DNA from: Eledone cirrhosa
Taxonomy: Eukaryota
Assembly (NCBI GenBank): GCA_964016885.1
Contig: OZ024746.1
Coordinates: 95,046,001-95,110,000, forward strand
Length of the DNA stretch: 64,000 nucleotides
Reading direction: 5' to 3'
Part shown: positions 1 through 64,000 of the stretch, in pieces
Layout of the letters: each line of letters begins with the position of its first letter
Position numbering within the stretch: position 1 is the first letter of the stretch
Made by a program: the position numbers and the translations under genes
The notes under the pieces: model-generated
Databases searched by the model: none
Seen by the model: only the letters and a program-made list of their open reading frames with translations
Told to the model about the DNA's origin: nothing

Positions 1-312
1 GCCCTGGGGACCGCATTAGGCGATTTAGCGATCTCTCTCTATAATTATTAGTCTTTCTTTTTAGATAGATACATAGATATAACGTTGCGCCCTTATAATA
101 TCTGTCTGTATGTCTGGCTGTCTGCATTACGATATTATGACGTCGCTATCTGTGTGTATGTATATATATAGTGTGTGTGTGTGTGTATATATATATAGAG
201 TGTAACGTTTTTCGAAATATTTACTTCTGCGTTCACAGATTGATTTTCTTAGTTTCAGAAGATCCTGTTAAGGGTGAAAGCAACGATTCTTTGCTTAAAC
301 TTTAATCTGTTA

Positions 313-375
<63 letters not shown>

Positions 376-377
<2 letters not shown>

Positions 378-625
378 CAGTACAGATATTTTTGCATACA
401 CAATAACAAAATATAAACAAAACTATTTATTTCGCGATAAAGTATTGATTTTCTTCGCGCGGTAATCTGGTAATCTACGACGAATTTTTTTATAAGCACA
501 AAATGTAGAAATTGTAGACACCATCGTAGGCCGAGGTATTCGTGCTTCTCTGTACTGTTTCAGAAAGGAGGGATAAACATGCCAATCTATGTTTAGAATC
601 CGAGCAACGCCGGGCTATTCTGCTA

Positions 626-626
<1 letters not shown>
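376..626 (+). mobile_element. Non-autonomous Helitron, 3' portion
   Basis: Ends in GC-rich hairpin CCGAGCAACGCCGGG followed by CTAG|T (623-626). Body matches the reverse complement of 46013-46150. Confidence 0.7.
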
Positions 627-688
<62 letters not shown>

Positions 689-1018
689 CTTGAAAAGCTT
701 CAGTTATGCAAATTAAACTAACCACGTGCATGTCAAAGCAACAATTTGATTGGATATTAAATGTTAGACGTCATATATGCGACAGAAATCTACGAATTGT
801 AATGTTTAAGCAACCGATAATCGTTCAATGTGTATGATTGTTTAGTGAGCTTCTATGTATGTGTGTATTTTAGTCTAGCTGTGTGTGTGTGTGTGTGTGT
901 GTGTGTGAGTGTGTTGATGTGTGTACCTGTATCTACCTGTAGATATAACTATCTATGGATGTAAATAGATATATAGCAGTGTGTAGGTGTGCACAAATTT
1001 GCGCGTGACTGCGGTAGT

Positions 1019-4390
<3,372 letters not shown>

Positions 4391-4869
4391 GTTATGTATG
4401 TGTGTATTCCAATTATCACATGATTTATACATATACACTCGCATATACACTCGCATATACACTCGCATATACACACACTTAATACCTAGCCGAACATGAT
4501 AGAAATCTACGCGACGATGCGGTTTCTGCATCATTAGAGTCGTTTTTTCTTCTTCTATAAATGGAAGGGACAACGTATTGCTATTTATCGTTCGGATATG
4601 TTCAACATTGTTACATAATCGCTGTTTTATCAATAGCAGTGTGTGTGTGTGTCTGTGTGTGTCTGTGTGTGTCTGTGTGACTCTGTGTGACTCTGTGTGT
4701 TTGTGTGTGTGTCTGTGTGTGTGTGACTCTGTGTCCGTGTGAGTGTATATGAGTGACTGTGTGTGAATGTGTGTGTGTGTGTATGTAATTGTTGATAACA
4801 TCTAATGCGTGACCAGCCATCACTCACCTCCAAATTTCATGTATGTACATAGAGACAGATGGATAGATT

Positions 4870-5534
4870 TTATAAATATATATATATAAATATATATATG
4901 TATCTGTGTATATATGTATATATATATATGTGTGTAAATATGTATATATATGTGTGTAAATATGTATATATATGTGTGTATATATGTATATATATGTGTG
5001 TATATATGTATATATATGTGTGTATATATGTATATATGTATGTATATACATACGTATATATATATATATGTGTGTGTATATATATATGTATATATATGTA
5101 TATATATGTGTGTGTATGTATATATATATGTATATATGTGTGTATGTATATATATGTATATATATATGTGTGTGTATGTATATATGTATATGTGTATGTA
5201 TGTATATATATATGTATATATGTGTGTGTGTATGTATGTATATATATATATGTATATATGTGTGTATGTATGTACATATATATGTATATGTGTGTGTGTA
5301 TGTATGTATGTATATATGTGTGTGTGTATGTATGTATATATGTGTGTGTATGTATGTATATGTATGTTTATATATATGTATATATATGTGGGTATGTATG
5401 TATATATATATGTCTGTATGGATGTATGTATATATATATATATATATGTATATATATGTGTGTGTATGTATATATATATATATATGTATATATAAGGCTT
5501 TGTGTATGTATGTATGTATGTATGTATGTATGCG

Positions 5535-5570
<36 letters not shown>

Positions 5571-5711
5571 ATGTTATAATTATACAGCTATCCTGTACCC
5601 ATTAAGCACACGCGTTTATGTATCTATCCATCATTTTTAATTACTGCCACCCGTTAATATATAATGACACACGTATATATATATACATACATACATATAT
5701 ATATATATGTA

Positions 5712-5748
<37 letters not shown>

Positions 5749-5817
5749 ATATATATATCCGTATATATATACATACATACATATATATATATGTATATAT
5801 ATATATATATGTATATA

Positions 5818-5856
<39 letters not shown>

Positions 5857-5860
5857 ATGG
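4870..5860. repeat. (TA)n/(TATG)n microsatellite block
   Basis: Directly visible. Confidence 0.95.
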
Positions 5861-6043
5861 ATGGATATGTAGACAATGAATGTATGGTAGGCGTTTTTGT
5901 TTGTTTGATTATTTGGAGGTGTGAGCGAATGTATATATGTTTTTCTATATGAGATATCGAGTGGCAGTAACTGTATATGATGGATAGATGCACAATGGGT
6001 GTGTATCCGTTTACCTAGTTTATATATATATATATATTTTTTT

Positions 6044-6112
<69 letters not shown>

Positions 6113-6180
6113 CAAGGTTTAGCAAATAGCGAAAAAGTTTTAAAATAAATTTTTAAAACTTTACTGTACCTACTATATTT

Positions 6181-6264
6181 ACCCTTACCGCGCGGTTTCA
6201 AGTCTCAAAATAAATGGATAATCCATGCGGAAATACATTGAGAAGAAGACTTTCGTCAGAGGGT
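6181..6264 (-). ncRNA. Type I hammerhead ribozyme motif (intact core)
   Basis: Minus strand reads ACCCT-CTGACGA-AAGTCT...AGACTT-GAA-ACCGCGCGGT-A-AGGGT. Stem I ACCCT/AGGGT, stem II AAGTCT/AGACTT, palindromic stem III, GUA triplet. Lies in a ~265-bp insert between (TA)n tracts. Confidence 0.85.
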
Positions 6265-6374
6265 TCTTCTCACTCGGAGAATATAAAATTCCCGAGTTCA
6301 AAACACGGTCTGGCGCCATACAGAACTGTTCCCGGATGATAGTGTATGATGAAGAAACAATCCTATCTAGTGCC

Positions 6375-6434
<60 letters not shown>

Positions 6435-6750
6435 AAGGTATATATTGAGTTAGAAACTCAAAATAGTCTCTTACAATAAAATAGCTCTAAGAAAGAGATT
6501 CTCCCGAGCCGTATACAGGAATTGGTATTTCTATTCACAATTAATATTGCGAAACAGCACCAAAAGCTGTCTGGGTGATTGGTAGTTACCACAATTCCAG
6601 TTTGTATTTATTTTCTTGATTTTTTTCTTAAATTGAGACAGGCAAACCCTATTGTCTATAGCTAGTATTCTTTTCACCTTAGCGAATCTGGTCCCTTGCG
6701 ATTTGAACACATATATGTATATGTCTGTGTTCATTTTTCTTTTATATTCA

Positions 6751-6810
<60 letters not shown>

Positions 6811-6993
6811 GAAAAAGTATGACCCTGACGGCAGAGCTCAAGCCGTTTCGACGGCTATTTCAGTCCAGAAATAGCCGTTGAAACTACATGAGCTCTGCCG
6901 TCGTACTTTTTTCCTATTACCCACTCTACTACCCTAAGTATTCAGTACTCTGGTGCGTTATGGTCCATCTGGTTCCTTAACACAACTCCTTCG

Positions 6994-6995
<2 letters not shown>
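6811..6995. mobile_element. Fold-back palindromic element in TA tract (hammerhead-3'-half family, copy 1)
   Basis: Imperfect ~100-bp palindrome 6811-6913 plus a tail shared with 23817-24012 and 49040-49222. Confidence 0.75.
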
Positions 6996-7027
<32 letters not shown>

Positions 7028-7186
7028 AAATAGTTTTATCGCTCTACATGGATGAATACAAGAAATTTAAATTTGAGTTTTTCGAATAATAACATTTGTG
7101 TCGTTTTCAATTATGCAAACAGCCTCTTAAGCCATGTCAGTAGAATGACCTCGTTATTCTTGCTCTTATGTTGGCATACAAACAGA

Positions 7187-7233
7187 ACGGTAGACACTAA
7201 TGTTTCTGGGTGATTACCCTTCATCAGAACCGT
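7187..7233 (-). ncRNA. Type I hammerhead ribozyme motif
   Basis: Minus strand reads ACGGTT-CTGATGA-A-GGGT-AATC-ACCC-A-GAA-ACA-TTAG-TGT-C-TACCGT. All three stems pair (first stem I pair is U-U); GUC triplet. Confidence 0.8.
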
Positions 7234-7810
7234 ATACCGTTTACCTGCCAACTGTCAGAGCTAGTGAAAATATATGATATTTTCTGGAATATACACTGGG
7301 TTTGCTAACGTGCAGATCTGACAGAGAGAGAGAAAGTGTGTGTGTGTGTTTCGACAGAGCTAGCTGGCAACAGACATGACTCCCTGTGAAATTTGGTAGC
7401 CTCGGCCTCTGAGCTACTTCTGACCTAACACTGCTGGTCTACCTATCTTCAATCACCTCCAATCGCACCCTCATACATACATATATACATACATACATGA
7501 TGGCTGTCCCCTCGTTATCGAGTATGGCCACTGCCGTCGAGGTCATACTTTTTCCTATATATATATATATATATATGCATATACATATGTGTGTGCGTGC
7601 ATCTGTGTACGTGTATGTAAGTATATATATATATGTATTTATGTATGTATATTGTACGCGTGTGTATGCCAGTTGCCATGGTCACAGTAATTAGGTGTGT
7701 GAATGATTACGAACACGAATATAAAAACCTTTAAGTAATGAAAGAGATACGAAACTAATGACTATGCTACGGTTATAACACGGTTTAAGCATCATTGTAA
7801 ATGTTTTTAA

Positions 7811-8017
7811 CCCTTTAGCATTCACATTACTCTATATATACTATTATATTTTCATGGTAAAGGCTTTACCTCGCATAATATCGAATCTATGAGATTTTGA
7901 AAGTATTTATTTTGAGAACAATACCTTAACATCAGTTTGAGCGACCAGTTACAGCCAGTTTCAACAGAAAGAGGTAGAGAATTCTGGCCGGTTTTGGCCG
8001 GTTTCAACATTAAAGGG
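7811..8017. mobile_element. piggyBac-type MITE
   Basis: TTAA|CCCTTTA...TAAAGGG|TTAA termini. Confidence 0.65.
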
Positions 8018-8351
8018 TTAAGTCAGTATTATCTATATCTGTATATTACTAAAAGTCTGAGATTGCTTGCTTGCTTGTCTGTAATGTAATACAGCCAAAA
8101 GGGCGCATAATGGGAAAATACTTTGAAAGGAAGTTGTCCCTGAAATGGGAATACAAATGGAATAAAACAAGTTTCGCGTAAATCGAAGCATGGGTTCCCG
8201 AGATATGGGGTTTTCTGGGTACCTTCATAAACAGAGAAAGAGAAAAATAGAGAGGAAGAGATAATGGTAGTGAGAGGGTAGATTGAAAGAGAGACATAGA
8301 GTGAGAGAGTAGATTGAAAGAGAGACATAGAGAGAGGAGACAGAAATGGAG

Positions 8352-8389
<38 letters not shown>

Positions 8390-8638
8390 TATATATGAGT
8401 GTGTGCGTGTATATGTATATATATATGTGTGTGTATATGTGTGTGTCTGTCTATGACCAGTGTATATATATCACAGAAACCCACATATATATATCTACAC
8501 ACACATACACATATATATATATGTATACAAACACACACATTTATATATATAGTTACGTTATTCCGGGTTGAATCGGAGGTAACCACAGTAAGTAAGGTAC
8601 TCAATACATAGCAGAGTATAAAAGTGTTAATATAGATG

Positions 8639-8689
8639 AGATTCTACAGGACTAGAACTGTTTCATTCTTTAGAAATCATCAGGAATCT
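8639..8689 (-). ncRNA. Type I hammerhead ribozyme motif inside Helitron
   Basis: Minus strand reads AGATTC-CTGATGA-T-TTCT-AA-AGAA-T-GAA-ACAG-TTCTAGTC-CTGT-A-GAATCT; GUA triplet. Confidence 0.8.
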
Positions 8690-9253
8690 GGCTTTCCAAA
8701 AATAAATAAATGTTGTGGTATTTATATCTTTTCAAGTGATAGGACAGGGTGGGGAGTGGGATGGGTAGAGGTCATTGGTTGATAGAAAGGGAATTCATTA
8801 AAAGCTAATTCTTTAAGGCTTATAATTTATATTTAGAGTAACAAAGGCAGAAAGAATTCTATAAACAAGTTTAGAATGGGGTGCCACTCCTTATTTTTAA
8901 GTTTCTCTTAAGCTAACAATGCCTATATTTCAGGTGTCTATAAGATCGTTGGGGGTCGGTCATGGTTGATGGATTTAAAGAAAAGGGAAATTCTTTAAAA
9001 GCTAATTCTTTAAAGTTCTACTTAGAGTGACAAAGGCCTAGAGAATTCTGTAAACCAGTTCAAAATATTTGTTTCTACTTTAGGCACAAGGCCAGCAATA
9101 ACCCAGTTCATTACTGGTACTTTATTTTATCGACCCCGTAGGGATGAAAGGCAAAGTCAACCTCGGCGGGATTTGAACTCAGTTCAAAATATTGGGTGCC
9201 TATCATATCATTAACTTCAAATTTCTCTTAAGCTATATTCCAGGTGTCGACAG

Positions 9254-9284
<31 letters not shown>

Positions 9285-9388
9285 TATACATATATAAATT
9301 AATAAAAACAATGAATAAAAACAAAGAACAAGTTCCTTATATTAAAAAATTCATTTTACGATCGTTTCTAGGATATATATGTATCTAC

Positions 9389-9447
<59 letters not shown>

Positions 9448-9568
9448 ATATATACACACACATACATATACATATACACACATATATATATATATATACA
9501 TATACATACATATATACATACAATAACATATACACACACATATATACACACACATATACACACACTTG

Positions 9569-9600
<32 letters not shown>

Positions 9601-9679
9601 TATACATACACACATACATACACATATATATACACATACATATATATATATATATACCCACACACACATACACACTCAT

Positions 9680-9713
<34 letters not shown>

Positions 9714-9929
9714 TACACACATAGATATATATATACACACAAATATATATACATATATATATATATACACATATATATATACATATACACATACATATAC
9801 ATATATATACATATACACATACATATACATATATATACACACATATATATATATATATATGTGTGTGTATGTGTGTGTGTGTATGTATATGTGTGTGTGT
9901 GTATGTATATATGTGTGTGTGTATGTATA

Positions 9930-9980
<51 letters not shown>

Positions 9981-10006
9981 ATATATATACATACACACAC
10001 ACATAC

Positions 10007-10052
<46 letters not shown>

Positions 10053-10298
10053 CCACACATATATATATATATATACATATATACATACACATACATATAC
10101 ACATACACATACATACATATATACATATACTCATACATATATATATACACATATATATATATATATACACATATATATATATATATATATATATTCACAT
10201 ATACAGATATATATATATACATATACACATATATATATACATATATACACACACATACTTATATATATATACATATACACATATATATATACACATAT

Positions 10299-10331
<33 letters not shown>

Positions 10332-10444
10332 CATACATACACACACGTATATATATGGGCCTTCCAATTTCATTTCACATTATATACATGTCTGTATATA
10401 TTTTAATTATTTAAAAAAATTTTTTAAGCGAACGTGACCCAACG

Positions 10445-10714
10445 GGTCACGGTTTGGTCTAGTTTACTACTAAAACTCTGGGTCACGGTTTGGTCTAGTT
10501 TACTACTAAAACTCTGGGTCACGGTTTGGTCTAGTTTACTACTAAAACTCTGGGTCACGGTTTGGTCTAGTTTACTACTAAAACTCTGGGTCACGGTTTG
10601 GTCTAGTTTACTACTAAAACTCTGGGTCACGGTTTGGTCTAGTTTACTACTAAAACTCTGGGTCATGGTTTGGTCTAGTTTACTACTAAAACTCTGGGTC
10701 ACGGTTTGGTCTAG
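10445..10714 (+). repeat. 36-bp tandem array, 7.5 near-identical units
   Basis: Unit GGTCACGGTTTGGTCTAGTTTACTACTAAAACTCTG; no spacers. Confidence 0.97.
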
Positions 10715-10729
10715 TTTACAGTAATATTA

Positions 10730-11290
10730 GGATGGTTGATTGGCGGGAATGTTGGCACGTCAGATAAAATACGTCACGACCTTTGTTTCTGCCCTTTTTT
10801 TACATTCTGAGTGCAAATCCTGCCAATGTCAACTTTGCCCTTCATCCTGTCATCTATTTCCTTCTTCTTCTTCTTCTTCTTCTTCTTCTTCTTCTTCTTC
10901 TTCTTCTTCTTCTTCTTCTTCTTCTTTTTCGCCCACTTATTCCTGAGAGGGTCGAGGGGGCAGTGTCCTAAAACATTATTTGGGGTCGATAAATAAAATT
11001 ACCAGTCGGATATTGGGTTGATATAATCAACATTTCCCTTCCCCACAAATAGCAGGCCTTGTACCTAGATTAGAAACCCTTATTTATGGCACTCACACAC
11101 AGTTTTAATAACAGCAAGTGTAGCCAATTTAACATAACGATATAGCGGTTCTGAGTTCAAATCCCACCTTGGTCAGATCTACCTTTCATTCGCCAGGGAT
11201 CAACAAAATAAGTACAAGTTAAACACGAATTCGGTTTAAACTACCTTCCCTCCGAAAATATTCTGCCATTGTGCCTATCTTAAAAGCCAT
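10730..11290 (+). mobile_element. Old tRNA-derived SINE copies; the first is interrupted by an RTE 3' tail with (CTT)n
   Basis: Diverged GAGTGCAAATCC B-box and AACTTTGCCCTTCATCC motif. 10861-10960 matches the RTE 3' end at 14501-14600. Confidence 0.65.
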
Positions 11291-11366
11291 TGTTTATTGA
11301 ATCAACTAGAACGTCTCATGGTGTTTGATGAACTAATAGAAATAGCAGGCAATTCTTCCTCATATC

Positions 11367-11690
11367 CAGGGCCGGATTTAATGGGTAGTGGGGACAAAAG
11401 AGGCAATTTCTCTTGGCGCTTGCTGTGGGGGGCCCCACAGGCGACTGCCGTAGCAATTTATTTGTGCCCTCAGCTGGGGTTTTTAGTTTTAGGATTAGAT
11501 TTTTTTTAATTTAATACCTGTATGAATAACTTTTCAATTCTAATTACTTGCGCCAAGCTGACTTTGATACGTAAAATTGGGGGGTTTGCTGTGTATTTTA
11601 ATTTGTTGTGCCCCCCCCCCCCCAAGAACCTGAATTGTCCCGGAGCCCTGAAGGTCTAAATCCAGCCCTGAAGGTCTAAATCCAGCCCTG
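11367..11690. mobile_element. hAT-type MITE with duplicated right terminus
   Basis: TIRs CAGGGCCGGATTTA / TAAATCCAGCCCTG; 8-bp TSD CTCATATC/ATCATATC; last 20 bp tandemly duplicated. Confidence 0.8.
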
Positions 11691-12309
11691 ATCATATCAC
11701 ATTCTACCATCTAAGAAAAGGGGAGTGCACAATGGATAATTTCGTCCTGGATATACTATTTCTTACAAACTTATGGTAAACATAAAACTGCTTCATCAAT
11801 TTTCCTTCTAGATTGAAAGGCAAAAACAACAACCATTTTTATAGCTTTGGGGAAAGTAGACGTCGGACAAAATGCTTTGCACCATTTTTAATGACCCTTT
11901 ACATTCTGAGTACAAATCCTACCAAGGGTCAATAAAATAAGGTACCAGTAAAATATTGGAATCGATATAATCGACTTTCTCCTCACCTCTAGAGTTGTTG
12001 GCGTTCTGCCTCAATTAGAAACCATTATTTACGACTCTGTCAGGAACTTCTCGGGACAGAGACAGGAAACGGTGGAAAAGATATAATAGCACTCTGGCAG
12101 TATTTCATTACGTTTTGACTTTAATTTCCGTCGAGATCAACTTGATATTTCGTCCTTCATGGCTCGATGAAATAAGCACTAGCTAATTACTGGGATCGAT
12201 TTAACTAATTGCTCAATCACCTAACCAACCACCACAAAATTGCGTGATCTTGTACTTAATTCAAAAATCAATATTTATTTCAAAACTGGCCAAAGATGCC
12301 ATTGTCTCT

Positions 12310-12750
12310 CAATCTTTTGAAAAGACAAACAAATACCGGGGATTGTCCGGCCGCTTCCTCTCCGCACCAGCCACCGTCCAGACCTCAGGTGTACTTGGAC
12401 CTTGTACTGTCGAACTCCTCCGCAAGATCCTAACGTCAGTAGCTCGTCTAAGGAAAGAGCCCCGCGATGTTGGGTGGTTGTTGCAGCGGGTGTTGCTGGC
12501 CGTTGTCCGCGGGAATGCTTTTGCGATATTGTCTGCGGCGCACAGCCCCAACACCACCGCATTCTAGGCACAGAGACCATCACCATTCCCCCTTCCTCCT
12601 CCCAATTTTCTGTGGCCCTAGAGCCCTTTCTTTCCCTTCCTTTTTTTCCTTTTTAAATATTTGTAGTGTTTTTCTAATTATTTTATAGTCATTCATTCAT
12701 GTTTGGACATATATGTTTGTATAAATGTAAATATAATATTAAAGAAAAAA
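12310..12750 (+). mobile_element. 3' fragment of RLE-bearing non-LTR retrotransposon (CRE-like)
   Basis: KTNKYRGL..F..P..QTSGVLGP...LLQRVLLAVVRGNA matches the C-terminal restriction-like endonuclease motif; homologous to 28790-29250. Confidence 0.7.
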
Positions 12751-14123
12751 TAAAATAACTGTCAGTAATATACTGGAGTTGATTCAGTAAGCTAAACACT
12801 TGCTTTTGGAGACAGGTGAAGTGTACAAAAAGCAAAGATGCACTCGATGTAGATCACGTGATGACTGGGTCCACCGAGAATTCCACGTTCACTAATTTGA
12901 CTCGACGTCACGAGTCCTACCACGGAAGTAGTTTAACGGTTTCCAGACAATATTTATAATACCAGTCAAATAATTAAAAAGGAGCCGTTCACCAGATCGG
13001 ATCAAGGAAACTATGTTAGCTTGTATCTTTGCATAGCTGATACTAACTTCTGTCAGAAGCGTCACCGCGTTTCCAATGAAAGGAAGCAATATTTGAACTC
13101 CGTCGTCGGATCAGACTCTGCAAAAGATCCTGTTAGGCTTTATGACAATTCTACCAATATATCGACCATTAACTGGTACTTTATTTATCGACCCCAAAAG
13201 TATGATAGACAAACTTTACCTCGACAGGATTTGAACGTAGAGCGCAGAAATTTGGAACAAATACAGAAGCATTTATTCTGACACTCTTCCGATTATACCA
13301 ATTAATCGTTTATTCCCTCCTCTAATATAGGGACGAATGTGTCTTCCAGTTGTTAGATCAATGGAATAGCCTATTCGTGAAATTAACATTAAGCAACTGG
13401 GGGTACAAGACTCTTCTTTATACAGGGCACCAGTCTTTTGCAGAGTTAACCCACAGCTGTCACACTTTACTCATTTTCACCTGAGTGAACCTGAGCAACG
13501 TGAAATGAAATATCTTGCTAAAAAGAAACAACGTGACACGCGGTCTTGAAATCGAAGCCGTGACCTTACAGTCATGAACCTAACACTCTAATCACTAGGC
13601 AACGTAATCAGCCTAAACCCCACTTTCGCAAATATTTCACTCTCATTTAATATCTTCTTAAATGAGTGTGACATCTTAATTCTGCTATTTGCAGAGTATT
13701 GGCAGTTATCTCAATCCTATCATAATATTTGCTGTTTATTAGAAGCTCTACATGGTTTACGACAACGGAAGTAATGGCTGTGCTTTTGTCTGAAGAGCTA
13801 AACAAGAAGCTCTTGAAACTGGCTGTTCTTCCCAAGAACAACAATTACCGCTCTCATTCATTTAGTTACTTATTGCGCTATATATATATTTAGTATGCAT
13901 AAGCGCTATGGACACCTGCTGTATGTACATTTTTTAGTAAATAGTTTTCAGTGCTTCTTCCCTCATCATATCTGAAAAATAACTTGCAAGTAATGTTAAT
14001 GCAGCTATGATGAATTATTAACGTGTGAATAAAACTATCAGTGTTAAGTGTTGGCAACTACTGAGCAGCAAGTTGATATGGGTGTTTCTGTCAATTTCGT
14101 AGCGTCTATGATAAAATAACTTT

Positions 14124-14173
14124 ACAAAATTCTGACGAGATAAGAGATTCAGCTACAGAAAGCTCGATTTTGT
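14124..14173 (+). ncRNA. Minimal type I hammerhead ribozyme candidate
   Basis: ACAAAATT-CTGACGA-(weak stem II)-GAA-AGCT-C-GATTTTGT. 8-bp stem I (one G-U) and palindromic AGCT stem III. Confidence 0.55.
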
Positions 14174-14500
14174 CACTCGTTCAAGAATGGGGACGGAGTG
14201 TTGCCGAATGGTTAGGGGGTTCGCTTCACAATCATTAAATTCTGGGTTCGATCACACTGCGAGGCATCTTGAACCAATGTCGTTTACTACAGTCTTAAGT
14301 CGACAAGAAATCTGTTTATCAGGAATGACCTTCGAATAAAAAGAGCAAGGAACAGAAGCAATTATTTCAAAATCAAGATTTATCAACGAAAACGTGATTT
14401 TTGATTTTGGTTTGGAGTTTGTTGTTTTGTTTTTTTGTTTGGAAGGAGCTGTGTACATTACCATCGCACATATACTGAGGCCGGTGGAATTCTTATTTGC

Positions 14501-14990
14501 CTTCTTCTTCTTCTTCTTCTTCTTCTTCTTCTTCTTCTTCTTCTTCTTCTTCTTCTTCTACGCCCACTTATTCCTGAGAGAGTCGTGGGGGAAGATTCCG
14601 CAAACACTCCTTCCAACTGATCAGGATGGATCCCTAAGTGTGAACAGCCAAGCTCATGGATGTTTTCCAGACATCTTGCTCAGGGTCTGCCCCTGGGTCT
14701 CTTTACAGTTGGTTTTGCCCGTAAATTCGGTTCAGCGATTCTTTCCTGACACATTCTAGCCACATTTCCGTAATATTGGAGATGTGATCTCTCAATTCGG
14801 AGAAGTAGCGGCTCTAGCTGAAGTGACCCTCTGATCTATGAGCTACGAACTCTATCTGGTAACATTAATCCAAAGACCCTTCGGCAGAACCTCATTTCGG
14901 CCGCTTGTATTCGGGATCGTATTTTTTCGATCATTACCTAAGATTTATGACCATAGATAAGGGTTGTCACGAATACCGAATTGAAGATAG
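14501..14990 (-). mobile_element. RTE (Expander/Rex3-like) LINE 3' fragment with (GAA)n tail
   Basis: Reverse complement aligns with 41640-41830 and 58887-59190; (CTT)n at the 3' end. Confidence 0.75.
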
Positions 14991-15299
14991 CCCGATTCAA
15001 ATTCCTCTTGAACAAGTAGTACATGTCGACAACTCCACAATCGGTTTTCAGACACCCTAAACTTCAGAACTATCCTGTATTACCCGTTTAAGGAAAATAG
15101 AGTTAAGGGGATTGGGATTTCCTCCATATTATCGGAGCTGTAGTATTCAAATTATTTCATATGACACACATTTATACTTGAGACCACGTACTGAACTAGT
15201 CTGACGAGACACAGGAAATTCGAGTGTCCGAATTATAAGATCACCAAAATTACTGGATCACCAGTTGCCGGAAAATCAATGTTGAGTGTGTCTGTTGGA

Positions 15300-15620
15300 T
15301 CCCCGTCGGTTTCGACGACGAGTGTTTTGGTTGTTTGAACAACGAAACAGCTTGCTCGTGAAATTAACATGTATATCACCGAGTATTCCACGGGTACACG
15401 TAGCCCTAACGTACTTCACAGAAGAATTCAACGAGTCGCAATGTGTAACAAGGCTGGCACTTTGAATTACTGGTACAACTAGTGTTTGCCAGCTGCGTAG
15501 ATTGAAGTAACGTGAAATAGAAGTGTCCTACTCAAATGTACAATGCGCTGGTCAGCCTGGGAATCGAACACGCAACTTTACGATCATGAGCCGAGTGGCC
15601 TAACCACTACACTACGCGCT
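15300..15620 (-). mobile_element. tRNA-headed SINE (third family)
   Basis: Reverse complement of the family at 49938-50245. Confidence 0.65.
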
Positions 15621-15694
15621 TCAATCGAAGTTGTACTTGTACAAGAAAAGGGAAAAAATTGCAGAGGCTCGATATTCTAGGGAGAAAAATAATG

Positions 15695-15935
15695 ATTTCT
15701 AGTATAGGCACAAGGCCAGTAATTTGGGGGGAGGGGAAAGTCGATTAAATCGATCCAGTACTTTACTGGTACTTTATTCTATCGATCCCGTAAGGATGAA
15801 AGGCAAAGTTAACCTCGGCGGGATTTGAACTCAGACCATAAGTGGCCATAACTCTTTGCTGGAAAGCATGGCGTCCGACTCTCTACTGATACTAGGGCCG
15901 TAACTCTATGCTGGAAAGCATGGCATCTGATACTG
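15695..15935 (-). mobile_element. tRNA-derived SINE (main family)
   Basis: GGATGAAAGGCAAAGTTAACCTCGGCGGGATTTGAACTC core. Confidence 0.85.
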
Positions 15936-16260
15936 CCTTATAATGAACACAGTGATTAATGCGGGAACAAGGGGTGGGCGGGCACAATATGAATGGTGAT
16001 AGGAGGAGTGATAAGTGGGTCGGATGGCTCTGATTGAAGGTGATATGATATCAGTCATCACTAAAGACAGGGGTGACAGTCGTAGCGGAAGTTATGGCAG
16101 AGTATATTGAGTGGTAATTCAGATATTGTTTGACTGGTGTTATGTAGGGATTTATATACACACCTCTATTAACATACATGATGGCTGCCCCCTCGTTATC
16201 GAGTATGGCCATTGCACGAGGAAAAAATAAATAAATAAAAAATAAATAAAAAGTTTAAAA

Positions 16261-16321
<61 letters not shown>

Positions 16322-16519
16322 CATACATATACATACATATACATACATATACATACATATACATACATATACATACACATATATTAATAACAATAATAAT
16401 AATAATAACAACAATAATAATAATGACAACGACAACAATGATAATATACATATACATATATATATACACACATTCGCACACACATAAACATATCTATACA
16501 CGTACACACACGATAGCAA

Positions 16520-17023
16520 CTAACAGCGCTGCGATCGAATGTGGCTTTTTAGCCCAGCCAATGATCTAAAATGTCTTGCACAGAGCCGGCAACCAAAACA
16601 TTCACTGGAAATAGTCGGCTGTGGTTGGAGTTCATGTACTTTTGCATGTCGCTTGAGCCCTCCTGCTGATTTACATTCTCTACCACATGCTTGGCAAGCA
16701 CGATGAGTAGCATCTCCAACAGCAGCCTGGTAGTCAACCACTGGTCTTACTTTATGACTGCGAAGATGACTTTCGAGTCCAGCTTTGCTTAGGCAGAGTC
16801 TCGCACAGACGCTGCATGTTAGCACCATAGGAACACCCTCGCCGTCTGGAAGTGCAACAGCAATGTCCTTCCTCACATCCCGCTTTACTTTCTCGTATGC
16901 GATTCGAGATGCCTCAAAGGCAACTTTTCCCTCATATACAGTCTTTCTCCATTTATTACGATCAGCAGCAATATATTCCCTTGTATCAGCAGAGATGTTA
17001 GCGTCTTTCAAAGAGGTTTTCAA
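16520..17023 (-). mobile_element. RTE-clade LINE ORF C-terminus with three C2H2-type zinc fingers
   Basis: A.DR..WR motif typical of RTE C-termini, then CxxC-x12-HxxxH twice and a third finger ending HxxxQ. 5'-truncated and flanked by microsatellites. Confidence 0.7.
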
Positions 17024-17470
17024 TCCTTATACCTCTTTTTTGGTTTAACATACATACATACATACATACATACACACATACACACATACACACATACATA
17101 CATACATACATAGCTACCTAGTTGATGTTGTCTAAATCTCAATGGAAGAGACTCTCTCTGTTGGTAAAAAAATTATAAACTAATGAAACCAGAAGAACAT
17201 ACATACAAACATACACACATAAACACACGCACATACATACATATATACCTAGCATACATTTATACACACGCATGCATATACATACATACATACATACATA
17301 CATACATACATACATACATACATACATACATACATACATACATACATACATACATACATACATTACCTATGTCCACTTTTTCCGTCTCCAGGGGTATCCG
17401 ATTTTCTCAACTATGTATTATATATATATTGACCGACCGTTATTCTGGTCATTTCGGCGCTGAGACTATA

Positions 17471-18353
17471 CAGGGTGACCATAAAGTCTCTTTATCATTT
17501 AAAAAAATTATTACAAAAGTAAATGAAAAGACAAATATGTAAAAATTATTACAAAATGAGGAGAAGATATTGAAGTCTTTTGTAACTAATTTAATACACC
17601 TCCATATGGGCACCATTAGTTGTACGAAGCACATCAAGACGGTACTCGATTTCTTGCCATGTTCGCTATAGCATAGCCACATCAATGGTGGAAATGGCAT
17701 CAGTGATATTTTGCTTTAGATCAGTGATGTCCTGTATCTTTGTTCGACATAGGACATCTTTAACATAACCCCATAGAAAGAAGTCCTGGGGAGTGATATC
17801 TGGTGAACGAGGTGGCCAAGGAATTGGGTCATCCTTCTAATCCACCAGTCTGGAAATGTTTGATTTAGGAACCCACAAACATGCAGTCCCCAATGTGGTG
17901 GTGCAACGTCTTGTTGGAAAATGATAGTTGGTTGAATGTCATCTAGTTGTGGTGCCACATATTCAGTCAAAAGGTCAAGGTAAACATTTGCAGTAATTGA
18001 TGTCTCGTTGAAGTAAAATGGACCAATTACAAACTTTTTGTGCCATGCACGAATTGACGGACGAGACGGTGGATCTCTTCCATACTTAGTTCTGTAGTTT
18101 CACTGAGTCTGTGTTTCCAATTTTGTTTGAAGAAACCATGACACACATTGTGCCTTTTCTTGAGGAGTAGCCATTTTTAGGGGTTCATTTAACAGTAACT
18201 CTTTCGTCAACAGGATATCTGAAATACACAGATGCAATGTAATTAAAAACTTTGATAAATACTGAGTACAGAGAATAAATCTGATTAAGATATCTCATCA
18301 ATTGCCTTTGTAATATATTTTTCAATTTGTAATGAGACTTTATGGACACCCTG
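17471..18353 (-). mobile_element. Internally deleted Tc1/mariner element, rosa/DD41D type
   Basis: TA|CAGGGTGACCATAAAGTCTC...GAGACTTTATGGACACCCTG|TA. Transposase remnant FQQDVAPPH...WPPRSPDITPQDFFLWG with ~41 residues between the last two Asp across a frameshift. Confidence 0.9.
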
Positions 18354-18514
18354 TATTTCAAATTTCATTTTTTTAAATACTTTTAAGCCAACAGTGGATG
18401 TGTAGTTAGGAACTGCAAAGGGGTTGTAACACTGAAACAAAAAACTTCTAACAAAGACTGAACATAATAAAATCAAAACCCCATTATCACTGTCTCCGTC
18501 TCGCTCATTCTTCC

Positions 18515-18730
18515 CATTGGCAGTATAGGTAGAGGGTCGGACGTCATGCTTTGCAGCATAGAGTTACGGCCCTTTATGCTCTGAGTTCAAATCCCGCCGA
18601 GGTTAACTTTGCCTTTCATCCTTACAGGGTCGATAAAATAAAGTACCAGTAACACACTGGGGTAGATTTAATCGACTGTCCCCTTCCCCAAAATTGCTGG
18701 CCTTGTGCCTATATAAGAAACCACTATTAT
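18515..18730 (+). mobile_element. tRNA-derived SINE (main family)
   Basis: A box TGGCAGTATAGGT, B box GAGTTCAAATCC and the conserved body. Confidence 0.85.
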
Positions 18731-19257
18731 AAGCAAATGGGGGGTGGCACGCACTGATTTGCCTTTGACCTCGGGGAACAGAATAGAAAAGCCAACAGTT
18801 ATATAGATGTTTTTTATGTGGTGGGGTATGATATGTTACTAGTTGTGACCACTAAAACCATTATTCCATTTAGTACTCTATACTTATAGTACTAAAGTAT
18901 TGTATGGATATTATAAGGATTTTCCTACTCTTCAATTAAGCTTTTACCGTTTCGAAGCAAATGAGAAACAAGATATATTTTGATTTTTTCTTATTATTTC
19001 ATCATAGGCGTGGTTATAGTTTGGGTGACAGGTAGGGGGACCTATCAGGAACACACACATACACACACACAACTAAAAAAATCAATAAAATACACCCAGA
19101 ACATTCGATATATTACTCCAAAATAGCCATCCGAATTACCTGATTTTTCGATAGTTTACACAACACATTTATAACATCCATTTAATTTCTAATCTACTTT
19201 ATCCAAATATTAGCCTAAGGCATTGCCAATCCAATCCATAATTCGATACACACACAC

Positions 19258-19303
<46 letters not shown>

Positions 19304-19414
19304 GCACCAACAGGAGAATTTATTTAACCTTGACCTATAGCTAACGCCACTTTAAAAGACACTCTCCGGAGTAGAAACTTAAATACATTATCAAATGTCC
19401 ACCACTAGCTAGGG

Positions 19415-19860
19415 CGAAGAGAGAAAAGATCCCCTTCAGTCAACGAATGACCATGGGATTTACACCTTGAAAATTCCGAACACACGTCCGAGTACAGTTG
19501 TTTGTGGAAGACCAGCAGTCGCCCATGCATACCAGTCTCCCGAGTACAGTTGTTTGTGGAAGACCAGCAGTCACCCATGCATACCAGTCTCCCGAGTACA
19601 GTTGTTTGTGGAAGACCAGCAGTCACCCATGCATACCAGTCTCCCGAGTACAGTTGTTTGTGGAAGACCAGCAGTCACCCCTGCATACCAGTCTCCCCTC
19701 TCCACGCTATCGACGTTATCGAAAGGAAAAGTAATGGCCGATACAGTTCGGCACCAGTGAGATCGCAACTCATTTTTACAGCTGAGTGAACTGGAGTAAC
19801 ATGAAATAAAGTGTCTTGCTTAAGGACACAACGCAAATCCCGATCCGCACTATCAGCTAC
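19415..19860 (-). mobile_element. SINE (second family) with internal 52-bp x4 tandem expansion
   Basis: Reverse complement of 26791-27128; unit GAGTACAGTTGTTTGTGGAAGACCAGCAGTC... starts at 19490, 19542, 19594 and 19646. Confidence 0.85.
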
Positions 19861-20240
19861 CATGCACAATAAAACAATATTGATGACTTATGTCATAAAA
19901 CACTCTAGTACGTGTTCCAGCCAACGGACTGAGGCCATGCTGGGGCAGACTTTTTTAAATCGAGAAAAGGATAATAGCTAACACCAATATGTTTATTAAC
20001 TTTTACATATATAGATATACAACTCTCCAAATATCGGTCGCTCTACGACAGGTTTGTAATCGAGCCGGTAGCAATGGAAACTTCTGGTGTTTTGGGCCGT
20101 AGTACCACCTCCCTACTCGCCACCATCGGCACGGAGTTGGTTGCCCGCAGGTGTTGTGTTCTTGAGCAAAATGGAATGGACCTCCGTCAGTCTCGTCATT
20201 AAGTCTTCCAGTTGTTCGAGCAAAAAACACAGACTGCTCG

Positions 20241-20440
20241 AGAAATGTCCTTGGCCCTAGGGCCACCTCCCTACTCACCATTATCGACACGGAGCTGTCT
20301 ACTTGCGAGCGAGAATGGCTCTTCCAACGCGTTTCCCTCACCATCTTCTGGAGTAACACCTTTTCTATTCTGCTCGCCGGGGCCGCGGAGCGGTCAGCAC
20401 GTGGGACCCTATTTGCTTATGATAGTGAGAGATGGAGGCA
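20241..20440 (+). mobile_element. CRE-like RLE LINE 3' fragment (family 2)
   Basis: VLGPRATSLL...WLFQRVSLTI; homologous to 27478-27735, 57465-57615 and 63208-63740. Confidence 0.65.
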
Positions 20441-21511
20441 GTGACTATATCAGCATTGCTAAAATAATCAAGGGAGACAATCTAGAAAAATTACCGATTT
20501 TTTAACACCCCCTCCCAATAATTTGAGATGTGAGTATGTAAATCTATGATGTACGAACGACTTTAATTTACTTACACTCCGCCCCTGGGTCCCGGCCGAC
20601 AGGATGGAGAATGCATTTCCCCGGAGGGCGGCGAAGGAGATGCGTAGGAACAGTCAGTCCACCTCGTGGGGCTTGCACCTGCAGGCAGCCTACTCCACCC
20701 TGACAGCAGTGAGTGGGGATGTGGTCCCTGTGTAAAGATCACCAGAAGTCTCCACTGCTAAGGCTCTATCTACCCCAGGCCTCTCAGTGAGCGGTCGATA
20801 GTTGGACAGTTTGCCCTCTTTGGCTTGGCAGGCAGCAGAGTCTGGGCTGGTAGCCGAAATCAAGTCTATCGCAGGGTTAACTCACCATCTACTACAGTTA
20901 CTCACTCGCAGCTGAGTGTACTAGAGCAACGTGAAATAAAACGTAATGCAACACCCTGTCCAGGAATCGAACCGAGGACATTACGATCCTAATTTCAGCA
21001 TACTAACCATTAGGCCATGCAGCTTCATAATTAGAGAACGTGTAACAGCTTGTAGCATCCTAGATGAGGGGTCTTCCCCCGCGGAACGGGAAGATTGTCA
21101 TGCCGTCTGGCCTTTTACCGTCCCTTCGATCCAGCCCCGCTGGCTCGAGTGGGAAGGGAAGCTTGCCTCGTCCAGGCCTTGCTTTATGATCTCGTCATGA
21201 GAAGCCGAGGCCGGAGGATCATCATGCCGGTGCTTATCTCGGTCTTCGTGGACTTAAGCGACCGAGACCATATATATTTTTTCTGTTTCTTTTTTTTTAA
21301 AAACTTTTTATCTTTTATCTCTATTTATTTTTTTATTTTCTTCGCCATCTCATCCTAGGGTCCCCTTCTTCATAGCCCTCCCCCTCTTTCATGTCAATCA
21401 AACTATAACAACGCCCCCGAAGAGATAATTTTCAAACAAATTTAATCAAAATAGATTTAGTTACGCGTTTGCCTCGAAACAGTAAAAGCTTAAAGATATG
21501 GCACAAAACCC

Positions 21512-21562
<51 letters not shown>

Positions 21563-21799
21563 AATTATTATTATTATTATAAAATGTGGAGAAGGAGCAT
21601 ACGAGTTGGAATATGAATAAATATATATATATATATGTGTGTGTAAATAGGGAGAAAAAGTCGATTATTAGGAAGAAAAATATTCTTTTTTCCTTTTATT
21701 TATTTTTTTCTCTTTTTTCTGGGTTAGAAAATGTTTAAAACAAAATATTTTACTTTGTGTGAAGTGTTAAGGTATTGGTTAATTCATTTATTAATTAAC

Positions 21800-23078
21800 A
21801 ATGGCATTTATTTATTTATTTATTTATTTATGTATTTATATATTTAATAATTGTCTATTACCGGTTTCAGCATGTTATGCATTATCAAAAGGGGGAATTT
21901 GTATTGGTATAAAATGTTGGAGAGAAGATAATGTGATGTTGAACATGTTAAGGAAATGGGAAAGAAAGAATAATATTATTTACAAACAAGTGAAAAGAAA
22001 AAAGAAAAAAAGGGGGTGATGTGGAACATGATAAGGTAATGGGAAAGAAAGAATACTATTATTTACAGGCATAGTTCTTGAGGATAAGCAGTTCAAAAAG
22101 TGTTATTATGGCAAGAGCGCTTGGTTGGTCCATGATGGAGGCAAATGGTAGTCTGGGGTTTGATATGTTTTCCCTTTTTAGAGAGTTAATATGCAGGGGG
22201 AGGTAATTCAGGGTGGTCGGGTAGGGGAGAGAGATGAGAGAGAGATGGATGAGAGGGGGTAATTCATTAATATAAGGACGTAACTCTTTAGAGAACATAG
22301 GAATTGGGGCTTTGGTTCATTGTTCGTTACAGTTTTAGTTTAGTCCGAAGTTTAGTCCATTAAGTAGAGGTTGGAATTTGTTAATGAAGTATGTTTCCTT
22401 ATTGGTATGATGGATGAAAGAAGCATTGTCTATGAATTTGTAAATGGGGAAAATTTTAAAGTTTGGATGTTGGTTAGGTGTACAATTGGCGATATGTTCA
22501 CTAAAAGCAATCTTTCTGTATTCCTGCATTTTGATTTGTGATCTATGTATGGACAGTCATACATTGTCGGATGCTGTTTTTTGTCTGTCCTATGTAGTGC
22601 TCTTGACAACCTGAGCAGGTCAAAACAGATTAGGTTTTCAGATGCACATGTAAAGTTGTGTTTAACTGTGAAATGTTGTCCTTGTTTAAAATGGAATGTT
22701 GAACCTTCTATTAGATTTATGCATATATACCACAGTTGGGCCTTCCGCATTTTTTTACTGTAGGGTTCATTGTGAGGGTTGGTTGGATTTGGGCTTGTGT
22801 GAGGATGTTTTTTATGGATTTAGGTTGTCTTTTGCTCTTTATGATGTTGTGTGTTTGGAGGATTTTGTTCATTCTTGGGTCTCTTTTTAGTAAAGGAATG
22901 TTCTGGTGGATGGTGTCGAATGCCTCATTGTTGGGGGGGGGGTGAAGATGTATGGTAGAGTTTTCTGTTTCGGTTTATTCCTGGGTTGGGTGTCTGAGTT
23001 CCTGGATGTTAAGTTTTAGGGCACGTTGGAATCCATTGTTTATTAGGGATGGTGGGTTGTTTCTGCTGATAAGAGTTA
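21800..23078 (-). mobile_element. Penelope-like element remnant: linker + GIY-YIG endonuclease + 3' region with degenerate hammerhead
   Basis: Frameshifted NFTCASENLI/VLTCSGCQEHYIGQTK...SEHI...KETYFINKFQPLLN. Downstream TTGATAA-TGCAT-AAC-ATGCT-GAAACCGGTA at 21855-21891. Confidence 0.85.
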
Positions 23079-23561
23079 TATATATATATGTGTGTGTGTG
23101 TTAGGTCACTCTCAAGTGCTACTGGTAACATGTAACCCAGTACAGCCTATCTTATGGTCGGTCGTCGGAGTCTAAACCGGCAACTCCGCCAAGCTCGCTT
23201 GGTGAGTAGGGTGATATTTGGACACCCTGCGGGATGAAATACAACACCCGGCAAAGGGCGGAGGAACTCAGCAGAGTCAGCGGCCATCCAAATAGTATAT
23301 TTTCTTTTCACCTGGGAGTAAAAGGCCCCCAGTTGTTGTCACAACACCTTTCTAGATTGAAATTCTGAAAAAAAAAACCTGCGGCTTCGGAAGCATCCGG
23401 TGATGTTGACAAGTTCGCCTTTTCGGGTAGAGTTTTTGATGTTCAGAGAGTGGGATTGGTTGAGTGCAAGGCCTTTCCCCACTTAAAAAACCTTCAAAGC
23501 ACAGGCATTGCTTGTTCAAGATCTGTTATAAGCGATTGCAATATTCTCAACAAAGTTTGCA

Positions 23562-23599
<38 letters not shown>

Positions 23600-23753
23600 G
23601 ATGGCTGCAACTCGATTTCGAGTAATGCCATGATAATTAAGCTTGCTTGATACTTAAACATGAGCATCATAGACGTGGCTTTTCATACACACACACACAC
23701 ACACATACACACACACACACACACATACACACACACACATACACACACACACA

Positions 23754-23785
<32 letters not shown>

Positions 23786-23816
23786 TACACATACACACAC
23801 ACACACATATATATAA

Positions 23817-24009
23817 ACCAAATAAAGTGTGGTAAGGAACCAAGTGAACTATAACGCACCAGAGTACTCGATACTTAGAGTAGTAGAGAGGGTAATAGGA
23901 AAAGAGTCAAGACCCCGACGGCTGAGCTCCGGCTGTTTCGACAGCTAGATCAGTTCGGATCTAGCTGTCGAAATGGCCGGAGCTCGGCCGTCGGGGGCCT
24001 CACTCTTTT

Positions 24010-24012
<3 letters not shown>
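23817..24012. mobile_element. Fold-back palindromic element (copy 2, opposite orientation)
   Basis: Palindrome ~23898-24012; tail is the reverse complement of the tail at 49160-49222. Confidence 0.75.
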
Positions 24013-24045
<33 letters not shown>

Positions 24046-24404
24046 ATCCACTGTTATAATAGTTAACAATAAAGGTGGTGAAAGAGGACAGAACTTTGAA
24101 GGGCTAAAGTCTGACGTTTGTGGAAAACTGATCAATTTTTCAAAATTTTGTCTCGTTTCCTATTGATTATTGTGAAAGACAGAATATTGAATGAAAAACT
24201 CCTCTGCTACTTGATATTCTCATCACATGATGTGGTAATAATACAAGGTCAATGACTGATATCGATTTTCTTTCCAACCGGATATATATTTCTAGTTAGT
24301 GGTTTTAATGATCTCTGCATTATACCTGTTCCTACTAACTAAACATTTATGGATGTAATAGCCTGTATTGCATCAAATATACATACACAATGCACATTTA
24401 TATG

Positions 24405-24449
<45 letters not shown>

Positions 24450-24548
24450 GGAGACTGTCTGCTATCAATATAACACCATGTTGGCAGGCTGTCCTCGAAT
24501 CGAATTTTCAATCTTCTATTTTTATTTATCTCCTATATTGCATCATCA

Positions 24549-24850
24549 TCTTTATATAAATAAAACAGAAGATGGCTGTCTGTCTCTGTAAATCCCTAAA
24601 ACGCGAGAAGAACCCGACCGATTTTTTTCAAACTTTACACATGCATTATTTATATTTCTTGAAGAACAATGGGGTAAAAAGAACTTAACTTTTTCCGCAT
24701 TAGGCGAAAGACCACGTTTTTTAGGCATTTTTAGGTTATTTTTGAGGCACAACTTAAAGATAATCTAGCCGATTTCCTCGAAATGTGCAGCACACACTAG
24801 TTAGTCCCCTCGCATTGTTGTGGACAAAACAATTTCCGATTATAAAATTT
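24549..24850 (+). mobile_element. Helitron 5' fragment
   Basis: TCTTTATATAAATAAAACAGAAGATGGCTGTCTGTC...CCGATTTTTTTCAAACTTTACAC resembles the 5' ends at 46581 and 47591. Confidence 0.6.
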
Positions 24851-24861
24851 CCGATATACGA

Positions 24862-25458
24862 TGGTGGATTGGCAGTATCGGTAGAGAGTCGGACGCCATG
24901 CTTTGCAGCATAGAGTTACGGCTCTTTATGATCTGAGTTCAAATCCCGCCGAGGTTAACTTTGCCTTTCATCCTTATGGGGTCACTAAAATAAAGCACCA
25001 GTAATGTACTGGGGTAGATTTAATCGACTTTCCCCTCCCTTGTGCCTATACTTGAAATCATTGTTAGGGCGGTGGATTGGCAGAATCGGTAGAGTCGGAC
25101 GCCATGCTTTACAGCATAGTTACGCCCCTTTACGGTCTGAGTTCAAATCCCGCCGAGGTTAACTTTGCCTTTCATCCTTACGGGGGTCGATAAAATAAAG
25201 TACCAGTAATGTACTGGGTAATTGCTGGCCTTGTGCCTAAAGTAGAAACAATTATTATTATATATATATAAGGGCGGTGGATTGGCAGTATCGGTAGAGG
25301 GTCTGACGCCATGCTTTGCAGCAAACAGATACTGCCCTTTATGGTATGAGTTCCAATCCCGCCAAGTTTAACTTCATCCTTACGTGGTCGATAAAATAAA
25401 GTACCAGTAATACACTGGAATAATTGTTGGCCTTGTGCTAACAGTAGAAACAATTATT
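24862..25458 (+). mobile_element. Three tandem main-family SINEs
   Basis: GGTGGATTGGCAG...GAGTTCAAATCCCGCCGAGG unit repeated three times. Confidence 0.9.
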
Positions 25459-26546
25459 ATACATACATATAAATGTGCATTGTGTATGTATATTTGATGC
25501 AATACAGGCTATTACATCCATAAATGTTTAGTTAGTAGGAACAGGTATAATGCAGAGATCATTAAAACCACTAACTAGAAATATATATATCCGGTTAGAA
25601 AGAAAATCGATATCAGTCATTGACCTTGTATTATTACCACATCATGTGATGAGAATATCAAGTAGCAGAGGAGTTTTTCATTCAATATTCTGTCTTTCAC
25701 AATAATCAATAGGAAACGAGACAAAATTTAGAATAATACCACAAACATTTTTCTTCATTTCAACTGGGTTTACATCCATATCAGAAAAAAAAATCAATAG
25801 TAATTGATGACATATAATAAAAATTAAAAGTTTATTAGATTATAAAGTAGATTGGAAAATTATAAAATTAAATTTTAATATTAATTATTAAGAAAAAAAA
25901 TAATTAATGAAATCATTGTTCATTGACTTGTTGCAAATGAGATAGGAAGAAAGTATTCAGATACCATTAGAAAAATTATGATTATCAAAATTTCCTTACA
26001 ATATAAGCCACATCTCATAAGAGAATGAAGAACCTGAAAACATCTTACAGAATTGATGAGATTGGTAACATTAATGCCTTTAGTCTGAGATAGCTTTTGT
26101 TCACAATATCAATTATACTTTATACTGTACCAGTAAATGAATCACAAGCGTATGTATTTGTTTATGAGTTGTTTAGCCCCATCCTCTTTCGCCGCCTCTT
26201 TTAAACTTACAGTGGATCTTATATATATGTGCTGATAGGAAATGCATAGTCTGCAAAGCTAAGCCCGCAAATTAACTGCAAAACAAATCTTAAATTTTCC
26301 GAGTGCTTTTTAAGTCAACCGCTTTGTTTACACTTCAAGCTACAAGCTTAGAATCCTCTAAAAAGACGGAATTGGTGGCCAGCGGTTCTTTAATGTAGTG
26401 GTTACTGCATTCGTCCAGCATTCATAATGCAGGACTTCATTCCTCACAGACATCTGTGTTCAGTTATTTCCGACTCCAGATGTACTGTACTCGATTCTTC
26501 AAATAATATTTATAATGATTTACTATTATTTATTATTATATTCTTA

Positions 26547-26712
26547 GGGTCGGACGCCATGCTTTGACGCATAGAGTTACGGCCCTTGCCATTCTGAGTT
26601 CAAATCCCGCCGAGGTTAACTTTGCCTTTCATCCTTACGGGGTCGATAAAATAAAGTACCAGTAATGCATGGGTAATTGCTGGCCTTGTGCCAAAAGTAG
26701 AAACAATTATTA
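26547..26712 (+). mobile_element. Main-family SINE, 5'-truncated
   Basis: B box and body. Confidence 0.85.
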
Positions 26713-26790
26713 TACTCTTTTGCGTTAGGAGGCACACATTTCAGATTTTCCCACTGTTTCTTAGGTCATATATATATATGGGGTGGGGAT

Positions 26791-27122
26791 GAAGGCGTGT
26801 GGCGTAGTGGTTAGAGCTCGCAATTGTGAGGTTGTGAGCTTGATTTTGAGACCGGGTGATATGTCCTTGAGCAAGACACTTTATTTCACGTTGCTCCAGT
26901 TAACTCAGCTGCAGAAATGAGTTACGACGTCACTGGTGTCAACCTTTGTCGGCCATTGCCTTTCCTTTGGATAACGTCGATGGCGTGAAGAGGAGAGACT
27001 GGTATGTATGGACGACTGCTGGTCTTCCACAAACAAACCTTGCCCGGACTTGTACCTTGGAAGGCAACCTTTTAGGTGCAAATCCCATAGTCACTCGTGA
27101 CCGAAGGGGGATCTTTATCCTT

Positions 27123-27128
<6 letters not shown>
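26791..27128 (+). mobile_element. tRNA-headed SINE (second family), full length
   Basis: GGCGTGTGGCGTAGTGGTTAG A box; GTCCTTGAGCAAGACACTTTATTTCACG core; copies at 19415 and 41060. Confidence 0.85.
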
Positions 27129-27168
<40 letters not shown>

Positions 27169-27172
<4 letters not shown>

Positions 27173-27470
27173 GTCCCTTGGTATTCGCGGTGGTTGCGTT
27201 TCTAGACACCCGCGAAGTGTGAAAAACCGCGAATATTGCACATGGTCCATAAAAATGCCTATAAACGTCAAAACGTAACGTAAAATATAATTTTAAAAAA
27301 AAAGGGAGCGTCTTATGCGAAGGGGCATCCAATAGAACGGCAAATACGGTAGATTGTTATTAATAATTTAGTGTTAAAAATGATATATATATTGCCACGA
27401 AAAGAAACAAACTACATTGCGAAAAATATTTACGATTATGCAAATATGCGGTGGTTTCCACGAACACCGG
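27169..27470 (+). mobile_element. pogo/Tigger-like MITE end
   Basis: AGTAGTCCCTTGGTATTCGCGG terminus after TA, with repeated CCGCGAA motifs; a related right end lies at ~28420-28449. Confidence 0.45.
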
Positions 27471-27477
27471 TCCCTCT

Positions 27478-27735
27478 CCGAAAGGTTTGCGGTCATGCCC
27501 TTGGCAGTGGATACTTCTGGTGTCCTTGGCCCTAGGGCTACCTCCCTATTCACCACCATAGACGCTGAGCTGGCCAGCCGCAGGTATGAGCCTCGCGAGT
27601 TTTAATGGCTCTTCCAGCGCATCTCCCTCTACCATCCTCCTGGGAAACGCCTTCTCCATTCTGTCCGCCGGGGCTGTGGGGGGGACGCCAGCACATGGGA
27701 CCCCATTTGCTCACTATACAGATAGATGGGCAGGG
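27478..27735 (+). mobile_element. CRE-like RLE LINE 3' fragment (family 2)
   Basis: FAVMPLAVDTSGVLGPRATSL...EPRE..WLFQRISLTI..GNA. Confidence 0.7.
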
Positions 27736-27875
27736 CGAGAGAGATGGGGGTGATGACGGTGGGAGTACGGCACTTTCGTGTTCGGACACATTGCACCTGT
27801 CAAGAGTGTATTTTCATACTTCTGACGAATATTGTGAATTCCTATTTATAGTTTGAATCCTTAGAAAGCAACTAT

Positions 27876-28244
27876 CTCTATCTAGGGCGGGTAAAATTCC
27901 CGAGATCCATGGACGAGTTCTCTCCAGCGGTCTCTGTCCCTCATTATCGCTGCCATGTCCTGCGTCTCCAACAGACCAGTGTCTGTCCTTAGGGCATCAA
28001 CATATGTTAACCTTGGTCTTCCTCTTCCAGTGTGTCCATGCAGGGGCTCCCACAGGAGCAGTGAGTGCAATGTCAACTCTGGGTGTCGGTGAGTATGTCC
28101 AGCTAACCTCAGTTTCCTCTGTGTCACTTTTGAGCTGACATTTGGGAGGCTCCCGTACAGCTCTGAGTTTTTCATCCTCAGTGTATACTGATTAATGTTC
28201 AGGGCCATCCTCACCATTCTCGTGTAGCACCCATCCACCATCTG
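27876..28244 (-). mobile_element. 5'-truncated RTE-type LINE with 12-bp TSD
   Basis: ORF with RLAGH..RH..LLWEP..GRPR.TYVD..DR..WR; TSD GAAAGCAACTAT at 27864-27875 and 28245-28256. Confidence 0.88.
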
Positions 28245-28789
28245 GAAAGCAACTATAACTTACAGTAACATCTCCTTCAGTTCCTGCAGTTAACTCTACA
28301 ATCAGTTCCGTTTACCGAATTTCACTCATTGGTCCAAGGTGACTCGCAGTGGGAGTGAACTCGAAATCACGTGGTTACAAAGCAAACCACAGTTATGCCT
28401 ACGCTTATCAGTTACGTTCTAAGGAAAATTCCGCGAATAACTCGGACCGCGAATGCCGGGGATACACTGCATATATATATATGTTTGTATGTATGTACAT
28501 ATTCATGCATACATACACACATACATACATAAACAGACAAAACGGTTGGCTTAAGGAGTATTGAGAAAATCTTTACTGTATGCGTCGGGCTTCCAAACGG
28601 TTTTCAACTAATCAAATTCACTCACAAGACCTGGGTTGACCCAAGACTATGGTAAATGACATTTGCTTAATGACATTTCCACGCAGGGAAATCGAAACTG
28701 CATCTTAATGATTGCGAAGCGAACTTCTTAACCATTTGGCCATGTTACGTCCACAAGCGCTCGAGTTCTGTCTCTCTGCTTCCAACTTA

Positions 28790-29250
28790 GTCGCTTCTGC
28801 TACTGCGGCCCGCAATGCAGAGGAAAGGAAGACAAACAAATACCGGGGATTGTCCAGCCGCTTCCTCTTCGCGCCGGTCGTCGTCGAGACCTCAGGCGTA
28901 CTTGGACCCCATACTGCTAAGCTCCTCCGCAAGAGCGGAACATCAACAGCCTGTCTGAGGAAGGATCCCCGTGAGGTGGGGGTGACTGTTGCAGCGGGTG
29001 TCGCTGGCCATTGTCCAAGGGAGTGCTTTTGCGGTCTTGTCCGTCGGGCGCAGCCCCAACACCACCGCGCCCTAGGCCCTGAGCCTATCACCCCCCCCCC
29101 CCCCCCTTCCTTTCATTCTTCTGTGGCCCTAGAGCCCTTGCCTTGTCCTTCTTTTTCTGTTTTGAAATATTTGTAGTGATGTGTGTATATATAAGTTTCT
29201 ATTGGCTATACTCTTCTCCCCTTTAATGGTTAGACAATCAATAAAATAAA
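28790..29250 (+). mobile_element. CRE-like RLE LINE 3' fragment (family 1)
   Basis: AEERKTNKYRGLSSRFLFAPVVVETSGVLGP; AATAAA-rich end. Confidence 0.75.
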
Positions 29251-29780
29251 CAGAAAAGAGAGACAAGAACTAGGCTCAATGGCATGGTCCCTTAACTCCT
29301 GAGGGAGTCCTAGGGGCGCCATATTGACATACAGCGTTTCTTGGGTATTTGTAAATCAAGCAGAGCCCAATCCTGAATACAGCAGATTTCTACCAGAGAA
29401 AGATGAGAGAGAGTGAGAGAATGGAGGTGAGAAAGAAATATAGAGGAAGAATCGACCCCAGTACTTGACTGGTATATTTTTTATCGACCCTGGAATGGAT
29501 GAAAAGCAAAGTTGACCTCGGCAGGTTTTGAACTGAGAGAGCAGTGAGCCGGAACAAATACCACAAAGCATTCTATGCGAGGTTCTAACGACTCTGCCAG
29601 TACGCCACCTATTAGGGTTGATATAATGAATAAAACATACTTGAAGGCGACGTCTTCGTCTGGCTGCAGTCCAATGGGAGACGCCAGAAAAATGAAAGAA
29701 TAACTGTGAATATATATGCGTATATTTGTGTGTGTGTAGATATATCTGTACATAGTTATATATGTATGTGTGTATAAGTA

Positions 29781-29862
<82 letters not shown>

Positions 29863-29949
29863 TGTAGATATATATATGTATGTGTAGATATATATGTATG
29901 TATAGATATATATGTATGTATGTATAGATATATATGTATGTATGTATAG

Positions 29950-29984
<35 letters not shown>

Positions 29985-30570
29985 TGTATAGATATGTTTG
30001 TATAGATATATATGTATGTATGTATATATATGTATGTATAGATATGTTTGTATAGATATATGTGTATGTATAGATATATAGATATATGTGTATGTATAGA
30101 TATATAGATATATATGTATGTATAGATATATATGTATGTATAGATATATAGATATGTTTATATAGATATGTATGTATAGATATGTTTATATAGATATACA
30201 GTATATGTATGTATGTATAGATATATGTATATGTGTGAGGGGGGGTGTATGTGTGTGTTTGCGTGTGTGTATATATACACTTAGTGAACTAAGGTCTATA
30301 GATAAATGTATGTGTGTGGCTTGTTATAGATATAGTTTCATGTTTTGTCATGAAAATTCTCCATCAATAATATTTTATACGAGCAGCTTTCATAATATGA
30401 ATGGCGTTTGTCCATTCATCTAATTCTACAAACTTATCCTCCTTTTTTATGTTTCAGTGCAATTAACACCATTTATATCAGATATCACATCAAGCTTGGG
30501 CCGTTAGGGTCCTTATGTGTATTTATAATTTGAATGAAAGACTGGTTTCTATCGTATGATTGCCGACATG

Positions 30571-30660
30571 CAGAGCAGGATTTAACAAGGGACAAAAGGG
30601 GCAATTGCCCTGGGGCCCTTCATAGGGGGCGGGGGGGGGGGGGGGGGGGGGGGCAATTTA
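30571..30660 (+). mobile_element. Left end of hAT-type MITE (related to 11367)
   Basis: CAGAGCAGGATTTAA...GGGACAAAAGGGGCAATT resembles 11367-11410. Confidence 0.5.
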
Positions 30661-30699
30661 TTTGTGTCTGTTTCTACGTATGGATATATATTATGTACG

Positions 30700-32690
30700 T
30701 ACGTATGTGTGTGATTGATTCTAGGTGTGTGTAAGACTGTATCTATGTATGTGTATGATTGTATGTATGTGTATGGCTGCATCTATGTATGTGTGTGACT
30801 GTGTGTGTATGTGTGTGATTGATTCTAGGTGTGTGTAAGACTGTATCTATGTATGTGTATGATTGTATGTATGTGTATGGCTGCATCTATGTATGTGTGT
30901 GACTGTGTACGTATGTGTGTGATTGATTCTAGGTGTGTGTAAGACTGTATTTATGTATGTGTATGATTGTATGTATGTGTATGGCTGCATCTATGTATGT
31001 GTGTGACTGTGTGTGTGTGTGTGATTGATTCTATGTGTGTGTAAGACTGTATCTATGTATGTGTATGATTGTATGTATGTGTATGGCTGCATCTATGTAT
31101 GTGTGTGACTGTGTGTGTATGTGTGTGATTGATTCTAGGTGTGTGTAAGACTGTATTTATGTATGTGTATGATTGTATGTATGTGTATGGCTGCATCTAT
31201 GTATGTGTGTGACTGTGTGTGTGTGTGTGATTGATTCTAGGTGTGTGTAAGACTGTATTTATGTATGTGTATGATTGTATGTATGTGTATGGCTGCATCT
31301 ATGTATGTGTGTGACTGTGTGTATGTGTGTGATTGATTCTATGTGTGTGTAAGACTGTATCTATGTATGTGTATGATTGTATGTATGTGTATGGCTGCAT
31401 CTATGTATGTGTGTGACTGTGTGTGTATGTGTGTGATTGATTCTAGGTGTGTGTAAGACTGTATCTATGTATGTGTATGATTGTATGTATGTGTATGGCT
31501 GCATCTATGTATGTGTGTGACTGTGTGTGTATGTGTGTGATTGATTCTAGGTGTGTGTAAGACTGTATCTATGTATGTGTATGATTGTATGTATGTGTAT
31601 GGCTGCATCTATGTATGTGTGTGACTGTGTGTGTATGTGTGTGATTGATTCTAGGTGTGTGTAAGACTGTATCTATGTATGTGTATGATTGTATGTATGT
31701 GTATGGCTGCATCTATGTATGTGTGTGACTGTGTGTGTATGTGTGTGATTGATTCTAGGTGTGTGTAAGACTGTATCTATGTATGTGTATGATTGTATGT
31801 ATGTGTATGGCTGCATCTATGTATGTGTGTGATTGATTCTAGGTGTGTGTAAGACTGTATCTATGTATGTGTATGATTGTATGTATGTGTATGGCTGCAT
31901 CTATGTATGTGTGTGACTGTGTGTGTATGTGTGTGATTGATTCTAGGTGTGTGTAAGACTGTATTTATGTATGTGTATGATTGTATGTATGTGTATGGCT
32001 GCATCTATGTATGTGTGTGACTGTGTGTGTATGTGTGTGACTGATTCTAGGGGTGTGTATGAATGTATGTATGTGTATGCCTGTATCTATGTATGTGTAT
32101 GTCTGTGTATGGCTGTGTATGTGTATGACTGTTTCTAGGTGTGTGTATGACTGTATCTATGTATGTGTATGTATGTGTATGTATGTGTATGTCTGTGTAT
32201 GTGTATGACTGTTTCTAGGTGTGTGTATGGCTGTATCTATGTATGTGTATGGTCGTGTATGTATGTGTATAACTGTATCTATGTATGTGTATGGCTGTGT
32301 ATGTATGTGTTTGATTGTATCTATGTATGTGTATGGCTGTGTATGTGTGTGTATGGCTGTGTATGTATGTGTATGGCTGTATCTAATTATGTGTATGACT
32401 GTATCTATTATGTGTATGACTGTATCTAAGTATGTGTATGTCTGTATCTATGTATGTGTATGTCTGTATCTATGTATGTGTGTGTCTGTATCTATGTATG
32501 TGTACAGCTGTGTATGTATGTGTATGACTGTATCTATGTATGTGTATGTATGTGTATGACTGTATCTATCTATGTGTATGCCTGTATTTATGTATGTGTA
32601 CGGCTGTGTATGTATGTGTATGACTGTATCTTTGTATGTATATGATTGTATCTCTGTATGTCTGTATCTAGGTATGTGTATAACTACATC
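30700..32690 (+). repeat. ~104-bp minisatellite (~13 units) decaying into a (TATG/TG) repeat
   Basis: The CTAGG of GATTCTAGG starts at 30721, 30825, 30929 and onward; homogeneous to ~32050. Confidence 0.95.
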
Positions 32691-32717
32691 TCTGGATGTG
32701 ATTTTATGTTACTCGAC

Positions 32718-33031
32718 GTATATTTTAAAGTATATTTTAAAATATACTTTAAAGTATATTTTAAAATATATTTTAAAGTATATTTTAAAATATACTTTAA
32801 AGTATATTTTAAAGTATATTTTAAAGTATATTTTAAAATATATTTTAAAGTATATTTTAAAGTATATTTTAAAATATACTTTAAAGTATATTTTAAAGTA
32901 TATTTTAAAATATATTTTAAAGTATATTTTAAAGTATATTTTAAAGTATATTTTAAAGTATATTTTAAAATATACTTTAAAGTATATTTTAAAGTATATT
33001 TTAAAATATACTTTAAAGTATATTTTAAAGT
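32718..33031. repeat. 12-bp quasi-palindromic AT minisatellite (~26 units)
   Basis: Variants GTATATTTTAAA / ATATATTTTAAA / ATATACTTTAAA. Confidence 0.95.
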
Positions 33032-33393
33032 TTACCATATTTTAGAAATAGATTTGATTATCATTCTCATCTATATGCATGCGTGTGCATGTGTGTGTGT
33101 TTGTGTGTACATATGTACGTGTTTGTATGCGTGTGTCTATATGTGTTTATGTGTCTGTCTTATTAAAGACATGACAACATTCCAGTTTCAGTTTCATTTA
33201 TTAAAATCTTAGAATATTCTAATAAAGCCTCTACAGTTCGTTTGGAAAAACATGGTTCAATAATCTTATCAACGATTCTAGACCAGAAAACATAACAAGA
33301 TTGTACGAAACTGAAACTAGAAAGTAGACGTGTCTTCCACAACACATGTATAAAGGAGCACTGTTTCCCATATATACAAATATATACTATATA

Positions 33394-33585
33394 CAGGGGT
33401 TGGACAAAATAATGGATACACCTTAAAATTTCAAAGAAATATATTTTAATATGGGGTAGCCTTTGGCAGTAATTACAGCTTGAATTCTACGAGGTTTGGA
33501 CTCGTACAAAGTTCGAATTGTTTCCAAAGGAATTTTTGTCCATTCTTCAGCTAAAACAGTCTCCAGTTCTTGTAGTGATGATATC
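33394..33585 (-). mobile_element. Tc1-type transposon 3' end
   Basis: TA|CAGGGGTTGGACAAAATAATGG TIR; LQELETVLAEEWTKIPLETIRTLYES.PRRIQAVITAKG. Confidence 0.85.
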
Positions 33586-34598
33586 GCAGCCATCATTATT
33601 ATCATATTTACACATAATTTTTCTTCTGCTGCCACCCGTCTGTTTCGTTCTTTGTACCTTTTACCCTTTCTCGTTCTTTGTACCTTTTACCCTTTCTAAC
33701 AGTCTCTCTCTCTGTTAGCCTCCTCCTCAACTTTCACTCACTCATTCTCTGTCACTACCTCTCCTCCTCCTCTTTCCTCCCCCTCCTTCAAGTTTGACCT
33801 GTGTGTAATTCTTTTCTCGCGCGGTCTTGGTCAAGCTGGTATGGAATTTTTTTCTCTCTCTCTCTTTCGTCTGCGACTTCACAAAACTTATGTTTACCGA
33901 ATTCGTAGACCAGACCCCTTCTTCTTCTTCTTCTTCTTCTTTTTCTCCCCCCCCCCCCCCCCCCCAGTTAGACCTGTGCGAAATTCCTTCCTTGCTCACA
34001 TTTCAACCAGATTTGATGGTCTTTTGTCTCTTGTTCACGATTTCACCGAGTTTATATTCATAGAGATCTGGGACTTGTCTATTTCTTCTCACTTTCCGTT
34101 GCCTAAACCATTTTGTTTGTTACCCTAACGTCCCCTTTATTTACGTGTCCCAACGACTTTTTTTAGCCGTTGTTCGCACCAACCTGAGGCATATGGCCCT
34201 TAAAGCGATGAAATGAGGGACGTATTTTATTACATGTTACCATGTGCTACCTGCAGTATTTTTCTCTATATTTTAATATATATATATATGTATATATGTG
34301 TGTGTCCGCATGTATCTGTGTGTTTCTAAATGTATTAATAACTCCCTCTGGTCGAGCAATCTTTGAAGTGTGGGGACAACTGGAAAGCTTCCATTACTCA
34401 TACTTCTCGCCTTCTTCACTACCTCTTCTACGGCCTCGATATGAATACCCCCTCCGCCTCCGTGGTATTTTTTTCGTGGTTATAAGAGGCTTTGCTCTGT
34501 TTCTCGACCGTTATATCGCGTGACTATCTCCCCCTCCGCCTTTTGGGATTCTTTCTCACGTCGTGTAGACGCGTTCTTGAGACTAGTAAAATGAGGTA

Positions 34599-34686
34599 TC
34601 CTCTTGATAAGTCGGCAGACCTCGCAAGGACTCTATGTCTTTGATATATTGTTTTTGTTTATGCCACGAAACTACGTAGTCGAGGA
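34599..34686 (+). ncRNA. Degenerate type I hammerhead motif
   Basis: TCCTC-TTGATAA-GTCGGCA...TGCCAC-GAA-ACTACGTAGT-C-GAGGA. Stems pair; the core has two substitutions. Confidence 0.6.
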
Positions 34687-35001
34687 ATTTAGGAACAGTT
34701 TAGGTATGATACATTTTATTACTAATTATATCTAAATGTTTCTTCTCTCTTCATAATGTATTTTTAACTCTGATACTGGTTCAGTCTGGTTCAAACTGAA
34801 TTGGTCTGTCCCAGTCATTCATTGAGCAACATCGGTGAAGTTGGCACCCTTAACTCACAGTTGGGTGCGGATGCATTCATGTATATATGTGTGTGTCCGC
34901 ATGTATCTGTGTGTTTCTAAATGTATATATATATATATATATATATAATTAAAGAAAGATGTGTAACATGGTTGGCTGTAGAATAAGGGCTTTATTCACA
35001 G

Positions 35002-35110
35002 TGCTGACATTTGTTTCGTTGATCTGGTGGGTCTAGAGTTTGCTAATCGCTTGATGTTGCGTCAATCGATCTCCAATACTTTGTTTACAACCAGTCAATA
35101 CATCAGAGCA
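35002..35110 (-). ncRNA. Type I hammerhead motif with long stem II, one core change
   Basis: Minus strand reads TGCT-CTGATGT-ATTGACTGG...CCAGATCAAC-GAA-ACA-AA-TGT-C-AGCA, within a ~700-bp insert between TA tracts. Confidence 0.6.
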
Positions 35111-35645
35111 AGTGGATATGAGAATAATACGCAAGGCATGGCTTTTTATAGAAGACTGGTGTTAGACCAGAACAATAACATCAGTAACAAAATATCTAGA
35201 TAGTGAATAATTAAAACAATAACATCAATGATAATAAGAGATAGAACATAATAATAAAAATAAAACACGCATGGTAAATAAACCGAGATGATACAGATGT
35301 ATGAAGTGACATGCGAAATCTACCATAGGGTACATTAAAGGTAGTAGTAGTACTAATGGAATGAATTAACGTAAATAAAGGGATAAATAATAAAATGTAC
35401 TTAGAGTCAGATTTTAGGCTCTCCACTTTATGTGCAATTATGAGAGATTTAGATACAAATGAGCTGTGGGTCTGAAACAAGAACTACAATAAAACGGAGA
35501 TTGATTTATGGTTTGACAGATAAATGCTTGCAGTAGGTATTTTCTCCTGTTGTATTAACCTAGTGAGATTGATGGAGGGAGTGTATAGAGATTTATGGTT
35601 CTATGTTTGGTGGTATTAAGTGAAATTGTGGATTCAGTATGTTAA

Positions 35646-35815
<170 letters not shown>

Positions 35816-36068
35816 TTCTTCTACATCGCTACACTGAGCTTCTCGACTGCTCACAGATCCCACAACTGTTCAATGCTAGCTGGGGCATGTATGTCGTACA
35901 TGTGAGCTGGTAAGATGGTATTCCTTAGTGAACATTTAAAACATTATTTCCAAATATAACAGTGTGGTGGAGTAATTCATCTCTTGTTTTTGTCGTTGCC
36001 TTCAACTGGGATTTTATTAGAGAAAATTTGATGAATTTTGTGTCAGTAAGATCATGAAATACTTTTTG

Positions 36069-37678
36069 TTAAAAATATAGTTCCCGTGTTACTGTTGTTG
36101 GTGTTGTTGTTACTGTTGTTGGTGTTGGTGTTGGTGTTGTTGTTACTGGTGTTGGTGTTGTTGTTACTGTTGTTGGTGTTGGTGATGTTGTTACTGTTGT
36201 TGGTGTTGTTGTTGGTGTTGTTGTTACTGTTGTTGGTGATGTTGTTACTGTTGTTAGTGTTGGTGTTGGTGTTGTTGTTGTTGTTACTGGTGTTGGTGTT
36301 GGTGTTGTTGTTACTGGTGTTGGTGTTGTTACTGTTGTTGGTGTTGTTGTTACTGGTGTTGGTGTTGTTGTTACTGTTGTTGGTGTTGGTGATGTTGTTA
36401 CTGTTGTTAGTGTTGGTGTTGGTGTTGTTGTTGTTGTTACTGGTGTTGGTGTTGGTGTTGTTGTTACTGGTGTTGGTGTTGTTGTTACTGTTGTTGGTGT
36501 TGTTACTGTTGTTGGTGTTGTTGTTACTGGTGTTGGTGTTGTTGTTACTGTTGTTGGTGTTGGTGATGTTGTTACTGTTGTTAGTGTTGGTGTTGGTGTT
36601 GTTGTTACTGGTGTTGGTGTTGTTGTTACTGTTGTTGGTGTTGTTGTTACTGTTGTTGGTGTTGTTGTTACTGGTGTTGGTGTTGTTGTTACTGTTGTTG
36701 GTGTTGGTGATGTTGTTACTGTTGTTGGTGTTGGTGTTGGTGTTGTTGTTACTGGTGTTGGTGTTGTTGTTACTGTTGTTGGTGTTGGTGATGTTGTTAC
36801 TGTTGTTGGTGTTGTTGTTGTTGTTACTGGTGTTGGTGTTGGTGTTGTTGTTACTGGTGTTGGTGTTGTTGTTACTGGTGTTGGTGTTGTTGTTACTGTT
36901 GTTGGTGTTGGTGATGTTGTTACTGTTGTTGGTGTTGTTGTTACTGGTGTTGGTGTTGTTGTTACTGTTGTTGGTGTTGGTGATGTTGTTACTGTTGTTG
37001 GTGTTGTTGTTACTGTTGTTGGTGTTGTTGTTACTGGTGTTGGTGTTGGTGTTACTGTTGTTGGTGTTGGTGGTGTTGTTACTGGTGTTGGTGTTGTTGG
37101 TGTTACTGTTGTTGTTACTGGTGTTGGTGTTGTTGTTACTGGTGTTGGTGTTGTTGTTACTGGTGTTGGTGTTGGTGGTGTTGTTACTGTTGTTGGTGTT
37201 GGTGTTGTTGGTGTTACTGTTGTTGGTGTTGGTGTTGTTGTTACTGGTGTTGGTGTTGGTGGTGTTGTTACTGGTGTTGGTGTTGTTGGTGTTACTGTTG
37301 TTGTTACTGGTGTTGGTGTTGGTGGTGTTGTTACTGTTGTTGGTGTTGGTGTTGTTGGTGTTACTGTTGTTGGTGTTGGTGTTGTTGTTACTGGTGTTGG
37401 TGTTGGTGGTGTTGTTACTGTTGTTGGTGTTGGTGTTGTTGGTGTTACTGTTGTTGTTACTGGTGTTGGCGTTGTTGTTACTGTTGTTGGTGTTGCTGCT
37501 GTTTTTGTTGTTAATTTTGTAGCCACTGTGGCTGCTGTTGCTGCGCCTGCTGTTGCTGCTGTTGTTACTGTTGTTGTTGTTACTGTTGTTGGTGTTGGTT
37601 CTGGCGTTACTGTTGTTGTTGCTGCTGCCGTTGTAGTTGTAGCTAAGTTAGCTGCTGCTGTTGTACGACTTAGCTCAC
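36069..37678 (-). CDS. Putative exon encoding a Thr/Pro-rich mucin-like (PTS) domain
   Basis: ~1.6 kb open frame of PTPTTVTT-type repeats with a less repetitive start (GELSRTTAAANLA), directly after a plausible acceptor TTCTCAATTACAG. No other exons identified; could be a pure trinucleotide-derived repeat. Confidence 0.5.
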
Positions 37679-37876
37679 CTGTAATTGAGAACACCTATGA
37701 TCAAAACCTTTCCATTCATGACCACCCCATACTTTTTCCATTTTCTTCACACAGAATCTCTCTAGAATACATTGCCTGCTATGTCCTTCTCTTTTTTAAA
37801 CAATACACTATGATTTGGAGGAGATTTGGTTACTCTTTCTAGCAGGTCCCTATAAAAGTGTGATTTTGAGACGGTG

Positions 37877-38263
37877 TCTCTTTCACTCTCTCTCTCTCTC
37901 TTTCTCAACCTCTTTCTCTCTCTCTCTCTTTCTCAACCTCTTTCTCTCTCTCAACCTCTCTCTCTCTCAACTTCTCTCTCTCTCTCTCTCTCTCTCTTTA
38001 CGTCTCTCTACACCTCTCTCTACCACTCTCTCTCTCTCAACCTCTCTCTCAACCTCTCTCTCAACCTCTCTCTCTCTCTCTCTCTTTACCTCTCTACACC
38101 TCTCTCTACCACTCTCTCTCTCTCTCAACCTCTCTCTCTCTCTCAACCTCTCTCTCTCTCTTTACCTCTCTCTACACCTCTCTCTACCACTCTCTCTCTC
38201 TACCACTCTCTCTCTCTCTCTCTCAACCTCTCTCTCTTTCTCTTTCTCCCCCCTCTCTCCTCC

Positions 38264-38310
<47 letters not shown>
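37877..38310. repeat. (CT)n-derived repeat
   Basis: Directly visible. Confidence 0.95.
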
Positions 38311-38311
<1 letters not shown>

Positions 38312-38477
38312 AGTTCTCATAACAATGATTCATTGATAAACTAATGTTTGTTGTTATTGTTGTTACTGTTGTTATTGTTGTTACTGTTGTTATTGTTGTT
38401 GAATGTAAGAAAACCAGTGATGACTAACATCTGGTCTGAAATATATATAATATCTCTACTAACCTCTTCCCACCCCT

Positions 38478-38569
<92 letters not shown>

Positions 38570-39104
38570 GATAACCGTGTTACATAAACATAAATATATA
38601 TATATAACCCTGTTGCATATATACATACATACATATATACGTGCATATATGCATGCTCACACCCACACACACACATATATATATGTGTGTATTCTAGTCC
38701 TGTAAAAGTCATTTCTATAAAAAACACATACATACATACATACGTGTATGTGTGTAGGTTATTTTTGTTCGAGGTCGAGGTCAAGATTTCACCAACAAGA
38801 GTTATCTTACCCTGACTCAGCACAGAAACCTTAACGTCAATTGTAATATTTCATCGCTATTATCTTAGTTTAAATTGATTTTATACCAAGTATGTACATG
38901 ACGCCCGGGGGTGGATAAATTTCCTTGTGAGGAATGTTAGACCATTTCTATCGATGACTAATACCCCCAAATTCAGAGGTTGCAGCACAGATGGAGGCAG
39001 AGGGGGAGAGGAAATGAGCGGAGTTTTGTCCGCCTCCATATTATTTTAAGTAGTTTACAACGCCCTTATACAATGAATATACGCCTCATGTGTTCGAATT
39101 TGTG

Positions 39105-39177
<73 letters not shown>

Positions 39178-39190
39178 ACGTACATAAATA

Positions 39191-40200
39191 CAGGGCGTAA
39201 CAGGTAAATTGAGACCATTTAAATATCTTTATGATATTTGGTATAACTTGGAAAATCAAATGCTACAAATTTTATGTTTATAGTAATTTATTGTGCAGTG
39301 TTTAGCATTTATTTCAGTTCAATTTGACCACTATTTGCTTTCTTTACCAGTTCAATCCATTTACGAAGTGACACACTGTTGTGAGAAGTTACGTTGGGTA
39401 TTGCTTCAACTGTGCCCCATAGCCAAAAATTACACGGATTCAAATCTGGCGAGCAAGAGGACCAGATATCTTTAGGGAGAAACAAGGGCAATTCTTTCTT
39501 GAAAATTTCTTGCACTCTTTTCGAAGAATGGGTGGATATGGAGTCTTGTACAAACATGACTCGACTTACATCATAGTTGTTTCTACTTTAGGCACAAGGC
39601 CAGCAATTATCCCAGTGTATTACTGGTACTTTATTTTATCGACCCCGTAAGGATGAAAGGCAAAGTTAACCTCGGCGGGATTTGAACTCGGACCATAAAG
39701 GGCCGTAACTCTTTGCTGCTAAGCATAGCGTCCGACCGTCTACCGACACTGCCAATCCACTGCATCATAATGCTTCCTAATCCAAGGCAACGAAACTTCT
39801 AAAATTTTAAAACCCGCTTCAATAAAATGAGGAGGCATCAATTTCCCATCACTTGCAACAGCTCCAAAGACCTTAATGGAAGCCGGATTCTTGCTATGCA
39901 TAGCTGAAGGAACTTGGGAAGGGTCATATGCTATGACTCGTGAGTTTTTTTATGGTTTGCAACTTCGTCTACCACGAACTTCTTTTCATCCACAAAGATA
40001 CGGACATCCCCACCACAATGTTTCAGATGACTACGACCTTTGGGACATCTTTCAGCTTGAATGGCTTTGGAGCAGGTAGTTCGGCTGTTACGGTGTCTCC
40101 TCACGTACGATTCCATATGGAGGTCTTTTATCACAGCCCTAGATACCGTCATTTTACGGAAGAACTCGGGAGAGTCAACGACCATCCTATACAATTTTAT
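39191..40200 (-). mobile_element. Tc1/mariner remnant, maT/DD37D type, interrupted by a SINE (39575-39762)
   Basis: TA|CAGGG end; IFVDEKKFVV and FVQDS.STH...SPDLNPCNFWLW with 37 residues to the last (mutated) Asp position. Confidence 0.85.
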
Positions 40201-41059
40201 TTTTTTATTTTTTCATTTTTTTTTGGGGGGGGGAGACTCCTAGTCTTCATTAAGACATCTATCTAGGAGAAGGTCACTCTGATATAAAACCTGCGACTTC
40301 ATTTGTATCCAATGATGTAGACCAGTTCTTCTTTTTGTGCAAATGCATTCGATGTTCAGAGAGTGGGATTGGCCTCGTGGAAAGACTTTCCGCACTTAAA
40401 AAAAGATTCAAGCACTGACACTGCTTGATATGTGACATTTTTTGCGATGCATGTTATTGCTGGCCATAGGCAAGTCCCTAGCAGGACTAAAAAGCCACGT
40501 CTTTGATGCTCATGCTTAAGTAGCAAGCGATGGCATTGCTCAAAATCGAGTTGCAGCCATCATGCATGCAAGTATGCATACTTGTATGTATGTATTGATG
40601 ATGTATATATTTTTGTATGCATGTGTGTATGTATGTACGTATGTATGTATGTATGTATGTATGTATGTATGTATGTATGTATGTATGTATGTATGTATGT
40701 ATGTATGTATGTACGTATGCATGTATATGTGTATTTGCTCATATATGTACAGATGTATATAACCAGTCAGCTATCCAATAGGCAGCAGAGTAATTATTCA
40801 AATATCTAGAAATATTTGGCAGAGTTCATCAATTTATAATGTTTAGAAACTCAAGATCAAGTCACCTTCATTATTAAATACATAAATTAATGCTTAATTT
40901 GATATATATCTTCTTAAATATATTGTTATCTAGTGAAAAAAATTATAATTAAATTCAGTAATGCGCCAGCTTTAGCTTCCGATCATCAGACGAGATGGAT
41001 TGCCTGTAAAAGCCAAATTCACTATCTTCAATTCATTATTCGTGCCAACCCTTTCTTGG

Positions 41060-41397
41060 TAAAGGCCCTCTTCGGTCACAAATGACCATGGGATTTTCAC
41101 CTAGACAGTTCCCCCACCGAGGCACATGTCCGGACAAGGTAGTTTTTGGAATACCAGCAGCCACCCATGTGTACCAGTCTCCCCTCTCCATGCCACCGAT
41201 GTTGTCCAAAGGAAAGGCAATGGCCGATACAGCTTGGCACTTGTGACATAGCAACTCATTTCTACAGCTGAGTGGACTGGAGAAGCGTGAAGTAAAGTGT
41301 CTTGCTCAAGAACACAATACAAAGCCCGATCTGAGAATTGAACTCACTACCTATTGATTGTAAGCCCGACGCTCTAACCACTGACCATGCGCCTTCA
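41060..41397 (-). mobile_element. Second-family SINE
   Basis: Reverse complement of 26791-27128. Confidence 0.85.
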
Positions 41398-41409
41398 TCG
41401 TCATTAATT

Positions 41410-42145
41410 TTGGGTAATGACCGAAAGAATATGATCGCGAATACAAGCAACCATAATGGGGTTCCTCTGAAGCAGGTGGAGAAGTTCAAGTATCTCGGGG
41501 CCATGTTCACGAGTGATGGAGAGCAGTAGGCTGAATTATGGGCAAGAATTGTAGGAGCTGGTGCAGTAATGCGCCAGCTTCAGCATTCAGTAATCAGAAG
41601 AAGGGAGGTAGGTGTAAAAGTCAAACTCGCTCTCTTCAATTCTGTATTTGTACCAACCCTTATCTATGGTCATGAATCTTGGGTAATGACCGAAATAATA
41701 TGATTGTCAATACAAGCGGCCGAAATGTGGTTCCTCCGAAGGTCTTTGGAGTAATGTTACTCGATAGAGTGCGTAGCTTGGAGATCAGAGAGTCACTCCA
41801 GATAGAGCCGCTACTCCTCTGAATTGAGATACTAAGATACTATAGGCATATGGTTAGAATGTCGCAGGAGAGAATCTCTGAATTGAGAGATCACAGCTTC
41901 GATACTATGGGCATGTTGTTAGAATGTCTCAGGAGAGAATCTCTGAATTGAGAGATCACAACTCCGATACTATGGGCATGTGGTTAGAATGTCTCAGGAG
42001 AGAATCTCTGAATTGAGAGATCACAGCTCCGATACTATGGGCATGTGGTTAGAATGTCTCAGGAGAGAATCTCTGAATTGAGAGATCACAGCTCCGATAC
42101 TATGGGCATGTGGTTAGAATGTCTCAGAATCGCTGGACAGAAGAA
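41410..42145 (+). mobile_element. RTE (Expander/Rex3-like) RT C-terminal fragment with 65-bp tandem expansion
   Basis: LKQVEKFKYLG...VPTLIYGHESWVMT...IERSQLRYYGHVVRM; CTCTGAATTG at 41817, 41876, 41941, 42006 and 42071. Confidence 0.88.
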
Positions 42146-42617
42146 GACGATTTCTTCTTCTTTCGCGCTATTTTTTAACATAGATAATGATATTAACATT
42201 TCGAGAAATTAAAATGCCGCACAGTATATATCTGAGACACCCATATCCACTCCACCACCAGTCGATCTATCCAGTTTCATGAACTTCCGAGGAATCTTAT
42301 ACTTAGTTGTTTGACCTGTTAGAAATAGCAGAGAAATTTCTCTCAATTCAGCTCAAGCTTAAACCGTTTTGAACCATCGGTTTGAACTTCTTACATAGTA
42401 CAACGATACTAGCAAAGATACTATCTAATGACTTCCGTAATGCTTTTAATAGACCGTCAATTTATATAGCTTTATAAATATACTCTGTGTAAGGAAAGAA
42501 AATAACCCTCTTGAAAATAGATTGTGGCAAATAACGGAAGTTATATTGTTAAAACTTTCACTCACATAGTGTGTGTGGTGTGTGTGAGTGCGTGCGTGTC
42601 AGAAAGTGATTGAGTAC

Positions 42618-42661
<44 letters not shown>

Positions 42662-44119
42662 TACATTTATATAAAAAAATCATATTGCACTGGTCTGACC
42701 TTAGGGAATTACACTGTTGGTAGCAGTACACTGGCTGAAGCACATTCCAGCTTTGGCAATATAATGAAGCCTTTCAGATACATAAATCTGAAGGACAAAT
42801 ATTCAAAGACTCTTAGAATGTAGTTCCGTGTATAATGTTAGCAACCCTCAAACCCATATATATATTCGCCCCCACTCCAAACAATCCCACACCTACCTTA
42901 AATATTGATCATGTTTCCTTGTAACAAGATATCCATCTTTGAACGAGGTGCCAACGTCTAAAATTTAATATTGATTTATTTCGTCTAATTGAAGTGGTTA
43001 TGTCGTTCGGATCACGATAGTAAGACTGTGAGTTCGATTCCCAGCGACGAAGTGTTTCGTTGAACAAAACGCTTTATTTCACATTGCTTCAGTTCACTCA
43101 ATTGGCAAAACTGTTGTGACTGTAATTCAAAAGGCCAGCCTTGCTACACACTGTCAGGCTGGATCTCAATGAGAACTACATGGTGTGTATGTGTATCTGT
43201 GGAATGCTCGACCACTTGAGCTTTAATTTTATGAGCAGGCAGTTCCGTTGAACCAATTGGATTCTTCTGGCACTTTCTCTATTTCCCGTAACTCCTGGAG
43301 TCGTAGGGCCGCCGTATTGACATGCGACATTTCTTGGCTATTTTTAAGCCTTGAGGAGTCCATCCCTTCTCCAGGTCTGAACACAGCAGATTTCTTCCAG
43401 GGAAGGATAGAAAGTGAGAGAGACGAAGTGAGAAAAAGATATAAAGGAAGAATCAACCTCGAATGGATGAAATCTAAAGTTGACCTCGACCAGATTTGAA
43501 CTCAGGGAGTCGAAACGAATGCCACAAAGCATTCTATCCGACGTCAATTCACCACCTTACTCCTTGTCTATAGTTTTTCTTTTTTTACGTCCTTCTTCCT
43601 TCCTGGAGAATCTCTTCATATATATTTGTCTCAAGAGATTTTTTATAATACAATTGGTTTAAACTGTAAGTACATTTTAAAACTTATTTCCATACTTCTT
43701 TCATTTTAATTTTAACCTTATAGTATGTAAACTAGTGTATAGCCAGCTTAGCAGAGTCGTTGGAACGCTGGATAGTATACTTTGCTGTATTCGTTCCAAC
43801 TCTCTGCGCTCTGTGTTCAAAACCCACCGAGGTCAACTTTGCCTCATGGAAGGAAATAACTGACACTTTTGTCAAATCATTAAGGTAATATGGATTTCCG
43901 AATGCAGATTAAATGTTACAAAAGATGATTATCTATAATATGGCATGGATGAAGATGTGGATGATGTGCTATCTCGAACTATAGGCAACAAAGATAAAGA
44001 TGATCTGTACGATAGTAGTATTATACATCAAGTGATTGTGAAGACTTATTCAGTGATGAAGACAATACAGAGCAATTTTGCAGGATCCTAATGAACTTAA
44101 GTATTTGAAATGTTTAAGT

Positions 44120-44292
44120 CAGGCATGTGTAACCTTTTTTTAGCAGTGGGCCGCATAGGATGTGATTTTTCATAAGGCGGGCCGCACTACTAAGAACTTC
44201 GAAGCCAAACGGAAAGCCATTCAGAAAGCCAAACGGACCTTATGAGCCACATTCTATGCGGCCCACCGCTCGAAAAGAGTTGCCCATGCCTG
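44120..44292. mobile_element. hAT-like MITE
   Basis: TIRs CAGGCATG / CATGCCTG with internal GGGCCGCA motifs; TSD not clear. Confidence 0.65.
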
Positions 44293-46012
44293 TTTTACAG
44301 CCTTTAGCGACATTGAATTTATCCAAAGTAAAAATTGTGGTCTCTAATTCAGCCATAAAGAAAAGATTTTCGTTAGAGATTGTTTGTTGTTTACGTGAAG
44401 GGTTGTGATTCTAAGTTTTTTATATCAGTTTTGCTATTTTAAGGAGGATTGGATAAATTAGAAATAAAAATACAGCATTGATAGACTGATTATAACATGA
44501 ATACGAATGTGATTTTAACCACCAATATAAAAATAATGTACTCTTGGGTTCCAAATAATAGGGGAGGTTGGAATAAGCGAGGGGGTGAAAAATCGATAAT
44601 TTTTCTAAGTTTTCTCCGTTGATTTTTTAAAAACCAGAATTAGTCGTGTTTATATATTGTGACCCCAGCTCATCCTATTTATTTTATAACATATGGGATT
44701 TCTTGTAATGTATTATATCCTTTAGTATGTAATGTCCTATTTCCTAATGCACTTTCAATTTGAAGTCGGACATTTCATACTTAATGATCTGATAACATTT
44801 TTTTTTTTGTTATGTATAATGTTTTTTAATGTCCAAAGAAAATTAATTGTGGCAGTAATGCTACTACTTAAAATAAAATTTTGCCGGAGATAGATTAGCA
44901 AAATTTAATAAGCTGGGGGGGGGGGGGGGATAAGAACAGGGACTGACTGGAAAAAATTTGAAACATTAATAAACGGGAGTGGGGGATGATTATGCGAGAG
45001 CCATGAATAATTGGAGAGTTGTGATGTGAAACACAACAGATGATATGAAGCCGACAGCCGACAGATATTGATCATATGTATTTTATTACGGTAGGTTAGT
45101 GATATACAATAATTATGAAATTTAAATTGATTTCACTAAGCTAGTTTTATTTATAAGAACTGTGTAACCTTATTTATGGCGGTTGTTATTTAGTAGGACT
45201 TGTAAAAATCGGTATTAGTACTAAAATTTACTGGGTTTTTTTGTTTAATTCTTCATGCAGAGTATATTTTCTGCGGGGTAGCCCAAACACCGCCCCGCAC
45301 AAGACTCGGAACCCATCACCCTCTCCCCTCCCTTTCTTCTGTGGCCCAAGAATCCTTGCTTTTTCCCTTCTTTTCCTCTCATTTATGGTATTTATAGTCC
45401 TTTCCTCTACTTTCCCATACAGCCAGATCTGCCCTTCTTTACACCTTCCCGTTTTTCTCATTACTTAAACTAGCAGAAAAACTCACTCTTCGGGTGGTTT
45501 TCTGCTAGCATGTGTCGTGTGCATATTTATATTATATGCAAATATACATGTATGTAGATATGATACATCAAATAAAATCGTAATTGACAATATACACAGA
45601 AATTGAAGAGAGACTGTGTTACACTGTCTTCTGTAATCAGTAAAGTAATCCATGATACATTTAAAAAAGACGATATTATATATATACTGCATTACGGTGA
45701 AATGTAATGGAACCTTATATATCGATGCAAATATATGGATGTTTATATAAGCAATGTAATAAGTGTTATGATATAACGAGCGCTAACCGGAAATGTAGAC
45801 ATTTGAAAATTTTAAAAGAAATGAATGTTAGAATAAGCAATCATTATATATAAGAATATTTATGTTTAATCAACAGCTACGATATTTAGTACAAAAATTA
45901 TGTAATATTCATTCATTATTTATTGAAAGTAATCTAACTTATTTTACTAATGGGATAAAAAAAATATATTCGGTACGCAGTCCCGCACTCCTCCCTTCAT
46001 TATAGTTATATA

Positions 46013-46581
46013 CTAGCAGAATGGCCCGGCGTTGCTCGGGATTTCCTCTGGGGTTCTTATATATTTGATATATATTTATTCTTATCGAGCCTCGTGAAAT
46101 AAATACGTTTGTTTATATTTTGTTATTGTGTATGCAAAAATATCTGTACACGAATATATATATATATATATATATTTCGTTTCTGAATTTGTTTAGCAAG
46201 ATTCTTTATCTGAAAACGTGTGTTGAAACCGATATTGTTATGCTTTGGGAGGATCAAGTTGCCAATAAGAAACACACGCACCAGTTGCTTTCACTTCAAT
46301 TTATTATAAATTAAATTTATAAATTTCCGGTAGTATAGGAGAACGGATAAATGAATACTGGCGAGAGCATCAAGATAGTAAAGAATCATCTGTACTCCAC
46401 CAACATGCTAAAATAGAACATAAGGTCCTTAGGGCATTGAAAATTTGAATTTCTTTTTGCTCAGAACACTCAATAGTACTATAAGTATTATATGTGTAAA
46501 GTTTGAAAACAATCGGTTGTGTGGTTCTCGAGTTTTAGTGATTGTACAGACAGACAGACATTCTCTGTTTTAGTAATATAG
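46013..46581 (-). mobile_element. Non-autonomous Helitron
   Basis: Minus-strand 3' end CCCGAGCAACGCCGGGCCATTCTGCTAG|T; 5' end CTATATTACTAAAACAGAG. Confidence 0.8.
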
Positions 46582-46898
46582 CTATATGATTTTGTTTTTA
46601 TCTTTCTTGTTCATATTTATGTAATTATAAATGGTTTTAAAGCCAACTTTGTGAATAAATTTGATGATAAATTTGATGATAAATTTGATAATAAATTTGA
46701 TAATTAAAATATATATATATATATTAACATGAATTCAAAATCTGAACTTATGAAATAGCTTCTCTATTAGATCAGATCTTGACTAGCAAACCATTCTTTA
46801 GCTATTAAAGTCTTAAATAAATAAAAAACAAAATTAGTATTTGGGTTTTCGCTCTAACATAGCAGATACGTAAATGCATTCATGGATTTTATATTGAA

Positions 46899-47500
46899 CT
46901 AGCAGTGGTACCCAGCGTTGCACGGATAAGGTATTTTGGAACGCGGGCCGCCAACAGACCTAATCGTGGAAAAACTGCATGCCTGGACAATTTGTAAAGA
47001 GAATAAACCGAATACTCTGATGGCTGGATAATCTTTAAGATTTTCCTCGAAGAAGCAAGAAAAATGCAGGTTTTCACCTAATGCGGGCCCTAGGGGATCA
47101 AGAAAATGAATTTTTTTATGTGCATAATATGCCTTGAAATTTCGGGAAAATCGGCTAGACGTAACGCCTCAAAAAGCCCTCTAAAGCTGAAAAAAATGAA
47201 GTTTTTCACCTAATGCGGGCCCTAGGCCATAAAAAAGTTGGATTTTCTTTGCTCACGGTATGAAGAAGAGACGGACTAATACATAGTTACAATTTCAAGG
47301 AAATCGGTCTGATGTAACGCCTCAAAGAAACCCTCAAAAGCTGAAAAGGCGCAGTTTTTTACCTAATGCTGGTCCTAGTGGATCGAAAAAGTTGAATTCT
47401 TTTATGTGCATAACACTCCCTGGAACATAAGTAATACACATGTAAAGTTTGAAGAAAATCGGTTGGGTACTTCTCTAGTTTTAGGAATTCAAACTCACAG

Positions 47501-47570
<70 letters not shown>

Positions 47571-47591
47571 CCTCAGTTTTATATATATAGA
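46899..47591 (-). mobile_element. Non-autonomous Helitron with internal ~135-bp subrepeats
   Basis: 5' A|TCTATATATATAAAACTGAGG; 3' CCGTGCAACGCTGGG...CTAG|T; ACCTAATGC motif three times. Confidence 0.8.
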
Positions 47592-47600
47592 TAATATTCG

Positions 47601-47822
47601 TCGATTCGTTTGCAAGCAAACAGACTCATTATACTGGGTTTTTTTAATGACCATCGCAATCCTTTCGCTCTTTCTCCCTCCCTCCCTCTCCCTATTCCCT
47701 CTCCCCCCTATCTCGCCCTCTCCCCTATCTCCCCCTATCTCTCTCACCACTAGAACAAAAGGATGGTGATGGTCATCTAAAAAACATAGTGTAACGAGGC
47801 TGTTTGCTTGCAAACGAATCGA
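47601..47822. mobile_element. MITE-like element with 23-bp perfect TIRs
   Basis: TCGATTCGTTTGCAAGCAAACAG / CTGTTTGCTTGCAAACGAATCGA; third partial copy at 47852-47870. Confidence 0.6.
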
Positions 47823-47884
47823 AATTATTATTATCTATATAATAATAATATTCGATTTGTTTGCAAGCAAGTACCTTCATAAAC

Positions 47885-48583
47885 TGGTGGCTTGGCAGTA
47901 TCGGTAGAGGGTCGGACGCCATGCTTTCCAGCATAGTTACGTCCCTATACGATCTGAGTTCAAATCCCGCCGAGGTTGACTTTGCCTTTCATTCTTACGG
48001 GGTCGATAAAATAAAGTACCAGTAATACACTGGGATAATTGCTGGCCTTGTGACAAAAGTAGAAACAATTATTATCTATATAATAGTATCGGTAGAGGGT
48101 TGGACGCCATACTTTCTAGCATAGTTACGTCCCTTTACAGTCTGGGTTCAAATGCCGACCTCATTTGGTTGCTGAGTGGGGTGGACCTCGTCAAATCGGA
48201 CCAAGGAAACAATGTTTCCATTGGTCTTTCCATTGCTGACACTATCTACCGGTCGCGACTCGTGACAGAAGGAGAAACGTGAAATAAAGTGTCTTGCTCA
48301 AGGACACAACTCACAACCTCTCGATTGCGAATTCAACTTTCTAACCACTAAGCCACACGCTTTCTGAAACCATTATTTTATTCCATTACGGGCGGTGGAT
48401 TGGCAGTATCGGTAGAGGGTCGGACGCCATGCTTTACAGCATAGAGTTACGTCCCTTTACGGTTTGAGTTGAAATCCCGCCGAGGTTAACTTTGCCTTTC
48501 ATCCTTACGGGGTCGATAAAATAAAGTACCAGTAATACACTGGGTAATTTGCTGGCCTTGTGCCAAAAGTAGAAACAATTATT
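47885..48583 (+). mobile_element. SINE cluster (main family, plus an inverted SINE head of another family)
   Basis: A/B boxes and bodies at 47885, 48083 and 48389. Confidence 0.85.
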
Positions 48584-48905
48584 ATCTATATAATACTAAA
48601 AGTCTGTGATTGCTTGCTTGTTTGTCTGTAAAAAGGGCGCATAATGGGAAAATACTTTGAAGGGAAGTTGACCCTGAAATGGGAATACAAATGGGATAAA
48701 ACAAGTTTCGCGTAAATAGGAGCACGGGGTTCCGAGGTATGGGGTTTTTCCGGGTACCTTCATAAACAGAAGAAGAGATGGATAGAAAGAAAGAGATAGT
48801 GGTTGTGAGAGAGTAGATTGAAAGAGAGAGATAGAGAGAGGTAGAGGAGACAGAGAAGGAGAATGAGAGAGAGAGAGAGAAGGAAAGAGAGAGAGACGGT
48901 GGAGT

Positions 48906-48947
<42 letters not shown>

Positions 48948-49039
48948 TGTGTCTGTATGTGTGTGTGTCTATAACCAGTGTATATAGATCACAGACGCCC
49001 ACATATATATATATACACACAGATAGATATATATATATA

Positions 49040-49222
49040 AACGAGTAGGACCCCGACGGCTGAGCTGAAGCCGTTTCGACGGCTAATTCTGGACTAGAAT
49101 TCTAGTCCAGAAATAGCCGTCGAAACGGCTTGAGCTCAGCCGTCAGGGCCCTACTCGTTCCTATTACCCACTCTACTACTCTAAGTATTGAGTACTTTGG
49201 TGCGTTATGGTCCATCTGGTTC
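49040..49222. mobile_element. Fold-back palindromic element (copy 3)
   Basis: ~120-bp near-perfect palindrome centred on GAATTC at 49097-49102. Confidence 0.8.
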
Positions 49223-49240
49223 CTTACCTCATTTCCTTCG

Positions 49241-49298
<58 letters not shown>

Positions 49299-49354
49299 GT
49301 GTGTGTATGTGTATATATATAAATGTGTGTGTTTGTATACATATATATATATCT

Positions 49355-49385
<31 letters not shown>

Positions 49386-49468
49386 CGTTATTCCGGGTTG
49401 AATCGGAGGTAACCACAGTAAGTAAGGTACTCAATACATTGCAGAGTATAAAAGTTTTAATATAGATG

Positions 49469-49570
49469 AGATTCTACAGGACTAGAACTGTTTCATTCTT
49501 TAGAAATCATCAGGAATCTCAGATTCTGATGATTTCTAAAGAATGAAACAGTTCTAGTCCTGTAGAATCT
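49469..49570. ncRNA. Divergent pair of hammerhead motifs (49469-49519 minus, 49521-49570 plus)
   Basis: Same sequence as 8639-8689, duplicated in inverted orientation within the palindrome 49452-49587; the plus copy lacks one C of stem I. Confidence 0.8.
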
Positions 49571-49937
49571 CATCTATATTAAAACTTATATATATATATA
49601 TATATGGGCCTTCCAGTTTCATTTCACATTATATACATGTCTGTGTATATTTTAATTATTTAAAAATTATTTTTAAGTGAACGGGATTTTTTTTTAATAT
49701 TTTGAAGTGAACATGACCCAACGGGTCACAGGTGGTCTAGTTCGATATAAAGTTCACGAATGCATTTTAAATAAATATTTGCTTCAAATTTGAACGTCTA
49801 CTATTGATATGGTATTTTGGATTCTAGTGTGGATTTTTGCCTCTTAAAAATAGATTCCATTTAATTGCCGAGTCCATAAATTTAACCTAAATAAATTGGA
49901 CTATTCAACTTTTACATGATTATATACTTTAGACATA

Positions 49938-50245
49938 ACGGCACGTGGCTTGTGGTTAGGATATTCGTCTCACGATCGTAAGGTCGTGAGTTCGATTGCC
50001 AGTGATGCGCTGTGCCCTTGAGCAAGACAATTTATTTCACATTGCTCCAGTCTCCTCAGCTGGCAAAAATGAGTTGTACTTGTAATTCGAAGAGCTAGCC
50101 TTGTCACTCTGAATCTCCCTGGGAACTACGTTATGGGTACGCGAGTTTGTGGAATGCTCAGCCACTTGCATGTTAATTACGTGAGCAGGCTTCACATTGA
50201 TCGTATCAACTGGAACACTCGTCATCGTAACCGACGGACTCCCAT
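49938..50245 (+). mobile_element. tRNA-headed SINE (third family)
   Basis: A box TGGCTTGTGGTTAG, B box GAGTTCGATTG, CCTTGAGCAAGAC core. Confidence 0.75.
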
Positions 50246-50495
50246 TATATATAAATTTGAGCGACCTCCGTCCGTCCGTCCTTCTGTCACATACTAGAGA
50301 TGACTGAGGAAGGAAGGGGTGATGACAAACCACAGAAAACAGCGTCTAATATGCATTACATTTGTGTGTGAGTGTATGTGTATGTATGTGTAAATGTATG
50401 TTTGTGTCTGTGAGTATGTTTATTTGTAAACGTGTTTGTGTTTGCGCGTTTATAATAAAATACTTATATACGCATCAGTGTATTGAAAAAAATTC

Positions 50496-50537
<42 letters not shown>

Positions 50538-50747
50538 GTTATATTTAATTTGTTGGGATTCAACAAGCTTAAAAGTTTTATAACAGATATAAAGCACTCA
50601 ATAGTTACTGGAGTTCAATATATTAATAAATGGAAACTATATTAACCAAGGCAGTTTTGGTGCGCTTTCATCAAATAAAATACAAAATATGTTTTATAAA
50701 TGTTGACCAACCCGTAGAAAAACAACCTTGACGGTTGAAGGTTCGCT

Positions 50748-50790
<43 letters not shown>

Positions 50791-51049
50791 CATGCGTTTT
50801 AACTAGATTTCTGCAGGGTTAGGTGGCTGAAAAATAGAATAGAACTGATTAAGATTTAATAGATAGGTTCATTATATTTGTAGACAGAATTCCTGACATT
50901 TATTGATTTGAAATTGTTCATTAAAATATTTATTCTCAAATAATAAGAAAACATGAAAATCAGAATTAAATTTATATTTAATTAACGATTCTTTATTGTT
51001 TGTGGAAAGTCGATCGTCTCTCAAATTAAATCATATCACGGTTCTAAGA

Positions 51050-52262
51050 TAATTGTTTCTACTATTGACACAAGGCCAGCAAATACCCAGTGCATTACTG
51101 GTACTTTATTTTATCGACCCCGTAAGGATGAAAAGCAAAGTAAATCACGGTTCTAAGATAATGGAATAAAATAATGGTCAAGGCCAGCAATTTGGGGGAG
51201 GGGAAAGTCGATTATATCGACTCCAGTACATTACTGGTACTTTATTTTATCAACCCAGTAAGGATGAAAGGCAAAGTTAACCTCGGCAGGATTTCAACTC
51301 GGATCATAAAGGGACGTAACTCTATGCTGTAAAGCATGGCGTCCGACCCTCTACCGATACTGCCAATCCACCGCCCGTAATGGAATAAAATAATGGTTTC
51401 TGAAAGCGTGTGGCTTAGTGGTTAAAAAGTTGAATTCGCAATCGGGAGGTTGTGAGTTCAATTCTCGGACTGGTTGATGTGTTGTGTCCTTGAGCAAGAC
51501 ACTTTATTTCACGTTGTTCCTTCTGTCACGAGTCGCGACCGGTAGATAGTGTCAACAATGGAAAGACCAATGGAAACATTGTTTCCTTGGTCCGATTTGA
51601 CGAGGTCCACCCCACTCGGCAACCAAATGAGGTCTGGGATCTTGTCGATCGATCAGAGTGAGAGCATTACTGGTACTTTATTGTATCGACCACATAAGGA
51701 AGAACGGCAAAGCTAACCTCGGCGAGATTTGAATTCAGAACGTAAAGGGTCGTAACTCTAAGCTGCTAAGCTTGTTGTCCAACGCTCTACTGATTCTGCC
51801 AATCCATCGCCAAAATAATGATTTTTACTTTAGGCACAAGGCCAGTAATTTGGGGGAGGGGAAAGTCGATTAAATCAACCCCAGTGCATTACTGGTACTT
51901 TATTTTATCGACCCTGTATGGATGAAAGGCAAAGTTAGCCTCGGTGAGATTTGAACTCAGAACGTAATGGGCCGTAACTCTATGCCGCTAAGCTTGTTTC
52001 CAAAGCTCTACCGATACTGCCAATCCACCATCAAAATAATAATTTCTAGTATAGGCACAAGGCCAGTAATTTGGGGGTAGGGAAAAGTTGATTAAATCGA
52101 CCCCAGTACGTTACTGGTACTTTATTTTATCGACCGCCCCCCCGTAAGGACGAAAGGCAAAGTTAACCTCGGTGGGATTTGAACTCAGACCGTAAATGGC
52201 CGTAACTCTATGCTGGAAAGCATGGCGTCTGACTCTCTACCGGTGCAGCCAATTCACCGCCC
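51050..52262 (-). mobile_element. Cluster of ~5 main-family SINEs plus a SINE head of another family
   Basis: Repeated ACTGGTACTTTATTTTATCGACCC...GGATTTGAACTC. Confidence 0.88.
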
Positions 52263-53290
52263 TAATCCACCACCAAAATAATAGAACAGAAATGAAAAAA
52301 TAATGTAGCAACTTTCTGCCGATTATTGTGTTTAAGAAGGTCAGAGCGACATAAATTGCCATGTATATGTGGCTGAGCAGTAATCAATTGAAAGTCGTCG
52401 CAGCGTTGTTTTGTTGTTATGTAGGAGTAAGTGAATGAATGACTAAGCTTATATTGAACGTTGGGTATTGATAACAGATGTGCTATCATCTATATCTTAG
52501 AGAGATTAGTTCTGTCGTAAGTGAGAAGCATGATGCTGTGTGATTAAAAGAGCACATTGCACCTCCACCCAGCCTCTCCCTCACGCACACTCTCTCTCAC
52601 ACACGCACACTCTCTCTCTCACACACACACACACACAGGCTCAAACACACATACATACACACGCTCAAACACACATACACACACATATATAAGCGGTAAC
52701 TAAACTACTTTATTTAAACAATATGATTGTCAGCTAATGTCTGCTCCTTAACGAAGGATTAAATAAATTGGGTGTTGTAGGAAACGACATTCCTGCTTTA
52801 GATAACAATAACAGCAACAACAACAACAAAATACAACAGCAACAACAACATGCAACAACAACTATAACAACAACGAATACAACAAAAATTATGGAAAGAA
52901 AGACTAAAATAATCTTTGATGAATTGTTGTTGTCGTCTGGAAATTCGAAATGTAAATTAAAAACTAATAATAATAAAGAAAGCAATTGTCTATTGAGTGA
53001 ATTATGATCATCGTCTGTTAATTTTAAATAAAGCCGTGAAGTCTGGTGGCAGTAATTTAGTGGAATACGAGAACTATCTAAAACAAATCAAACAATTGTA
53101 ATTTGTTCTTTCTTTTTTTTTTCTTTATTTCTGTCTAGAAACTTAAAAGCTTTACAGAATCATTGTTTCGTAAAGTGAATTTCTAGAACTGAAAAAACAA
53201 CAAAACAAAAGGTAAGGATATTTATTATTATCTAAAAAATTGAATAAATTGAGGAGTTTCAATTATTGTCTGAAAAAGGAATAAAATAAT

Positions 53291-53473
53291 TGTTTCTACT
53301 TTTGGCACAAGGCCAGCAATTATCCAGTGCATTACTGGTACTTTATTTTATCGACCCCGTAAGGATGAAAGGCAAAGTTAACCTCGGCGGGATTTGAACT
53401 CAAACCATAAAGGGGCGTAACTCTTTGCTGCAAAGCATGGCGTCAGACCCTCTACCGATACTGCCAATCCACC
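53291..53473 (-). mobile_element. Main-family SINE with ~19-bp TSD
   Basis: GAAAAAGGAATAAAATAAT on both sides. Confidence 0.9.
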
Positions 53474-54129
53474 GAAAAAGGAATAAAATAATCAAATCAA
53501 ATCTAATCTGGCCGAGTTTACACTCGCAAATAAGAAAAACCAGGGCCGCCCCTAGGAGCATTGGATTTGGTGTACTTCATATTTGTTTCGGTTGCTGAAT
53601 ACAATCAGGGGTCACTGCTTCTCCTGAAGGTCAATAGTTCTCTTCTAACTTGAGCGGGAGTGCATTTCCATTGTCAATTTGCATTGATCATCTGCAAAGC
53701 CGCATTGTTCTCAGAACCACTATACCAATCTTTCGATGCAGTTGGAACTACTGCCACCCATTGATTTGGCATGATTTTTTTTTTTTTTTAGATGGTTATT
53801 GACTCTTATGAGTTCTTCCGCCCTTTGTCAAGTTTTGTTTTTTGTCCTGCAGAGTTTCCAAAATCACCCTCCTCACCAAGTAAACTTGGTGGGGTTGCTG
53901 GTTTAGTCACCAACGACCCGACCATGCGACAGATTGTACTGGGTTACATGCTACCAGTAGCACTCGAGAGTGACCTGACATAAAACAGCTGCTTGCTATT
54001 CTAAAACCGAGATGGCCAACTAAATATGAACCTATGATTTTTTTTCTCCCCAATTTTTCTTATTATTTTTTCCCCGTGCCTTCCTCTTGTCGTTCTTTGC
54101 TTTCTATTTATCTTCTATTTCTAGCTCTA

Positions 54130-54165
54130 TCTTCTGATGAAGGACTAGTGTCCGAAACGTTAAGA
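54130..54165 (+). ncRNA. Minimal type I hammerhead ribozyme (tandem copy 1)
   Basis: TCTT-CTGATGA-A-GGAC-TAGT-GTCC-GAA-ACGT-T-AAGA. Confidence 0.8.
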
Positions 54166-54268
54166 CTATCTTCCGGCTATTTCAAGCGTTAAACTGTGTA
54201 CTGTGCCGTTTGTTTTGTTATTTTTGTTATTACTTTTACACACACATACGTGTGCGTATTTGTTTGTG

Positions 54269-54313
<45 letters not shown>

Positions 54314-54417
54314 ATGTTCGACTGAATACGCACGTGTGGTTTTTTTTGTTCTCATTTTCCCCTCTTCCTTCCTCTTATCGCTCTTTACTTTCTATTTATC
54401 TTCTATTTCTAACTCTA

Positions 54418-54453
54418 TCTTCTGATGAAGGATTAGTGTCCGAAATGTTAAGA
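54418..54453 (+). ncRNA. Minimal type I hammerhead ribozyme (tandem copy 2)
   Basis: TCTT-CTGATGA-A-GGAT-TAGT-GTCC-GAA-ATGT-T-AAGA, 288 bp downstream of copy 1. Confidence 0.7.
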
Positions 54454-55148
54454 CTCTCTTCCTGCTATTTCAAGCGTTAAACTAATATATTTCTTCCATG
54501 TACTGTGCCGTTTTCTTTGTTATTGTTATTTCCGTTTACCTTTTACATATATATATATTTATTCACACTAGTTTCCTCATCGTTGTTATTACAGTCACAA
54601 TCTTTCCACCATTGGGCCCTCCATTTTTATTCAGGTGCCAGTCGTCGTAATAGGTAATGTTCTCGTAATTTCAAAGCGAACCTTTTAATTCAAACCACGT
54701 GGTACATCGTTCCTACGTTGTCCATCACTGAAATATTCTCTTATAAGTTACATTTGGATACTCAAGAGATGTAATGGGATCTCAGACAGGCTAGCAAGGA
54801 ATGTAGGCTTTCTATGTGGTTGATGTAAAGGAACAATAAGGAGCAAGGGCTCACAGGAAACAAGGCCCTTTAAATGTCCAGAAGGTTCCTTAAAAGTAGT
54901 CAATAGCCTCTGTCTCTCTCGCTCTCCCCTTCTTTCAATATTATAAGCAAATGGGGGTTCACGCGCTGACCGCACTGCGGCCCCGACGGTCAGAATAGAG
55001 AAGGTATTTCCCCAGGATAATAGATAATGGAACAATACTGAAGGATGATAAGATCACAAAAAGATTAGGTTTAAACTTTTAATTCCCACCGTTGACGCTG
55101 CGGCCGACTAGTTCAGAAGTTTGCTTCACAATAATTAGGTCCCATATA

Positions 55149-56170
55149 AGGGCAGTGGATTGGTAGAATCGGTAGAGCGTTGGGCAACATGCTTTATGAC
55201 ATAGGGTTACTTACGATCCGAGTTCAAATCCTGCCGAAGTGAACTTTGCCTTTCATCCTTACGGGATCGATAAAACAAAGTACCAGTAATGCACTGGCGT
55301 CAATTTAATCGACTTTCCCCTCCCCCCAAATTGTTGGCCTTGTGCCTAAATCAGAAACCAATATTTAGGTCACAGATTCAATCTCGTGTTGTGACATCTT
55401 GTACAAGTGTAATTTGCCATAACCGCGGGTTGGCCCATCCATGACCGAAACTAGGTAGATGAAAACGGTTTCAAACACGCCAGATGGACTCTACCTGTAA
55501 TTGAAGGGCCCAGCCTTGTCACATACACTGTGTCATGCTGAATCTCCTTGAGAATTGCATTAAGTGTACACGTGTCTGTGGAATGATTAGCCCCTTAAAC
55601 ATTAATTCAATGAGCAGGTTGTTTTGTTAATCGAACAACTGGAACAATGGTTGACGAAATCGATAAAAATCCTTTTCAATTTGCATCACTTTACGGGACA
55701 ATAACAGAGTTGATATGCTGCTATTTATACACAGTACACTCCTGTCTTAGCTAAACGAACAAGTGATGTTACAAGTAACTAACATCTAATGTAATTCCAT
55801 CCTAGGTCAATGTCTGTTGCAATGGAATGAAAACAATTTAGCCCATAATCCGAATAGAGGACTCGGATCGAATTTCTCTGAGCATTACCTAATACAATAA
55901 TGATTTAATAACCAAGATGAAGACACTAGCCTGAATAAACCAATATATAATAATTATTTATAGTATAGGCACACGGCCAGTAATTTGGGGAGAGGAGAAA
56001 GACGATTAAATCGACCCCAATACATTACTGGTACTTTATTTTATCGACCCCGTAAGGATGAAAGACAAAGTTAACCTCGGCAGGATTTGAACTCAGACCA
56101 TAAAGGGCCGTAACTCTTTGCTGCAAAGCATGGCGTCCGACCCTCTACCGATACTGCCAGTCCATTGCCC
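55149..56170. mobile_element. SINE copies (main family + at 55149, third family ~55490, main family - at 55955)
   Basis: Conserved SINE bodies; TSD TAAACCAATATATAATA around the last copy. Confidence 0.8.
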
Positions 56171-56345
56171 TAAACCAATATATAATAGGGGAGGGAGGGG
56201 ACTAGTTAAATTAGTAGTGTTATGTTCCTAACATATTTCGACGAAATAACCCGATTAAAGTCTTAAAGGAGATTTATATCTGTCCACATATGATAATATG
56301 ACGAACTCTTTTCAAAACATTAGATAAACGCAATTACATTCAAAA

Positions 56346-56498
56346 CTAGCTGGCCCCGTGTTGTCAAAAATGACGGCTAATTGAAATATCTATACATAAT
56401 ATAAAAAGGAGATGTTTGGCTGGTTGGTTGGTTCCATCGCGCTCACTCGCACAAGTGATACAAACACACACACACACAGTCAATGTGTTGCCAAATCG

Positions 56499-56529
<31 letters not shown>

Positions 56530-57104
56530 GCTGTGACGAATCTTATAACGCTGAACTTCTGTAGTCTCTCACGCCCCTTCCTCAGTCATCACATAGATGT
56601 GTGTGTATTAGACACCCCTTCCTTCCTCAGTCGACGTTATCACCCCTTCCTTCCTCTGTCGACGTTAGCACCCCTTCCTTCCTCAGTCGACGTTATCACC
56701 CCTTCCTTCCTCTGTCGACGTTAGCACCCCTTCCTTCCTCAGTCGACGTTATCACCCCTTCCTTCCTCTGTCGACGTTAGCACCCCTTCCTTCCTCTGTC
56801 GACGTTATCACCCCTTCCTTCCTCTGTCGACGTTATCACCCCTTCCTTCCTCTGTCGACGTTAGCAGCCCTTCCTTCCTCTGTCGACGTTATCACCCCTT
56901 CCTTCCTCAGTCGACGTTATCACCCCTTCCTTCCTCTGTCGACGTTAGCAGCCCTTCCTTCCCTAGTCGGTCGACGTTAGCAGCCCTTCCTCCCCTAGTC
57001 GACGTTAGCACCCCTTCCTTCCTCAGTCGACATTATCACCCCTTCCTTCTTCAGTCATCTCTAGTATGTGACTGAAAAATAGACAAGGCTATTATATTAG
57101 TAGA
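56346..57104 (-). mobile_element. Probable Helitron carrying a 28-bp minisatellite
   Basis: Minus-strand TC start (TCTACTAATATAATAGCC) and CTAG end; GTCACATACTAGAGATGACTGA...GAAGGAAGGGGTG shared with 50287-50325. Confidence 0.5.
56613..57056 (+). repeat. 28-bp minisatellite, ~15-16 units
   Basis: CACCCCTTCCTTCCTCWGTCGACGTTAK. Confidence 0.95.
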
Positions 57105-57113
57105 TGTTTAGTA

Positions 57114-57310
57114 GGGGCGGTGAATTGGCAGTATCGGTAGAGGGTCGGACGCCATGCTTTGGCGCATAGAGTTACGCCCCCCCCCCCCCTTGGCATTCTG
57201 AGTTCAAATCCCGCCGAGGTTAACGTTGCCTTTCATCCTTACGGGGTCGATAAAATAAAGTACCAGTAATGTACTGGGTAATTGCTGGCCTTGTGCCAAT
57301 AGTAGAAACA
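57114..57310 (+). mobile_element. Main-family SINE with 19-bp TSD
   Basis: ATTATATTAGTAGATGTTT at 57091-57109 and 57311-57329. Confidence 0.92.
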
Positions 57311-58078
57311 ATTATATTAGTAGATGTTTCTTTTTTATTGGCTGAGAAACAAAGTTTCCAACCTTTTTCGTGTTTGAATGACGAAGTTAACCACAGGAGG
57401 AATTGAATCTAAAATGGAGATCTTAGGTTACTTGATTCTATACAGTATCGTATTTATATTCAATAGAGCTGGAATGGCTCTTCCAACGCGGCTCCCTTAC
57501 CATCTTCCGGGATAACGCTTTTTCTATTCTGTCCGCCCGGACCACAGGGCGACCAGCGAGTGGGCCCACATTTGCTTATAATAGTGAGAGATGGGGAGAG
57601 CGAGAGAGACGGAGGCAATGAATATCTATCTATCTATCTACCTATCTACCTATCTTCCTATCTATCTATTTACCTGTCTATCTATCTTCTTATCTATCTG
57701 TCAGTTATACTATGAATCCAATAGATAAGATAATAAATGGCCTCTCCGTTGTACTCAGTTTGATTCGGCTAAGATAAATCTGACTAAAATATTATAGAAC
57801 CTCCGTCGGTTTCGATAATGAGTAGTTAGTCGTTTCATTAAAGCTGTCGTCTACTGAATTAACGTTTAAGTAGTTGAGTATTCTATAAGCCTGACTATAC
57901 TTAACATAATTCTCAGGGAGAGTCAGTATGGCACAATGTGCGACAAGGCTGGGTATTTGACTTACAGGCACAATCCATTCCACAGACTTCTTTCCACTCA
58001 GTTTCACTCACAAGAATTGAGTCGATCCAAGTCTATCGTAAAGACACTTGCCAAGGATGTCATGTCTCTCTTGTGACG

Positions 58079-58498
58079 CTAAACTCCGCCAGTTGCAGAC
58101 TGCGCATTAACATATGATATCTCTCTCCACAAAGTTCGATCAGCAGCAGCAGAGTTTAAAAAGCACAGATCAAGTCCAGTCCATAGGTTGACATTATCAA
58201 GCCATCGTTTTGGCTGCCGGCCTCTGCTTCTCTTACCAGCCAACCTTCCTTTCAGACATAACCTACTTACACCACGAGTTGAGCTTTTTATATGACAGAG
58301 TACTCTTGATTTGACAATTGATGTAATTGGTCTAAGTTTGGTAATGTTGAGCAGCTCACTGATACAGATACGGTCGCTGAGCCGCCGCTTCCCAGTCATA
58401 AGTCTTATGATGTGGTCCTGGAATGTAGAGAGCTTCTGAACTGACCTTGTCGTCCAATTAACACAGTCAAGACCATATAACACAACTGGTAGGATGTA
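58079..58498 (-). mobile_element. RTE-type LINE 3' fragment
   Basis: LYG...W...GKRSRGRQPKRWLDNV..WTGL...AADRTLWR. Confidence 0.85.
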
Positions 58499-58886
58499 AG
58501 TATATGTTATGTAGTGAGATCAAACCTGGGATCTTGTGAATGTGCAACGAACCTTATAACTACTCAGCCATTTCTGCCGCCATTGTTATAATATAATGTT
58601 ATACGTCAATTATAATGTGTAACTCAGTTTCTTTCACATAAACCGGAACTAACTGGAAAATCTATACAATCATGTTTCCGGTTAGATACCACGATAACAA
58701 CAAAGTGTTAACAACAAAACACTTAAGAAACAAATTGATTCCTGTACAACTGAACGGGGAGAAGAATAACGAGGACTATAGTCGTATACGATTTGATGGT
58801 AAATGGAGAATAACACTTGATGCCTGTTGCCATCGAGACTCCCAATATCCTCGGTCCCTAGACAAACATTTTCCTCTGCAATATCG

Positions 58887-59190
58887 GAGAGTCACTTCAA
58901 GTAGAGCCGCTACTTCTCCGAATTGAGAGATCACATGGACATGGAGTTAGAATGACTCAGGAAAGAATCGCTGGAGAGATTTTACGGGCAAAACCAACCG
59001 GCAGGAGACACAGGGATAGACTCCGAGGAAGATGGTTGGATAATATCCATAAGTTTGGCTGGTCTCGCTTGGGGATCCAGCCGGATCAGTTGGAGACGAT
59101 TGCTTCTGACAGGACCCACTGGAAGGAGTGTTTGAAGACTCTGCTCCCTCGACGCTCTAGGGAATAAGTGGTCGAAGAAGAAGTAGAAGA
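58887..59190 (+). mobile_element. RTE (Expander-like) 3' end with GAA tail
   Basis: RMTQERIAGEILRAKPTGRR.R.R.R.RWLDNI...DRTHWK. Confidence 0.85.
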
Positions 59191-59874
59191 AGGAGTGCAG
59201 ATTTTGTCCGGTGGTTAGTGGGCGAAGAAGAGAAGATATCGGTTGGAGAGTATCTGGTCTGAGGAAGGAGTCCTGTGAGGTGGAATGACTTGTATAGTGA
59301 TGTCTGCTAAGTATCGCTGGCTGCTCTTTGCGGTAATAATTTCGCCATTTTCTCCGCAGGATGCAGCTACGATATATCGCACAGCCAGGGGCTTCCCCCA
59401 CTCTCTTCATTTTTTTTTCTCTTTCTCCCTCCTCGACCCCTTTTTTTTCTTTATTTCTTTTTCTCTTTCTGTTTGTAAATATACAACTAAATATGAAAAC
59501 TGTGATCAATAAAAATGTTTCTCTCACTCTTTAGATTCTCGAGAGAAACGTTTCAATTATTATAATAGGTGAGAAAATATATTAGAGGTTCAATTTCATT
59601 TGGTTCCAGAGATTTACAGTAAGGTGGGAAGTGTGGGGCTGCTTTAACTGATTCTGCTTCTCTTGAGTCACAGAAATGCAATGTCCGTAGGAATACGAGA
59701 TCAATTCCATGACTCATGCGTATGTTATCCAACTGAAGCTTGTCTCTCCCTGTAATTAGTCTTTTATAATATCGTATATAGATCCAACCCCTTTCTTTTT
59801 CTTTTATTTCTTTCCGTTGTTTTTATTTATATTTATTCATTTCAATTTATTTTCTCTTTATTATTATTATGACG

Positions 59875-61292
59875 CATGGCGGTCTGTTGGCAATATCGGT
59901 AGAGCGTCAGAGACCATGCTTCATCGAATAGTTACGTCCCTTTACGTTCTGAGATCAAAACCCACCGAGGTTAGCTTTACCTTTCATCCTTACGAGGTCG
60001 ATAAAATAAAACACCAGTAACGTACTGGGGTCGATTTAATCGACTTTCCCCTCACACAAAAATTGCTGGTCTTGTTCCTATAGTAGAAACAATTATAGAT
60101 AGAAATTCTGAGATACACTCGTGCTCGTTGTTTTAGGGCGATGGATTGTCAGTATCGGTAGAGGGTCGGACGCCATGCTTTGCAGCATAGAGTTACGGCC
60201 CTTTATGATCTGAGTTCAAATCCCGCCGAGGTTAACTTTGCCTTTCATCCTTACGGGGTCGATAAAATAAAGTACCAGCCATGCATTGAGGGCGATTTAA
60301 TCGACATTCCCCTCCCTCAAAATGTGTTGGCCTTGTGCTTAAAGTAGAAACATTTATTATGACGCATTACAAGGTGGTGAATTGGCAGAATCGTTAGAGC
60401 GTCTGACAAATGCGGCTCTTTACGTCCTGAATTGATAAAATAAAGTTCAAGTAAAATATTGGGGCGATTTAATCGACTTTCTGTTACCCCGCTCAAATGA
60501 TTGGCCTTGGGCCTTATGGCGCATCAAAGTGGTGGATAGGCAACATCGTTAGCGCATGTGACAAATTCGTAGCAGTATTTTTCGGCTCTTTGGGTTCAGG
60601 GTTCAAATCCCGCAGAGGGCAACTTTGCCTTTCATCCTTTCGGGGTCGATAAAATAAAGTACCAGTGGGATCGGTATAATCGAATTACCCCTCTCTTAAA
60701 ATTGCTAGCCTTGTGCCTAAATTAGAGACCTTTGTTGAATTAGAGATCAGTAGCATGTCGGACATGCTTTGCAGAGTAGAGTTATGTCCCTTTACAATCC
60801 AAATTCAAATCCCGCCGAGGTTAGCTTTGCCTTGCCATTCATCCTTACGGGGACGATAAAATAAAGTACCTGTCAGGCACTGGGGTCGATTTAATTAACT
60901 TTCCCCTCCAAAATTGCTGGACTTGCGCCTATATCAGAAACCATTATTATGACGCATAAAGGGTGGTGGATTGGCAGAATCGGTAGAGGGTCGGACGCCA
61001 TGCTTTGATGCATAGAGTTACGGCCCTTTCCAATATGAGTTCAACTCCCGCCGAGGATAAATTTGCCTTTCATCCTTACGGAGTCGATAAAATAAAGTAC
61101 CAGTAATGCACTGGGTAATTTGCTGGCCTTGTGCCTAAAGTAGAAAGGGTGATGGATTGGCAGTATCGGTAGGGGGTCGGACACCATGCTTTCCAGCATA
61201 GTTACGTCCCTTAATGATCCGAGTTCAAATCCCGCCGAGGTTAACTTTGCCTTTCATCCTTGCTGGCCTTGTGCCAAAAGTAAAAACAATTA
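59875..61292 (+). mobile_element. Head-to-tail cluster of ~7 main-family SINEs of varied divergence
   Basis: Repeated A box/B box units; TTATGACGCAT recurs between units. Confidence 0.9.
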
Positions 61293-61639
61293 ATATGACG
61301 CATCAAGCTGAGAAAATCGGTCATACATTTCTGTGGGTGGGGTAGGTACTGTGAGGTAAAGTGGTGGGGGTAAAGAAAAAGGCAACCCTGTTTTTGTTTG
61401 TAACATTTTCCTTCTTAACACTTCATCAATGCGATGTGTTAGTGTCGTTTGTTATCTTTCTTCTTCTTCTTCTTCTTCTTCTTCTTCTCTACAAACAACA
61501 CAGCACACCACTAACCACCATTAACTACCACTACTGTCACTAATCCAGCTACTCACATGGACTATAGAACATCCCTCCCAACTAACAGGAGCTGAAATGA
61601 CAGCGGATTACGCCAAGTACTTTAAAGCATTAAAGCAGC

Positions 61640-62960
<1,321 letters not shown>

Positions 62961-63207
62961 TGTGTATGTGTTATATAACTAATTTCCTCCTGATTACAGC
63001 CAGAGAAAGATGGCCTCTTCAACCACGTAAAGAATAAATACTATTGTTTTCTTTACTTTCATTAATTAATTTGCCAACCTTTGTGTTTTCCATTGTTTTT
63101 ACTGTAATCTGTGTGTTGTGTTCTTGAGTAATATGAAATGGAATGGTCCTCCGTCGGTTTCGAGATTGTGTCTTCCAGTTGTTCGATCCAAAAAACAGTC
63201 TACTCGT

Positions 63208-63740
63208 GAAATGTCCTTGGCCCTAGGACCACTTCCCTACTCACCACCATCGGCACCCCATAACAGTGGAGACTTCTGGTCTCATTGGCTCTAGGACCAC
63301 CTCTCTACTTACCACCCTCGGCACCCTGTAGCAGTAGAGACTTCTGGTGTCCTTGGCCCTAGGACCACCTCCCTACTCACCACCATCAGTGGAGACTTCT
63401 GGTGTCCTTGGCCCTAGGACCACCTCCCTACTCACCACCATCAGCACCCGTAGCAGTGGAAACTTCTGGTGTCCTTGGCCCTAGGACCACCTCCCTACTC
63501 ACCACCATCAGCACCCCGTAGCAGTGGAGACTTCTGGTGTCCTTGGCCCTACTCACCACCATCGGCATGGAGTTGGCTGCACGCAAGTGCGAGCCTCGTG
63601 AGACTCTTCCAACGCGTATCTCCATCACCATCCTCCAGGGAAACACCCTCTCTATTCTGTCCGCCGGCTCCGCGGGGCGGCCAGCGAGTGGGTCCCCATT
63701 TGCTTGTAATAGTGAGAGATGGGGAGAGCGAGAGAGAGGG
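63208..63740 (+). mobile_element. CRE-like RLE LINE 3' fragment with ~6 tandem copies of a 50-66-bp segment
   Basis: GTCCTTGGCCCTAGGACCACCTCCCTACTCACCACCATC repeated, then TLPTRISITILQGNTLSILSAG. Confidence 0.8.
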
Positions 63741-64000
63741 ATGTAGTGACCAAACCAGTTTGCTGAAGTATTTTGTAGAGTTAAAGGTTAAGTGATTTTA
63801 CACCAACACCAGTACCATCTTCTGTCACGAACATTTTGTCCGCGGGGCTCAGCCCAAACACCTCCCCATCCCAAACCCAGAGCCCATCACCCTCTCCCCT
63901 TCCCTGTCTGTTTTTTATACAACCTTATTTACGGCGGTTGTTACTTGGTAGGACTTGTAAAAATCGGTATCATTACTAACATTTACTGTTTTTTGTTTAA

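Follow-up and report, generated by a model that had tools for sequence, protein, structure and literature searches.

The window, by which we mean the whole 64-kb stretch of DNA analysed, is AT-rich animal DNA dense in microsatellites and SINE-like repeats. Near its start a short insert separates two TA-rich tracts, and its minus strand, read as RNA, has a hairpin at each end and a third in the middle.

6111..6375, minus strand: whole insert, 265 nt, non-repetitive, 38% G+C, single copy in the 64-kb window
6376..6432: pure (TA)28.5 tract on the 5' side of the RNA, likely insertion target
6021..6110: mixed TA/TTTA tract on the 3' side of the RNA, likely insertion target
6312..6374, minus strand: 5' terminal hairpin with many G.U pairs (z -4.12 on the minus strand versus -0.38 on the plus strand)
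6272..6297, minus strand: middle hairpin, abutting the candidate pseudoknot strand described below and having base 6272 in common with it
6114..6185, minus strand: 3' terminal hairpin (z -2.92), beginning exactly at the predicted cut site

The coordinates and strand given for this insert in a preliminary description proved right. Because both ends of the insert run into AT, they are uncertain by a few bases, and no target-site duplication was readable in the TA/TTTA tract (6021-6110). Both ends coincide with hairpin bases, an arrangement in keeping with a discrete element no less than with a truncation: the 5' hairpin begins at the second base of the insert, and the 3' hairpin, which contains a perfect 12-bp inverted repeat (6134-6145 / 6151-6162), stops three bases short of the TA tract. 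BLASTN of the insert within the 64-kb window returned only short AT-rich matches; neither a second copy nor a tandem of it was found. There was no terminal repeat between the first and last 60 nt, whose longest common word is 5, and no inverted 5' copy in the insert, unlike the second copy of family B and the members of family C described below. G.U wobbles numbered 11 on the minus strand versus 4 on the plus strand (strand-neutral count, p 0.059, with one of the four alignments in the wrong register), and we do not take this as a sign of A-to-I editing.

On its minus strand the insert carries a complete type I hammerhead, with all consensus core positions present (core consensus from Perreault 2011: C3 U4 G5 A6 N7 G8 A9, G12 A13 A14, A15.1, U16.1, H17).

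6260..6264, minus strand: stem I, 5' strand, pairing with 6185-6181 (5/5 Watson-Crick)
6253..6259, minus strand: catalytic core CUGACGA (C3-A9)
6247..6252, minus strand: stem II, 5' strand, first pair A-U
6214..6226, minus strand: near-palindrome within loop II, forming a 5-bp hairpin or an intermolecular duplex (-14.4 kcal/mol)
6200..6205, minus strand: stem II, 3' strand
6196..6199, minus strand: GAAA (G12, A13, A14, A15.1)
6187..6196, minus strand: palindromic stem III, 3 bp plus tetraloop in the monomer, 10 bp in a dimer
6185..6186, minus strand: predicted cut at a GUA site, 3' of A17 (6186)
6181..6185, minus strand: stem I, 3' strand, with 6118-6114 as alternative partner once the tail is complete

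The three stems (5, 6-7 and 3 pairs) close around the core and are open at stem I, with no core-adjacent mispair. Stem II has six Watson-Crick pairs, to which a seventh, U.G, may be added, and loop II measures 41 nt (6246-6206). The core, the 5-bp stem I, the 6-bp stem II, the insertion of ~40 nt and the GUA site reported earlier are all present, although what had been called a long stem II is in fact a short stem (6-7 bp) bearing a long loop. The 10-nt palindrome is likewise perfect, but in the monomer it yields just 3 pairs, and its ten pairs form only between two molecules; the corresponding energies are -0.9 kcal/mol for the monomer, with its GCGC tetraloop, versus -19.9 kcal/mol between two molecules. 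Pair 10.1-11.1 is A-U rather than the conserved G10.1-C11.1, a G-C pair described as highly conserved (Cervera 2014, PMC4209133), though not obligatory.

A hammerhead descriptor written after the motif had been seen, and allowing an 80-nt spacer, matched four times in the real window versus a mean of 0.045 in block-wise (local) dinucleotide shuffles of it (n = 400). The hammerhead of 6111-6375 scores 16, and 0/400 shuffles reach 12. Rfam gave nothing at gathering level in the whole window, missing the other descriptor matches as well, and there was no hammerhead among 39 weak Rfam matches in 6000-7100; the curated models therefore miss the 6111-6375 hammerhead.

Other inserts in TA tracts of the same window also carry hammerheads, some of them with the inverted 5' copies typical of Penelope-like elements (PLEs).

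8556-8690 and 49386-49586, minus strand: family B, TA-tract inserts, each holding an intact type I hammerhead, with the cores placed at 8683 and 49513
6811-6994, 23825-24014 and 49040-49241, with a fragment at 7531-7561: family C, palindromic TA-tract inserts
54134 and 54422, plus strand: two copies of a minimal hammerhead of PLE type that has a palindromic ACGU core; stem III is changed in the second
7227 (minus strand) and 256 (plus strand): hammerhead-like motifs with one defect each

Family B consists of two copies with 98.5% identity across 134 nt, the second of which bears an inverted 5' copy that is almost perfect. The arms of family C lack CUGANGA; they do contain GAAA and GUC, together with a longer stem III whose loop is palindromic. 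These inserts are probably the 3' halves of hammerheads left by 5' inversion, with the tail on one arm only. Of the two defective motifs at 7227 and 256, one has an apparent core-adjacent U.U in stem I (by eye) and the other a core mismatch. The distance from the core to the TA tract on the 3' side is 149 nt for 6111-6375, and 132, 128, 135, 125, 203 and 62 nt for six further inserts with hammerhead-like motifs.

Missed by the preliminary description is a further helix, which joins the 5' flank of stem I to the start of loop II and could form a pseudoknot.

6265..6272, minus strand: 5' flank of stem I, candidate pseudoknot strand, pairing with 6246-6239
6239..6246, minus strand: first 8 bases of loop II, second pseudoknot strand

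The two strands (6272-6265 / 6246-6239) form 8/8 Watson-Crick pairs with no linker on either side. In 20,000 shuffles, a comparable helix occurred anywhere at a frequency of 0.0058, with a short flank linker at 0.0024, and with both linkers of 3 nt or less at 0.00035, in a test devised post hoc, after the helix had been seen. In known hammerheads, an activating pseudoknot joins the distal side of stem I to bases directly downstream of stem II and forms ahead of the rest of the ribozyme, and such pseudoknots occur in ~40% of hammerheads (Perreault 2011, PMC3088659). By analogy with these, a pseudoknot on the two strands would probably help hammerhead cleavage in the parent element.

The same eight pairs could instead close a hairpin that is inhibitory, sequestering the core and acting as an off switch, whichever element carries it. 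We consider this rather unlikely, even though the 8-bp helix dominates every free fold, with a pair probability of ~0.9 for 7/8 pairs in the circular ensemble, and in the minimum free energy (MFE) structure it is extended by one more pair, the ninth, at the expense of one base of stem I and one of stem II. An alternative tertiary structure is reportedly able to attenuate a satellite-RNA hammerhead, which counts toward an inhibitory role. Conversely, stems I and II can form intact alongside 8/9 of the pairs, and the helix has the register of the activating pseudoknots in Perreault 2011 (PMC3088659). ViennaRNA cannot score pseudoknots, so that its preference for the hairpin is biased.

Folded as a whole, the minus strand of the insert is strongly structured (z -4.2 to -4.3 as a linear molecule, with 0/200 shuffles as stable), more so than the plus strand (z -2.5). 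The circular fold (z -4.08, mean pairing 65%) equals the linear fold at a cost of 6.6 kcal/mol, and there is no end-to-end pairing in it: the first 20 nt and the last 20 nt pair with a probability of at most 0.0002. On both flanks of the cut site, bases have alternative partners: stem III can pair with 6309-6303, and the 3' strand of stem I with 6118-6114.

6303..6309, minus strand: alternative partner of the 3' part of stem III (6193-6187), 7 pairs, non-cleaving fold

The hammerhead lay 2.7-8.8 kcal/mol above the ensemble in 5/5 contexts, and even with a rough pseudoknot term was still 3.6-9.9 kcal/mol above the MFE, in energies that omit Mg2+ and tertiary stacking. Activity is thus not supported by the folding models. 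The insert had been put forward as the best single candidate for activity, which the modelling does not show. The stretch proposed for this (6170-6275) is no more stable than its shuffles (z -0.56) and does not take up the hammerhead fold. The insert does have the top stem score of the four descriptor matches, yet the minimal hammerhead at 54134 was modelled as about equally accessible. None of four hammerheads compared was the dominant fold, and that of 6111-6375 was modelled as more accessible than that of family B.

When two nascent copies (6375-6176) were co-folded without constraint, both intermolecular stems I and the 10-bp stem III formed, with stem II out of register; a double hammerhead was formed in only 1/3 co-fold contexts. 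In these models the stem III palindrome favours the dimer. In the literature, animal PLE hammerheads cleave at low rates, dimers included (Cervera 2014, PMC4209133), one PLE hammerhead needed the protein of its element to cleave (Frangieh 2024), and no cleavage was seen for 8/9 of the retrozyme dimers predicted in frogs (Li 2026 preprint, 10.64898/2026.07.22.740005).

Searches for coding remnants bore out the earlier description of the insert as non-coding: its three open frames have no Pfam match, and two of the three are without a credible homologue. A word-indexed search restricted to near lengths gave no protein match for the 62-aa minus-strand frame or the 51-aa plus-strand frame. An exhaustive search with the 62-aa frame returned two proteins, which were rejected as spurious, being translations of tandem repeats with weak summed scores and no Pfam family. 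Pfam likewise found no PLE reverse transcriptase or GIY-YIG domain in 216/218 filtered frames of the window, the remaining 2/218 being the insert's own. By eye, the frame at 46323-46445 (plus strand) recalls the GIY-YIG endonuclease of PLEs; Pfam gave no match for it. The window also contains, on the minus strand, a LINE-like C-terminal frame with C2H2 zinc fingers (16520-17026) and a long Thr/Pro-rich repeat frame, mucin-like or plain minisatellite (36050-37690). At 24863-25472 and 51664-52213 there are tandem arrays (periods 204 and 222) of a SINE-like repeat that is abundant, with more than 20 matches in the window.

Several other identities for the insert were tried and dropped. A Pol III-transcribed SINE with a hammerhead, of the Schistosoma Sm-alpha type, was rejected, as 0 A-boxes and 0 B-boxes were found on the minus strand; the minus strand of the insert contains six runs of at least four T, and a lone B-box-like word lies on the plus strand. 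A SECIS element in the 5' hairpin was dismissed by eye, with no AUGA/GA core on the folded strand that fitted the consensus. A sigma-70 scan was at chance level, for a bacterial signal that is irrelevant to an animal. One exact gapped pattern had 0 matches in bacterial and archaeal genomes, and BLASTN of the insert against phages and plasmids gave no match.

On balance, we read the insert as the 5'-truncated 3' end, or solo pseudo-LTR, of a PLE that was put into a (TA)n tract. The link to PLEs or retrozymes drawn in the preliminary description is supported by the context (TA-tract insertion and neighbouring hammerhead inserts), with a retrozyme monomer fitting somewhat less. The solo pseudo-LTR fits somewhat better because there is no tandem, no terminal redundancy and no end-to-end circular pairing. 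Consistent with such an origin, the tail after the hammerhead is short, with 75 nt between the cut site and the TA tract. Inverted 5'-truncated copies, one-sided tails and (TA)n targeting occur in Naiad and Hydra elements, including octopus families (Craig 2021, PMC8557442), and genomic PLE hammerheads are mostly single motifs from truncated elements (Cervera 2014, PMC4209133). A PLE protein studied in purified form nicked AT-rich DNA, and its reverse transcription began at internal sites that lie downstream of the hammerhead (Frangieh 2024). In the Hydra-1_Obim consensus, the stop codon is roughly 125 nt from the core, measured by eye (Craig 2021, PMC8557442); no coding remnant is therefore expected in the 116 nt upstream of the insert's core.

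If this is correct, the hammerhead of the parent element would cut a multi-unit precursor RNA after GUA. During transcription the 8-bp helix would form first and hold stems I and II side by side, so that the pseudoknot might stand in for the usual loop-loop contact. Pairing of two copies by way of the 10-nt palindrome would favour cleavage, or cleavage might be confined to a brief interval before the 3' hairpin captures the 3' strand of stem I, after which the RNA would settle into its non-cleaving fold. Target-primed reverse transcription would start ~75 nt downstream of the cut site, copy ~265 nt and stop, with 5' truncation at a hairpin. We infer these steps from the cited families, and the insert itself contributes its sequence features alone. 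Alone and lacking a recognisable promoter, the insert is probably inactive or slow, except where a host transcript reads through it.

Set against this reading, a chance arrangement of motifs in AT-rich DNA is barely credible: the long spacer gives freedom and there is no Rfam hammerhead match, but the observed score of 16 compares with 0/400 shuffles at 12, and the 8-bp helix and the overall fold each add a signal of their own. It is very unlikely that the host has co-opted the ribozyme to cut its own pre-mRNA, as amniote intronic hammerheads do. A possible exon with AG/GT ends does lie downstream in the direction of the hammerhead (4487-4621, minus strand), but this 45-aa open frame has no homologue or family, leaving the exon unsupported, and the locus lies in a microsatellite packed with remnants of mobile elements. 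The insert could in principle be a reverse-transcribed copy of a foreign viroid-like circular RNA, since it resembles such RNAs in size, strong folding and two-state design. This is more improbable again, as the hammerhead is present on one strand only, the fold is branched and not rod-like, and the phage, plasmid and bacterial genome collections yielded no match.

The main rival, which we doubt, makes the insert a lone non-LTR retrozyme monomer, discrete, non-autonomous and ~265 nt long. The hammerhead would then cut the transcript of a tandem array elsewhere into unit-length pieces, which a host ligase would close into circles for re-insertion by PLE proteins, and the non-cleaving best fold would protect the circle. 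The 265 nt and 38% G+C are within the ranges given for retrozymes, 170-400 nt and below 45-50% (Cervera 2020, PMC7229834). The fold is strong and strand-specific (z -4.24), with 65% mean pairing in the circle and alternative partners for both cut-site flanks, and dispersed monomers are common and related to pseudo-LTRs (Li 2026 preprint, 10.64898/2026.07.22.740005). However, no head-to-tail arrangement, tandem or second copy was found in the 64 kb, the ends neither repeat (longest word 5) nor pair in the circle (0.0002), and the circular fold is only the linear one plus 6.6 kcal/mol. Retrozymes seem derived from pseudo-LTRs (Li 2026), which makes the two readings close kin.

Hammerheads are already known to be abundant in PLEs and retrozymes, and with several in this window one more copy is ordinary; the architecture, and not one more copy, is what would matter. 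The literature surveyed describes no animal mobile element that combines a 41-nt loop II and an 8-bp pseudoknot, and searches pairing octopus with hammerhead or ribozyme brought up no report of one. Partial precedents are the long loops II of spike-moss PLEs and the pseudoknots common in hammerheads outside repeats. Read from the sequence of a single copy, the architecture is a candidate. In the literature, the PLE hammerheads of animals are characterised as minimal, weak and dependent on dimers, and cleavage was not needed for PLE insertion in vitro (Frangieh 2024). More speculatively, and with the probability against it, the insert may belong to an undescribed family of small circular RNAs or pseudo-LTRs marked by the 8-bp pseudoknot, fast cleavage as a monomer and strands that switch the ribozyme off after cleavage. 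Expanded hammerheads of this kind would escape Rfam and descriptors with a 7-17 nt spacer; were this true, some animal PLEs reported as having no hammerhead or a 'half core' would carry working ones, and a family would amount to a class missed by standard searches. A Watson-Crick pseudoknot and a defined off-fold are easy to test by compensatory mutation.

Among cephalopods, O. vulgaris has 31 recently active Penelope-like families in a repeat annotation from 2026, whose main text leaves ribozymes unmentioned, and the giant squid genome paper counts 235 Rfam hammerhead loci. By eye, the insert is unlike the 3' ends of five cephalopod Naiad consensuses (of which Naiad_Omin is incomplete) and of Hydra-1_Obim. 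Two motifs searched for in the Craig 2021 supplement had 0 matches each, and a 14-nt motif of the octopus Naiad end is absent from the window. The octopus Naiad ends differ from the insert in sequence and in order. In the 3' ends of Naiad_Obim and Naiad_Ovul (Craig 2021), the cleavage and GAAA blocks, judged by eye, precede CUGAUGA; the stem I and stem III strands in these ends are complementary, and stem II fits poorly. This arrangement resembles the non-circularly permuted hammerheads described by Eckert 2023, and it may be that the 'half cores' of Naiad elements are permuted ribozymes.

Other hammerheads with separated core halves offer further comparisons. In PLE-X1_sMoe and PLE-X1_sTam of spike-moss the core halves are also far apart, with loops of ~30-35 nt, and in eight Naiads labelled 'HHR_half_core' they are 35-50 nt apart (Craig 2021). 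These PLE-X1 and Naiad cases are flagged there as deviating or incomplete, whereas in the insert three stems close perfectly round a 53-nt spacer. The discontinuous Clec2 hammerhead of mammals (PMC6155905) also has a large insertion inside the motif, although it is a type III hammerhead in a host 3' UTR with its insertion in helix I, and the insert's is type I with the insertion in loop II. Pseudoknotted hammerheads, human C10 included (Perreault 2011, PMC3088659), have a Watson-Crick helix on the same strands; they are supported by alignment and mutagenesis and lie mostly outside repeats, whereas the helix of 6111-6375 is seen in one copy of an animal repeat. Such an 8-bp helix between flank and loop II is not described for PLE hammerheads in the accessible parts of PMC4209133 and PMC8557442.

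With animal retrozymes (PMC7229834; 10.64898/2026.07.22.740005) the insert has in common its size, low G+C, non-coding nature and strong self-pairing, as well as a type I hammerhead whose stem III consists of 2 bp and a tetraloop. It departs from them in having no tandem array in the window and in the replacement of the canonical loop 1/loop 2 contacts by a long loop. Compared with a full PLE, the insert has no ORF or second pseudo-LTR attached, and pair 10.1-11.1 is A-U; loop II, at 41 nt, compares with 3-10 nt in the Hydra rows of Craig 2021 (PMC8557442). CUGACGA followed by UGAA on the far side is also found in Hydra-2_aJap (Craig 2021, PMC8557442). Like the hammerheads of PLE pseudo-LTRs (Cervera 2014, PMC4209133), that of the insert is of type I, with a stem I of 4-5 bp and a long-ish stem II, and like PLE pseudo-LTRs themselves (PMC4209133; PMC8557442) the insert combines a palindromic stem III, a solo copy, a (TA)n target and a short tail after the cut.

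Follow-up and report, generated by a model that had tools for sequence, protein, structure and literature searches.

Family A, a repeat that recurs within the window (the whole 64,000-nt stretch of Eledone cirrhosa DNA analysed here), is most likely an unusually small and abundant form of the known insertion layout of Penelope-like elements (PLEs). With a probability of roughly two in three, it represents a non-coding miniature of the PLE 3' end, namely the pLTR plus tail, that is mobilised in trans. The element displays several PLE-type features, including a head-to-head inversion, a one-sided tail and a (TA)n target, and each full copy is arranged in the order (TA)n, arm, centre, arm, tail and (TA)n. 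Three full copies (6811-6994, 23816-24011 and 49040-49241) and one 24-bp arm stub at 7531 are found in the window, and every full copy (3/3) is flanked on both sides by (TA)n.

The copy at 49040 begins directly after (TA)n with a mirror, tail-less arm (49040-49085, minus strand), followed by a 28-nt centre (49086-49113) that presents a 6-nt loop in both orientations about an axis between 49099 and 49100, within AATT. The tail-bearing arm (49114-49163) and a 78-nt one-sided tail (49164-49241), both on the plus strand, complete the element, after which approximately 29 TA units follow. The copy at 6811 (plus strand) bears a 14-nt centre (6858-6871) with the loop AGTCCA and a 7-nt deletion in its tail arm, and the copy at 23816 (minus strand), a member of a diverged subfamily, has a 14-nt centre (23948-23961) in which the loop lies flipped with respect to the tail. 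The stub (approximately 7531-7555, minus strand) comprises the outer 24 bp of the tail-less arm beside (TA)n, joined to a second repeat. Scanning the whole window for hairpins yielded 11 matches, of which four lie outside simple repeats (6827-6902, 23895-24014, 49040-49159 and 49447-49592); repeat finding over the same stretch was swamped by microsatellites. By the perfect-stem finder, 49040-49159 forms a loop-less perfect stem of 120 bp, 23895-24014 a 120-bp hairpin with a 6-nt loop, and 6827-6902 a 76-bp core that reaches ~105 bp when its frayed ends are counted. The copies share 76-80% pairwise identity (BLAST, E 1e-33 to 1e-49), and their tails, of 78, 80 and 78 nt and on one side only, are identical at 64-71 of 78 positions. 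The stems, alignments and tails thus bear out the description, given in an earlier note on this DNA, of three hairpins that share a tail, but the element ends at 49241 rather than at 49222 as that note had placed it. The predicted RNA fold of the 49040 copy has an energy of -120 kcal/mol (z -15.6), which none of 200 shuffles equalled.

Family A is real and abundant. When four public sequencing runs were compared with 49040-49243, this region was matched by 17,129 of 17.1 million contigs (run X1), by 23,145 of 12.5 million RAD reads (run X9), and by 3 and 10 records in the runs of two other organisms. A left end common to copies is seen in 988 RAD reads that read (TA)n-GGAAAAGAGTC, and the right end in 1,074 RAD reads that carry a short variant tail end with (TA)n behind 49228. 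The contigs hold more centres than the three present in the window, and one X1 joint displays a different centre whose axis is AATT. The dip in depth at the centre was not taken as a count; ends at 49088 and 49098 suggest that the RAD reads are broken at AATT, and hairpins interrupt the contigs.

PLE insertions commonly comprise an inverted 5'-truncated copy with a tail at one end and a bias towards microsatellites, according to the available text of PMC8557442. In the portions of Arkhipova (2013; PMC3846280) and Craig (2021; PMC8557442) that describe them, EN+ PLE insertions with inverted pLTR and tail resemble family A in their head-to-head inverted copy, palindromic junction and one-sided extension, as well as in a microsatellite or AT-rich target and a target-site duplication that is variable or absent. 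The flanks of family A are (TA)n, as is the empty site in a homologous Helitron-like element copy at 8030, and a target-site duplication of fixed length is indistinct. Family A differs from these insertions in its size (~200 bp), its lack of an ORF, its tail of 78-80 nt, which is twice the canonical 30-40 bp, and a hammerhead that is reduced to the 3' half. No Pfam match to an RT or GIY-YIG domain was obtained among the 14 window ORFs tested, nor was an autonomous PLE partner found among them, and family A itself is non-coding. A SINE-like repeat points to an octopus as the host, and in Octopus vulgaris, PLEs make up 6.83% in 190 families, by the accessible part of PMC13282606.

The PAc Poseidon of Anolis (Frangieh 2024; PMC11167929, in the sections available) is comparable with family A, as interpreted here, in its two set cDNA starts that bound the tail, in the ~90 nt that separate its hammerhead cleavage site from the end downstream, and in needing no ribozyme cleavage to insert, whereas it differs in being autonomous and in bearing a full hammerhead. 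The same sections describe a PLE RT that in vitro cuts and extends both target strands, begins cDNA at two internal sites bounding the tail, and inserts with ribozyme cleavage dispensable. In the Anolis PLE, 85-92 nt separate the cleavage site from the main start on its 3' side (+26 vs +111-118). In family A, where the 3' half of the hammerhead only is present, the distance from GUC to the end of the element is 92, 97 and 101 nt, and that from the cleavage site to the end in three hammerhead-bearing families of the window is 89 (family B), 75 (family C) and 96 nt (family D).

The hammerhead 3' half of family A is probably a ribozyme remnant. Its putative location is 49122-49144 on the plus strand (GAAACGGCTTGAGCTCAGCCGTC), where GAAA, a 6-bp stem III with palindromic GAGCTC in its loop, and GUC follow one another. 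The occurrence of GAAA, stem III and GUC in the best arm had been proposed earlier and is upheld here, and a half-motif composed of YGAAA, a Watson-Crick stem of at least 5 bp and UH is found in 3 of the 6 family A arms. When the arm was shuffled with dinucleotides preserved, 26 of 10,000 sequences contained this half-motif, a measure chosen after the fact, and a chance origin is therefore unlikely. Hammerhead ancestry is, overall, quite probable. The absence of CTGANGA was likewise noted correctly, as it is found on neither strand in the ranges scanned around the three copies and the stub, and a CTGANGA-bearing family A parent is not present in the 64-kb window. PLE hammerheads, in the available portions of Cervera and de la Pena (2014; PMC4209133), share a type I topology and a palindromic loop 3 with family A, and include motif pairs on opposite strands 100-700 bp apart, most being single motifs from truncated PLEs; family A differs in being without CUGANGA and in having a stem III of 5-6 bp rather than a minimal one.

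Family A is predicted to be inactive in self-cleavage. Rfam returned no match at the gathering threshold for the whole window, missing family B too, and none of the 55 sub-threshold matches in 48500-49800 is a hammerhead. The arms are built of six alternating 6-mers, ACGGCT/AGCCGT, with GAAA as a spacer between them, and a lone arm folds with GAAA in a tetraloop and not as stem III. The placement of the symmetry axis at the loop of stem II, as the earlier note had it, is not established, since any inversion makes a stem I and a stem II. The further suggestion that the hairpin supplies a trans-cleavable substrate half was rejected on the folding of the 49040 copy: with both GAAA and GUC held within the -120 kcal/mol stem, such a role is unlikely.

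Family B displays the same layout with a complete core. At 49386-49592 (minus strand), 145 bp downstream of the 49040 copy of family A, a hairpin with a one-sided tail of ~61 nt bears a complete type I hammerhead core, in which stem I is followed by CTGATGA (49513), a weak stem II and GAAAC, and then by a stem III with CTAG in its loop and the cleavage triplet GTA; in ViennaRNA, stem I forms and the full hammerhead fold does not. The axis of family B is located at the 5' strand of stem I, and the ribozyme has thereby survived. A second copy (8556-8780, minus strand) is not inverted. It is 98.5% identical to the 49386 copy up to the axis (8689) and then continues uninverted. Counted from stem I, TATAAATA lies at -37 and CCAAT at -89; TATAWAWR occurs at a frequency of 0.0011 per base outside TA runs. 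This copy may be a candidate for the non-inverted parent pLTR of family B, in which case the axis of family B would lie near the RNA 5' end, or alternatively the two copies may differ by a later deletion at the hairpin apex. Tail homology between families A and B is weak and was not retained as support, being significant for one of three copies (9/2,000 shuffles, against 263 and 324/2,000 for the other two), and a tail hairpin common to both families was rejected as it goes against the read majority (49180 T>C in ~93%).

Other sequences near family B, or with hammerheads of their own, are also present. Upstream of the non-inverted B copy, 8690-9260 holds two diverged units of ~190 bp, which are split around 9070-9195 by a SINE-like repeat whose target duplication measures 11-12 bp. 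A 62-bp CA/TA microsatellite block beside the B tail (49312-49375) recurs in opposite orientation in the other Helitron-like copy, at 8490-8552, with 60/62 reverse-complement identity, a flip attributable either to inversion between (TA)n tracts or to independent B insertions. At 6111-6375 (minus strand), a 265-bp insert between (TA)n runs bears a complete type I hammerhead (CTGACGA at 6259) with a 52-nt stem/loop II and a stem III that holds the palindromic CCGCGCGG, and resembles a solo pLTR or a retrozyme monomer. Two head-to-tail minimal PLE-type hammerheads (CTGATGA at 54134 and 54422) with (TA)n between them occupy 54070-54546 (plus strand), in the form of a partial-tandem pLTR.

The arms of family A are more alike within a copy than between copies, which indicates that the mirror arm is templated. 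The six arms vary at 28 columns, and at 11 of these a state confined to a single copy occurs in both arms of that copy (6 clean substitutions and 5 in the gap-ambiguous end); the one same-side column shared by two copies falls within the gap-ambiguous end. Because the 23817 copy accounts for 8 of the 11 symmetric columns and variants of this kind are found in many reads, templating is established per subfamily rather than per insertion; templating at each insertion is presumed. The centres differ in sequence from copy to copy, as the earlier note had stated, but those of the 6811 and 23817 copies share a 14-nt form of 4 bp, 6 nt and 4 bp, and lie equally far from GAAA. Read with respect to the tail, the loop is AGTCCA in 6811 and the reverse complement of AGTTCG in 23817, and the two match at 8/14 positions when flipped versus 6/14 unflipped, in a comparison of two copies only. 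The 49040 centre carries both loop orientations around its AATT axis. Although three copies only are concerned, the flipped and doubled loops are suggestive, and are easier to reconcile with two joined cDNAs than with one that folds back.

A mechanism consistent with the PLE layout would have a PLE reverse transcriptase/GIY-YIG endonuclease act in trans on family A. The endonuclease would nick (TA)n, and cDNA would start at two set sites, namely the tail end and a TTCC/TA site 78-80 nt upstream, such that the two set ends of family A may correspond to these two start sites. The cDNA would extend to about the hairpin apex, and the mirror arm would arise from two cDNAs joined at a short self-complementary word, or from snap-back. 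Two cDNAs that end near the apex would anneal only through a self-complementary word, which would yield flip, flop and double loops, whereas a single fold-back would yield one loop orientation relative to the tail. With the apex 3' of the former CTGANGA position, the 5' half of the ribozyme would be lost, and for that reason could not be regained; family A would now spread without a working ribozyme, from palindromic or single-arm masters. Self-priming, as invoked in the earlier note, had already been proposed for Penelope elements, palindromes at the inverted PLE junction having been read in this way in 2013 (PMC3846280). The making of PLE inverted ends is called open in the available portions of PMC8557442 and PMC11167929. 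A more specific reading is offered tentatively here, in which family A would be a self-perpetuating, ribozyme-less palindromic PLE miniature whose palindromic copies are the masters, the mirror arm being rebuilt at each insertion by the joining of two cDNAs primed on opposite (TA)n strands.

The origin put forward in the earlier note, in which every copy is made afresh from a hammerhead-complete parent, a single cDNA of which doubles back on itself at a real stem II and primes its own synthesis, seems unlikely. Centres do vary, family B appears in both non-inverted and inverted form, and self-priming has been proposed for PLEs (PMC3846280, in part), but a fold-back keeps the orientation of the loop relative to the tail, and this orientation is flipped in the 23817 copy. 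Among the 21 loose ends listed of 413, none bears CTGANGA, nor does any fall at the point at which a parent possessing a real stem II would part from the mirror arm, and the single-arm records in the other two organisms end at 49103-49110, within ~10 nt of the axis. At 49103, where 775 reads and 94 contigs have loose ends, the sequence beside the element is AAAAATT(C/T)TAATT and becomes mixed farther out, with an agreement of 0.46-0.55. Since the loose ends listed include none of the parent type and the upstream sequence is mixed, a hammerhead-complete parent of family A is not abundant, and a rare one may exist. What is supported of the fold-back proposal is the retro-element origin and the templated mirror arm; its CTGANGA parent and true stem II axis are putative.

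Somewhat more doubtful is the explanation that family A is a palindromic DNA transposon, a MITE with a TA target that landed in or acquired an 80-bp tail and in which the hammerhead-like words are chance spacers between transposase-binding 6-mers. The palindrome taken alone reads TA/GG...CC/TA, its arms consist of the six alternating 6-mers, and Rfam recognises no ribozyme; palindromic Harbinger repeats exist in frog, and the MITE described in the available part of PMC5625713 is similar in its self-folding 100-200 bp, high copy number and potential as an ADAR substrate. However, the tail of family A lies outside the inverted pair and has remained joined to it in 3/3 full copies over ~20% divergence, the unit as a whole is without terminal inverted repeats, the centres vary and flip in place of one invariant internal sequence, and family B, with the same layout, has a full core. 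Palindromic MITEs thereby differ from family A, with its constant one-sided tail, lack of unit-wide TIRs and variable centre. Three centres are present in the window where an ordinary MITE, as envisaged in the earlier note, would have had one, and the non-inverted CTGANGA parent that the note also envisaged was not found in the window.

Least likely is a single-stranded-DNA element of Helitron/Helentron- or HUH-type that moves by a rolling-hairpin route, its flip/flop loops arising from hairpin resolution by analogy with parvovirus ends, for while nested hairpins, the flip/flop loop, a zero-spacer apex and Helitron-like elements in the same genome are in keeping with it, family A has neither 5' TC nor 3' CTRR ends, is missing at the homologous (TA)n in the Helitron copy at 8030 and so moves independently of it, and retains a hammerhead geometry that this route leaves unexplained.

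The 49040 copy of family A and the neighbouring family B copy reside in the microsatellites of a host element at 48585-49740 (plus strand; 5' TC, 3' hairpin plus CTAG, inserted between A and T) that we take from such hallmarks to be Helitron-like. This non-autonomous element is present in two copies, 48585-49740 and 8030-10464, the latter of which ends in 7.7 tandem units of 36 bp (3' hairpin arm plus CTAG; 10444-10719). The 8030 homologue is without family A at the same (TA)n, and family A was therefore inserted independently of the host. Elsewhere in the window, 23557-23610 holds a short inverted pair, TTGCAGCCATCAT and ATGATGGCTGCAA, on either side of a (TA)n run; the right member of the pair starts a repeat found also at 7490, 16172 and 40493, and 32718-33011 is a near-palindromic array of ~300 bp built of a 14-bp TTTAAAGTATATTT-type unit. 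A 168-aa frame with C2H2 zinc-finger matches (16520-17026, minus strand) is presumably a LINE C-terminal fragment, and a weak DDE_3 match (39309-39587, minus strand; E 0.006, below the cut-off) is likely a Tc1-type transposase remnant.

Family A is a variant of the known PLE inverted-end layout that is previously undescribed in the literature found, which holds no description of the family or of half-hammerhead palindromic PLE miniatures; Repbase and Dfam, which may list it, fall outside that scope. Three motif strings are absent from one supplement of PMC13282606 (the 5,371 characters available), and the accessible parts of PMC12602865 and PMC8967140 add nothing on family A. Pattern scans gave 1 match in a metagenome, 0 and 0 in viral sequences, and 0 and 2 in prokaryote genomes, and these 3 matches, of 22-28 nt and without palindrome or tail, were rejected as chance. 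Non-LTR retrozymes, in the available portions of PMC7229834 and bioRxiv 10.64898/2026.07.22.740005, are likewise short, non-autonomous, PLE-derived and hammerhead-related, but they form head-to-tail tandems or monomers with complete ribozymes, whereas family A is head-to-head and carries half a ribozyme; no head-to-tail retrozyme monomer with a complete hammerhead was found in it.

Such elements resemble MITEs and are probably retro-elements, a distinction of consequence for annotation. Family A would lend natural support to the dispensability of ribozyme cleavage described in vitro (PMC11167929, in the sections available), and as a high-copy family of 200 bp with set ends and countable loop orientations, it makes twin-priming versus fold-back testable from an assembly. 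In octopus, the share of potential dsRNA loci is unusually high (PMC5625713, in part), and each copy of family A, if transcribed, would be a near-perfect hairpin of 50-60 bp and a putative ADAR or Dicer substrate. If palindromic copies do serve as masters, family A would be the retro-mobilised counterpart of a MITE, its flip, flop and double-loop junctions would be a record of the Penelope second-strand step, and the family would constitute a large source of ready-made dsRNA hairpins in the genome.

Follow-up and report, generated by a model that had tools for sequence, protein, structure and literature searches.

Organization of the locus

The window (the whole 64-kb stretch of Eledone cirrhosa DNA analysed here) contains, on the plus strand, two direct repeats each of which carries a hammerhead ribozyme motif. 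Copy 1, a putative 3' end of the Penelope-like element (PLE) type or pseudo-LTR-like unit, occupies 54010-54239 (ca. 230 nt), and copy 2, which has (TA)n on either side, 54312-54546 (ca. 235 nt). A preliminary description of this DNA had put each repeat at ca. 150 bp, which is too short. Global alignment of the copies gives 186 identical residues in 216 columns (86%) and a JC distance of 0.15; it contains four indels, two of them 14 nt long and the others smaller. Copy 1 possibly starts up to 27 nt earlier (53983). In the weak 5' extension of the homology 19 of 28 positions are identical, a value matched by one of 20000 shuffles (best of 31 offsets) and thus not due to chance.

Between the repeats lies a 72-nt microsatellite spacer (54240-54311) composed of a degenerate CA/TG run (54240-54268) followed by (TA)n (54269-54311). 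The TA tract of the preliminary description is present, but the spacer also holds the CA/TG run. The spacer is likely to be the insertion target and to lie outside the family unit. Behind the 3' end of copy 2 is (AT)6 (54547-54558). Directly upstream of copy 1, at 53787-53982, we found another very high-copy repeat, which is also present at 23099-23292 (80%); since relatives of that element end in (CATA)n, copy 1 may sit in its tail.

The window as a whole is dense in microsatellites and dominated by a 200-bp tRNA-like SINE, presumably of the octopus type, located at 53285-53492, 55142-55369 and about 20 other places, with tandem runs at 24863-25472 and 51664-52213. A 28-bp minisatellite of about 16 copies is found at 56557-57056.

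The hammerhead motifs

The motifs are 36 nt in length and are located at 54130-54165 (copy 1) and 54418-54453 (copy 2), both on the plus strand. Each consists of TCTT and the core, then an additional A, stem II (4 bp) and its loop, GAA, a loop-less ACGT, T and AAGA. The core pattern CTGATGA-N(1-25)-CGAAA matches at 54134-54157 and 54422-54445, that is 288 bp apart; these are the only matches on either strand of the 64-kb window against an expectation of 0.10, and two or more were found in none of 100 shuffles. The 5' strand of stem I in copy 1 is the TCTT at 54130-54133, its 3' strand being AAGA; as RNA, the stem comprises the four pairs of UCUU/AAGA without a clean extension, and the tract upstream of it is 13% purine. 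Stem II is GGAC/GTCC closed by the 4-nt loop TAGT, with one U-G pair in copy 2. The extra A, between A9 and 10.1, is at 54141 and 54429, respectively. Cleavage is predicted after 54161 in copy 1 and after 54449 in copy 2, in both cases at a GUU site. The sole differences between the two motifs are C/T at 54145/54433 and 54158/54446, and all of the invariant catalytic bases are kept in both cores. The preliminary description was correct in reporting tandem minimal hammerheads 288 bp apart, and the anatomy of their TCTT/AAGA stems and loop-less ACGT stem III is as it claimed. The motif differs between the copies at 2 of 36 positions and the flanks at 8 of 62 and 2 of 28; the better preservation of the motif is not significant.

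Minimal hammerhead ribozymes (min-HHRs) were described in the pseudo-LTRs of metazoan PLEs by Cervera and De la Pena 2014 (PMC4209133). The definition given there comprises the lack of loop III, a palindromic 15.2-16.2 segment, one base between A9 and 10.1, a G10.1-C11.1 pair, a short helix I and a U-rich 5' flank. Both copies possess the CUGANGA core, GAAA and a NUH cut site, together with the extra nucleotide between A9 and 10.1, the G10.1-C11.1 pair and stem II, and the locus has a short stem I (within 3-5 bp) and a U-rich 5' flank. In the palindromic segment copy 1 has the expected ACGU, whereas copy 2 has AUGU, which allows a wobble only; the family majority is C. Copy 1 fits the consensus of Fig S3 of PMC4209133 in full. 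Judged by sequence, both copies belong to those minimal type I hammerheads that require a dimer, and the ACGU palindrome would pair between copies (PMC4209133), as the preliminary description proposed for stem III.

The likeness to the published PLE-borne motifs (PMC4209133) extends to the loop-less ACGU stem III, the extra base, G10.1-C11.1, a 4-bp stem I with no defined loop, the U-rich 5' flank and GUU. Exact ACGUU occurs in 15 of the 56 min-HHRs of Fig S3 of PMC4209133, both of the Lottia (mollusc) examples included, and U is found at the cut in 24 of the 56 (all counts over this figure were made by eye). GUU is therefore ordinary for the class and no peculiarity, nor a defect special to this locus, while GUC and GUA cleave faster in general according to PMC3138052. 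The locus differs in that its 4-bp stem II is at the short end of the published range and the palindrome of copy 2 is broken. Among the 41 loop-less rows of the figure, again by eye, 15.2-16.2 is Watson-Crick in 40, C-A in one and U-G in none, so that, on sequence, the AUGU of copy 2 is a departure from the class. None of the 56 published examples is from a cephalopod. As described in the same source, min-HHRs number thousands per genome and are mostly single and away from ORFs; monomers are inactive, and dimers and trimers are of low activity.

Searches of Rfam returned no hammerhead at the locus, either at the gathering score or among the 17 rows obtained at E up to 10, the best rows being miRNA models placed on the TA tract. 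The identification consequently rests on a descriptor and not on a covariance model.

Three further structures in the window recall the hammerhead. A second decayed min-HHR-like motif, belonging to another family, is located at 7195-7227 (minus strand) and has the core, the extra A, a 4-bp stem II and a stem III of ACAT, with an inserted A before GAAA. At 49447-49592 is a 146-bp near-perfect palindrome (97%) in which a repeat that recurs at 8505-8690 is present as two copies, head to head. The palindrome starts with a CTGATGA...GAAACAGTT motif, whose stem II has U-U at its base, and ends in (TA)n; it looks like the inverted structure of a PLE with a hammerhead of atypical form. Lastly, 15201-15233 (CTGACGA, a 5-bp hairpin and CGAAT) is a partial look-alike which fails in the GAAA/NUH part.

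Abundance and ends of the repeat family

Sequences from four of 16 listed sequencing runs (X2, X4, X6 and X14) were aligned to 53900-54800 at 80% likeness. X2 also contains the unique flank, X4 and X6 are from a second and a third organism, respectively, and X14 consists of raw DNA reads; X6 is the one run with a small share among those aligned. No RNA run is listed among the 16. In X2 the unique flank (54613-54736) has a summed contig word depth of 5-9. For the motifs and the 3' part of copy 2 the value is 1.1e5-4.4e5, or 1.6e4 to 6e4 times that of the flank, a ratio of word depth, not of copy number. Depth in X4 is similar, and that in X6 is lower at about 1e3. Across the motifs the raw reads of X14 number in the hundreds to thousands; on the flank there are none. 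The hammerhead-bearing family is very abundant. In this respect also it is like the PLE min-HHRs of PMC4209133, the published ones being thousands of scattered copies, mostly with no ORF.

The relatives cease to match at the same 3' point, where they go on with (AT)n or (ATAC)n in the place of the (AT)6 behind copy 2. Alignments of family contigs begin at 54320, where the tool cuts, and extend to ca. 54524-54558; loose ends are found at 54524 in three runs, and position 54559 is 98% A in X2. Dispersal in high copy number and a fixed 3' end are features of a PLE family, as are the insertion into microsatellites, which characterizes some clades, and the partial-tandem layout; all are seen here.

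On the 5' side the depth falls steeply upstream of the copy 2 motif, from 3271 times the flank at 54365-54395 to 93 times at 54334-54364 and 16 times at 54303-54333; over the 5' part of copy 1 (54024-54085) it is 11-18 times. The drop may reflect, as far as the alignments tell, either divergence of subfamilies in the pyrimidine tract or 5' truncation; we rejected the gradient as proof of truncation, because divergence of the flanks accounts for it as well. Subfamilies which have the core in common and differ in their flanks are marked by loose ends at 54126, 54167 and 54404 (among 24 of 1479 listed). Over the spacer the depth is some 1000-fold below that of the motif, namely 45 times the flank (54241-54271; the tool skips 54259-54319) vs 4e4-6e4 times, and the 72-nt spacer appears to be locus-specific. 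No joint from the family 3' end to the start of a unit was found among 15 of 201 joints listed, again with 54259-54319 skipped by the tool, so that tandem arrays may exist elsewhere. One relative in X4 has two hammerhead motifs about 62 nt apart (54167 to 54130), and as a working dimer it is more promising than the pair described here.

Direction of the copy 2 changes and origin of the pair

At 54433, C accounts for 76%, 81% and 89% of the depth in X2, X4 and X14, respectively, and at 54446, which is a CpG and corresponds to position 15.2, for 69%, 54% and 72%. C is in the majority even though T-bearing reads are drawn to copy 2, and the two T's of copy 2 are therefore derived. The preliminary description had drawn attention to both stem differences being C-to-T changes which leave G-U pairs. 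The differences are real, but they carry no value as evidence: a C-to-T change opposite G always gives G-U, and such pairs are thus no sign of selection. We rejected retention of G-U pairs as selection on these grounds, one of the sites being a CpG and most relatives having C. The changes have a cost, since stem II goes from -4.4 to -2.4 kcal/mol and the inter-copy stem III from -1.7 to +0.1 kcal/mol (ca. 3.8 kcal/mol in total), and that at 54446 breaks the stem III palindrome.

Outside the motif, copy 1 has private changes at 54078, 54089, 54099, 54124, 54168 and 54175, in addition to a 14-nt deletion, and copy 2 at 54514 and 54533; each copy has at least five private changes (all among 40 of 137 rows listed). 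The two copies have in common letters that are in the minority in the family, namely G at 54092/54380, where 93-99% of the depth is A. Further minority letters of the pair are T at 54149 (68-82% C) and T at 54455 (48-71% C). These rare common letters, and a homology which starts at the same base in both copies, favour one origin, and we infer that the pair arose in one event (either insertion as a partial tandem or duplication, locally, between the microsatellites on its flanks), a view to which we lean only slightly over two insertions. Two separate insertions of one subfamily into the same microsatellite are possible, since PLEs tend to insert adjoining earlier copies (PMC6765202).

Probable link to Penelope-like elements

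No remnant of a PLE ORF was detected in the window by tblastn with 37 endonuclease relatives, which are distant queries (best E 0.12). Pfam analysis of 9 of the 37 nearby ORFs gave no families. PLEs may carry a "tail" of 30-40 bp at one end and an inverted copy truncated at its 5' side; no inverted copy of the repeat unit is listed nearby. Membership of the family among the PLEs is accordingly argued from the type of motif and the structure of the ends.

When metagenomes were scanned for the motif with stems I and III as here, two loci, L001 and L002, were returned, neither of which has flanking DNA in common with the window. In L001, at 173-479, a frame which corresponds to the C-terminal half of a GIY-YIG endonuclease, and in which the PLE-type Cys pair is present, runs straight into a minimal hammerhead. 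L001 is from another organism, and the ribozyme motif is all that it has in common with the window. L002 has the motif with no recognisable ORF upstream. The L001 frame has 37 longer homologues, some of which show a YKIPC..C..CYIGETG start and have the Cys pair inside the GIY-YIG motif (seven were inspected); hammerhead read-through, called as protein, is present at the end of 7 of the 37 (strict pattern). Pfam GIY-YIG matched two of ten homologues at E values of 0.01 and 0.046, below the cut-off, and the nearest named Atlas cluster is GIY-YIG (17%, score 0.89). A match of the L001 fragment to rve was rejected, being a weak Pfam match only (E 0.063). We take the homologues to be PLE endonucleases, a reading based in part on general features of the family. 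It also draws on the CCHH description of PLE endonucleases in PMC8557442. The position of the L001 motif at the end of a GIY-YIG frame suggests that the minimal motif form is PLE-borne. Among viral contigs there were 18 pattern matches, none of which had the TCTT/AAGA stem I and most of which appeared by eye to be coding look-alikes; P0025 gave no viral locus.

The microsatellite setting is in keeping with a PLE. Microsatellite bias has been reported for PLE clades (PMC8557442), and targeting of AT-rich DNA and microsatellites by PLEs in PMC8557442 and PMC11167929. The locus is like the microsatellite-targeting clades Neptune, Hydra and Naiad (Craig et al. 2021, PMC8557442) in that its ends adjoin (TA)n-type repeats and in its partial-tandem arrangement. 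Since Naiads have no canonical hammerheads, Neptune, Hydra or Poseidon/Penelope would be the likelier clade, as judged from features other than RT and EN sequence.

Folding of the dimer and comparison with retrozymes

A double hammerhead can be drawn in which all five helices consist of standard or G-U pairs. In it the copy 1 core would cut after 54449, and the copy 2 core, which contains both wobbles, after 54161. The hypothetical product of double cleavage, computed from the predicted cuts, is the plus-strand RNA 54162-54449. Its length would be 288 nt, as the preliminary description calculated, and falls, as was also said there, within the 170-400 nt range of retrozymes (PMC7229834). Of the interval, 78 nt belong to the 3' end of the family, 72 nt to the microsatellite and 138 nt to the 5' part of the family.

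When constrained in ViennaRNA, the double hammerhead is 21 kcal/mol above the free ensemble, a figure uncalibrated against an active dimer and from a program which ignores hammerhead tertiary folding and Mg2+. The dimer helices are at or below 1% in the ensemble, and stem II of copy 2 is at 1%. The 288-nt circle has an MFE of -45.8 kcal/mol (z -2.5, from 100 shuffles), to which the (UA)n hairpin by itself contributes -28.7 kcal/mol. Mean pairing probability in the circle is 0.50, with 0.83 in the spacer and 0.41 and 0.38 in the family parts; the highly self-paired monomer expected of a retrozyme is not found, the pairing being carried by the (UA)n spacer. The spacer and the start of copy 2 (54247-54338) form a long hairpin with about 15 consecutive base pairs at its foot (four of them G-U) and a (UA)n stem, and this probably follows from the alternating purine-pyrimidine sequence.

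According to Cervera and De la Pena 2020 (PMC7229834), validated metazoan retrozymes carry canonical type I hammerheads within tandem units of 170-400 nt, and minimal motifs are set apart in that paper as the PLE/Terminon type. The canonical form has a helix I of ca. 6 bp and loop-loop contacts; the motif here is minimal with a 4-bp stem I. By comparison Li, Clavereau and Pollet 2026 (10.64898/2026.07.22.740005) admit minimal motifs and require a tandem called by TRF; they argue that animal retrozymes represent non-autonomous elements derived from PLEs, and report cleavage of one of nine predicted Xenopus dimers. At the published retrozyme settings (2 7 7 80 10 50 1000) TRF called only the (TA)n tract and not the pair, and two laxer settings likewise gave no period of 288-302. 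Like the metazoan non-LTR retrozymes, the locus has direct repeats with a type I hammerhead in each, the two being spaced by a few hundred bases; it is non-coding and low in GC (31%). At -7.8 and -5.3 kcal/mol both motifs also pass the filter of -5 kcal/mol set in the 2026 pipeline (10.64898/2026.07.22.740005), though as non-catalytic or partial folds. The validated retrozymes of PMC7229834, on the other hand, have homogeneous units of 170-400 nt which are expressed as self-paired circles, whereas this locus has a minimal motif, 14% divergence between copies, a microsatellite spacer outside the family unit, and no TRF call. The pair not being called at the 2026 settings or at the two laxer ones, the locus does not, on the tests run, qualify as a retrozyme; it would be at most a double hammerhead of the PLE type. 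The retrozyme-like unit of the preliminary description, with a microsatellite inside the interval and a minimal rather than canonical motif, is for the same reasons not upheld.

Interpretation

We consider it probable that the locus represents two decayed, head-to-tail 3' ends (pseudo-LTR-like) of a very high-copy PLE family with a standard min-HHR, flanking a (TA)n-type microsatellite. As envisaged from the literature, the ACGU palindrome would let two min-HHRs in transcripts of tandem copies join as a double hammerhead, which would cut weakly after GUU, and the PLE reverse transcriptase/GIY-YIG endonuclease would copy the RNA into AT-rich microsatellites. At this locus a single event, most likely, would have been followed by independent (symmetric) decay of the copies. 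The 288-nt interval would then be a by-product of the locus and not a propagating unit, and release of the RNA should be weak or absent, since the cut at site 1 needs the damaged core of copy 2.

Three other readings of the pair were weighed against this one. That the motif is a chance look-alike inside a duplicated repeat is hardly credible. The Rfam result agrees with it, and two copies of one repeat amount to a single observation; against this, the fit to the published 36-nt architecture is complete and includes features outside the search pattern (the extra base after A9, the palindrome and stem I), the core is the part commonest among relatives with differing flanks, and the same motif stands behind a GIY-YIG frame in another organism. 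A working retrozyme-like dimer, transcribed and cut twice with release and circularisation of the 288-nt RNA, would have in its favour the intact catalytic bases of both cores, the five drawable helices, a length in the published range, the z value of the circle, and a spacer hairpin (-28.7 kcal/mol) which would draw the motifs closer. We regard it as quite improbable: the spacer appears locus-specific and TRF calls no tandem, the copies are 14% different, the stability of the circle comes from the (UA)n hairpin, the motif is minimal and not canonical, U-G at 15.2-16.2 has no precedent in the 41 loop-less published examples (by eye, PMC4209133), and eight of the nine predicted Xenopus dimers gave no cleavage (10.64898/2026.07.22.740005).

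The third reading makes the family a short (about 235-260 nt) non-autonomous PLE derivative, existing mostly as monomers in microsatellites, and the locus an old decayed dimer with both copies near full length; in the usage of Li et al. 2026 (10.64898/2026.07.22.740005) such monomers would be monomeric retrozyme copies. It would account for the homology of the copies beginning at the same base and ending at the same 3' end, for the very high abundance from the motif to the 3' end, and for there being no RT and GIY-YIG ORF nearby, and non-autonomous PLE derivatives with head-to-tail copies have been described (10.64898/2026.07.22.740005, PMC8557442). The 5' part of the pair, however, is held by few relatives (11-18 times the flank at 54024-54085 and 16-93 times at 54303-54364 vs >4e4 times at the motif), which argues that there is no family-wide 5' end, and common origin of the copies accounts for the identical start. 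We think this reading unlikely. A bolder version supposes a short, non-autonomous hammerhead element, so far unnamed, that targets microsatellites in a cephalopod genome and is extremely abundant, with copies in the tens of thousands. Where two copies flank a (TA)n hairpin able to pair with itself, they would by accident form a double hammerhead, from which RNAs specific to the locus would be released and circularised. This would be the birth of a retrozyme; we look on it as a long shot.

With the reading as decayed PLE-type 3' ends, the kind of element is already known, and what is new is host range and abundance only. We found no description of such a family in the literature on hammerheads in octopus or cephalopods. 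Octopus genomes contain many PLE families according to the 2026 Octopus vulgaris repeat paper (PMC13282606), the main text of which has no mention of "ribozyme" or "hammerhead", and two words of the motif are absent from the supplement of PMC8557442. The family may accordingly be an unreported member of the min-HHR class. As read here, the locus is of little importance in itself, being one among many thousands of decayed PLE-type hammerheads of a class described in 40 animal species. Cleavage and circularisation of the pair, should they occur, would directly exemplify the step that has been proposed to lead from PLE ends to retrozymes.
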